NCBI GenBank assembly: GCA_964643615.1
Contig: CAZXTR010000004.1
Coordinates: forward strand, 1-48,258
Direction: 5' to 3'
DNA length: 48,258 nucleotides
Source: an uncultured Lactobacillales bacterium
GTDB lineage: Bacteria > Pseudomonadota > Alphaproteobacteria > CAAHEQ01 > UBA3637
Shown here: positions 1 through 48,258 of the stretch, one piece after another
Position numbering within the stretch: the stretch's first letter is position 1
Layout of the letters: each line of letters starts with the position of its first letter
Program-made: the position numbers and the translations under genes
Notes under the pieces: generated by a model
What the model saw: only the letters and a program-made list of their open reading frames with translations
What the model was told of the DNA's origin: nothing
Databases searched by the model: none

Positions 1-226
1 AAAATCTTCCTTGTCTTACCATAATTATTCTTGCGCAAATGCGTTATATGATATCTTATAGATTAGTTGAGAGGCTTTGATTGTTGGTTGATTTCATTTC
101 TCTTATTATTTGCAACTGATCGTTTTTGTAATAAATTTGAGGATTTTTCAAGGAGTGTATAAAGGTATGAAAATTATTCGATTATGTTGACTGGCAATTG
201 CGGCGGAAAAGAAAGGCCGTATCAAT

Positions 227-1912
227 TCATTCATCGAGTGTATTGTCAGGTGAAGAAAGTTCCTCTTCTAAATCAGAACGAATGCGGAAATTTTCAACTC
301 TAGCGCCTTTGAAAATATTTAATATCTGAATAATTAAAGGGGTATTACAAAGTGTTTGTTTGATTTTTTGTCGATTGTCTTCAGCTTCTTCTTTTAAAGT
401 TTTTCCGCCTTCGACACTTTCAGAGATAACTTCCCATTTTTTGCCTGTTTCTGTCAATAAAAAAGAACGAATATCTTGTAAAAGGTGGTTGGGCGCTCCT
501 TCTTTTAAATGTAAATGAAGTTCAGTTTCCGTAATTTGAACAGGTTGAATATAATTAGACATATTAAAGGCCAACAACATTTGTCCTGCTTTTTTCGCCA
601 TAACGACTAAATCTGAGATTGAGCGAATGACAGTAGATTGAGGAGAAGAGCGAAATGCAGGCAAAGAGTTTGCTTCTTTCTTGGTAGAAGGTTGTGTTTT
701 TTGAACTACATCAGTTTTTTTTTGAGCCGAAGAAAGGTCTGTTACTACATTTTTTTTTAAATCTGAAATAATTTCGGAGGGAGAAGGCAATTCGGAAGCA
801 TATGCTAAGCGAATCATTAACATCTCAAAGGATTTTAGAGGACTTTCGGCATACTTCATTTCTGAGTAACCTTTTAACAAAATCTGCCACGTTCGTGTCA
901 AAGTTCCCATCGACAAAGATTCCGCCATTTTTTTTCCTTGCGTTTTTTGCACGTCCGTTAAAGTAACATCTTTTATCATCTCTGGAACAATTTTAACGCG
1001 CGTCAACCAATGTGTAAGTTCTAATAAATCTTGGTTTAGAGTCAAAAGGTCAACTCCTGTATAATACTGATTTTGCACTAAAGACAATACGTCAACAATT
1101 TGACCTTTCATTAATTTTTCGTATAAATCAAACAAAGCAGTTTTTTCTGAAATCCCAATCATAGATCGAACTTGTTCAATGTTAACGTGTCCATTGCCAT
1201 GCACAATGGCTTGATCTAATAATGATAATCCATCCCGTACCGACCCATCTGCTACTTTTGCAATCAATTGTAAAGATTCGTTGTCGATGGAAATTTTTTC
1301 TTTTTCGGCAATAATTTTGAAATAATCAGCTAGTGTTTTTGCACTAATACGGCGTAAATCAAAACGTTGACAACGCGATAATATGGTAACTGGCACTTTG
1401 CGTATTTCTGTTGTTGCAAAGATAAATTTTAACCGTTCAGGCGGTTCTTCTAATGTTTTTAAAAGCGCATTAAATGCAGGCTTTGAAAGCATGTGAACTT
1501 CGTCAATAATATATATTTTATAGCGTGCAGAAACGGGGTTATATTTTGCACCTTCGATAATGATATCTCGAATATTGTCAATTCCAGTATTACTTGCGGC
1601 ATCAATTTCAACGACATCAACATGACAATCATTTGCGATATCTTGGCAATGTCGACACACACCACACGGATTGGGGGTCATACCCCCTTTACCATCGAGC
1701 CCAACGCAATTAAAAGCACGAGCAATGATTCGCGCAGATGAAGTTTTTCCAATACCACGAATCCCGGTTAAAATATAAGCTTGAGCTAAACGATTTTGCT
1801 TAATCGCATTAGTAATAGTTTGAACAAGAGATTCTTGTCCGATTAAATCGGAAAAGATGCGAGGTCTATATTTACGCGCTAGTACCCTGTATTTTTCTTG
1901 TTCTGTTTGCAT
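227..1912 (-). CDS. dnaX: DNA polymerase III subunit gamma/tau
   Basis: N-terminal LARKYRP, Walker A GIRGIGKTS, zinc motif CGVCRHC, IIDEVHML, SRC motif. Confidence 0.98.
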   Translation of the reverse strand: MQTEQEKYRVLARKYRPRIFSDLIGQESLVQTITNAIKQNRLAQAYILTGIRGIGKTSSARIIARAFNCVGLDGKGGMTPNPCGVCRHCQDIANDCHVDVVEIDAASNTGIDNIRDIIIEGAKYNPVSARYKIYIIDEVHMLSKPAFNALLKTLEEPPERLKFIFATTEIRKVPVTILSRCQRFDLRRISAKTLADYFKIIAEKEKISIDNESLQLIAKVADGSVRDGLSLLDQAIVHGNGHVNIEQVRSMIGISEKTALFDLYEKLMKGQIVDVLSLVQNQYYTGVDLLTLNQDLLELTHWLTRVKIVPEMIKDVTLTDVQKTQGKKMAESLSMGTLTRTWQILLKGYSEMKYAESPLKSFEMLMIRLAYASELPSPSEIISDLKKNVVTDLSSAQKKTDVVQKTQPSTKKEANSLPAFRSSPQSTVIRSISDLVVMAKKAGQMLLAFNMSNYIQPVQITETELHLHLKEGAPNHLLQDIRSFLLTETGKKWEVISESVEGGKTLKEEAEDNRQKIKQTLCNTPLIIQILNIFKGARVENFRIRSDLEEELSSPDNTLDE

Positions 1913-1932
1913 GGAAATCCTTTAAAAAATGG

Positions 1933-2027
1933 TGGAAGGATAAGACACAACCCAACAAAAACAAATGGGCTGCTTTCTTCCGAATCTGACCCGATGTTTG
2001 CCTTGGTTGTCCGTGGCCACCCTTCCA
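1933..2027 (-). ncRNA. ffs: SRP RNA (4.5S)
   Basis: Minus strand reads GGTCAGATTCGGAAGAAAGCAGCC (helix 8 with GGAA tetraloop); the ends TGGAAGG/CCTTCCA pair; lies directly upstream of dnaX as is common in alphaproteobacteria; ends approximate. Confidence 0.9.
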
Positions 2028-2176
2028 ACGTATAGTATGAATATTTTTTAAAAAAAAGCAAGAAAAAAATATTGCAAATAGAGAATTGTCTTTTTGTGAA
2101 AAAGTAGGTTGTTTCAAAAAATAGTTTCTCTTTTTGGGATAATTTGTATATGATAGACACGAAAAGAGAGGATTGA

Positions 2177-3106
2177 ATGAGTAAAGCGCTACTTTTCCCT
2201 GGACAGGGAGCTCAATTTGTTGGGATGGGACAAGATTTATATACGACATTTTCTTCAGCAAAAGAAGTTTTTAATCAAATTGATGATGCGCTGTCTTGCA
2301 ACTTGTCCAAGATTATTTTTGAAGGCCCCGCGGATACTTTGACACATACAGAAAATGCTCAACCTGCGTTAATGGCCGTTTCTATGGCAATGATTAAGGT
2401 TTTAGAAAACGAAAAAGGGTGGGATTTAAGTCAATGGTTTCAATTTGTTGCAGGGCATTCTTTGGGAGAATATACGGCGCTTTGCGCAACTGGAGCATTG
2501 TCTGTGACAGATGCTGCTAAATTGTTGCGCAAACGTGGATGTGCAATGGCAAAAGCATCACAAAACAAAGCGGGAATAATGGCTGCATTGGTTGGTTTGT
2601 CGATTTCGGATGTGCTTAAAATTACTCAGGAAACGGGATGTTTTATTTCCAACGATAATGCTATTGGGCAAATTGTAGTCAGCGGCGCAAAAGAAACTGT
2701 AGAAAAAGCTTGTACGTTAGCGATGAATCGAGGCGCAAAAAAAACGGTTGTTTTGCCTGTATCAGGTGCTTTTCATAGCCCGCTTATGCAAGAAGCCGCA
2801 GAAGAAATGAAAGATATTTTATTAAATACACCTATGCAATCACCAAGGATTCCAATTGTTTGCAATGTGAAGGCTTCACCACAAACAGATGTTGGACAAA
2901 TTAAAGAATTGCTTTTTGAACAAATGACGGGATGCGTTCGTTGGACTCAAACAATCCAATATATGTTTGATCAAGAAATAGATACGCTTGTTGAAGTTGG
3001 CGCAGGAAGGGTTTTAACTGGATTAGCAAAAAGAATTGAACCAACGATGCGAGCCTTTTCGATTAACAATGTTTCATCGTTGGAAGAAACGTTGGAAATG
3101 ATTTAA
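2177..3106 (+). CDS. fabD: Malonyl-CoA:ACP transacylase
   Basis: FPGQGAQ, GHSLGE, SGAFHS motifs; fab cluster. Confidence 0.98.
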   Translation: MSKALLFPGQGAQFVGMGQDLYTTFSSAKEVFNQIDDALSCNLSKIIFEGPADTLTHTENAQPALMAVSMAMIKVLENEKGWDLSQWFQFVAGHSLGEYTALCATGALSVTDAAKLLRKRGCAMAKASQNKAGIMAALVGLSISDVLKITQETGCFISNDNAIGQIVVSGAKETVEKACTLAMNRGAKKTVVLPVSGAFHSPLMQEAAEEMKDILLNTPMQSPRIPIVCNVKASPQTDVGQIKELLFEQMTGCVRWTQTIQYMFDQEIDTLVEVGAGRVLTGLAKRIEPTMRAFSINNVSSLEETLEMI

Positions 3107-3129
3107 TAACAAAAAAGAAAGGAAAAAAT

Positions 3130-3870
3130 ATGCTTGATTTTAATGGGAAGACGGCACTTGTAACAGGGGCAACTGGCGGAATAGGGCGTCAAATTGTCAA
3201 AAAACTATATGCACGGGGTGCCACCATCGCGATGACGGATATGAATAAAGAAACGTTAGAGGCTTTTAAATCGGAATTAGGATGTGCCCGTTTATATACA
3301 TATACAGCGAATTTGATGGATTCTGAATGTTTAAAAAACTTGGTTGCAATGGCAGAAAAAGATATGGGTAAAATTGATATTCTTGTGAATAACGCGGGTA
3401 TTACTAAAGATGGGCTTTCTATGCGTATGACGGATGAACAATGGCAATTGGTGTTGGATATTAACTTAACTGCTGGATTTAAATTGGCACGTTCTGTTAT
3501 TCCAGGAATGATGAAACGTCGTTATGGCCGAATCGTGAGTATGGCTTCGGTTGTTGGTGTTATGGGGAATGCTGGTCAAGCCAACTATTCTGCAAGCAAA
3601 GCGGGGTTGATTGCTATGTCAAAATGTATGGCACAAGAAATTGCAAGCCGCGGCATTACTTTGAATTGTGTTGCTCCTGGATTTATTAAAACGCCAATGA
3701 CAGACATATTGTCCGATGAAGCAAAAGCAAGATTGATAAGCACAATTCCAATGGCACGCCTTGGTTTTCCAGAAGATATTGCGAATGCAGTTTTGTTCTT
3801 GGCGTCGGATGAAGCGTCCTATATTACAGGGCAAACCATTCATGTTAATGGCGGGATGGCGATGATTTAA
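3130..3870 (+). CDS. fabG: 3-oxoacyl-ACP reductase
   Basis: TGATGGIG, NNAGITKD, NYSASK SDR motifs. Confidence 0.98.
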   Translation: MLDFNGKTALVTGATGGIGRQIVKKLYARGATIAMTDMNKETLEAFKSELGCARLYTYTANLMDSECLKNLVAMAEKDMGKIDILVNNAGITKDGLSMRMTDEQWQLVLDINLTAGFKLARSVIPGMMKRRYGRIVSMASVVGVMGNAGQANYSASKAGLIAMSKCMAQEIASRGITLNCVAPGFIKTPMTDILSDEAKARLISTIPMARLGFPEDIANAVLFLASDEASYITGQTIHVNGGMAMI

Positions 3871-3912
3871 CTAATTGATTTAAAATAAAAAGAACCTCTT
3901 TTGAACAAAAGT

Positions 3913-3942
3913 TTGACATAGGTTAAAAAAGTGTGCTATAAG
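3913..3942 (+). promoter_or_regulatory. Sigma70-type promoter for acpP
   Basis: TTGACA (3913-3918), 18-nt spacer, TGn-extended TATAAG (3937-3942). Confidence 0.6.
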
Positions 3943-4031
3943 AACCAAATTGAAGTTTTTAAAAAAGAACTTTGGTAGCGGTTAGAAGTAATTTTAACTG
4001 TATTTGTATTAACAATTTAAAGGAATTAAAA

Positions 4032-4265
4032 ATGAGTGATATTGCTGAGCGCGTAAAGAAAATTGTCGTTGAACATTTGGGGGTTGAAGAAAGTAAAGTG
4101 GTCGATAACGCGAGTTTCATTGATGATTTGGGCGCAGATAGCCTCGACACAGTCGAGCTTGTCATGGCTTTTGAAGAAGAATTTGGTTGCGCAATTCCTG
4201 ATAACGTGGCCGAAAAAATCCGCACAGTCAAGGATGCAATTGACTTTATTGAAAAAGCTGTTTAA
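4032..4265 (+). CDS. acpP: Acyl carrier protein
   Basis: [10 protein letters not shown]...[20 protein letters not shown]; start moved to ATG 4032 after AGGA. Confidence 0.98.
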
Positions 4266-4284
4266 TTTTTAAGACATTATCCTT

Positions 4285-4330
4285 TAAGCGCTAAAAGATT
4301 TAGGTTGAATTTTAAAATCTTTAGCGCTTA
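4285..4330 (+). terminator. Long hairpin between acpP and fabF (partial terminator or processing/stabilising stem)
   Basis: TAAGCGCTAAAAGATTT ... AAATCTTTAGCGCTTA, 16 bp with one bulge. Confidence 0.5.
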
Positions 4331-4353
4331 TGGTTTTTAAAAGGGTTGAAGAT

Positions 4354-5601
4354 ATGAGACGAGTTGTTGTCACGGGAATGGGGTTGGTTACGCCATTGGG
4401 TCGTGGATTAGAGTCTAATTTAAAGGGCATTATGGCAGGAAAGTCGGTTGTCTCTCGAATTACGAGTTTTGATACAACTGATTTTTCTGTGAAAATAGGG
4501 GGTTTTGTTCCAAAAGGAAAAGAAAAAGGACAATTTAATATTGATTCGGTTGTGTCGCCAAAAGAACAACGGCACATGGACGAATTTATCGCCTATGGTA
4601 TAACGGCAGCAACGGATGCTGTCGAAGATTCAGGATGGATTGCCTCTACAGATGAAGACAAAGAAAGAACCGGCGTTTTAATTGGTTCTGGAATTGGAGG
4701 GCTAACTACAATTGCCCAAGCAGTGCCTTTATTAGAAGAGGGAGGTCCACGACGCGTATCTCCATTTTTTATTCCAGCATGTTTAATTAATTTAGCATCG
4801 GGGCATGTGTCTATTAAATATGGGTTTCAAGGGCCCAATCATTCTGTTGTGACGGCATGTGCGACGGGTACGCACGCGATTGGCGATGCAGCACGTATGA
4901 TTAAGTATGGCGATGCAGACGTTATGGTCGCAGGCGGTGCTGAATCGGCCATTTGTCCCTTAGGCGTAGCTGGTTTTTCTCAAGCAAGAGCATTGTCAAC
5001 GCATTATAATGACTCTCCCGACAAAGCAAGTCGCCCGTGGGATAAAGGTCGTGATGGCTTCGTTATGGGTGAAGGTTCTGGTGTTGTTGTTTTGGAAGAA
5101 TATGAACATGCAAAAAAACGTGGGGCAAGAATTTATGGCGAAGTTGTTGGCTATGGTATGAGCGGTGATGCTTATCATATCACCTCACCTGGGAATAATG
5201 GAGGTTTTCGGGCAATGTCAGCGGCCTTAAAAAGCGCTGGGTTGACCCCTCAAGATGTTGATTATATTAATGCGCACGGAACGTCGACTCCTGTTGGCGA
5301 TATGATAGAGTTAAATGCAGTTAAGGAATTGTTTAAAGATACAAAGGTTGCCATGTCTTCGACAAAGTCTATTATTGGACATTTATTGGGCGCTGCGGGG
5401 GCTGTAGAGGCAATTTATTCTTTGATGGCAATGAATTACAATATGTTGCCGCCGACTGCGAATTTAGAAAATCCAGAAGATGCTGCAGAATCTATAGATC
5501 TTGTGCCGTTGGTAGCAAAAGAAAAACAAGTCAATATTGCTTTGTCTAACTCTTTTGGCTTTGGTGGAACGAACGCAAGCTTGATTTTCAAAAAAATATA
5601 A
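4354..5601 (+). CDS. fabF: 3-oxoacyl-ACP synthase II
   Basis: RRVVVTGMG, TACATG (catalytic Cys), NAHGTST, GHLLGAAG, SNSFGFGG; start set at ATG 4354. Confidence 0.98.
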   Translation: MRRVVVTGMGLVTPLGRGLESNLKGIMAGKSVVSRITSFDTTDFSVKIGGFVPKGKEKGQFNIDSVVSPKEQRHMDEFIAYGITAATDAVEDSGWIASTDEDKERTGVLIGSGIGGLTTIAQAVPLLEEGGPRRVSPFFIPACLINLASGHVSIKYGFQGPNHSVVTACATGTHAIGDAARMIKYGDADVMVAGGAESAICPLGVAGFSQARALSTHYNDSPDKASRPWDKGRDGFVMGEGSGVVVLEEYEHAKKRGARIYGEVVGYGMSGDAYHITSPGNNGGFRAMSAALKSAGLTPQDVDYINAHGTSTPVGDMIELNAVKELFKDTKVAMSSTKSIIGHLLGAAGAVEAIYSLMAMNYNMLPPTANLENPEDAAESIDLVPLVAKEKQVNIALSNSFGFGGTNASLIFKKI

Positions 5602-5603
5602 AT

Positions 5604-5635
5604 ACCTATGTCTTTAAATAAGATATAGGGTTTTT
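5604..5635 (+). terminator. Intrinsic terminator after fabF
   Basis: CCTATGTCT/AGATATAGG stem followed by a T run. Confidence 0.65.
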
Positions 5636-5646
5636 ATCGAAAGTAC

Positions 5647-5675
5647 TTGACAAAAACATGTGAGGTGATTAAGAT
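5647..5675 (+). promoter_or_regulatory. Sigma70-type promoter for the HD-like orf and mltG
   Basis: TTGACA-17 nt-TAAGAT; AAGGAG RBS then ATG at 5701. Confidence 0.7.
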
Positions 5676-5700
5676 AAGTCCTTTTAAAGGAGAAAAGCTA

Positions 5701-6249
5701 ATGCCTCTGTCACACAATAAATCACTAATATTGCGTAATAAAGCAAAAAAGTGGGCTAAAACTGTTTATTTGCCATCAGTCTTTAAAGGTGTCGGTGAAA
5801 TTGTTGATTTTGTGGAAAAAGATATAGTTAAAGGAAAGATGCAAGATGAAGTAATTATGGCGACTTGGTTATCTCGTGGACTAGATGAAAAGAATATCCA
5901 GGCTCCTCATAATGCATTGACTATAGAGGGTATTAGTAAATCCTTTGGTTCGAAAGTTGCCGATCTTGTCCAAGAAGTTCAAATTCCTGAAAATTTGGTT
6001 GCTTTACGCCTACAACCGCTAGAAAGCCTATCAACAATATTACCTCGAGGGGTATATTGGTATGGACTTGCAGGTTGGATAAAGGGTTTGACGCATCCAG
6101 CACAGAGTATAGCCTTAGCGATTCTTGCTTTAGAGAGACCTGAACTAACAACGGGCGAAAAAATACCTTTTTGGCAATTAACGGGAACACATCGCCTTGC
6201 TTATCAAAAACATTTTGCTCCTTTGATACAAGAAAAGTGTCGAATTTAG
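5701..6249 (+). CDS. Hypothetical protein with a degenerate HD_4 (RelA/SpoT/Mesh1 hydrolase-like) fold
   Basis: TIEGISKSFGSKVADLVQEV matches the HD_4 pattern T.E.I...FG..VA.LV..V, but the LLHDxxED position reads WLSRGLDE. Confidence 0.55.
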   Translation: MPLSHNKSLILRNKAKKWAKTVYLPSVFKGVGEIVDFVEKDIVKGKMQDEVIMATWLSRGLDEKNIQAPHNALTIEGISKSFGSKVADLVQEVQIPENLVALRLQPLESLSTILPRGVYWYGLAGWIKGLTHPAQSIALAILALERPELTTGEKIPFWQLTGTHRLAYQKHFAPLIQEKCRI

Positions 6250-6299
6250 GACCAATGTATATAGGGATATCCTGTTCATAATTTTCTGCTTGCCATAAA

Positions 6300-7454
6300 A
6301 TGAATGGCATATTACAATACCACCCTTCAAAAGGGGGAACTGTGCGTCATAGTGTCGTTTTATACGTGTTCTTGTTTGTTTTTTTTGCTTCTTTGATAGG
6401 TGGAAGTGTTTTCAGTACGTATAAATTTTTTATGCAAGAAGGTCCTTTGGCTGTTCGTAAAGAAATTTTTATTCCAAAAGGGATCCCTTTACGAAAAATA
6501 GCAGATTTATTGAAAAAAGAAGGGATTATCGAAAGTCCTGCCGTTTTTACCTTTGGTGTTCGCGCGCATAATAAATCAGGAGAATTAAAAACGGGGGAAT
6601 ATTCTATTCCAGCACGGTCTAGTGCGAAAATGGTAATGGATATTTTAACCGGTGGTCAAACGTATATTCGACGTGTGACAATTCCCGAAGGACAGACATC
6701 GAAACAAATCATAGATATCTTGAATAAAACAGATGGATTAATCGGGACAATCACATCTGTGCCGAAAAATGGAACGTTGTTGCCGGAAACATATTATTAT
6801 TCTTATGGAGATTCAAGACAAAGCATTCTTGGGCGTATGCGTAGTGCAATGGAAAGGACTATTCAAGAATTGTGGGAATCCAGAATTGATGATTTGCCTT
6901 TTGAAACGCCAGGAGAAGCAATTGTTTTGGCATCTATTGTGGAAAAAGAAACTTCTATTTCTGCGGAAAGAAATCACATTGCTTCAGTCTTTATTAACAG
7001 AATTGAAACGGGGATGCGATTGCAATCCGATCCAACAGTGATTTATGCTGTGACTGAAGGACTATTGAATATGAAACGTTCTTTGACGACGAAAGATTTA
7101 AGAATGCGTCATCCTTTTAATACATACGTTATTAATGGGTTGCCTCCGGCTCCGATTGCCAATCCGGGGCGTGATTCCATTCAAGCCGTTTTAAATCCTT
7201 TTAAAAGTCAAGACATTTATTTCGTCGCGGATGGATCGGGAGGACATGTTTTTGCAAAAACATACGATAAGCATATTGAAAATGTAAAAAAATGGCGCAT
7301 AATTCGTGGCGATAAGAAAGCTCAAAAAGAGGCGCGTAAGCAAAAGAAAATTCAAAACATCTCTGAACCTCCACCTCCTCCTGTTTTTATTGAAAAAACT
7401 CAAAAAACCGAAGATAGTCTTTCAATACAGTTAATGAAAGAAAAAAGGTCATAA
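6300..7454 (+). CDS. mltG: Endolytic transglycosylase MltG
   Basis: N-terminal TM helix, LASIVEKET, LQSDPTVIY, PFNTY, GLPPAPIANPG; canonical position after fabF. Confidence 0.96.
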   Translation: MNGILQYHPSKGGTVRHSVVLYVFLFVFFASLIGGSVFSTYKFFMQEGPLAVRKEIFIPKGIPLRKIADLLKKEGIIESPAVFTFGVRAHNKSGELKTGEYSIPARSSAKMVMDILTGGQTYIRRVTIPEGQTSKQIIDILNKTDGLIGTITSVPKNGTLLPETYYYSYGDSRQSILGRMRSAMERTIQELWESRIDDLPFETPGEAIVLASIVEKETSISAERNHIASVFINRIETGMRLQSDPTVIYAVTEGLLNMKRSLTTKDLRMRHPFNTYVINGLPPAPIANPGRDSIQAVLNPFKSQDIYFVADGSGGHVFAKTYDKHIENVKKWRIIRGDKKAQKEARKQKKIQNISEPPPPPVFIEKTQKTEDSLSIQLMKEKRS

Positions 7455-7464
7455 TCCTTTTTAG

Positions 7465-9897
7465 CTAATAATTTTCGATATCTGAACGCTTTGTTTTTCC
7501 GTTTTTTGAACGTATGTAAAACTCATGGAGTTGAGATTGAATTTGCCCATAAATTGTGTTAATCGCGTATTTACCTGAAAAATTTTCTTTTCCAGCGGGA
7601 AATCCTGTTAAAATTTCGATTCCATCTTCGATGGTGTCAGCAGTATAAATATGAAATAATCCCTTTTGAACCGCAGTAACAACGTCTTGGCGAAGCATTA
7701 AGTTTTGCTCATTTGCTGACGGAATAATAACACCTTGCTTCCCTGTTAATCCCTTTATTTGACATACATCAAAGAACCCTTCAATTTTTTCGTTAACAGC
7801 GCCAATAGCTTGTATTTGGCCTAGTTGATTGACAGACCCCGTGACGGCAATTCCTTGTTTTAGTGGCGCGTTGGCGATGGAAGAAAGCAATGCGTACAAT
7901 TCTGCACTTGAGGCAGAATCTCCATCAATTGGACCATATGATTGTTCGATAACTAGATTGGCTTTTAAAGATAAAGGTTCTTTTTTTGCAAATTTAGAAG
8001 CCAAAAAAGACGATAAAATCAAAACCCCTTTTGAATGTAAAGGACCGCTAAGCTTAACCTCTTTTTCAATATTGACAATATCGCCAGTTCCGATATGTGT
8101 TTGGCAAGTTAAACGACTGGGACGACCGAAGGAAACGTGTCCACATTCTTGGACAGCCAAAATATTAATTTGACCAACTTCTTCGCCCTCTGTATTTAAT
8201 AAAATTGTTCCATTGCGAATTTGAGCTAACATTTTTTGATGTAAATTGTCGGAACGATTGATTTTTGCATATAGCGCACAGTCGATATCTTCTTTATCAA
8301 CTAGCGTTCGTTTTGCCGTTTTTGCAAAATAATTCGACTCTTTCATCAAGTCAGAAATCATTCTTAATTGAGTGGTAAGCTTGTTTTTATCTTGAGCTAA
8401 TCTTGATGCGTGCTCAATCAACCTTGCTAGTGCTTTTTTTGAAAAAGGATAAAGCCCATATTTTTCAATTAATTGAGTGATAAGTGAAAGATATTTTTTT
8501 ACATTTTCTTGTGTCCGTTCAATTTGAGAATGAAAATTCGCCTCTACTTTAAACAAAGAATGAAAATCGGCGTCATTTTCGGACAAAGAATAATACATGC
8601 TCTCTTCTCCAATAAGGACAATTTTGATATCTAAAGGAATAGGCTCAGGTTCAAGAGTCGTTGTGCTTATGACCCCAACTTCTTCTTCGGCAGATTCAAT
8701 ATTAATTTTCCTAGATTTTAAAGAACGTTTTAAACTTTCCCACGCCGATGGGTGTGCACATAGATCCCGTGCGTCAATGATCAAATATCCACCGTTGGCT
8801 TGATGTAATGCCCCCGCCTTAATTAAACTAAAATCCGTAACCAATGAACCAAATTGTTGTCGACGTTCCATGCGTCCAATGAGATTGGGTAAATTTGGAT
8901 GGTCCAAATAAATGACAGGAGCGCCATTTTTGCCAGAGTTTGAAACAAATAAATTAACTTTGTAACGGTTCGTAACTTGGTCATTTCTTTGTGATTTTTT
9001 TACAAAAGCACCAACTTTGTCGTCCGAATCTTCATCTTCTTCTCTGCTAGAAGTTAAAAACAAAGAAATATGGTCGACAATATCTTTGCGCATGGAGGCT
9101 AAATACTCTTTGACATCAAAAATTCCTTCATATTTTGACATAAAATTGTACATAGACTGATAAAGTGTTTGATGGGTTAAAAGTTCGTTTAATGTATTAA
9201 TTTTTTCTTTTTGCTCTTTTTCCCATTTAGGAACTTCATGAACAGCTTTTTCTAACAAAGACTGTGTTTCGTTTAATTGTTCTAAAATGGACTTTCTTTC
9301 GGGTTTTGGCAATTTATCGAATCGTTCAGGAGTTAATACCTCTCCATTTTTTGTAGGGGCAACGACTAAACCCGTTGGCATACGTAAAATAACAACATTC
9401 TTTTTGCCCTTCGCCAAATTTTGCAAATTGGCAAAATAATTTTCTTTTTCTGTTTTGAAATTTTCTTCGATTTTAACAACTTGATTTTTATACTCGTCAC
9501 TTTCAAATAAAGCAGGCAAAGTAAACTGTATATCCTGTATAAGTTTTTTCATTTCCCTGACAAATGTAATACCTTTTCCAGAAGGGATACGAATAGCTTT
9601 TGGTTTGTGGGGAAATTCAAAATTATTAACATAGCACCAATCATCAGGAACTTTTTTCTTTTCAGCTTCTTTCGTCAACAGTTGTAAAGCAAGACTTTTT
9701 TTCCCTATTCCTTCTGTCCCTAAACAAAAAACATTGTAACCATTTCCTGGCATGCGAATGGCAAATAAAATAGAATCAATTGCTTTTTCTTGTCCGATGA
9801 CGTCTTCGTTACCTTCTAATTCTTTGGTGGTTTTAAAGTTTGTCGGCAATGAACAAATATGGTACAGTTGATTAGCTGTTAATTCTTTTTTTGACAT
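7465..9897 (-). CDS. Lon-family (LonC/AAA_32-type) protease
   Basis: DGDSAS catalytic Ser, IGAVNEKIEGF catalytic Lys, GALHQANGGYL, coiled-coil insertion. Confidence 0.88.
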   Translation of the reverse strand: MSKKELTANQLYHICSLPTNFKTTKELEGNEDVIGQEKAIDSILFAIRMPGNGYNVFCLGTEGIGKKSLALQLLTKEAEKKKVPDDWCYVNNFEFPHKPKAIRIPSGKGITFVREMKKLIQDIQFTLPALFESDEYKNQVVKIEENFKTEKENYFANLQNLAKGKKNVVILRMPTGLVVAPTKNGEVLTPERFDKLPKPERKSILEQLNETQSLLEKAVHEVPKWEKEQKEKINTLNELLTHQTLYQSMYNFMSKYEGIFDVKEYLASMRKDIVDHISLFLTSSREEDEDSDDKVGAFVKKSQRNDQVTNRYKVNLFVSNSGKNGAPVIYLDHPNLPNLIGRMERRQQFGSLVTDFSLIKAGALHQANGGYLIIDARDLCAHPSAWESLKRSLKSRKINIESAEEEVGVISTTTLEPEPIPLDIKIVLIGEESMYYSLSENDADFHSLFKVEANFHSQIERTQENVKKYLSLITQLIEKYGLYPFSKKALARLIEHASRLAQDKNKLTTQLRMISDLMKESNYFAKTAKRTLVDKEDIDCALYAKINRSDNLHQKMLAQIRNGTILLNTEGEEVGQINILAVQECGHVSFGRPSRLTCQTHIGTGDIVNIEKEVKLSGPLHSKGVLILSSFLASKFAKKEPLSLKANLVIEQSYGPIDGDSASSAELYALLSSIANAPLKQGIAVTGSVNQLGQIQAIGAVNEKIEGFFDVCQIKGLTGKQGVIIPSANEQNLMLRQDVVTAVQKGLFHIYTADTIEDGIEILTGFPAGKENFSGKYAINTIYGQIQSQLHEFYIRSKNGKTKRSDIENY

Positions 9898-10149
9898 TTA
9901 TCCCCCATAACTTTGAACATTATTTTGAAACTTTTTCGTTAATAGGACGTTAAGAAAAACAAATTTTTGCCGTAAAGAAGAAAATCTTTGATATTTATAG
10001 AATAAGTCCTGTCAATAAAAAAATATGCGTTTTTTATGATTTTTCACTGTTTTTTTCCTGTAGTTTTGGTATACTTGCATCAAGGTTGATTGAAAAGACT
10101 CCGAATTAAAAAATTTTATCCAAAAATAAAAATAAGGAAGGAATGTTTG

Positions 10150-11274
10150 ATGGTTAAATTTATAATAGAAAGAGAAACATTATCGAAATCGTTAGCGCAT
10201 GTACAAAATGTTGTGGAAAGACGTCAAACGATTCCCATTTTGGCCAATGTATTGATAGAAGCAAATCAAGAAAATGGGGGGGGGATTTCCCTTCGTGCGA
10301 CGGATAATGAAATTGAAATTTTTGATAAAGTTTCTGCGCACGTCGAAAAAATAGGTGGTTTTACTGTTTCTGCACATAAATTGTACGATGTCGTTAAAAA
10401 ATTACCCAATGGAGCACAAATAGAATGCACTTTGCAAGAAGAAAGTAGCCAATTGTTGATCAGAGTTGGACGTTCGCGCTTTTCTTTGCCGACAATCCCT
10501 CCAGAAGGGTTTCCTGCGATGGCGTCGGAAATAAGCACTTTTACTTTCCGCTTGACGACTCTTGAATTACAATCTTTGATTGATAGAACGCAATTTGCTG
10601 TTTCGACGGAAGAAGCGCGTTATAACTTGAATGGTATCTTTTTGCATGAAAAAGGTGGAGAAACCAGATTTTTAACAGCTGTTGCAACAGATGGGCATAG
10701 GTTGGCAACTGCTAAAGTAAAAATGCCGGACGGAGCATCAGGAATGCCTGGAGTTATTATTCCTCGCAAAACAATTGGTGAATTAGTGAAGTTGATTGCT
10801 GAGTCAAGCCAAGATGTGGTTGTGTCTGTTTCGGAAAATCAAATTCGGTTCTCGTTTGGGGACATGATTTTATCTTCTCGGTTAATTGATGGAACATATC
10901 CCGATTATGAACGCGTTATTCCTTCGGATAATGATAAGTTTATGGAAGTGGATTCTGTCGCCTTGACTGCGGTTGTTGATCGTGTGGCAGTTATTTCTGA
11001 AAGGTCTCGTGGAATTAAGTTGGTGATGAAAAAAAGTACGTTAAATGTAACAGCGTCTAGCCTGGATGAAGGAAGTGCGGAAGATGAAATAGAGGCGGGC
11101 TATGACGCGGAACAAATTGAAATAGGATTTAATTATCGTTATTTGTTAGATATTTTAGCTCAAATCAAAGGGGGGACAGTTCGCTTTTCTTTGTTGAATG
11201 GGACTTCTCCAGTGGTGATACAAGATGCAAATGATGCTTCTGTGTTGTATGTTTTGATGCCGATGCGTGTGTAA
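10150..11274 (+). CDS. dnaN: DNA polymerase III beta sliding clamp
   Basis: QTIPILANVLIE, LRATD, VATDGHRLA, SRLIDGTYPDY, C-terminal LMPMRV; start set at ATG 10150. Confidence 0.98.
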   Translation: MVKFIIERETLSKSLAHVQNVVERRQTIPILANVLIEANQENGGGISLRATDNEIEIFDKVSAHVEKIGGFTVSAHKLYDVVKKLPNGAQIECTLQEESSQLLIRVGRSRFSLPTIPPEGFPAMASEISTFTFRLTTLELQSLIDRTQFAVSTEEARYNLNGIFLHEKGGETRFLTAVATDGHRLATAKVKMPDGASGMPGVIIPRKTIGELVKLIAESSQDVVVSVSENQIRFSFGDMILSSRLIDGTYPDYERVIPSDNDKFMEVDSVALTAVVDRVAVISERSRGIKLVMKKSTLNVTASSLDEGSAEDEIEAGYDAEQIEIGFNYRYLLDILAQIKGGTVRFSLLNGTSPVVIQDANDASVLYVLMPMRV

Positions 11275-11292
11275 TGGTATAAAGTGCAAACA

Positions 11293-12480
11293 ATGGCCTC
11301 TGGGACGAATAAAAAGACAAGACTTGGAATAGAGCAGTTGAAACTATCAAGTTTCAGATGCTACGAATCGTTAACTTTAGATTTGGGCAACGATTTACCT
11401 CCTGTGATTTTAACAGGGCGCAATGGAGCTGGGAAAACAAATTTATTAGAGGCTATTTCTTATCTTGTTCCTGGGCGAGGATTAAGGGGAGCAAGATTGT
11501 CTGATGTAGTTAAACGACGGGAAGAGAATAAAAATTTGCCCGATGGGGTTGTTTTTTTGCCAGAAAGATGGGCGGTTTTTGCAAGAGTGCGTACGTTGCA
11601 CGGAACTGTTCAATTAGGTACGGGAAGAGATGATACTTCGGAGCGTCGTCAAATTCATGTTGATGGGCAAAATCAAAAAAGTCAAAGCGTTTTGGGAAAT
11701 TATTTAAGCTTAATATGGTTGACTCCTGCGATGGACAGATTGTTTTGTGGAGATCCAGCGACACGGCGTCGTTTTTTGGATAGATTGGTTCAAGCATTTG
11801 ATGCAAACTATGCGAATTTAATGGCAGACTACAATTATGCCTTAAAGCAATGGAGCAATTTATTGCGTGAAGGACGGATGGATACGCAGTGGTTATCGTG
11901 TTTGGAAGAAACAATGGCTTCTTGTGGAGTGGCAATTGCGGCGGCACGTAAAGATACAGTTGAAAGATTGGGCGTTTTTTTAGCACAAAAACAAGAAACT
12001 TTATTTCCAACGGCATCAATTGCTTTGCATGGATTGTTGGAAGATGAATTAGATACGTTGTCCGCTTTGGATGTTGAGGGAAGTTTTAAAGAACTTTTAG
12101 CAAGTATGCGTCATGTTTTTGCAGATGGAGGAAATGTGCAAGGACCTCATACGTCTGATTTTTCTGTGGTTCATCAAGATAAGGGAATGGAAGCCAGTCT
12201 TTGCTCCACAGGGGAACAAAAAGCTTTGCTCATTTCCATTATTTTAGCACAAACAAAGGCTCAAAAACAAGAAAAGGGGCAAGATCCGATTTTGTTGTTA
12301 GATGAAGTTGCTGCACATTTAGATTCTCATCGGCGTAATTCTTTGTTCGAATTACTTTGTGCCTTGTCATCTCAAGTTTGGTTGACGGGGACAGATGAAA
12401 ATGTTTTTGCTTCTCTTTATGGGAAGGCTCAATTTTTTAATATAGAAAATGCGATGGTTTCGTTGTCACAGGTAGCTTAA
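11293..12480 (+). CDS. recF: DNA replication/repair protein RecF
   Basis: GRNGAGKTNLLEA, STGEQK, ILLLDEVAAHLD; between dnaN and gyrB. Confidence 0.97.
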   Translation: MASGTNKKTRLGIEQLKLSSFRCYESLTLDLGNDLPPVILTGRNGAGKTNLLEAISYLVPGRGLRGARLSDVVKRREENKNLPDGVVFLPERWAVFARVRTLHGTVQLGTGRDDTSERRQIHVDGQNQKSQSVLGNYLSLIWLTPAMDRLFCGDPATRRRFLDRLVQAFDANYANLMADYNYALKQWSNLLREGRMDTQWLSCLEETMASCGVAIAAARKDTVERLGVFLAQKQETLFPTASIALHGLLEDELDTLSALDVEGSFKELLASMRHVFADGGNVQGPHTSDFSVVHQDKGMEASLCSTGEQKALLISIILAQTKAQKQEKGQDPILLLDEVAAHLDSHRRNSLFELLCALSSQVWLTGTDENVFASLYGKAQFFNIENAMVSLSQVA

Positions 12481-14919
<2,439 letters not shown>

Positions 14920-14926
14920 TCATAAA

Positions 14927-15064
14927 TTCTGTCTTAGAAATGGGAGCAACAAGTGTTGGTTGCTAGCCTAAGGCCGAAATCTTTTGAATCGTTGGCAGAA
15001 TAATCCTTTTTTATAAAACAGGCAGGAGTCATTGAACTTGCCTAGAGTGTTAAGGATTGTTCTG
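14927..15064. other. Structured intergenic element between convergent gyrB and uvrB
   Basis: 13-bp stem 14996-15008/15052-15064 with an inner AGGCA/TGCCT stem; competing stem 14927-14933/14994-15000; hairpin 14945-14964. Confidence 0.4.
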
Positions 15065-15285
15065 AATGTATATGGTTTTTGAAATGTACATGATATCTGC
15101 TTATCAAAAGATAAGATTTTATAGAATAATTATGCAGGCAATAATAAAATATATTGACTTGCTATATTTTATTTTTTGCATATAAAAAACAAAAGATTTA
15201 ATCATTTTATGAAAAGATTACCTTTCAAAGAACTTTTTGAGGTGTGCCTTTTTAAAGCATTTATTTAAAAAAATATTAAATAATA

Positions 15286-17313
15286 CTAATTTTTATGCAA
15301 CCCCAATCCTTTGTTTTGCATTTTAGCAATTTCATTGCGTAAGCGAATAGCTTCTTCAAAGTTCAAATCTTCGGCGGATTGATACATTTCTTTTTCTAGT
15401 TTTTTAATTTTCTTTGTTATTTGTTCTGCGGAAAGTTCTATTTTTTCTTCGAGGTTTGTGTCGATACAATCTTGAGTGCAAATATTTTGAATAGCGTTTG
15501 AAATTTGCTTTTGAATAGTTTTAGGTGTAATTCCGTGTATTTTGTTGAAGGTGATTTGCTTTTCGCGTCGCCGTTTTGTTTCAGATATAGCACGATTGAT
15601 GGAATCAGTGATTTTATCTGCATATAAAATGACTCGTCCGTTTACGTGTCGAGCTGCGCGCCCAATTGTTTGAATTAACGATGTTTCTGAACGTAAAAAG
15701 CCCTCTTTGTCGGCATCTAAAATAGCAACTAAAGCGCACTCAGGAATGTCCAGACCTTCGCGTAATAAATTAATACCAACTAAAATATCAAAAGTTCCCA
15801 TACGCAAATCTTTTATAATTTGAATGCGCTCTAGAGTTTCAATGTCCGAATGCATATAGCGTACTTTTACCCCGTTTTCAGCAAGGTATTCGGTTAAGTC
15901 TTCTGCCATTTTTTTTGTTAAAGTTGTAACCAAAACGCGCTCTTTCTTTTTGGCACAAATAAGACATTCACTTAACAAATCGTCAACTTGATTTATAACG
16001 GGGCGAATATCGCACAAGGGATCTAATAATCCAGTCGGACGAATTATTTGTTCAGTAAAGACCCCTTCTGCTTGTTCTTTTTCCCATTTTCCAGGGGTGG
16101 CTGATACAAAAATAGTATTGGGACGCATTTTATTCCATTCTTCGAATTTTAAAGGACGATTATCCTTTGCAGATGGTAATCGAAACCCGTATTCGATAAG
16201 TGTATTTTTACGGCTGAAATCTCCTTTGTACATAGCTCCTAGTTGAGGGACGGTAACATGACTTTCATCAACAAACAATAAAGCATCTGATGGTAAATAT
16301 TCAAATAAAGTTGGAGGGGCTTCTCCCGATTTTCTGCCAGTTAAATGTCTGGAATAATTTTCGATACCTTTGCAAGAACCAGTTGCCTCTAACATTTCTA
16401 AGTCAAAGCACGTACGTTGAACAAGTCGTTCTGATTCAAGTGGCATATTATTTTTTTTAAAAAAAGAAAGCCGTTCTTTTAATTCTTCTTGAATAGTCTT
16501 TATTGCTTGAGAAATAGCAGGCCTTGGTGTGACGTAATGGCTTGCGGGATAAACGATAATTTCGTTTAAATTCATTTTTTCTTCACCCGTTAAAGGATCA
16601 AATTCATGAATGCTCTCTAATTCATCTCCGAAAAAAGATAAACGCCAAGCAAGATCTTCATAGTGAGAAGGAAAAATATCTATTACATCTCCCATAACTC
16701 GAAAACGTCCTCTTTCAAACGCGATATTATTACGTTCGTATTGTAATTCTGTTAAATTTTTGGATAGTTCGCTTACGTCGACGCAATCACCCACGCGCAA
16801 AGTGAACTTCATCGTACTATAAGATTCAACGCTCCCTAACCCATAAATGCAGGAAACAGAAGATACGATGATAACGTCACGTCTTTCTAAAATATGACGC
16901 GTCGCAGAATGCCTCATTCTATCAATTTGTTCATTGATGGCAGAATCTTTTTCAATGTAAGTATCTGTTCTGGGAATGTATGCTTCGGGTTGGTAATAAT
17001 CATAATAAGATACGAAATATTCAACAGCATTTTTCGGGAAAAAAGATTTCATTTCGGAATAAAGTTGAGCGGCTAATATCTTGTTATGTGCTAAAATCAA
17101 AGCGGGGCGTTTCATTTTTGTGATAACTTGCGCCATTGTAAAAGTTTTTCCTGATCCTGTAATGCCAAGCAAAACTTGATTATGTATATTTTGGTTCAAG
17201 CCATTAACCAAACTGGATATAGCTTGTTCTTGATCTCCCGCGGGAGCAAAATCAGAAACCAGGTTAAAATTTGCCTGTGTCAAATCATTGTTAGGTGTGT
17301 ACAAAGGAAGCAT
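15286..17313 (-). CDS. uvrB: Excinuclease ABC subunit B
   Basis: [37 protein letters not shown]-terminal UVR coil. Confidence 0.99.
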
Positions 17314-18380
17314 TACTTTTCCCGATTTATCTTATTCAGTCCATTTTTAGTTGAAGAATAAAAAATTGTAGTCGCTTTTTTTATGTCAGAAAAAATATCC
17401 CTTAGTCTGGGTCGTGATTGTCCCCATGAATCTAATCGCATCTTTGTTTCAAGCACGATGACAACCAAAAAAAAGCACCCGAAAATGAAAAAATCATGAA
17501 TAAGAATGCCCACTAATCCAAGGAAGATCATTCTTTTAAAGACAAAGAAAAGAATACCTTTTTGATTTAAATGGTTGCGGATTTTTTTGTTGATATAAAA
17601 CGTATATTGAATGGGCTCTGGGTTTTTGCGCGTTTTAAAGCGATATAAAAACGAATAAGCAAATTCAAAAAAATAATACGCGGGCATAACTAAGAAGGCA
17701 ACCCACATTCCCTTTGATGCCATTAAAATAAAAAAGAACCCCATTAAGAAACCTAGGGGCGCAGCTCCTGATTTCCCCAAGCAGAGGTAAATGTAGAATC
17801 TTTTATACAACAAAAAACCAACAAGTGCTGAAATAATCAATAAAGAATAAAAAGAAATGATAGTCTGAAAAATTTGTCCATACACTATTGGTAAAAATGA
17901 AAATGGAATGCATAAAGCGAGTGTTTGTCCAATTGTTATATTTTCAATTTTATCCATCGTCGCATAAAGATGAATAAATAAAGACCAAATAAATGTCATT
18001 GCCAGCCGATCTAAAATAAGCGGAAAAATACCTTGGAATACTAGGACGTTGTTGGGGAAAAATGCAGAGCAAACTAACGTAACAAACAAATAAATCCAAA
18101 AACGATTAATTTTTCCTTTTTCTAAAGAATACAAAGACAACCCCAGTGCTCCCGCAGCAAATGGAAATATGCCAAACGGAGTTAACAATAAAGAGTGGGG
18201 TACTACAAAATCAATTAGTACAAAACCAAGAAAAATTGCGCCAATCATAGCTAATCCGCAATTGTTTGATAAATTTCTAGCTTGTGTTGGTACTTTGAAA
18301 GGGTTATACAAAAAATAGGTAAAAACAAAAGCCAAGATTACAACCGATGCCAAAAAATAAAAAAGTAATCCGACGTCCAT
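17313..18380 (-). CDS. Polytopic membrane protein, degenerate WecA/MraY (glycosyltransferase family 4)-like
   Basis: About 10 hydrophobic helices; [23 protein letters not shown] and MPAYYFFE align with NFMDGIDG, FxGDxGS.PLG and LPxYYxxD; TAATG coupling to uvrB. Confidence 0.6.
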
Positions 18381-18400
18381 TTAATCCCCCAAAATTCACG

Positions 18401-18622
18401 TTAATTTTTATGTCTAAAAGAAATGCGCCCTTTTGTCAAATCATAAGGTGTCATTTCAATTTCAACCTTATCTCCTACCATCACGCGAATGCGAAACTTT
18501 CTCATTTTTCCAGCCGTATGAGCCAATATTTCGTGTCCGTTTTCCAATTTTACCCGAAACATCGCATTGGGCAATTTTTCCATTACAGTTCCCGTGAAAT
18601 TCAATACTTCTTCTTTAGCCAT
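18401..18622 (-). CDS. infA: Translation initiation factor IF-1
   Basis: MAKEEVL...[25 protein letters not shown]. Confidence 0.99.
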
Positions 18623-18652
18623 AAAATCCTCTTCTTGTTAAAAAGTTTAGAA

Positions 18653-18681
18653 ATTATACGCCTATAATATTACTTTTGCAA
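18653..18681 (-). promoter_or_regulatory. Sigma70-type promoter for infA
   Basis: TTGCAA-17 nt-TATAAT on the minus strand. Confidence 0.7.
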
Positions 18682-18752
18682 GCGCAAAATAAAAATAACT
18701 ACAATACTTTATTTTAAGCCAAGCTCTTGGAATTTACAAAATAGAAAGCAAC

Positions 18753-18780
18753 AAAACCCTTCTTACGAAAGAAGGGTTTT
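18753..18780 (-). terminator. Intrinsic terminator after rpsD
   Basis: Perfect 12-bp stem AAAACCCTTCTT/AAGAAGGGTTTT with 4-nt loop. Confidence 0.85.
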
Positions 18781-18797
18781 TCAGAGAATTAATCTTT

Positions 18798-19412
18798 TTA
18801 GCGTGAATAAAATTCGATGACTAAATTTGGTTCCATTTGGCAGGCATAAGGAACGTCGGCCAATTTTGGAAAGCGAATTAATGTCCCGGATAATTCTTTT
18901 TCATTAACTTCCATATAGTCCGGAACGTTGCGTTCTCCAGATGCGACAGCCTCTATAACTAAGGCCATTTCCTTCGCTTTTGTTGTAACTTCCACTTTAT
19001 CTCCTTCTTTTAATAAATAAGAGGGGATATCAACTTTCTTGCCATTGACCAAAACATGTCCATGGTTGATGAATTGCCGAGATGCAAACACGGTTGGCAC
19101 AAATTTCATACGATAAACAACCGCATCCAAACGGCTCTCCAAAATACTAATTAAGTTTTCAGAAGAATCTCCTTTGCGACGAATGGCTTCAGCGTAATAC
19201 TTACGTAATTGCTTTTCGGATACGTTGCCGTAATAACCTTTTAATTTTTGTTTTGCGCGTAATTGCACCCCATAATCCGTTGGCTTTCCGCGGTGTTGAC
19301 CATGTTGACCAGGGCCATATTCCCGTTTGTTAAAAGCACTTTTCGCATTACCCCATAAAGTGGTTCCTAAACGGCGTTCAATTTTATATTTTGCATGAAT
19401 ACGTTTTGACAT
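18798..19412 (-). CDS. rpsD: 30S ribosomal protein S4
   Basis: [40 protein letters not shown]. Confidence 0.99.
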
Positions 19413-19595
19413 ATATTAACTTTCAATTTCCAAACAAGCGAAAGCGTATTGTCTTTGCTTGCCTTTGTTGCCCCGATAGTCCCTGCCTTGGTGAAAAAAG
19501 GCTCCCAAGCGAGAGTGCAAGATAAAAACCAACTTCATCCGCCACTTTTTCGAGAATAGAAGCTACACTCTATATAATTCTATTTGGATTGTCAA
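19413..19595 (-). promoter_or_regulatory. rpsD promoter and structured 5' leader of about 150 nt
   Basis: TTGACA (19595-19590)-17 nt-TAGAGT (19572-19567); the leader is GC-richer than the flanks and has CTTGG/CCAAG and AAGCAAAG/CTTTCGCTT stems. Confidence 0.6.
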
Positions 19596-19709
19596 GTAAT
19601 ATTTATAATCAAAAATAAAAGAAGAAGGGGAGCTTGTAAAAAAACTTTGCTTCTTTATTTTAAATATCGTAATGTAGCAACAACGAAAACAAATAGGGAG
19701 AATGTAAAA

Positions 19710-20432
19710 GTGAATCGAAAAAATGAAGATATAACGGTTGATTTATCTTGGAAAAGATACCTTTTACCATCAGTTCATCCTGAAGGGCGAATTTTTGTTT
19801 TGTGCTTTTTAGGGATGGCTGTTATTTTGTGGCTTTTGTGGATACCTTTTGGAGTGGTCGGGATTATTTTGACGTTGTTTTGTATTTATTTTTTTCGCAA
19901 TCCGGAGCGTGTAACCCCAGAAGGGGAGCAGTTCGTTATTGCTCCTGCGGACGGAATTGTCAGCAATATCATTCAAGTAGTTCCGCCAAAAGAAATAGAC
20001 ATGGGTGACGATCCCTTGACAAGGATTAGTATTTTTATGAGTGTTTTTAACGTTCATGTAAATCGGTGCCCTGTATCGGGAACAATCCATAAAATCAATT
20101 ATAGAAAGGGAAAGTTCGTAAATGTTGCCGATAAAGACAGTGAGGACAATGAACGTGAAGAATATAGTGTTTTAATGAAAGACGGTACTAAGGTGGGCTT
20201 CGTTCAAATAGCAGGGCTTATAGCTCGACGGATTGTATCTTTCGTTAAGGAAGGTGATGAATTAAAAGCGGGACAACGTTTCGGGCTTATTCGCTTTGGA
20301 AGTCGATTAGACGTTTTCCTTCCCCATGGAATTGAACCGTACGTTGTTTTAGGGCAAATAGCTGTGGCGGGTGAAACAATTTTGGCAGATTTAAAAGGCA
20401 ATCAAGTACAAATAACAGGAGAAAAAAGGTGA
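19710..20432 (+). CDS. psd: Phosphatidylserine decarboxylase proenzyme
   Basis: YFFRNPER, ISIFMSVFNVHVNR, QIAGLIARRI, FGLIRFGSRLD (GS autocleavage); GTG start after AGGGAG. Confidence 0.97.
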   Translation: MNRKNEDITVDLSWKRYLLPSVHPEGRIFVLCFLGMAVILWLLWIPFGVVGIILTLFCIYFFRNPERVTPEGEQFVIAPADGIVSNIIQVVPPKEIDMGDDPLTRISIFMSVFNVHVNRCPVSGTIHKINYRKGKFVNVADKDSEDNEREEYSVLMKDGTKVGFVQIAGLIARRIVSFVKEGDELKAGQRFGLIRFGSRLDVFLPHGIEPYVVLGQIAVAGETILADLKGNQVQITGEKR

Positions 20433-21250
20433 AAGAAAAAATAGTATGTACAAATGTAGAAATTAAAGATTTTCCTATTCGTCCGATGTTCCCAAATATG
20501 GTTACGATGATGGGTTTGGCATGTGGGCTTTCATCTATGCAATTCGCTTTTTGGAGCAATTGGTCTTTTGCGATTTTATGCCTTGTTTTAGCAGCTGTTT
20601 GTGATGGATTAGATGGTCGAGTCGCTCGCTTATTAAACACTTCTTCTAAATTTGGGGAAGAATTGGATTCTTTAGCGGATTTGGTTAGCTTTGGTGTTGC
20701 TCCAGGATTTTTGCTTTATCAATGGACAATGGATATGCAAATCCGGGCATCTGCGGTTATGGAAGGTTTGAAAGACCCTTCTGCTGTGGGGGTGCCTTGG
20801 ATGATTATCTTATTTTTTGCGTTATGTTGTGCTTTACGTTTGGCGCGGTTCAATACGATGTTAGAAGAAAAAACTCCGCCGTCATATTGGACGCATTTTT
20901 TTGTGGGATTGCCTGCTCCTGGAGGGGCTTATGTTGCTCTGCTTCCTTTGATTACCTATTTATGGACAAGAAATGAATTGTTTAAGGATCCTATATTAGT
21001 TTCTGCTTTCATGATAATGAGTGCTGTTTTAATGGCAAGTCGTATTCCAACCCCTTGTTTTAAAAAGATACATTTGGCGTATGGGCAAGTAACGGTTTTA
21101 CTTATGTTAGCCTTTTTGGCAGTTGTTGTAACTTTAGCTTTTAGAAATTTTTGGGCGGTATTAAGTTCTTTTGGATTTGTTTACGTGCTTATGTTGCCCG
21201 CAGGAATATTCTTTTTCTTGAAAAAAAAGAACGAGTATAAACAAAAATGA
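20429..21250 (+). CDS. pssA: CDP-diacylglycerol-serine O-phosphatidyltransferase
   Basis: DGLDGRVAR...FGEELDSLADLVSFGVAP CDP-alcohol transferase motif; overlaps psd. Confidence 0.96.
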   Translation: MKEKIVCTNVEIKDFPIRPMFPNMVTMMGLACGLSSMQFAFWSNWSFAILCLVLAAVCDGLDGRVARLLNTSSKFGEELDSLADLVSFGVAPGFLLYQWTMDMQIRASAVMEGLKDPSAVGVPWMIILFFALCCALRLARFNTMLEEKTPPSYWTHFFVGLPAPGGAYVALLPLITYLWTRNELFKDPILVSAFMIMSAVLMASRIPTPCFKKIHLAYGQVTVLLMLAFLAVVVTLAFRNFWAVLSSFGFVYVLMLPAGIFFFLKKKNEYKQK

Positions 21251-21789
21251 AACATATATTTTTTTTGTTTGTTGGTGTTGGAGTAATGCTCTCGGTTGTT
21301 GCCCAAGAGCTCCCCTCCAATCCATGGGAAAATCATTCGGCAGTTCAAGATAAAATCGGAAATTCTACAACGATTGTTGTTCGTGACGGGGATGCAGTTC
21401 GTGTACGGCAAGGGACAATCGATTCACCTGGCGAACTGGATGCATATAAAATGGATAGGAAAAAATATACGGGTGAGAGTACGACATTTGGCGGAGCGCA
21501 AGGGCAAGAAATGATTGCGCCAGAGGTAAATAAAACTAATATTTTAATGATGACAGCACACTTGCGCAAAGTCGGCTATGCTATTCCGCCAGAATATGAT
21601 GATTATATTATGCAAGCGCCTGATTGGTATCAAAGAAAATATATGCAAGCGTTGCAGAATTTGTCCAGTAACAATTCTTCTCCGATATTAAAAATATCTA
21701 AATCTTTTAAGGAAGCTATAGAAAAAAGTACGGGGCTCTCATTGGAAAATTTTGTCGATACATCAATAAAGGTGATGGATGGAAAATAA
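21247..21789 (+). CDS. Hypothetical exported protein
   Basis: 180-aa ORF with signal-peptide-like N-terminus; ATGA overlap with pssA. Confidence 0.8.
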   Translation: MKHIFFLFVGVGVMLSVVAQELPSNPWENHSAVQDKIGNSTTIVVRDGDAVRVRQGTIDSPGELDAYKMDRKKYTGESTTFGGAQGQEMIAPEVNKTNILMMTAHLRKVGYAIPPEYDDYIMQAPDWYQRKYMQALQNLSSNNSSPILKISKSFKEAIEKSTGLSLENFVDTSIKVMDGK

Positions 21790-22423
21790 AGTATTTTACG
21801 CCTTTTTAATTTATGGGATTACACAACTTGCTTGTGCGCAGCAAGTTCCTATGCGTATGCAAATGGCTGGTGGCTTACTAGACGATTTTCAAGACCAACA
21901 AATCATTGAAAATAGTTCTGAAGATATTGCTCAAACTGTTGTGGCGACAGAAGAGGATCAAGCAAAAGAACAAAAATTGTTGGACGATTTTGTAAAGGCA
22001 CATCCGACTTTGAAAGATCCCGTTATTTTACGCAACATGTACAACACAATGCGTAAGATGGATGACAATATTGAGGAAGCTCACCAAAAAGAGTTTAAGA
22101 AAATTGAAGAAAATGATCCCGAAATTTTGGAAAAAGATAAACAAAGAATAAAAGGGCAGACACCTATTCGCTTTGATTTCAGACCAGACGATTTATCTGA
22201 ATTTGGGAAACAAATTGATGAACATCCAGAAAAGGCTTTATCAGCTATTGTTTCCAATATTAAAGGAATGGACGTTACGGAAGAAACAATCGAAAATCAA
22301 ATCAAAATTAATGAAAAATTGAACACGTATATTCAAGATGTACATGGTATGTCAGCGGAAGAATACATTCAATTAAAACAACAAGAAGAAAAGAAAAAGA
22401 TTCCTTCTTTTGGAAAAAATTAA
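21779..22423 (+). CDS. Hypothetical exported acidic protein
   Basis: 214-aa ORF with hydrophobic N-terminus; overlaps the upstream orf and abuts trmJ. Confidence 0.8.
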   Translation: MENKVFYAFLIYGITQLACAQQVPMRMQMAGGLLDDFQDQQIIENSSEDIAQTVVATEEDQAKEQKLLDDFVKAHPTLKDPVILRNMYNTMRKMDDNIEEAHQKEFKKIEENDPEILEKDKQRIKGQTPIRFDFRPDDLSEFGKQIDEHPEKALSAIVSNIKGMDVTEETIENQIKINEKLNTYIQDVHGMSAEEYIQLKQQEEKKKIPSFGKN

Positions 22424-23152
22424 ATGTCATCTTTGTTGTTTTTTATTCTTGTGCGTCCTCAGATGGCGGAAAATATAGGCATGTCGGCCAGAGCGATGAT
22501 GAATTGTGGCATTGATAATTTACGTATTGTCAATCCGAGAGAGAATCCAAAAAGTCAAGAGGCTTTGCGTGCTTCATCTGGAGCAGAGGCAATTTTAAAA
22601 AGCGCACAAATTTTTTCATCGTTAGCAGAGTGTACTTCGGATTTGAATTATGTCTTAGCTTCAACAGCAAGATTTCGAGATATGGAAAAGCCTGTTTTTG
22701 ATGGGGAAAAAGCAATATTACAAATAATGAATCATCTTCAAAACAACGAGAAAGTTGGAGTTTTATTTGGTCCTGAGCGGACTGGTTTGGAAAATGACGA
22801 AGTGGCTATATCTGATGGAATTATTAAAATCCCTTTAAATCCGGTGCATACCTCACTTAATTTATCTCAAGCTGTTTTACTTGTTGGATACGAATGTTTA
22901 AACGGTCTTAAACTTGTTAAACCAAATCCATTGCTGACTAATCAACAACCTGCGACAAAAGATGAATTATTTCGTTTTTTTGCAAAACTAGAGAATATCC
23001 TTGAATCAAAATCATATTTTAAAATTCCGGATAAAAAACCAAGGATGCAAAGAAATTTGGAAAACATTTTTGCTAAAACTTCCTTAACAAGTCAAGAAAT
23101 TAGAACTTTGCATGGTGTGGTAAATACGTTGTCGCGTCCGTCCAAAAAATAA
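22424..23152 (+). CDS. trmJ: tRNA (C32/U32-2'-O)-methyltransferase, SPOUT family
   Basis: LVRPQMAENIGMSARAMMNCG, LFGPERTGLENDE, SLNLSQAV. Confidence 0.9.
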   Translation: MSSLLFFILVRPQMAENIGMSARAMMNCGIDNLRIVNPRENPKSQEALRASSGAEAILKSAQIFSSLAECTSDLNYVLASTARFRDMEKPVFDGEKAILQIMNHLQNNEKVGVLFGPERTGLENDEVAISDGIIKIPLNPVHTSLNLSQAVLLVGYECLNGLKLVKPNPLLTNQQPATKDELFRFFAKLENILESKSYFKIPDKKPRMQRNLENIFAKTSLTSQEIRTLHGVVNTLSRPSKK

Positions 23153-23204
23153 ATCATAAATTTTGATTGCCTTTTTATAAGAAATCGGTTAAAAGAATGC
23201 CTGC

Positions 23205-23280
23205 GCCGCTGTAACTCAGTTGGTAGAGTAACTGATTCGTAATCAGTAAGTCGCGTGTTCGAGTCACGCCAGCGGCACCA
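23205..23280 (+). tRNA. tRNA-Thr(CGT)
   Basis: Full cloverleaf: acceptor GCCGCTG/CAGCGGC, anticodon loop TTCGTAA, T-loop TTCGAGT, encoded CCA. Confidence 0.97.
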
Positions 23281-23293
23281 TCAATTAACATGT

Positions 23294-24082
23294 TTATTTA
23301 TATACGATTTTTATGCCGCAAGGCCCCGCAATCCGCTTATTTTTCCCATCCGTCCACCAGCTGGTAAATTCAAAGGAGTTGCTGGTCTTTTTGCCCGTCC
23401 GCTTGCCATTCATCTCTTTGACATGCGTATCGCGGGTCGTGTTTGAATAATATTTGGTATGTGTGCCATTGGAAATAATAAAGAGCTGCACGAACTCGAA
23501 AAGGCCACTATCCGCCCAAAAGCTATCGCGCTGATAGCGGTTGATTTGGTTGAACGCCTCGCGTATGGCAACGCCACGCCGTTTCAATTCAATATGAATC
23601 AGCGGTAGGCCATTGACCAAAACAGAAACGTCATAACGGTTTGCGCGGGCACCACCGTCAGTTTCATACTGATTGATAACCTGCAGATGGTTGTTGTGGA
23701 TGTTGTCCTTATCCAGGATGCGGATGTTCTTTGTTTTGCAGCCATCGGTTTTGAGGTTGTAGATGTAATCTTCCTGAACCTTTGTTGTCTTATCGACGAT
23801 GGTATCATTCTTATTGGCAAGATAATTATTGAGAATTTGCGCCCACTCTGTGTCGGAAAATTTATAACCGTTCAAACGCTCCAGCTGTCGCCGCAGGTTG
23901 GCCAAGAGATCATCGTTTGTTTTGATGGACAAATATTCGTATCCATTGTTTTGCAGGATTTTGATAAATTCTTTTTCAAGATTAGCCTCGCTTTGATATT
24001 TGGTCGCGCCGGAACCGATCGGCGTATATTCCGCGACGACCGTACTTTCAGGATGCTGGGCTATGATCTTCTTTTCTGTCAT
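23294..24082 (-). pseudogene. hsdR: Type I restriction subunit R, N-terminal nuclease domain only (3'-truncated)
   Basis: RYDVSVLVNGLPLIHIELK, QINRY; ends after about 252 aa in the non-homologous tail GPCGIKIVYK with no DEAD-box motor. Confidence 0.9.
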
Positions 24083-24645
24083 GCGGCCTCTGGGAATGTA
24101 AGGAGCTTATCGCGGTAATATTTGTACTGCTGGCGGCGCGCCGAGATTTCGGCGGGCAAACCAGCAGAAAGGTCGTTCACCAATGCATCGAATTTATCAA
24201 GGATGGAAACTACGCGCGCTTGCTCCTCCAACGGCGGGAGTGGTACTTCAATTTTCGCCAGATTTTTCGCCGATATTTCAATCACCTTTGCGCCGCGCGC
24301 ATATTTCTTTTTTTGATTAAAGAATAATGGTGTTTGGAATAGATAAGCCATATATTTCGGGTTCTGATCGTGTTTAAAAATCGAAGCATGTCCACCCGTC
24401 GCAATCTCTTCGTCTCCAAGCCACGCCACACATTTGCAAACATCTTCCACATTTTCACTGGTCGTCGCGATAATAAGGTCACCTTTTGCAACCTTCCGTA
24501 GCTTCGCCGCCAGCGCCGGAGAGACAAAAGATTTTGTTTTGTCCGCGAACGTTCCATAGAATGTATAAATTTGGCCATAGTGGATGCACCCGACACCACT
24601 CTCGGCAAAATCTTTTTTCTGCAATCCATTCCCTCTTACGAACAC
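24079..24645 (-). CDS. hsdS: Type I specificity subunit, C-terminal half (TRD2 plus conserved helix)
   Basis: CIHYGQIYT, ARRQQYKYYRDKLLTF; this frame stays open upstream to 24723 ([10 protein letters not shown]). Confidence 0.85.
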   Translation of the reverse strand: MFVRGNGLQKKDFAESGVGCIHYGQIYTFYGTFADKTKSFVSPALAAKLRKVAKGDLIIATTSENVEDVCKCVAWLGDEEIATGGHASIFKHDQNPKYMAYLFQTPLFFNQKKKYARGAKVIEISAKNLAKIEVPLPPLEEQARVVSILDKFDALVNDLSAGLPAEISARRQQYKYYRDKLLTFPEAA

Positions 24646-24676
24646 GCCTATTTCTCCTAATGTTCTCCAGACGACT

Positions 24677-25375
24677 TCACTTGTCTGCTGGGCAACGCTG
24701 TAACTCTCTCCCTCCCTCTCTCTCTAGAATTCCGCGGGTTTCAGCGGATTCACCGAAAGAAAGAAGGCTATCACGATAATAATGATACTGTTTCCTCCTT
24801 GCTTCTAGCTCAGCTTCTAGCTCAGTGAAACTGTCAAGCACCTTAACAATTTCCTGTTGGATAGCGAGATGCGGAACGGGAACAGACAATGAATTCAATG
24901 TCGCCATTCTAATCCCCTTCAAAGTACTTCTTACCGACTGACTTTCATATTGTTTTTTGATATGATCGGAGCCAAGAACGTACATTAAAAATCTTGGGAC
25001 AATAAGGTCTTTTTTGGGTTTTATAAGAAAGACACTCTCGCTGCAATTCCAGTTGTCCGTCGGAATATTCACGATAGCAACTTTTCCAAGAGTTCCGATT
25101 CCAGAGAATAACACGTCGTCTATCTCTAACCCTGAACGCCCCTGGATAATCTTTACAGCTTCATCGTTTATCTTGTCGGTTTTATCATTAAATATTATTT
25201 TTCCGGTCGTGATTTCTTTAACAGTTGCATAGTAATTCGTTGCGTCTTTGGTATTTAAAACAAAATTTTGGCGAGGATTTAAGCCTGTTTTTATAGATAC
25301 GGTTATCTCACCTAATTTTTTAAATTCAACACCATTCGGGCAAAACTCGGCTATCATTCTTTCTATTTTGCTCAT
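24677..25375 (-). CDS. hsdS: Type I specificity subunit, N-terminal half (TRD1 plus conserved helix), ended by a frameshift
   Basis: [59 protein letters not shown]; ATGA overlap with hsdM. Confidence 0.9.
24704..24725. repeat. Interrupted dinucleotide tract, (CT)11 with two T>C substitutions
   Basis: CTCTCTCCCTCCCTCTCTCTCT; lies between TRD1 and TRD2 where the hsdS frame changes. Confidence 0.85.
24801..24824. repeat. 12-bp tandem repeat x2 encoding ELEA-ELEA in the HsdS spacer helix
   Basis: GCTTCTAGCTCA GCTTCTAGCTCA. Confidence 0.85.
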
Positions 25376-26943
25376 TGCTTGCCCCCTTCAATGTCCGAGA
25401 TTATCTCATCGATTTCCTTACGAAGCTTATCTTCACGAGCGACGATTTCCGCAATTTGCGCATTTAACTCCTTTATATCCACAATCTCGCGATTATCCGC
25501 TTGAGCGACATATGTCCCAACGCTGATATTATAATCATACTCGGCGATTTCAGCATTATCCACAAGGCGCGAGAAATGCTCCCGTGTATCTCGTTTTATG
25601 TAGTAATCGAGGATTTTATTAATATTCGCCTCAGTCAGTTTGTTCTTGGCCGCACCGCGTTGGAACTCCGCGCTGGCATCAATAAACAGGGTTTTATTAT
25701 CCGCCTTGTTCTTCTTCAATACCAAAATGCACGTCGCTATCGTTGGCCCAAAGAACAAATCCGGCGGCAGCTGTATCACGCAATCAACATAATTGTTATC
25801 GACGAGATATTTGCGGATTTTCTGTTCCGCGCCAGCACGATACATAATGCCGGGGAAGCAAACAATCGCCGCCGTTCCGTTCGTCGCCAACCAGGAAAGC
25901 ATATGCATGACGAACGCCATGTCCGCCTTTGATTTCGGCGCCAGGACTCCGGCTGGCGTAAATCTTTCGTCATTGATCAATATCGGATTGTTGTCTCCAT
26001 CCCATTTTATTGAATAGGGCGGATTGGAAACGATAGCTTCAAACGGTTCGTCGTCCCAATGTTTCGGCTCGGTCAGGGTATTCCCGTGTGCAATATCAAA
26101 CTGCTCGTAATTGATATCATGCAGGAACATATTGATACGGCAGAGATTATATGTCGTGATGTTGATTTCCTGTCCATAAAAACCATTACGGACATTTTCC
26201 TTCCCAAGGATTTTTGCGAATTTCAAAAGAAGCGAACCGGAACCACAGGCGGGATCATAAACTTTATTAACATCGGTCTTACCAGCCACCGCGATACGGG
26301 CCACCAATTCGCTGACTTCCTGCGGGGTGAAAAATTCGCCGCCGCTTTTTCCGGCGTTGGCGGCGTACATGGTCATCAAGAATTCATAAGCATCGCCGAA
26401 TACGTCAATCGTGTTGTCTCCGTAATTTCCGAGCTGCAAATCACCAATGGCGTTCATCAGCTTTACCAGCAACTCATTGCGTTTTTGCACCGTCGCGCCC
26501 AGCTTGTTTGAATTCACATCGATATCGTCAAACAGGCCTGCCATACTGTTTTCGCTGGCTGTTCCCTTGGCGGAATTTTCAATGTTGCCAAACACCTTTT
26601 CGAGGGTTTCATTTAGGTTGGCATCCGTCGCGGCGGATTTCCGGACATTTTCGAACAGCTCGCTGGGATAGACAAAAAAGCCTTTGTCTTCCAAGATGTC
26701 GTCACGGCCATATTCGGCTTGTTCGTCCGAGAGCCGGGCATAATCAAAATCTTTTTCACCGGCTTCGGCCTGTTTCGCATTGATATAGGATGCCAAATTT
26801 TCAGAGATAAAACGGTAGAACAGCATTCCAAGAACGTATTGCTTGAAGTCCCAGCCGTCCACTGATCCGCGCAGATCGTTCGCGATCCGCCAGATCGTGG
26901 AGTGAAGCGCCGCCCGTTCCTGTTCTTTTTTATTATCTGCCAT
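25372..26943 (-). CDS. hsdM: Type I DNA methyltransferase subunit M (m6A)
   Basis: [21 protein letters not shown] (motif I), NPPY (motif IV); start at ATG 26943 after GGAG. Confidence 0.98.
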
Positions 26944-27103
26944 TTCCTGTTCTCCTTCGGCCACTATACTCAATTTTATTCAAAAATACCAGAAAATTTT
27001 CAGCGTATTGCCTTTAAGAGTGAGATTTTATTCTAAGCGCCAGCCTTGTGCCAAGGGCGGCATCTAGAACGATAGATTTTGATTGATATTTAAAGGAATA
27101 TAG

Positions 27104-27274
27104 ATTCCCTAATTTACCCTCTTATTTTACCGATTTTTCTAGATAATTCCCTGTTCTGGAAAATAAATTCCCTGTTAATTTTCGGGGATATTTGACTATA
27201 AGCCGCAAGAACGCTCACTTTTTGTGAAAAATACCCCCTTAACAAACGCTAAAATTCCCTGTAGATTCCCTGTT
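27104..27274. repeat. Clustered direct repeats ATTCCCTG(TT) at the island end
   Basis: Copies at 27145-27155, 27166-27176, 27253-27262 and 27265-27274; partial ATTCCCT at 27104-27110. Confidence 0.8.
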
Positions 27275-27294
27275 ATTGGTGTTGCTGTATGGGG

Positions 27295-27322
27295 AAGTTG
27301 GCGACGGAATACTGCCGCACCA
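27295..27322 (+). other. Degenerate attachment-site copy of the tRNA-Thr 3' end
   Basis: AAGTTGGCGACGGAATACTGCCGCACCA versus tRNA GCGTGTTCGAGTCACGCCAGCGGCACCA: 16/28 ungapped, with CGA and GCACCA in register. Confidence 0.6.
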
Positions 27323-27544
27323 TTGATAAAAACTATCCAAAAAAGTCTGAAAGCCTTTTTGCAAGCTCTGTTTTGAAAAACGAAGAAAATTTTCCTATTT
27401 TCTCAATGGATTAAAACACTTAAATAAAATTTTTAGGACCATATAGGCATATAATAATTCTAAATTTTCTTTTAATGAGTAATGTTTTAACGACTCAAAA
27501 ATATGAACAACGAAAAAATTCTTGGTTAAGGGAAAATGAAAAAG

Positions 27545-28195
27545 TTACCAATTTCGACAAAGTCGAGAAGTAGCTTTATAAGATTCTGGTGTGTCAATGA
27601 CTTGATTTTCCTCTTTAAGCCGTTTTTCAATGAATTGCAACAAAGGCTCTACTTCTCGTCGAATTTCTGCAACCATATCATTGGTTACTTTTTCAATTTG
27701 ACTAGGTGAAGAAATAAGTCGAGAATCAACTTTTTCTGCCGCTATTTTATAAGCTTCTTGAACTTTCTTTTTGAAAAATTCCAAACCTTCTTGTTGAACA
27801 CGGACATGATAATTTTCGTGTTCTTTAATGATTTTGTATTGGCAAGTCCCCGGGCGATACTTTTTATCAATATAAACATCTAATGTTGAAAAACCAAAGT
27901 TGACATCGACTTTTTCTAGCGCAACACACCCTTTTTCCCCAACGGCCTGAGCAGAAGTTTTAGCTTGTATAGTCGTGTCTAATCGAGAAACCGTCAATCC
28001 CATTGCTTTGCCATAGGATTTTGCAGGGAATTGTGAATTCGACAAGCTGTTATTATAATTCACTGTCCCTTTATTCACTTCTACGAGCACAATTGGTTTT
28101 TTTTGCGATTTCAAGCAATTGGCAATAGCTCCGCAAAAGGAGGCGCTCCCTAAAAAAAAGATGACACTTAAAATAAAAATAATATAATGTTTCAC
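27545..28195 (-). CDS. Exported protein with HExxH zincin motif (DUF922-like)
   Basis: Signal-like MKHYIIFILSVIFFLG from GTG 28195; CQYKIIKEHENYH. Confidence 0.7.
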   Translation of the reverse strand: MKHYIIFILSVIFFLGSASFCGAIANCLKSQKKPIVLVEVNKGTVNYNNSLSNSQFPAKSYGKAMGLTVSRLDTTIQAKTSAQAVGEKGCVALEKVDVNFGFSTLDVYIDKKYRPGTCQYKIIKEHENYHVRVQQEGLEFFKKKVQEAYKIAAEKVDSRLISSPSQIEKVTNDMVAEIRREVEPLLQFIEKRLKEENQVIDTPESYKATSRLCRNW

Positions 28196-28229
28196 AAAGG
28201 CATTATAAGCACATAAAAAAAGGATTGTC

Positions 28230-29015
28230 ATGCAAAAAATTATATCTTGGAATGTTGCGTCAATTAGGGCACGGCTTCAGCTTTTCAAAAAACTCTTGGA
28301 AACAAAGGCTCCAGATGTTCTTTTTTTGCAAGAAATTAAAGTTGAAGAAAATAAATTTCCTTTTGAAGAATTAAAAGATTTTGGCTATCATATTATTGTT
28401 AGCGGACAAAAATCTTTTAATGGTGTGGCGATTTTTTCAAAGTCCAAAATTAATCCTTTGTTTAAGAATTTGGATGGTTTTGAAGATCAAGCTCGTTTTA
28501 TTGAAGTTGAAATGAACAACGGGGTCCACCTTATTTGTGTTTATGTCCCTAATGGTACGGCTCCTATGAATGATCCGACGGATACTTCTCGTTTGGAATA
28601 CAAATTGCGTTGGATGTCTGCGCTGAATCAAAGATTAGATAAATTACTGTCTGACCGTATACCGTTTGTGATGGGTGGGGATTTTAATGTTATTGTCAAA
28701 GATTCGGACGTTTATAATCCTCTCCTATTCAAAGAGAGCGCTTTGATGGTTCCTTCGGTACGTCAAAAATGGAAAGAGATGGAAAAAATAGGAGTCGTAA
28801 ATGCGATTCGGCACCTGAATAAGCAAGAAGGTCTTTACTCTTTTTGGGATTTTCAAGGTGGCGCTTGGTTTAAAAATAACGGCATTTTATTGGATGCTAT
28901 TTGTATATCACCCGACTTATTGCCGACATTAATTGATTCGGGAATTGAAAAAGAATGGCGAGGTCAAGAAAAACCATCAGACCATGCTCCAGTTTGGTGC
29001 CAAATGAATAGATAA
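28230..29015 (+). CDS. xth: Exodeoxyribonuclease III
   Basis: ISWNVASIR, LQEIK, YVPNG, GDFNV, SFWDFQ, PSDHAPV. Confidence 0.97.
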   Translation: MQKIISWNVASIRARLQLFKKLLETKAPDVLFLQEIKVEENKFPFEELKDFGYHIIVSGQKSFNGVAIFSKSKINPLFKNLDGFEDQARFIEVEMNNGVHLICVYVPNGTAPMNDPTDTSRLEYKLRWMSALNQRLDKLLSDRIPFVMGGDFNVIVKDSDVYNPLLFKESALMVPSVRQKWKEMEKIGVVNAIRHLNKQEGLYSFWDFQGGAWFKNNGILLDAICISPDLLPTLIDSGIEKEWRGQEKPSDHAPVWCQMNR

Positions 29016-29025
29016 TATGATGAAA

Positions 29026-29988
29026 TTACGAATAGTTTTTTGTATGTAGCACCATAAAATCTTTAATAGATTGAGTGTCATGAAGCATTAAAGCCTTTTT
29101 CCATTCTTTTGAAAGTGGTTGAGCGTGAAACAATCCGAACATTCTGCATTCAATGTATGATAGAGGAATGCCATTTTTTTGTTGCTCTTCAAGATAAGGT
29201 AACATTCTTTCAATAATTTCAAAGCGATTCAAAACTGGATGATTGTCTTCATAAAACAATGAATCGACCAAAGACAAAAAATAAGGATTAATATAGGCTG
29301 TTCGCCCAATCATTGCGCCGTCAACGAATTGAATTTGATGAGCAATATCTTCCACATTTGATATATTGCCATTAATGACGATAAATAAATGAGGCAAATC
29401 TTTTTTTAATTGATGAATGGCTGGGTAATTAAGTGGCAATTTTGTCCGATTTTCTTTTGGGGAAAATCTAGTCATTTTAACATTTCGGGCGTGAATAATA
29501 AATTTTTGACAACCTGCCTTAGATACCGTTTTCACAAAGTGATGGAGTTGTTCATAGGTATTTGTAGTCCCCTCTAACGCAATACGAGTTTTGACAGAGA
29601 CAGGAAGAGTGGTTTTTTTCTTTATCGCATATACACAATCGGCAAGTAGTTCGGGGTTACACATTAAGGAAGCCCCAAATGCTCCAGCTTGCACACGAGA
29701 TGATGGGCATCCGGCATTCAAGTTAATCTCTTTAAATCCCTGCTCTGTAGCTATATTTGCACATTTCATCAAAATGTCAGGAGAGCTTCCTCCGATTTGT
29801 AAGGCAAGGGGTTGTTCAAAAGAAAGAGGCTTTAAGGAATCTCTTAAAATAGGATTGTTTACAATAGCGCGTTCAGGAATCATCTCTGTATAAAATAGAG
29901 GATTCTTGCAAATAAGACGTAAAAAAAACCTAAAATGCCGATCCGTCCAATTAAGCATAGGCGCGATAGAAATTTCTTTTTGTATCAT
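29026..29988 (-). CDS. dusA: tRNA-dihydrouridine synthase (DusA-like)
   Basis: SIAPMLNWTDRHFR, NLNAGCPS, VSVKTRI, FSPKENR; start set at ATG 29988. Confidence 0.9.
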   Translation of the reverse strand: MIQKEISIAPMLNWTDRHFRFFLRLICKNPLFYTEMIPERAIVNNPILRDSLKPLSFEQPLALQIGGSSPDILMKCANIATEQGFKEINLNAGCPSSRVQAGAFGASLMCNPELLADCVYAIKKKTTLPVSVKTRIALEGTTNTYEQLHHFVKTVSKAGCQKFIIHARNVKMTRFSPKENRTKLPLNYPAIHQLKKDLPHLFIVINGNISNVEDIAHQIQFVDGAMIGRTAYINPYFLSLVDSLFYEDNHPVLNRFEIIERMLPYLEEQQKNGIPLSYIECRMFGLFHAQPLSKEWKKALMLHDTQSIKDFMVLHTKNYS

Positions 29989-30071
29989 TTTTACAAAGTA
30001 TATCAAAAAAATCTTTTTTAAAAGTATTTTTGTGCTATATTCATTCAAGGAATGAGAAAGGGGATAAACGT

Positions 30072-30290
30072 ATGCTCAAAAAAACAGAAATGCTACAATT
30101 GGAAAAATACTTCCAAAAACTTTTCAACACACAGGGAATTTATGTAAAAGAAGGAGCGTCGAAAGATGCTCCAGCCGAGCTCTATTGTGCAAGTGAATTC
30201 CTAGGTGTTATTTATAAAAATGAAGATGAAGGAGAAGTTTCTTACGACTTTCATTTAACTGTTTTGCCAGAAGATATTCAACAAAAATAA
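30072..30290 (+). CDS. DUF3126 family protein
   Basis: LEKYFQKLF...AELY..SEFLGVIYKNEDEGEVSYDFHLTVL resembles the alphaproteobacterial DUF3126 family. Confidence 0.8.
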   Translation: MLKKTEMLQLEKYFQKLFNTQGIYVKEGASKDAPAELYCASEFLGVIYKNEDEGEVSYDFHLTVLPEDIQQK

Positions 30291-30302
30291 CGGGAAAAAA
30301 TA

Positions 30303-32042
30303 ATGAGAAAAATTTTGTTGTCAACATTAGTTTATTTTTGTTTTTCCTTTACTTTGCAAGCACAACAAGTGGATATTTCAACTATATCAGAAAAAGAAGT
30401 TGTTGATGCATCTGTTAAAGTTATAACAGAGTCAACGTCACCTAACGTGTCTGTTGCTCCTCTCGTTGGCACAGAAGGGGAAAATACTCTTATAGGAAAA
30501 GCGATTAATCCTGTCGAGCTCCCTATAGTACAAACAACACCATTAACGTTAGAAAACAATTTTGTGGCAAATTTGCCAAGAGATGTTCAAAAAGAACAAA
30601 CTTTAATCAATTTGTATAAAAATGTCATATATGCTCCAGCATTGATTGATTTAACAAAGGATTTTAAATTTGAAAAAGACTTTGTTATTACGTCAATCGA
30701 AGGAGGATACGAGATTGAAGTGCCTCAGGCGTCTTTTTTCGTTGGGGAAGAAAAGATTTCTTTTCCTGCACAGAAAAGTGTACTTTCTATGGTTGAATCT
30801 AATGGTCTAACCTACCAAATTATGTGGAACGATTTATCGGGATATAAGCCACTTTTGGGATATCTAGCAAACCGTTCGAATATAAAAATGGATACTTTCC
30901 AAGCACAAGTAGATTTAAATCCATCGTTAAATTTTATTACAAAAGAATCAGCTTCTTCTTCTAATATAGTTTTTTCTGGAGTTTCTGAAGCACAAAAAAA
31001 TTCAGAATTGTTATCTATTAAAGGTATCTCTGCAGAGTCTTCCATTACACCAGATTTAGTAAGAAAGGAACTTGGCTATCTTGCGGAGTATAAAATAGAC
31101 AGATTAAAAGTAATATCTCCTTATGGTGAGGTAAGTTTCGACAATATGTTTTCCTTTGTCCAATGTTCGAATATACCGATAGATATATGGGAAGCGTGGA
31201 TGAAAATGAACCCTTCAATAGTGCCAGCTTTGAACGCCATTTTTTCTTTTAAGATTTCCAAATTAAAAATAGATTCTGTGTTTGTGCCGTTGTCCAAAAT
31301 TGTTTCGGATATTGAATTTTTCATCAATACGGTAAAAATAAATACATATGGAGATATAAGCCTTGACGCTCGTCTTATATGGGATATAACGAAAGAAGGA
31401 TCAACTCCGATAAAGCTTATTCCTGACACATTACTTCCCAAAAAGATAGTGGCAAACATCAATATCTCTGGAGTAAAGGGCGCACTTGTGACGGAGCTTA
31501 TTGCGTTACAGAAAAAAGACAAAGAAGTTAATGATTCTCTAGCAAAAGTTCAAGAAATAAATGGAGAACAAGTAACCACTTCAATGAGTCAAGGCCAAAA
31601 GGAAGAAGAAATAGCGCGAAAACTTTTAGAAACTCTTCAATTGACTATTAACGAATTGTATATTGAAAATGATAATTGGGATGTGTCTTTGGAAGGAATT
31701 TTTAAAGGTCGAAATTTATCGTTTAGGGGGCCATTAACCATTACGAACTTTGATTTTTTATCTAAAGAAACAGAAAAGTTTATGGCGCAAACGAACCCCG
31801 ATGGTACGGTAACACAATCTCCTTCTCTATTAGAAGTTTTGAGGCCTTATCTTGCTTCGGAGAGGCGTGGAAAAAATGCCAAGGGACTACCTATGGATAC
31901 ATTTGAATTACAAGCAAGTAATGAAGGGTTTTTGATTAATGGCTATTTGTTTGGGGAGCCAATTAATGATGAAAAAAAGCAGTCCTCTGGACAACAAGAA
32001 CTTGCTCCTGTCGTTGATGATGCAAGTCCAAAAAAGGAATAA
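30303..32042 (+). CDS. Large exported hypothetical protein, beta-rich, possibly YdgA/DUF945-like
   Basis: Signal peptide ending LQA; C-terminal G.LTITNFD.L ... FLINGYLF pattern. Confidence 0.7.
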   Translation: MRKILLSTLVYFCFSFTLQAQQVDISTISEKEVVDASVKVITESTSPNVSVAPLVGTEGENTLIGKAINPVELPIVQTTPLTLENNFVANLPRDVQKEQTLINLYKNVIYAPALIDLTKDFKFEKDFVITSIEGGYEIEVPQASFFVGEEKISFPAQKSVLSMVESNGLTYQIMWNDLSGYKPLLGYLANRSNIKMDTFQAQVDLNPSLNFITKESASSSNIVFSGVSEAQKNSELLSIKGISAESSITPDLVRKELGYLAEYKIDRLKVISPYGEVSFDNMFSFVQCSNIPIDIWEAWMKMNPSIVPALNAIFSFKISKLKIDSVFVPLSKIVSDIEFFINTVKINTYGDISLDARLIWDITKEGSTPIKLIPDTLLPKKIVANINISGVKGALVTELIALQKKDKEVNDSLAKVQEINGEQVTTSMSQGQKEEEIARKLLETLQLTINELYIENDNWDVSLEGIFKGRNLSFRGPLTITNFDFLSKETEKFMAQTNPDGTVTQSPSLLEVLRPYLASERRGKNAKGLPMDTFELQASNEGFLINGYLFGEPINDEKKQSSGQQELAPVVDDASPKKE

Positions 32043-32046
32043 TTTT

Positions 32047-32445
32047 GTGACGATTGATGAGATTGTTAAAACCTTTTCTTTTTTAGATGATTGGGAAGAA
32101 AAGTATAAGTATTTGATTGAGTTAGGAGATACTTTGCCTGTTTTCCCAGAAGATTTAAAACTCTCCAAAAATGAGGTTCAAGGCTGTATGAGCCGTGTTT
32201 GGATGATTTGTGATATAAAGGATGATAAATTCTTTTTTCGCGCAACAAGTGATGCATTGATAGTAAAAGGTTTAATTGCTTTAATCTTATCGACTTATAA
32301 CGGAAAAACAAAATCAGAAATTGGCGCTATTGAAATTCATGCTTTGTTTCAACAATTGGGGCTTGAAAGTCATCTATCCCCGATACGAAGAAACGGATTT
32401 TTTTCCATGATTGGCAAAATTCAAGAATATATTGAACAAAATTAG
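32047..32445 (+). CDS. sufE: Fe-S sulfur-acceptor protein SufE
   Basis: FLDDWEEKYKYLIELG, VQGCMSRVW, SDALIVKGL, LSPIRRNG; GTG start 32047. Confidence 0.95.
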   Translation: MTIDEIVKTFSFLDDWEEKYKYLIELGDTLPVFPEDLKLSKNEVQGCMSRVWMICDIKDDKFFFRATSDALIVKGLIALILSTYNGKTKSEIGAIEIHALFQQLGLESHLSPIRRNGFFSMIGKIQEYIEQN

Positions 32446-32900
32446 AGATGCCTAAATAGGTCAATTTGTCGCATAGCTTCTCCGCAAATTATGGCACAGG
32501 AAAGAGCGACGTTTAAAGACCTTTCTCCTTTTTTCATGGGAATTGTAATCCGAGCATCTACCTTTTCGTGAACTTCTGTAGGAACTCCACAACTTTCTCG
32601 CCCTATCAACAAAATGTCATCTTTTTCAAAATGAAAATTGAAATAGGGAATACTTCCTTTTGTGGTGCACAAAATGATGCGTCCTTTTGGCTTTGATATT
32701 AAAAAGTCATCCCAAGAATCATACCTTGTTAACAACGCTTTGGGCAAATAATCCATACCCGCCCTTTTTAATCCTTTGTCGTTTAATAATACAAAACCGC
32801 AAGGTTCTATGATATCAATTGGCAATCCAAAGCAAACAGCCATGCGTATTATTGTCCCTGTATTTTGAGGAATGTCGGGTTGATATAAAGCTATATGCAT
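32442..32900 (-). CDS. trmL: tRNA (cytidine34-2'-O)-methyltransferase
   Basis: IALYQPDIPQNTG, RAGMDY, GRESCGVP, RSLNVA. Confidence 0.95.
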   Translation of the reverse strand: MHIALYQPDIPQNTGTIIRMAVCFGLPIDIIEPCGFVLLNDKGLKRAGMDYLPKALLTRYDSWDDFLISKPKGRIILCTTKGSIPYFNFHFEKDDILLIGRESCGVPTEVHEKVDARITIPMKKGERSLNVALSCAIICGEAMRQIDLFRHL

Positions 32901-34096
32901 GAACAAACCTCAAACGATGCAAAACTGTTGCATGTGGGACAAATGGCATTCCAAGTATTCGTCATATGAGCACATTTCGAACAAGAATATAAAAAAGACG
33001 GATCCAACGTTTTCGCTTTTTCAGTCCATTCTTGTGCGACTTTCATGTTTTGTCGCGCTACTTGTTCATAGCTGGCCATCATTAAAGCTACTGGAGGAGT
33101 TAATGAAAAAGCCCGTAAGTAATCATCTAATTCTTTTTTCATTTGCCCCCACAATTTTGCCCTATAAGAACTGTCTGCCAACACTAGATAACCCACTCTT
33201 GTTCTAAGGGCATTTTTGTGTACCATCTTTTCAATTTTTTTATGAAAAGCAAGAGGATTATCTTTTTCATGTAATTTTTGATAAGCTTCATAAATTGAAA
33301 ATGATGGAGCCGCTTCCCACGCTTTTATTAAGATAGATTCAGCCTTATGAGGTTTTTCTTGTGTTGCAGATATTGCAATTTTTGAAATCCAAGGAGCTTC
33401 TTTAAATGCTTTATATAGAGAACCTAACTCCGATAATAAAATCGCCTTTTGGGTGGAATAAACATGTTCATCTAAAAAATTTATTTTGTCTAGTAATTCT
33501 AATGTTTTTAAAGCTTCCTTCCATTTTGAATCCATGATTTGTAATTGCAAAGTGTTTTGAAGTAATTGAGGGACTTTCTTGTATTTTAGACATGCTTTTT
33601 CGCACAATGCAAGTGCATCTACAATATCGCCGTTGTTTTTATATTGTTGAATTAATCCTAGCCATCCAACCAATTCTGTATCGGCTTTTTCAGTTAGTGC
33701 GCGATAGATGGATTCGGAGGGGATAAATAATGCTTTTAATAATAAGTTTGTTGAAGAATTAGAGGAAAAAAGTTGATTGATTTTTGTGACTATTGTTATT
33801 TTGTTTTGGATGTCATGTATGGCGATAGCCTTTAATATTTGTTGCAATAAAACTTCTTTTTTCCTTTCTTTTTTAGAAAGTAAAAAGCTTCTTATCCAAC
33901 GGACAAAAAGGATAGGCCAGCGCAAAACGTAAAAAACAATAAATAAGGTTGTTAAAAACCAAAAAACAATAGTAACAGATGCTGTTAATTCGTACCCTAA
34001 CCATGAAACATGAATGCTCCCTGGATATTTTGAAACAACAAAGGCTATGCAACCAAAACAAATACAAAAAAGTAAAAAAGTAAGAAGCTCTTTCAT
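32891..34096 (-). CDS. HemY-like (Orf52) membrane TPR protein with C-terminal zinc ribbon
   Basis: Two N-terminal TMs with PGSIHVSWLGYEL, helical repeats, CSKC...CPTC. Confidence 0.8.
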   Translation of the reverse strand: MKELLTFLLFCICFGCIAFVVSKYPGSIHVSWLGYELTASVTIVFWFLTTLFIVFYVLRWPILFVRWIRSFLLSKKERKKEVLLQQILKAIAIHDIQNKITIVTKINQLFSSNSSTNLLLKALFIPSESIYRALTEKADTELVGWLGLIQQYKNNGDIVDALALCEKACLKYKKVPQLLQNTLQLQIMDSKWKEALKTLELLDKINFLDEHVYSTQKAILLSELGSLYKAFKEAPWISKIAISATQEKPHKAESILIKAWEAAPSFSIYEAYQKLHEKDNPLAFHKKIEKMVHKNALRTRVGYLVLADSSYRAKLWGQMKKELDDYLRAFSLTPPVALMMASYEQVARQNMKVAQEWTEKAKTLDPSFLYSCSKCAHMTNTWNAICPTCNSFASFEVCSCI

Positions 34097-34995
34097 TATT
34101 TTTCTCCTTGGCTATACTCGATTGTCTCGATTAAACTTTCCACCTTAACGTGTGCTTGAGCTTGTGCAATAAATTCATCTAACAACATAATTTGTTGAGG
34201 AGGTAAGAAAGATATAGTATGTAGTGCTTGTTGTATATGACCCGCCTTGATTTCGTCCTGAGCTTTATAAACTATTTCGAAACCCTGAACTGTATCGTCA
34301 AAATGAGAAGGGCGAAATTGCAATTGTGTTTTGATGAATAAACGCAAATCTTTTATCCACCCAGCATTTCCCTTTTTATCATAAAAAGAATAAATAAGAT
34401 GAGGCATGCGCTGTTCGTATAAGGCTAATAACTCATCAATAGTTAAAATACCGCTTGTCATAAAAGTTCTTAATTCTTGGTGGACGAGAAGGGCAAATGG
34501 GCTTTGATTATCTAGTGCATTTAATTTTTGCCACTCTTGTTGAAAAGGTTTTCCTTGCAGGATTTTTTGATAAAGTGTTAAAGAAGCAAATACAATCGAA
34601 TTCGATGCCTCCTTAAAAGAAGAGGGAAATTCCTTTTGGATAGACATAGGAGTTTCCTCTGAACTCTTTTCATTGGATTCAATAGCTAGCTTTGTTAATA
34701 ATGGCTCATTTATAGAGATTTTTTGAATGGGAACTAGTGGATAATCTTGAACTATATGAAGGGGGGAGGGTCTTTTTGTGGAGTAAGTAACCGGAGGATG
34801 TTGAGGCCCATAATTAAAAATTGTATAGACATAAAGGACAAAGATAGATAGCATTACAATAATTAAAGTGATAAAAGTGCGCTTAAATGAAAGGGAAGAG
34901 GATTTTTTCTTTTTTGGAGGTAGCAACGGAACTTGTTCCTGTGAAAGGCTAGGACTTGGGATATCTTTTTTTAAATCAAGATGTTGTGGGGTCAT
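34096..34995 (-). CDS. COG4223 / mitofilin-domain (alphaMic60-like) protein
   Basis: Single N-terminal TM; C-terminal KAQDEIKAGHIQQAL...LP...DEFIAQAQAH pattern; directly upstream of the HemY-like gene. Confidence 0.65.
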   Translation of the reverse strand: MTPQHLDLKKDIPSPSLSQEQVPLLPPKKKKSSSLSFKRTFITLIIVMLSIFVLYVYTIFNYGPQHPPVTYSTKRPSPLHIVQDYPLVPIQKISINEPLLTKLAIESNEKSSEETPMSIQKEFPSSFKEASNSIVFASLTLYQKILQGKPFQQEWQKLNALDNQSPFALLVHQELRTFMTSGILTIDELLALYEQRMPHLIYSFYDKKGNAGWIKDLRLFIKTQLQFRPSHFDDTVQGFEIVYKAQDEIKAGHIQQALHTISFLPPQQIMLLDEFIAQAQAHVKVESLIETIEYSQGEK

Positions 34996-35110
34996 TTTTT
35001 CATTTTCTCCTAACTTATTTGCTTGACTTTAACATACGCTTTGTAAAAAAGAAAGTTTTTGATTAAAAACTTCAAAAAAAAATTGTGTTTGTTTTTTTTA
35101 TAGTGTATGA

Positions 35111-36202
<1,092 letters not shown>

Positions 36203-36217
36203 GATAGGGAGCGACCT

Positions 36218-37081
36218 ATGAGGGATAGGTTTGGTCGCATTCGGGCCATTAAGCTTTTTTTACGTCGCTTTGGTGTTTACCTTTATTTATTATTAGCCAT
36301 AGGATTAATTTTATTAGGGCTATCAAAACATCCCATTATCGAAAAGACACGAGCGATTGTCTTTGACACAGCGTCTCAGACGGTTGTGCTTTTGTATAAA
36401 CCTTTTCAAGGTTTAGGATATTTAAGTGAATACGTTTCTGATTTTTGGGAAATGCATGATAAAGTTATAGCTTTAAAAGAAGAAAATGGAAAATTGTTGT
36501 ATTGGGTAAATCGTGCACAACAATTAAAACAAGAAAACGATTTGTTAAAAAAGGAATTGAACTTCGTTATTCCTCAATCTGGGAAATCTTTAACTGCCTA
36601 TATTGTAGCATCAAACGGGGGTACTTTTTCTCGTTCTGTTTTGCTACAAGCAGGCGAAAAAGATGGTGTTAAAAAAGGCTTTGTAGCGCTTTACAATGCT
36701 GGATTGTTGGGTCGCATAGTTTCTACAGGCGAATGCTCGTCTCAATTGTTATTGTTGACAGACGATGCATCTCGAGTTCCTGTTATTATTGGAGATAAAA
36801 GGCATCTTGGAATTGTTGCGGGTAATAATACGCCCATACTTAAATTGATTTTGTTATCTCAAGGGGCGGATATTCATATTGGGGATTATGTTGTCACTTC
36901 TGGGCATGCAGGTATTTATCCTTTAGGGTTGGCTGTTGGGACGGTTTCAAAGGTGGCTAAAGACGACATAGAGGTAACCCCTTTTATTTCCAGAGAGCAA
37001 GTTGACTTCGTTCGATTGGTCGATTTTGGGATTGCTGGCGTATTGCCAGATATTTATAACGACGAAGACAAGAGGCAATGA
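36218..37081 (+). CDS. mreC: Rod shape-determining protein MreC
   Basis: TM plus coiled coil, GLLGRIV, LLTDDASRVPV, VTSGHAGIYP. Confidence 0.95.
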   Translation: MRDRFGRIRAIKLFLRRFGVYLYLLLAIGLILLGLSKHPIIEKTRAIVFDTASQTVVLLYKPFQGLGYLSEYVSDFWEMHDKVIALKEENGKLLYWVNRAQQLKQENDLLKKELNFVIPQSGKSLTAYIVASNGGTFSRSVLLQAGEKDGVKKGFVALYNAGLLGRIVSTGECSSQLLLLTDDASRVPVIIGDKRHLGIVAGNNTPILKLILLSQGADIHIGDYVVTSGHAGIYPLGLAVGTVSKVAKDDIEVTPFISREQVDFVRLVDFGIAGVLPDIYNDEDKRQ

Positions 37082-37602
37082 TGAAATATGAAAATTTGTT
37101 ATCCAACAGTATTTTCTTTTTAAAACAAGCCGCTCCTTTTTTAATTTCTTTAGGATTCCTTTTTTTGGGGCTTTTCCCGTTTCGTTTTTCTTTTATGATG
37201 GATTTATATATTCCATTTATCTATGTGTCTTTGTTTTGTTGGTTGATTTTACGTCCTGATTTATTGCCACCACTATGTATTTTTATTTTGGGTGTATTGT
37301 CGGATTTAATGTATGCAAATCCGTTAGGATTTCACACATTTATCTTTATGTTTTTTTATTTAGTTGTTTTTACTCAGCGCCGATTTTTAATAGGGCATTC
37401 TTTCCTTTTTTTGTGGGTAGCTTTTGCGGTTTTAATGGGCCCGATGTTTTGTTTGCAATGGGGGTTGGCATCATTAATCAGTATGCAATGGATGTCCTTT
37501 AAATTAATCATGGGACAGTATTTATTATCGATAGGATTTTACCCGTTGGTAGCATGGCTATGTTCTAAAACATACAGTTTTTATACGGATGAGTTTTTAT
37601 GA
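37078..37602 (+). CDS. mreD: Rod shape-determining protein MreD
   Basis: Hydrophobic; WLILRPDLLP, GVLSDL, PLG; position in the operon. Confidence 0.9.
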   Translation: MMKYENLLSNSIFFLKQAAPFLISLGFLFLGLFPFRFSFMMDLYIPFIYVSLFCWLILRPDLLPPLCIFILGVLSDLMYANPLGFHTFIFMFFYLVVFTQRRFLIGHSFLFLWVAFAVLMGPMFCLQWGLASLISMQWMSFKLIMGQYLLSIGFYPLVAWLCSKTYSFYTDEFL

Positions 37603-39440
37603 GTTGGCAAGCAGATGGTATCAAAAAGATTTGGTGGAGAACTATTGCATTAGGTGGCATTTTAATTGCATGCGCATTTGTTTTGTGGGCACGCATGTTT
37701 TACTTGCAAATTATCGAATCTGAAAAATATAAAATGTTGGCTGATAAAAATCGTATTGCGATAAGGTTTTTGCAACCTCCTAGGGGGCTTATATATGACT
37801 TTAATGGTATGGCACTTGTTTTTAATAGGAATTCTTTTCGTGCTGTAATTACTGCTGAAGATACGAATGGAAAGTTGAAAGAAACGCTAGACAAGTTTTC
37901 TTTTCTTGTCCCTATAAATGAAGAAGAGCGGGCAAGAATTTTAAAAGAAATTACTCAAAAAAAAGCATTTGTTCCAGTTCGCATTAGGGATGATTTAAGT
38001 TTTGAAGAAATGTCATCTATCCAATTGAATATCCCAGATTTGCCAGGAGTTGCGATTGAAGATAGTTTAATGCGGACATATCCACAAGGCAATATAGGCG
38101 CGCATGTTTTAGGGTATGTTTCTTTCCCAAAAGAAGTTGATTTTACCGCTTCTACGAACATTCAAAAAATGCCAGATGTTCGAGTTGGCCAAATAGGGAT
38201 AGAGCAATTTTACGAGCGGCAACTTTATGGTGCAACGGGAATAAAAAAGATGGAAACAAATGCTGTCGGTCGAGAAGTTCGTGAATTAGAGAAAGTTTCA
38301 CCACGAGCAGGTGAAGATTTGAAATTGACTTTAGATTCCAGATTCCAAGAAATTGGCTATAATGCGATGGGAGAAGAATCAGGGGCTGCTATTTTATTAG
38401 AAGTTGAAACAGGACAAGTAAAAATGATGATTTCAATGCCATCATTTGATCCGAATTTATTTAATGCTCCGATTGATGTTTTAACGTGGAATGAACTTAA
38501 TAATAACGAAAAACATCCGTTAGTGAATAAAGCCATTTCAGGATTATATTCTCCTGGGTCTATTTTCAAAATCGTTGTAGCATTGGCAGCATTAGAAGCA
38601 GGAGTTATTACGGAAAACACAAAAGTTCAGTGTGAGGGTAAAATTTTTGTAGGGGATCATCAGTTCCATTGTTGGCGCAAAAATGGACATGGAGTTTTAA
38701 GTTTAAAAGAAGCTATGCAACATTCATGTGACGTTTATTTTTATCAAGTCGCATCCAAAGTTGGGATGGATAGAATCATAGATATGGCATCTCGGTTGGG
38801 GTTCGGAGAAAAGACGGGCATTGATTTAGTTGGAGAAAAAGATGGATTATTACCAACAAGAGCGTGGAAAGAAGGACGATACAATGAACCTTGGCGTCCT
38901 GGAGATACAATGAACTTAGGTATAGGGCAAGGCTATTTGCAAGCAACTCCTTTACAAATGGTGGTGATGATGGCGCGTGTTGCAAATAAAAAATATAAAG
39001 TAAAGCCGTCCCTTGTACAAAACGATGGCAAAGCTGTTGATGTAGAGCCCTTGGAAATTAAAGCGTATTATTTAAATTTAGTGCTTGATGGTTTGTCTGC
39101 CGTTGTGAATGAAAAGGGAGGCACTGCATTTCATGCGCGTTTTGACGTTGATGGTGAAAAAATGGGAGGGAAAACGGCAAGTACGCAAATTCGCCGTATT
39201 TCTCTTAAAGAAAGGGAAGAAGGAATTAAACCTCAAAACGAATTGCCTTGGAAGGAGCGTGACCATGCTTTTTTTGTCGCTTATGCTCCATTGGAAAATC
39301 CAAGATATGCTTTGATTGTTGCAGTAGAGCATGGAGGAGGAGGAAGTTCTTCAGCGGCCCCAATTGCAAAAAACATTATGAAAAAAGTATTAGAGTTAGA
39401 TAAACAAAAAAGTCAAGGTATCCAAGAAAAGGATTTATAA
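37599..39440 (+). CDS. mrdA: Penicillin-binding protein 2
   Basis: PPRGLIYD, YSPGSIFK (SxxK), SCDVYFY, HAFFVAYAP. Confidence 0.97.
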   Translation: MSWQADGIKKIWWRTIALGGILIACAFVLWARMFYLQIIESEKYKMLADKNRIAIRFLQPPRGLIYDFNGMALVFNRNSFRAVITAEDTNGKLKETLDKFSFLVPINEEERARILKEITQKKAFVPVRIRDDLSFEEMSSIQLNIPDLPGVAIEDSLMRTYPQGNIGAHVLGYVSFPKEVDFTASTNIQKMPDVRVGQIGIEQFYERQLYGATGIKKMETNAVGREVRELEKVSPRAGEDLKLTLDSRFQEIGYNAMGEESGAAILLEVETGQVKMMISMPSFDPNLFNAPIDVLTWNELNNNEKHPLVNKAISGLYSPGSIFKIVVALAALEAGVITENTKVQCEGKIFVGDHQFHCWRKNGHGVLSLKEAMQHSCDVYFYQVASKVGMDRIIDMASRLGFGEKTGIDLVGEKDGLLPTRAWKEGRYNEPWRPGDTMNLGIGQGYLQATPLQMVVMMARVANKKYKVKPSLVQNDGKAVDVEPLEIKAYYLNLVLDGLSAVVNEKGGTAFHARFDVDGEKMGGKTASTQIRRISLKEREEGIKPQNELPWKERDHAFFVAYAPLENPRYALIVAVEHGGGGSSSAAPIAKNIMKKVLELDKQKSQGIQEKDL

Positions 39441-39441
39441 A

Positions 39442-40617
39442 ATGAGTTTGTTTCGGGATAAAAATTGCTATTTTAAAGATTTTGATTTGTCCTTAAAAGA
39501 TAAACTTGTCAATATGAATTGGTTGTTCTTTACGTTAATAACAATGGTTGTTGGCATTGGTATTTTACTTTTATATTCAGTGGCTGGCGGAAATGTTGAA
39601 CCATGGGCAATAAAACAATTTTCCCGTTTTTTAATGGGCAGTAGTGTTTTCTTTTTTGTGCTATTAATAGATTTAAGATTTTGGATGAAATATGCATATG
39701 TTTTATATGGGATAAGCCTGGCGTTGTTAATTGCTGTTGAAATCAAAGGAGAAATAGGAATGGGTGCTCAACGTTGGTTGGATATTGGTTTTTTGCAGTT
39801 ACAACCGTCTGAGTTGATGAAAGTCACGTTAATTTTGGCATTGGCGCGCTATTTCCATAGCAGTGGTGAAGAAGACGTTAAAAGTACGTTTCATTTGATT
39901 ATTCCAAGTTTAATGATGGTTTTTCCTGTGGTGTTAATTTTATTGCAACCAGATTTAGGGACTGCGCTGATGTTGGTTTTTGTTACTATTGCTATTTTCT
40001 TCTTGATAGGAGTTCCTTTATGGAAATTTATTTTTTTGGGGATTTCTGGATTGATAGCAATTCCTATTGGGTGGCATTTTTTGCACGATTATCAAAAACA
40101 AAGAGTCCTGACATTTTTGGATCCAGAAAGGGATCCTTTAGGGGCAGGCTACCATATTTTACAATCAAAAATCACACTAGGTTCTGGTGGCGTGTTTGGT
40201 AAAGGATATTTAGAAGGAACGCAAAGCCATTTAAACTTTATTCCAGAAAAACATACCGATTTTATTTTTACAGTTTTGTCTGAGGAGTTTGGTTTTGTAG
40301 GATCTAGTTTTTTAATTTTTTTATATATGTCAATTATTTTAATGGGATTTTATATGGCGTTAAGAAGTTGTAATTTTTTTGGGAAAATTTTGGCTTTGGG
40401 CTTGACAGTTAATTTTTCTTTATATGTGTTTATTAACATTTCTATGGTTATGGGATTGTTGCCAATTGTTGGTGTTCCTCTTCCTTTGGTATCTTATGGT
40501 GGGTCAGCTATGTTGGTTTTGATGGTTAGCTTTGCATTAATAGAAAGTGTTTATGTAAACAAAGAAATGGTCATCGGACGATTGGGGTTGTCAGATGATG
40601 AGTATAATAAAGATTAA
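39442..40617 (+). CDS. rodA: Rod shape-determining protein RodA
   Basis: MGAQRW, LQPSE, QPDLGTA, PEKHTDFIF, PLVSYGGS. Confidence 0.97.
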   Translation: MSLFRDKNCYFKDFDLSLKDKLVNMNWLFFTLITMVVGIGILLLYSVAGGNVEPWAIKQFSRFLMGSSVFFFVLLIDLRFWMKYAYVLYGISLALLIAVEIKGEIGMGAQRWLDIGFLQLQPSELMKVTLILALARYFHSSGEEDVKSTFHLIIPSLMMVFPVVLILLQPDLGTALMLVFVTIAIFFLIGVPLWKFIFLGISGLIAIPIGWHFLHDYQKQRVLTFLDPERDPLGAGYHILQSKITLGSGGVFGKGYLEGTQSHLNFIPEKHTDFIFTVLSEEFGFVGSSFLIFLYMSIILMGFYMALRSCNFFGKILALGLTVNFSLYVFINISMVMGLLPIVGVPLPLVSYGGSAMLVLMVSFALIESVYVNKEMVIGRLGLSDDEYNKD

Positions 40618-41285
40618 GGCATTAAAAGTTTGCGAAGTGATGGCATTTTTTTAACGTGCCGAGCTAAAAAGAACCCTGTTAATGAAAGACCTTTTGATAA
40701 ATCTAATGAATTGGCAGGAGCGTCTTTGTATAAAAAAGCGGGAAGAGGCAACAATTTTTCCCGATATGGATTTCCTTTTTCTTCGGATACAGCTCGTGCA
40801 GTTTTAGGAGATACATAGGCTAAATTTTGCTTGTTCCCTCCACCGGCGCATTTTGTCAAATCCATCCCAAAGCCTAAAATTGATAAAAGTTTAGCTTCTA
40901 GTTGAATGTATTTTTTTAACCAGTCAGCATCGTCTAAAGAATTTAAAAAATCATTCACAAAGAAGAAAAAGTCGCTTAAAGATTCTCGCTCGGGCAACGT
41001 TTCGTCCAATAGCGCACATAAGCACGATAAACAAGATAGTCTTTCACAATCTTCTAAATAACGAGCCCCGATACAATGTACAACTTCGCATGTAAAATAA
41101 CCCAATTGTTCTGCAATTCGAGCATGCCATTTGATATGTACGAACGTGCCTATGTCTAAAGGTGTTTTTAGACGGCAAAATCCTAAACAACGACCGTGAT
41201 TTTGGGTGAAGACACTTAAGATTGTGCTTGTTTCCCCATAGGGACGACGTGCAAGTACAAAACCAGAGTCTTGGAAGTTAAGCAT
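40614..41285 (-). CDS. recO: DNA repair protein RecO
   Basis: RPYGETS...FTQNHGR, WHARIAEQLG, LAYVSPKTARAVS; follows era. Confidence 0.93.
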   Translation of the reverse strand: MLNFQDSGFVLARRPYGETSTILSVFTQNHGRCLGFCRLKTPLDIGTFVHIKWHARIAEQLGYFTCEVVHCIGARYLEDCERLSCLSCLCALLDETLPERESLSDFFFFVNDFLNSLDDADWLKKYIQLEAKLLSILGFGMDLTKCAGGGNKQNLAYVSPKTARAVSEEKGNPYREKLLPLPAFLYKDAPANSLDLSKGLSLTGFFLARHVKKMPSLRKLLMP

Positions 41286-42174
41286 TGAAATCTAATCCCC
41301 ATTCTTTGTAACGTTCTGGGTCATTTCCCCAATTACTTTTGACTTTAACGAACAAGAAAAGCGAAACTTTTTTACCGAAAAATTGACTTAATTCTAATCG
41401 AGAGGCTGAACCAATTTTTTTCAACATAGTTCCTCTCTTGCCAATTATAATAGCTTTTTGGCCTTCGCGTTCGATGTAAATAGTTTGGTTGATTTGAATG
41501 CTTTTATCCGTTTCCTTCCAATCTGTTGTTTCAACTGCTAAAGCATAAGGTAATTCTTGTTGTAAATTAAGGAATAATTTTTCCCGCGTTATTTCAGCAG
41601 AAAAAAGGCGATTGGGTAGATCGGATAAGTTTTCTCTGGGAAACATGAATGCACTTTTTGGTATTTTATCAATAAGATAACTTTTTAAGTTTTGAATGTT
41701 TTCACCTGTGTGAGCGCTAATTAAAAAAGTTGCCGTTAAAAAAGAAAAGTCTTTAAATTTTTCGATTAAAGGCAGTAAACTTTTTTTTGTTACTAAATCG
41801 ATTTTGTTAATAACGAGGATAGTTGGTTTATTCTCTTTTTGTAAATTTTGAACAATAGACAAAGTATCTTCGTCTAATCCTTTTTTTGCGTCAACTAATA
41901 ACAATCGTATGTCTGCATCGTTGGATTCGGACCATGCTGATGCTACCATGGCTCGATCCAAGCGTCTTTTAGGTTTAAAAATTCCAGGGACATCAACCAA
42001 AACAACTTGAGCAACCTCAGTTTGAAGAATGCCACGAATGCGAGAACGCGTCGTTTGAACTTTTGGAGAAACAATTGAAATTTTAGCTCCAACTAGCGTG
42101 TTGACCAATGTCGATTTTCCAACGTTTGGGGCCCCCAATATAGCAACGAACCCGCATTTTGTTTCGTTTTTCAT
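41278..42174 (-). CDS. era: GTPase Era
   Basis: GAPNVGKSTL, VQTTR, DVPG, NKID, KH domain IIIGKRG. Confidence 0.98.
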   Translation of the reverse strand: MKNETKCGFVAILGAPNVGKSTLVNTLVGAKISIVSPKVQTTRSRIRGILQTEVAQVVLVDVPGIFKPKRRLDRAMVASAWSESNDADIRLLLVDAKKGLDEDTLSIVQNLQKENKPTILVINKIDLVTKKSLLPLIEKFKDFSFLTATFLISAHTGENIQNLKSYLIDKIPKSAFMFPRENLSDLPNRLFSAEITREKLFLNLQQELPYALAVETTDWKETDKSIQINQTIYIEREGQKAIIIGKRGTMLKKIGSASRLELSQFFGKKVSLFLFVKVKSNWGNDPERYKEWGLDFNA

Positions 42175-42812
42175 GAAGCGTTCCTTTGTAAAAATAAAAA
42201 GGCCGCATTTTGTTCGGCAAGTCTTTTTGAAGAGCCTTCTCCGATGATGGGTGGGAAGCCATCCATTTGAACTTGTATTTTGAAATGGGGTGCGTGGTCG
42301 GGGCCAGTTTTTTCTATGACTGTGTAGACGGGAAGTAACAATTTACGTTGATGTCCCCATTCTTGTAACATAGTTTTTGAATCGACAGGAGGTTGTTCCC
42401 CTTGTTTTACTAATGGTTCGAAAAGTGGAATAATAAAACCTTGAGCAACATCCAACCCTCCATCTATAAATAATGCACCAGTAAGTGCTTCAAAAACATC
42501 GGATAAAATAGAATCGTTTTGTCGAAGTTCTTCTTCTTTTGTTTTTAAATATGCGCTTAAATTAAAAATTTTTGCTTGTTTTGCTAACGTTTCTTCTCGA
42601 ACCAGGGAAACAAAACGTTTAGCAATATCGCCTTCTTTTTCTTTTGGATATTGTTTTAAAAGTAAGTCAGCAACGATTAACCCCAAAACGCGATCACCCA
42701 AGAATTCTAAACGTTCATATGAAGCACGTCGCCCGCCGTGAGCTAATGTTAAAACACGGGGCAAAAGAGTTTTATCTTTGAAATTATAATTCAGTTTTTC
42801 TTCTAGGGTCAT
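42171..42812 (-). CDS. rnc: Ribonuclease III
   Basis: YERLEFLGDRVLG, SDVFEAL, dsRBD; start set at ATG 42812. Confidence 0.97.
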   Translation of the reverse strand: MTLEEKLNYNFKDKTLLPRVLTLAHGGRRASYERLEFLGDRVLGLIVADLLLKQYPKEKEGDIAKRFVSLVREETLAKQAKIFNLSAYLKTKEEELRQNDSILSDVFEALTGALFIDGGLDVAQGFIIPLFEPLVKQGEQPPVDSKTMLQEWGHQRKLLLPVYTVIEKTGPDHAPHFKIQVQMDGFPPIIGEGSSKRLAEQNAAFLFLQRNAS

Positions 42813-43585
42813 GGTTGAATTCCTTTGAAAAGGCGGTCCCAACGAATAGAATTCCCCCAATTCCAAAAAGCAAGAAACGGGGAAATTCCGTTGTTGGAAT
42901 AAAAAATAAATTGCGCTTTCCCAATTATATTGTCCTTGTGTACAAGTCCAACTTGTTGAAAACGACTATCTTGAGAATTATCTCGATTATCTCCCATAAA
43001 AAAGAAATAATCTGGCGGAATAGTGATAAGAGGCGTATTATCTTGAAGTTCATGATCAGAAAATTCCATAATTTCATGAATGACACCATTTGGTAAAACT
43101 TCATTATATACCGAAAAAGCTATTTTTTGAAGCTGATTATCGGTGAAGGATTCGATTCTTTTGAAATTTCGAGGGACTAATGATCCGTTAATATATAAGC
43201 GCCCTTCTTTCATTTGTACAGTATCGTTGGGTAACCCAATTAAACGTTTGATATAGTCTTCGCTCGTTGATGCTCTTTGAATAAAATTAAGATTCTTTGA
43301 TTGTGGGCGCCTAAAAATGACAACATCTCCTCGTTTTGGTTCGCTGTAAAAAAATCGGCCATCAAAGGGAATAAAGCTAAAAGGAACTGAATTTTTGGAA
43401 TAGCCATAAGAATATTTACTTGCGAACAAATAATCCCCAATTAATAAAGACGGAATCATTGATCCTGAAGGAATATTAAAAGGAGCTCCGATAAGACTCC
43501 TTAAAACAATAGCAATTAATCCCGCCCATGCAATTGCTTTGAGATTTTCTTTGAACCAACCATCTTTCTTTTTTTCTTGTGACAT
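42809..43585 (-). CDS. lepB: Signal peptidase I
   Basis: [33 protein letters not shown]. Confidence 0.98.
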
Positions 43586-43668
43586 TTTTCATCTTTTATT
43601 TTGTTTGTTTTTCTGATATAAAGGACATCATAAAGGAATTTATTTTAAAATTCAATAGGAACTATTTA

Positions 43669-44787
43669 ATGTTGAGATTTCATTTATTAGGGACGTCTGG
43701 GAAGGCACGAATAGGTGAGTTGGAAACAGCTCACGGAAATATACAAACCCCAGCCTTTATGCCTGTAGGGACTTTGGCCACAGTTAAAGCAATGATGCCA
43801 GAATCTGTGGTATCAACAGGGTCTCAAATTATATTGGGCAATACATATCATTTAATGTTGCGTCCAGGCGCTAAACTTATAGAGAAGTTAGGCGGATTGC
43901 ATTCTTTTATGAATTGGTATGGTCCTATTTTGACAGATTCTGGTGGGTTTCAAGTGATGTCTTTGTCAAAATTATGTAAAAAAACGGAAGAGGGTGTTCA
44001 ATTTGCATCGCATATCGATGGTTCAAAGCATATGTTATCGCCCGAACGATCTATTGGAATTCAATATTTATTGGATTCCGATATTACGATGGCGTTTGAC
44101 GAATGTATGCCCTATCCCTCTTCTGGAAAAGCGGTTGAAAAATCAATGGAAAGATCTATGCGTTGGGCAGAAAGGTCAAAAAGTGCTTTTAAAAATAGGG
44201 ATGGGTATGGTATTTTTGGCATTAACCAAGGCGGGATGTACAAAGACTTGAGAAAAAAGTCTGCATCTCTTTTACAAGATATAGGTTTTGATGGTTATGC
44301 AATTGGTGGTCTTGCTGTTGGTGAATCCCAAGAAATGATGTTTGATATGTTGGATTTTATTCCAGAGTTTCTTCCCAAAGACAAGCCGCGCTATTTGATG
44401 GGTGTGGGGCGTCCTTCCGATATTGTTGGCGCGGTGCTTCGAGGTGTTGATATGTTTGATTGTGTTATGCCAACGCGTTCGGGAAGAACGGCTTTGGCTT
44501 TTACACGAGAAGGAACTATCAATTTGCGCAATGCTGTCCATCGAGAAGATTCAGGTCCTCTTGATAAAGGTTGCAATTGTCCCGCATGTGCTAATTATTC
44601 AAGGGCATATTTGCACCATTTGTTTAAAGTGGGAGAAATTTTGGGATGCATGCTGTTGACGTGGCATAACATTCAATACTATCAAGATTTAATGCGATCT
44701 ATTCGTCAAGCAATAGAGGAAGAAAGATATAACGACTTTGCTTTGGATTTTTTTGAAAAACAAAAAATGTTGAAAAGGCCATTATGA
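43669..44787 (+). CDS. tgt: tRNA-guanine(34) transglycosylase
   Basis: [35 protein letters not shown]; start set at ATG 43669. Confidence 0.98.
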
Positions 44788-45281
44788 AAAAGGAAATTCT
44801 GCACAGGGGAAACGGATTTAAACCTTTGATTTTTGATGTAAAAAAAATAATTCGTCCCTTACTTAATAAAAGAGGGTTCCAGTGTTCTGAAATTATTGAA
44901 CAATGGTCTGATATTGTGGGAGAAACGTTGTCTGTAGGTGTGCGACCCGAAAAAATTTCGTATATAAAAGATGATGATACAAAAGGGGTTTTGCATGTTG
45001 TGTGCCAAGGGGGAGCTTATGCTACTTTATTGGAGCATCGTAAAGGTATAGTGCTTGATCGCGTAAATACATTTTTGGGGCGCAATGTGTTACAAGATAT
45101 TAAAATTAGACAAGGAGAAACTTTTGCTTTAAAGCCAGTTTCGGATGATTTGCCTCCAAAAGTTTTGAATTCTGAACAAATGAAGGGGTTGTTTCAAAAA
45201 ACGCAACAAATAGAGGACATAGATTTAAGGGAATCAATGCTTAAATTAGGAGAGGCTATTTTAAAAAAAGGACAGCAATAA
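44784..45281 (+). CDS. dciA: DUF721 / DciA family protein
   Basis: [10 protein letters not shown]...VRPEKI...DRVNTFLG...IKIRQG. Confidence 0.8.
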
Positions 45282-45790
45282 TGGATACAAGGGCTTTATC
45301 AAAAATAACGCATGGCGTCTATCTTTTGGGAACAAAAGATGGAAATAGAAACATAGGTTGCATTGTTGATGCGGTTATGCAAATTTCTTTTAATCCTTCG
45401 ATTGTCGCTATTTCTTGTGCGAAAAGTGGCTATACGCAAAGTTGCGCGATGAGTATGGGAAAATTAAGCTTGTCCGTTTTGCCAAAAACGATTAATCCCG
45501 CGTTGATTGGAATTTTTGGTTATCAATCCAGTAAAAATATAGATAAATGGGAACAATCTTTTTTGTTGGAAAAAGATGGACTTCCTTTTTTGTCCGAGGG
45601 GAGTGCTTTTTTTTCTTGTAACATATTAAAAAATCAAGAATTTAAAACACACCAAGTATTGTTTGCGCAAATCGTTGACTCTTGGCAAAAGGAAAATAAT
45701 ACAGAATCATTGACGTATGCATATTACCAAAACCATCTAAAAAGGGAAGTGATACAATTGTGTCAAAAAAATGAAATAGGAGGAAAATAA
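45281..45790 (+). CDS. Flavin reductase-like domain protein
   Basis: ALSKITHGVYLL, GCIVDAVMQI, FGYQSSKNIDK, THQVLFA, LTYAYYQ. Confidence 0.88.
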   Translation: MDTRALSKITHGVYLLGTKDGNRNIGCIVDAVMQISFNPSIVAISCAKSGYTQSCAMSMGKLSLSVLPKTINPALIGIFGYQSSKNIDKWEQSFLLEKDGLPFLSEGSAFFSCNILKNQEFKTHQVLFAQIVDSWQKENNTESLTYAYYQNHLKREVIQLCQKNEIGGK

Positions 45791-45793
45791 AAA

Positions 45794-45943
45794 ATGGAAC
45801 AAAATAAGAAAACTGTTTGGGTGTGCACTGTGTGCGGATATGAATATGATGGGGATGTTCCCTTTGAAAATTTACCAGATGATTGGGTGTGCCCATTGTG
45901 TGGTGTTGGCAAAGAACTTTTTGAACAACAAGAAGTTAAATAA
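45794..45943 (+). CDS. Rubredoxin (49 aa, missing from the ORF track)
   Basis: [49 protein letters not shown]; CxxC...CPxC; GGAGG RBS. Confidence 0.95.
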
Positions 45944-46000
45944 TATTTGCTCAAAGAGGTGTTGGCTGGAAGTTTTTTTAAAAAGGACTTTGATGTATAA

Positions 46001-46030
46001 AAAAAGTGGGAAAATGAATTCCCACTTTTT
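46001..46030. terminator. Bidirectional intrinsic terminator
   Basis: Perfect 12-bp stem AAAAAGTGGGAA/TTCCCACTTTTT between convergent genes. Confidence 0.85.
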
Positions 46031-46034
46031 GTTG

Positions 46035-46499
46035 TTATTTCTTTTCAACTGGCAAAACCTCGACGGCGCGTTGGCGACGTTTTTCCTTTTTTGCCTTCTG
46101 GATTTTCTTTTCCTTTACTGCTTTTGTTTTGCAGACAGAACTATCCAGCGTTGGATTTTTCAAACAATCACGCCAATCGACTTCGACAATTTCTGGTTTT
46201 GAGATTGCTTCCATTTTTTGAGCAGGAGCGTTATCAACTTTTGTCGTTTCCTTTTGGAGTGGATTTTTTAAATTCTTTGATTCTATTTTTTTCATCTTTT
46301 GTACTTCGTTAGATTTGCAAATCCAATCAGTGGAAGTTGTATTTTTTAAACATTCCTTCCAACGAGCGCAAACCCAATCGGCATCCTTTGATCCTTCCAT
46401 ACAAGCAAGAACCCTAGGATCAAGCCAATCTTCTTGAACGTTTGAAAACGCTGCACAAGGAGAGGCTAACAAAGCAAGAGTTAAAAACAATTTTTTCAT
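46035..46499 (-). CDS. Small exported protein with three C-x10-C repeats and a basic tail
   Basis: Signal peptide MKKLFLTLALLA; CMEGSKDADWVC, CLKNTTSTDWIC, CLKNPTLDSSVC. Confidence 0.8.
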   Translation of the reverse strand: MKKLFLTLALLASPCAAFSNVQEDWLDPRVLACMEGSKDADWVCARWKECLKNTTSTDWICKSNEVQKMKKIESKNLKNPLQKETTKVDNAPAQKMEAISKPEIVEVDWRDCLKNPTLDSSVCKTKAVKEKKIQKAKKEKRRQRAVEVLPVEKK

Positions 46500-46520
46500 G
46501 AATTTCTTCCTTTAAGAGTA

Positions 46521-46545
46521 AAGGAGAATGATGAACATTCTCCTT
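46521..46545 (-). terminator. Hairpin after the autotransporter gene
   Basis: Perfect 10-bp stem AAGGAGAATG/CATTCTCCTT, 5-nt loop, weak T tract. Confidence 0.6.
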
Positions 46546-46555
46546 GTATTCTGTT

Positions 46556-47974
46556 TTACCAACCGAGTGTAACGCCACCTTTAACAATTGTGCTTTTTTC
46601 ACCACCATAAGAAGCTCCAACGTTCAACAAAACATTGTCATTGATATAATGAAAACCACCAACCGCAAGGCCAGCTTTGTTACGATAAGCGCCTGTACCT
46701 AAAGAAATTTGAGTGCCTCCTGTAGCACGCGCATTGGGAACCAACCCAGATAATGCTGCAACCGAAGCAAACCCACCACGAACTTTGTCATCTAAATCGT
46801 CGACTTGACGCTCGACATTTTCGACGCCAGTGTTTAAACTTTGTAAGTTGCTTGTAACACTACCACCTGTAGATAAATATTTACCACTGATAGCGCTTCT
46901 GTCGCCGATAGCATCATCTAAAGCAGATAAATGGCTGGAAACGGTATCATTAAAAGCGTTTGTGTTTTCTGCCAAGTTTCCTTTGTAATTTGCGCCACGA
47001 GAAGCTGCTAATCCACCAATTTGGCCAAGACGATGGTCTAGTGCACCGAGGTGTGCAGAAATGGTCGCTCCGCTATAGGCTAGATTTCCCCTTGTGGTAT
47101 CATCATCTCCAAAATAGCTTGGATGGCCAATTTCATCTCGTAATTTTGCAACTTCAGTTTGAAGAGGATCAATAGCTTTGTTTGCTGTCCCCGTTACAAA
47201 AGATTCCAAAGATGAGTTCTTGTATTGAGCTGCTGTGATATTACCAGCTGCAACTGCTGCGCGTGCATCAAAAGTATCATTTAAATCTTCAATACCATCG
47301 TTAAGGGCCTGCAAGTTAGTGACGACATTTGCTCCAGCTGTTAAATTGTCGCCGTTCAAAGTGCTTCTGTTGCCAATAGAAGTATCTAATGCCGTTAAGT
47401 GGTTAGCAACACTTGTACGACCAGAATATTTACTTCTATCTTCTTGATCTAAGTTTCCTTCGGTGGCCATTTCATGAATTTGCCCGATAGAAGAATCAAG
47501 CCCGCTCAAGTGCGCTGAGATAGTTGCTCCGCTATAAGCAAGGTTTGTTTTGGATAAATCATCATTCCCAAGGGTAGAAGGATGTCCTAATTGATCTCCT
47601 AGGGTTTTAATATCTTCTGTTTGCTGAGTATCAGAAGATGCTAAATCTTGAATAGAACTTTTGTTATGGTCTGCCAAGATTTCCAAATCATTGATGTCTG
47701 TATTTTGCGCTGAATCTGATATTTGTAATGCTGCGATTTGGTCTTCTATAGAGATTGTAAGTCGAGCTGGGTCGACCCCAGGGGTGGCTACTAATATCTG
47801 AGAAGGGACTGTGGTAGTCTTGTTTGATGTTGTTGTCCCGTAATTAACAAGAACGACTTCTGCGCGAGATTGCGATGCAAAAAGCAACGAAAAAACAGCG
47901 ACTCCAAAAAAAGCACTTTTTTTAACCGTGAAAAGTCCTCTAAAAGATTTGTTCAGTAAATTCGAGTACATCAT
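46556..47974 (-). CDS. Trimeric autotransporter adhesin (YadA-like anchor)
   Basis: C-terminal GGFASVAALSGL...ISLGTGAYRNKAGLAVG...KGGVTLGW; signal peptide; start at ATG 47974 after AAAGGA (47989 also possible). Confidence 0.9.
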   Translation of the reverse strand: MMYSNLLNKSFRGLFTVKKSAFFGVAVFSLLFASQSRAEVVLVNYGTTTSNKTTTVPSQILVATPGVDPARLTISIEDQIAALQISDSAQNTDINDLEILADHNKSSIQDLASSDTQQTEDIKTLGDQLGHPSTLGNDDLSKTNLAYSGATISAHLSGLDSSIGQIHEMATEGNLDQEDRSKYSGRTSVANHLTALDTSIGNRSTLNGDNLTAGANVVTNLQALNDGIEDLNDTFDARAAVAAGNITAAQYKNSSLESFVTGTANKAIDPLQTEVAKLRDEIGHPSYFGDDDTTRGNLAYSGATISAHLGALDHRLGQIGGLAASRGANYKGNLAENTNAFNDTVSSHLSALDDAIGDRSAISGKYLSTGGSVTSNLQSLNTGVENVERQVDDLDDKVRGGFASVAALSGLVPNARATGGTQISLGTGAYRNKAGLAVGGFHYINDNVLLNVGASYGGEKSTIVKGGVTLGW

Positions 47975-48089
47975 TTTTAATCCTTTCATTAAAATTTGTA
48001 CGTTTATCTCTTTTTAAAGAGGAAAAACAGTCTCGATTTAACGGGTTGTATTTTGTCATTTTCAATTTGAAAATAACTCATTATTGCAG

Positions 48090-48118
48090 ATATTAATAAG
48101 AAGTAAATAAAATGTCAA
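48090..48118 (-). promoter_or_regulatory. Sigma70-type promoter for the autotransporter
   Basis: TTGACA (48118-48113)-17 nt-TAATAT (48095-48090). Confidence 0.55.
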
Positions 48119-48258
48119 GCAAAAAATATATATTTAAAGCCAAGCATATCTTATATGACTATTTCAATTGTTTTTGTCTATGTTTTTTTCTAAAAAATGT
48201 TTTTTAATATTTTTACCAATTATGCGTTTGGATTTTAAAATATCCCTGTGAATGCACG

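Follow-up and report, generated by a model that had tools for sequence, protein, structure and literature searches.

A restriction-dead type IC-family island with an interrupted AG tract in the inter-TRD linker of hsdS in an uncultured alphaproteobacterium

The hsdM-hsdS-hsdR island located in the analyzed stretch of DNA (48,258 nt, hereafter the window) is best explained, with a confidence only slightly above even, as a horizontally acquired type IC system which is dead in restriction and carries a decayed repeat in the linker between the two TRDs of hsdS, where switching would be frozen or rare and the gene would be held in the half-HsdS state. The hsdS frame changes in or beside an imperfect (AG)11 repeat of 22 nt on the minus strand (24704-24725), composed of (AG)5 GG AG GG (AG)3; the frame change, the tract and its boundaries, as placed by the initial annotation, were all confirmed in the sequence.

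The gene order hsdM-hsdS-hsdR, which is typical of type IC systems and was also found in the relatives, was verified for the minus strand; the stop of one gene overlaps the start of the next by 4 nt at 25372-25375, where the hsdM stop and the hsdS ATG share four nucleotides, and at 24079-24082. The hsdM gene (25372-26973, minus strand) is intact, with an ORF beginning from TTG at 26973 and a likely start at ATG 26943 giving 523 aa, and contains the Pfam domains N6_Mtase (E 3.7e-115) and HsdM_N. A promoter-like site upstream of it, TTGGCA-18-TAAAAT (27025-27054, minus strand), was predicted from the consensus alone with 10 of 12 matches. The 5' half of hsdS (24677-25375, minus strand; Methylase_S, E 4.9e-19) encodes TRD1 followed by the central conserved helix and an out-of-frame tail of 26 aa, and this frame ends at TGA 24677-24679. 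The 3' half (24079-24726, minus strand; Methylase_S, E 7.3e-14) encodes TRD2 and the C-terminal conserved helix; its frame is open from TAG 24724-24726 to the stop at 24079-24081 and keeps all invariant columns of the family. The product of the first frame, 232 aa including the tail, is a half-subunit with a complete central conserved helix, exactly as had been claimed from the first inspection. The hsdR remnant (23294-24082, minus strand) is a 262-aa ORF with HSDR_N as the only domain; its residues 1-253 are 60% identical to the same residues of a 1039-aa HsdR and the homology stops there, at 23330. About 786 of the 1039 codons have been lost by deletion of the motor and C-terminal domains, no further hsdR pieces were present in the 48-kb window, and the early verdict that HsdR is dead can be upheld. 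TRD1, TRD2 and the hsdR remnant are free of other stops and frameshifts.

A plus-strand tRNA-Thr (CGT) gene at 23205-23280, separated by 13 nt from where the hsdR remnant ends, probably marks the border of the island, created by insertion or deletion. The GC content of the island (23294-26973) is 45% vs 36.7% in the rest of the window, and foreign, horizontally acquired DNA is the best reading of its origin. An inverting switch of the shufflon type was ruled against by the single hsdS, with no second copy within the window, and by the absence of a recombinase among the annotated neighboring genes, all of which are housekeeping.

Sequence and structure-chain alignments supported the placement of the system in the type IC (EcoR124) family. 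HsdM aligned over its full length with the EcoR124II M protein 7bst_D (E 5.4e-190; query residues 8-520 vs chain residues 7-515), the central and C-terminal conserved regions of HsdS aligned with EcoR124 HsdS 7bst_A (E 9e-31), the 3' half of hsdS corresponding to residues 199-398 of this protein, and the HsdR N-terminus matched residues 12-218 of EcoR124 HsdR (2w00; 1038 aa). The two HsdS halves also matched each other (33% identity, E about 3e-11). One of the related loci (L083) encodes a 1039-aa HsdR with all domains including EcoR124_C; the window locus, with only residues 1-253 left, does not encode such a complete protein (nuclease, motor and EcoR124_C domains) and is therefore a type IC remnant consisting of the methylase module only. 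In the central helix of HsdS, a 12-bp tandem repeat of 2.1 copies (24801-24825, minus strand) encodes ELEA-ELEA, present in two, three or four copies in the homologues. The best matches of HsdM in the genome collection, 82-83% identical, came from Caedibacter varicaedens and a Deferribacterales bacterium, while matches at 73-83% identity were scattered over many phyla, so that HsdM is uninformative on the host; exact look-ups of the protein with either start codon matched no record. By GyrB, whose best match was 85% identical, the host can be placed only among the uncultured alphaproteobacteria.

Read on the minus strand from 24725 to 24704, the tract is AGAGAGAGAGGGAGGGAGAGAG, i.e., 11 dinucleotide units with two A to G interruptions, which can also be parsed as (AG)5(GGAG)2(AG)2. 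The AG tract is not due to chance: a 22-mer matching (AG)11 with three mismatches at most occurred once in the window and in none of 100 dinucleotide-preserving shuffles, and the tract is the only dinucleotide repeat of at least five units in the 48 kb, although a bare run of the (AG)5 type appeared somewhere in about 15% of the shuffles. It follows the central conserved region and precedes TRD2, which places it in the inter-TRD linker. A structure model of the fused HsdS has the HsdS fold with an average pLDDT of 84, and the tract, at residues 209-233, is its sole segment with pLDDT below 50. The linker of the window locus is about 50 nt longer than the short linker of the closest homologues, the extra nucleotides containing the tract, and its length is near the 90th percentile of the family. 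The search found no close relative sharing this linker, and a local origin of the tract instead of the decay of a longer repeat is therefore possible. The longest stretch without interruption, (AG)5 at 24716-24725, reaches only marginally, with two interruptions in the 11-unit tract, the length of at least five units at which a dinucleotide tract is called phase-variable, the unit not being a multiple of three (PMC7383803). At this published minimum appreciable switching may be possible, especially without mismatch repair.

Addition of one AG in silico resulted in a continuous HsdS of 432 aa, in full agreement with the initial annotation. More generally, changes of +2, -4 or -1 nt gave full HsdS of 430-432 aa, and changes of 0, -2, +4 or +1 nt gave half-HsdS of 232-240 aa. 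Programmed ribosomal frameshifting and transcriptional slippage at the tract are not favored: there is no slippery heptamer at this place, and AG dinucleotide tracts are not known to act as a signal for either process.

The sequence of events in the favored explanation would be as follows. An island of the EcoR124 family would have been acquired beside the tRNA-Thr gene by an uncultured low-GC alphaproteobacterium, after which a deletion of about three quarters of hsdR would have removed restriction, with hsdM staying intact. The length of the repeat in the disordered inter-TRD linker would decide between read-through into TRD2 and a stop after TRD1, the present length giving a half-HsdS with TRD1 and the dimerization helix. 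By analogy with the type IC precedent, two copies of this half-HsdS would associate and, in complex with HsdM, bring about methylation of a palindromic bipartite site; both the homodimerization and the activity of HsdM with half-HsdS are predictions. The 26-aa frameshifted tail might hinder dimerization of the half-HsdS. The full TRD1-TRD2 subunit, recognizing an asymmetric site, would be obtained if the tract gained an AG or if it lost a GGAG, two AG units or a single G. Finally, two A to G substitutions may have eroded the tract to five pure units, leaving it in the half-subunit state.

Simple repeats at the same position turned out to be a feature of the family. Counting repeats within 130 nt after the end of a conserved region, 21 of the 146 related loci had one in the inter-TRD linker, and repeats were about 15-fold denser in this zone than elsewhere in the same loci. 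The repeats included (GA)6-12, (ACAG)8-12, (AAGC)9-21, (GCAA)10-16 and G9-12; GA tracts were found in L010 (12 units), L009 and L018 (six each) and L160 (seven). Both in-frame and out-of-frame tracts were seen, two of the latter, L021 (AAGC, 21 units) and L032 (ACAG, 12 units), having an intact hsdR. Alleles that are 96-100% identical upstream of the tract differed in tract length (L130 vs L131, L010 vs L018), and G12 in L138 and G9 in L144 were bordered by flanks 100% identical on both sides. The carriers belonged to Omnitrophota, Patescibacteria, Planctomycetota, Bacteriovoracaceae and to gut and bioreactor metagenomes; among them, Ca. Velamenicoccus archaeovorus LiM (NZ_CP019384.1) has (ACAG)12. 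Phasevarions have mainly been studied in host-adapted pathogens, and the presence of long linker repeats in about one seventh of the HsdS relatives, from the lineages listed, suggests that repeat-driven switching of type I specificity is common well beyond this group.

At the window locus itself the tract did not vary. Contigs from the runs SRR10769903 and SRR32367555 were 100% identical to it over 2965 and 1308 bases, the tract included, and the 232-aa HsdS product was called in both run assemblies; this stability applies to the consensus sequences of no more than three datasets, one possibly being the source of the window itself. No variants appeared in the 90%-identity clusters of a collection of about 15 billion proteins, which also contained no close full-length HsdS allele, the best match being 69% identical, and no metagenome contig matched a DNA pattern that joined the two tract flanks across a gap of 8-38 nt. 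A comparison of tract length in other data, as proposed at the outset, has thus returned an identical tract in the two run assemblies, together with alleles of different length among the relatives. As the tract has been worn to five pure units by two A to G substitutions, switching is probably rare or frozen, in the half-HsdS state, which is consistent with the early suggestion that an (AG)5 longest pure run, now verified, may slow or lock the switch. Of the proposed switch itself, the position of the tract in the inter-TRD linker and the toggling of the frame in silico stand, but current switching finds no support in a tract identical in all available assemblies.

Plain gene decay has a modest chance of being the right explanation. 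The island would have become useless after the hsdR deletion, with nothing functional left in it, the frameshift in hsdS being one more inactivating lesion and the tract of note only as a hotspot of mutation or a relic. The extent of the hsdR loss (about 786 of 1039 codons), the foreign GC content (45% vs 36.7%), the single known allele and the interruptions, as expected in a repeat past selection, are all in line with it. However, HsdM has its full length and all its domains and can be aligned with its EcoR124 counterpart from one end to the other, the rest of TRD1, TRD2 and the hsdR remnant has no other stops or frameshifts, and the sole lesion of hsdS sits where truncation of a type IC subunit leaves a working half (PMC3874165).

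An active phasevarion, in which the tract slips usefully and the cells alternate between palindromic TRD1-TRD1 and asymmetric TRD1-TRD2 methylomes, with the methylase kept as an epigenetic regulator, is doubtful. The architecture is identical to that of the described class and (AG)5 has the length of the Atack et al. threshold (PMC7383803), several different single slippages restore the frame, hsdM and TRD2 have stayed intact despite the loss of hsdR, and both phases are present in relatives. This is opposed by the two interruptions with five pure units left, by the same tract in every available assembly, by the lack of an ON allele or of any variant within 90% identity among about 15 billion proteins and of length variants among the metagenome contigs and, as weak evidence, by the unbroken passage of both run-level contigs across the tract. 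A phasevarion in the sense of a switch-controlled regulon, put forward in the initial annotation, was pure inference and is unsupported by the present data.

It is rather improbable that the methylase without restriction has been retained as an epigenetic device of a less usual kind, operating either by slow AG/GGAG switching between the full-length and two truncated forms with different tails, or by translation of both halves with up to three specificities (TRD1-TRD1, TRD2-TRD2 and TRD1-TRD2).

The possibility that the split gene works as a whole, the TRD2 part being made by re-initiation at a GTG and the halves assembling into a subunit of asymmetric specificity, possibly plus both homodimers, with no switching, is very improbable. 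A putative internal restart (24643-24658, minus strand) consists of AGGAG at 24654-24658, an 8-nt spacer and GTG at 24643-24645, is placed 31 nt past the TRD1 stop and has a predicted TRD2 product of 188 aa, an ORF also called by the gene callers in the run assemblies; in EcoDXXI, moreover, co-expressed half genes regain wild-type activity (PMC3874165). But the AGGAG may be incidental, as it falls within conserved LGEIG codons, a product of 188 aa would be devoid of the first approximately 11 conserved residues of the TRD2 start, and the second ORF of NgoAV yields no active protein (PMC9577141).

A sequencing or assembly error in a gene of full length, conceivable in an error-prone repeat where a 1-nt or 2-nt miscall would give the same picture and named at the outset as a possible refutation, can practically be dismissed, since the assemblies of two other runs are identical over the tract with the same 232-aa product, and an interrupted dinucleotide tract of 22 nt is not difficult for short reads.

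For the frozen or rarely switching remnant, which we favor, the consequences at the window locus are modest. In annotation, a split at the inter-TRD linker is not in itself sufficient reason to call a type IC hsdS a pseudogene. If the methylase is active without HsdR, the locus would represent a natural type I system of which only an orphan methyltransferase is left, served by a homodimeric specificity subunit. The survey of linker repeats in the relatives is of somewhat wider interest.

The closest described class comes from the REBASE survey of Atack et al. (2019, FASEB J), where hsdS repeats were always located between the two TRDs, including AG[n] in Mycoplasmataceae and GCAA[7-29] in Haemophilus parasuis (PMC7383803). 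The window locus has in common with this class a repeat between the TRDs just past the coiled-coil or TAEL-like region, a unit not divisible by three, a tract just at the five-unit dinucleotide threshold and a predicted switch between full-length and truncated, dimerizing HsdS. In contrast to it, the tract is at the minimum length and interrupted, restriction is lost, and the host is an uncultured environmental or host-associated alphaproteobacterium instead of a characterized pathogen. In EcoR124I/EcoR124II, the copy number of the TAEL repeat sets the spacer length (PMC3874165, PMC7383803). The ELEA repeat of the window locus resembles it as a 12-bp tandem repeat in the same helix; the TAEL variation, however, is in frame and alters the spacer length with no truncation, and the AG tract is a separate element.

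The precedent of type IC half-HsdS dimers acting on symmetric sites, invoked at the beginning, is borne out by the literature: active homodimers recognizing interrupted palindromes are known for EcoR124I delta50, EcoDXXI deltaC and NgoAV (PMC3874165, PMC9577141), the sites given for the engineered halves EcoR124I HsdS(delta50) and EcoDXXI deltaC and deltaN being GAA N7 TTC and TCA N8 TGA, and co-expression of the N- and C-terminal half genes of EcoDXXI restores wild-type activity (PMC3874165). Similarly to the engineered halves, the window product is truncated past the central conserved helix, leaving TRD1 and the dimerization helix; the former, however, were obtained by deletion or Tn5 insertion and not by a repeat, and their activity has been demonstrated, in contrast to the predicted activity at the window locus.

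The repeat-driven switching of NgoAV between full-length and truncated HsdS, also cited in the initial annotation, is likewise documented. In this type IC system of Neisseria gonorrhoeae FA1090, hsdS1 and hsdS2 are split at a poly-G tract, the truncated form recognizing GCAN8TGC and the fused form GCAN7STCA, as shown experimentally; no active protein arises from the second ORF (PMC9577141). In both loci a repeat-associated frameshift splits hsdS between the TRDs, one slippage fuses the halves, and a complete half-subunit is encoded by the first ORF, with 208 of 410 aa for NgoAV and 232 of 432 aa at the window locus. The NgoAV repeat is a homopolymer, whereas that of the window is an interrupted dinucleotide in a locus with a deleted hsdR and predicted activity, and the number of G varies among gonococcal genomes, in contrast to the invariant tract length between the assemblies of the window locus (at most three datasets). 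The design of an inter-TRD repeat switch has already been published, and the window locus adds to it a degenerate example of the weakest kind.

The type I locus hsdM-hsdS-hsdR on the minus strand can be assigned to type IC on the basis of its matches to EcoR124: HsdM matched the EcoR124II M protein over the full length (E 5e-190), both conserved regions of HsdS, central and C-terminal, aligned with EcoR124 HsdS (E 9e-31), and the hsdR ORF corresponded to residues 12-218 of EcoR124 HsdR (1038 aa). In addition, the nearest full-length HsdS homologue (P0002, 69-72% identity) is encoded within an hsdM-hsdS-hsdR operon, whose 1039-aa HsdR carries DEAD/ResIII and EcoR124_C domains. The hsdM gene (26973/26943->25372) has intact N6_Mtase and HsdM_N domains, and its stop overlaps the hsdS start (25375) by 4 nt; an overlap of the same length joins the end of the 3' hsdS frame to the hsdR start (24082). 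The HsdR homology was confined to residues 1-253, ending at 23330, with no further hsdR fragments elsewhere in the window, which bears out the initial annotation in regarding hsdR as dead. The remnant ORF terminates 13 nt from tRNA-Thr(CGT) (23205-23280), and the endpoint of the hsdR deletion adjoins the tRNA. The GC content of the island (23294-26973) is 45% compared to 36.7% in the remaining window, and its flanks consist of core chromosome genes (dnaX, dnaN, recF, gyrB, uvrB, rpsD, psd/pssA, mrdA), with the GyrB showing its top identity (85%) to proteins of uncultured Alphaproteobacteria. An origin of the present island by integration at tRNA-Thr(CGT) and subsequent deletion is suggested.

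The hsdS gene spans two minus-strand reading frames: the TRD1 (target recognition domain 1) frame ends after 232 codons at a TGA (24677-24679), and the TRD2 frame is open from a TAG at 24724-24726 to the stop at 24079. Between the limits of these frames lies the tract AGAGAGAGAGGGAGGGAGAGAG (24725->24704, minus strand), made up of 11 dinucleotide units interrupted twice by A->G, which leaves (AG)5 as the longest pure run. It was the single match in the window to (AG)11 when up to 3 mismatches were allowed, none being obtained in 100 shuffles, and the sole dinucleotide repeat with at least 5 units in 48 kb. The coordinates and sequences of the initial annotation were all correct, and its continuous 432-aa HsdS upon addition of one AG was reproduced in silico; single slippage events restoring the frame in silico were gain of an AG in either run or loss of GGAG, of two AG or of one G. 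TRD2 retained all invariant columns of the family over 215 codons without a stop.

An AlphaFold model built for the fused protein, with a mean pLDDT of 84, resembled solved HsdS structures, and the only segment with pLDDT below 50, residues 209-233, separates the central helix (H170-206) from TRD2 and includes the tract-encoded residues. In the nearest homologues, the YYRxxLLxF motif is followed almost directly by TRD2, while the linker in the window is about 50 nt longer, close to the 90th percentile of the family, and the extra nucleotides contain the tract. Within the central helix, a 12-bp tandem repeat (24801-24825) encodes ELEA-ELEA, the counterpart of the EcoR124 TAEL repeat. Two, three or four ELEA-type copies were found in roughly 41, 53 and 20 loci of the family, respectively, making this in-frame, spacer-setting length polymorphism a widespread second one.

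Comparison with 80 loci obtained via HsdM from genomes and 80 via fused HsdS from metagenomes, using published repeat thresholds (mononucleotide at least 9; dinucleotide at least 5 units; tetranucleotide and longer, not divisible by three, at least 3 units), identified a repeat within 130 nt past a conserved-region end in 21 of the 146 loci in which a conserved-region motif could be recognised; the resulting frequency of about 14% is approximate, given a non-random and partly redundant sample. The repeat density in this zone was about 15 times that in the remainder of the loci. The linker repeats included (GA)12 in Bacteriovoracaceae (L010:7855-7878), (GA)6 in Ca. Harrisonbacteria (L018:8247-8258) and in L009:9693-9704, (GA)7 in L160:3156-3169, (ACAG)/(GACA) x7-12 (L032:8144-8191, L050:8144-8175, L097:603-638, L142), (AAGC)/(GCAA) x9-21 (L021:8145-8228, L130:3691-3726, L131:3751-3806, L122:586-625, L163:3137-3200), and G9-G12 or C9 in eight loci. 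Among the uncultured lineages with long linker repeats were Omnitrophota, Ca. Harrisonbacteria, Planctomycetales and Bacteriovoracaceae, along with gut and bioreactor metagenomes. Two loci, from Ca. Omnitrophota (L021) and from Ca. Velamenicoccus archaeovorus LiM (L032; a complete genome, likewise of Omnitrophota), were out of frame exactly like the window and had an intact hsdR (1040-1051 aa); most other repeat-bearing loci were in frame, the repeat being read as TERER..., TDRQTDRQ... or SKQASKQA.... Tract lengths differed between L138 (G12) and L144 (G9), with 100% identity on both flanks, between L130 (x9) and L131 (x14), and between L010 (x12) and L018 (x6). Since such alleles were 96-100% identical upstream of the tract, the hsdS linker is a recurrent, dynamic repeat site in the family, with GA/AG among the usual repeat types. 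Where relatives have an intact hsdR, a change of repeat phase might in addition affect its translation by uncoupling, since neighbouring frames in relatives overlap as the hsdS stop and hsdR start do in the window.

Many strong HsdS matches (P0001, P0004, P0005 and others) were 610-670 aa long, and ORFs in L066 and L074 were of 640-657 aa; about 640 aa is the size expected for three TRDs. Such 'extended' HsdS are described for Mannheimia and Fusobacterium. A (GACA)7 past the C-terminal conserved region in L142:2374-2401 could be the connection to a third TRD.

For the window copy, we slightly favor the reading that the tract is an inter-TRD repeat of the known class which has decayed and is now fixed, or almost so, in the half-HsdS phase, with a methylase that can probably still function with a homodimeric half-subunit. 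A wholly dead locus is a clearly weaker candidate: the destruction of hsdR shows relaxed selection on the island, at least as a restriction system, while hsdM is intact. An actively switching phasevarion is somewhat less probable still. Its potential is evident from the intact hsdM, the conserved TRD2 open over 215 codons, the several single slippage events bringing back the frame, and an (AG)5 run barely reaching the published threshold; against it stand the reduction of an 11-unit tract to 5 pure units by the two interruptions and the same tract length in all available assemblies. The 90%-identity clusters held no variants of either half-protein except an alternative start call, and a flank-anchored pattern search found no tract-length variant in metagenome contigs. 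No ON (fused) allele is on record, as the top full-length match to the fused protein among 5.8 billion clusters was only 69% identical. The observation itself is confirmed and its interpretation partly supported: the architecture and potential of the proposed switch are right, but methylation activity, switching and any regulon are putative.

Separate expression of both hsdS halves is improbable, albeit a point missed in the initial annotation is that re-initiation at a GTG (24643-24645), 31 nt past the TRD1 stop and preceded by AGGAG (24654-24658, minus strand) with an 8-nt spacer, could yield a 188-aa TRD2 product. Wild-type specificity was regained by co-expressing N- and C-terminal type IC halves (PMC3874165), so that asymmetric specificity need not be abolished in the split state. 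A sequencing error is hardly credible and the frameshift is real, since the identical 232-aa product was called on separately assembled contigs from two other sequencing runs (SRR10769903, SRR32367555), which match the window at 100% across 2965 and 1308 bases that include the tract; NCBI also has a record of the protein, on a contig 49,439 bases long from which the window presumably derives. Over its first 22 bases (L001:1-22), directly upstream of the conserved DPACGSG motif of hsdM, the SRR10769903 contig diverges from the window; the most likely cause is that assembly joined it to a different methyltransferase gene from that sample.

Elsewhere in this 37% GC genome, a G9 homopolymer meeting phase-variation length thresholds lies in frame within the essential dnaN (10276-10284), probably just Gly codons, though an odd location for such a tract. 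The C-terminus of a 477-aa ORF (46556-47989, minus strand) weakly resembles a YadA-type trimeric autotransporter anchor, and a 579-aa ORF (30303-32042, plus strand) matched no NCBIfam family; such surface proteins may hint at a host-associated lifestyle.

The mechanism proposed in the initial annotation, a restriction-free phasevarion alternating between palindromic TRD1-TRD1 and asymmetric TRD1-TRD2 motifs, is of a textbook-level known kind, and its novelty was overstated. The REBASE survey of hsdS repeats by Atack et al. (2019), in which 7.8% of hsdS genes met the criteria (at least 5 units for dinucleotides), placed the repeats invariably between the two TRDs and predicted a switch between full-length and dimerising truncated HsdS; its examples included AG[n] tracts from Mycoplasmataceae and GCAA[7-29] from H. 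parasuis (PMC7383803). Active palindrome-recognising homodimers are formed by the type IC half-subunits EcoR124I delta50, EcoDXXI deltaC and EcoDXXI deltaN (PMC3874165). The experimental archetype is NgoAV, where a poly-G tract divides hsdS into hsdS1 (208/410 aa) and hsdS2, and the loss of one G fuses them, changing the site from GCAN8TGC to GCAN7STCA (PMC9577141).
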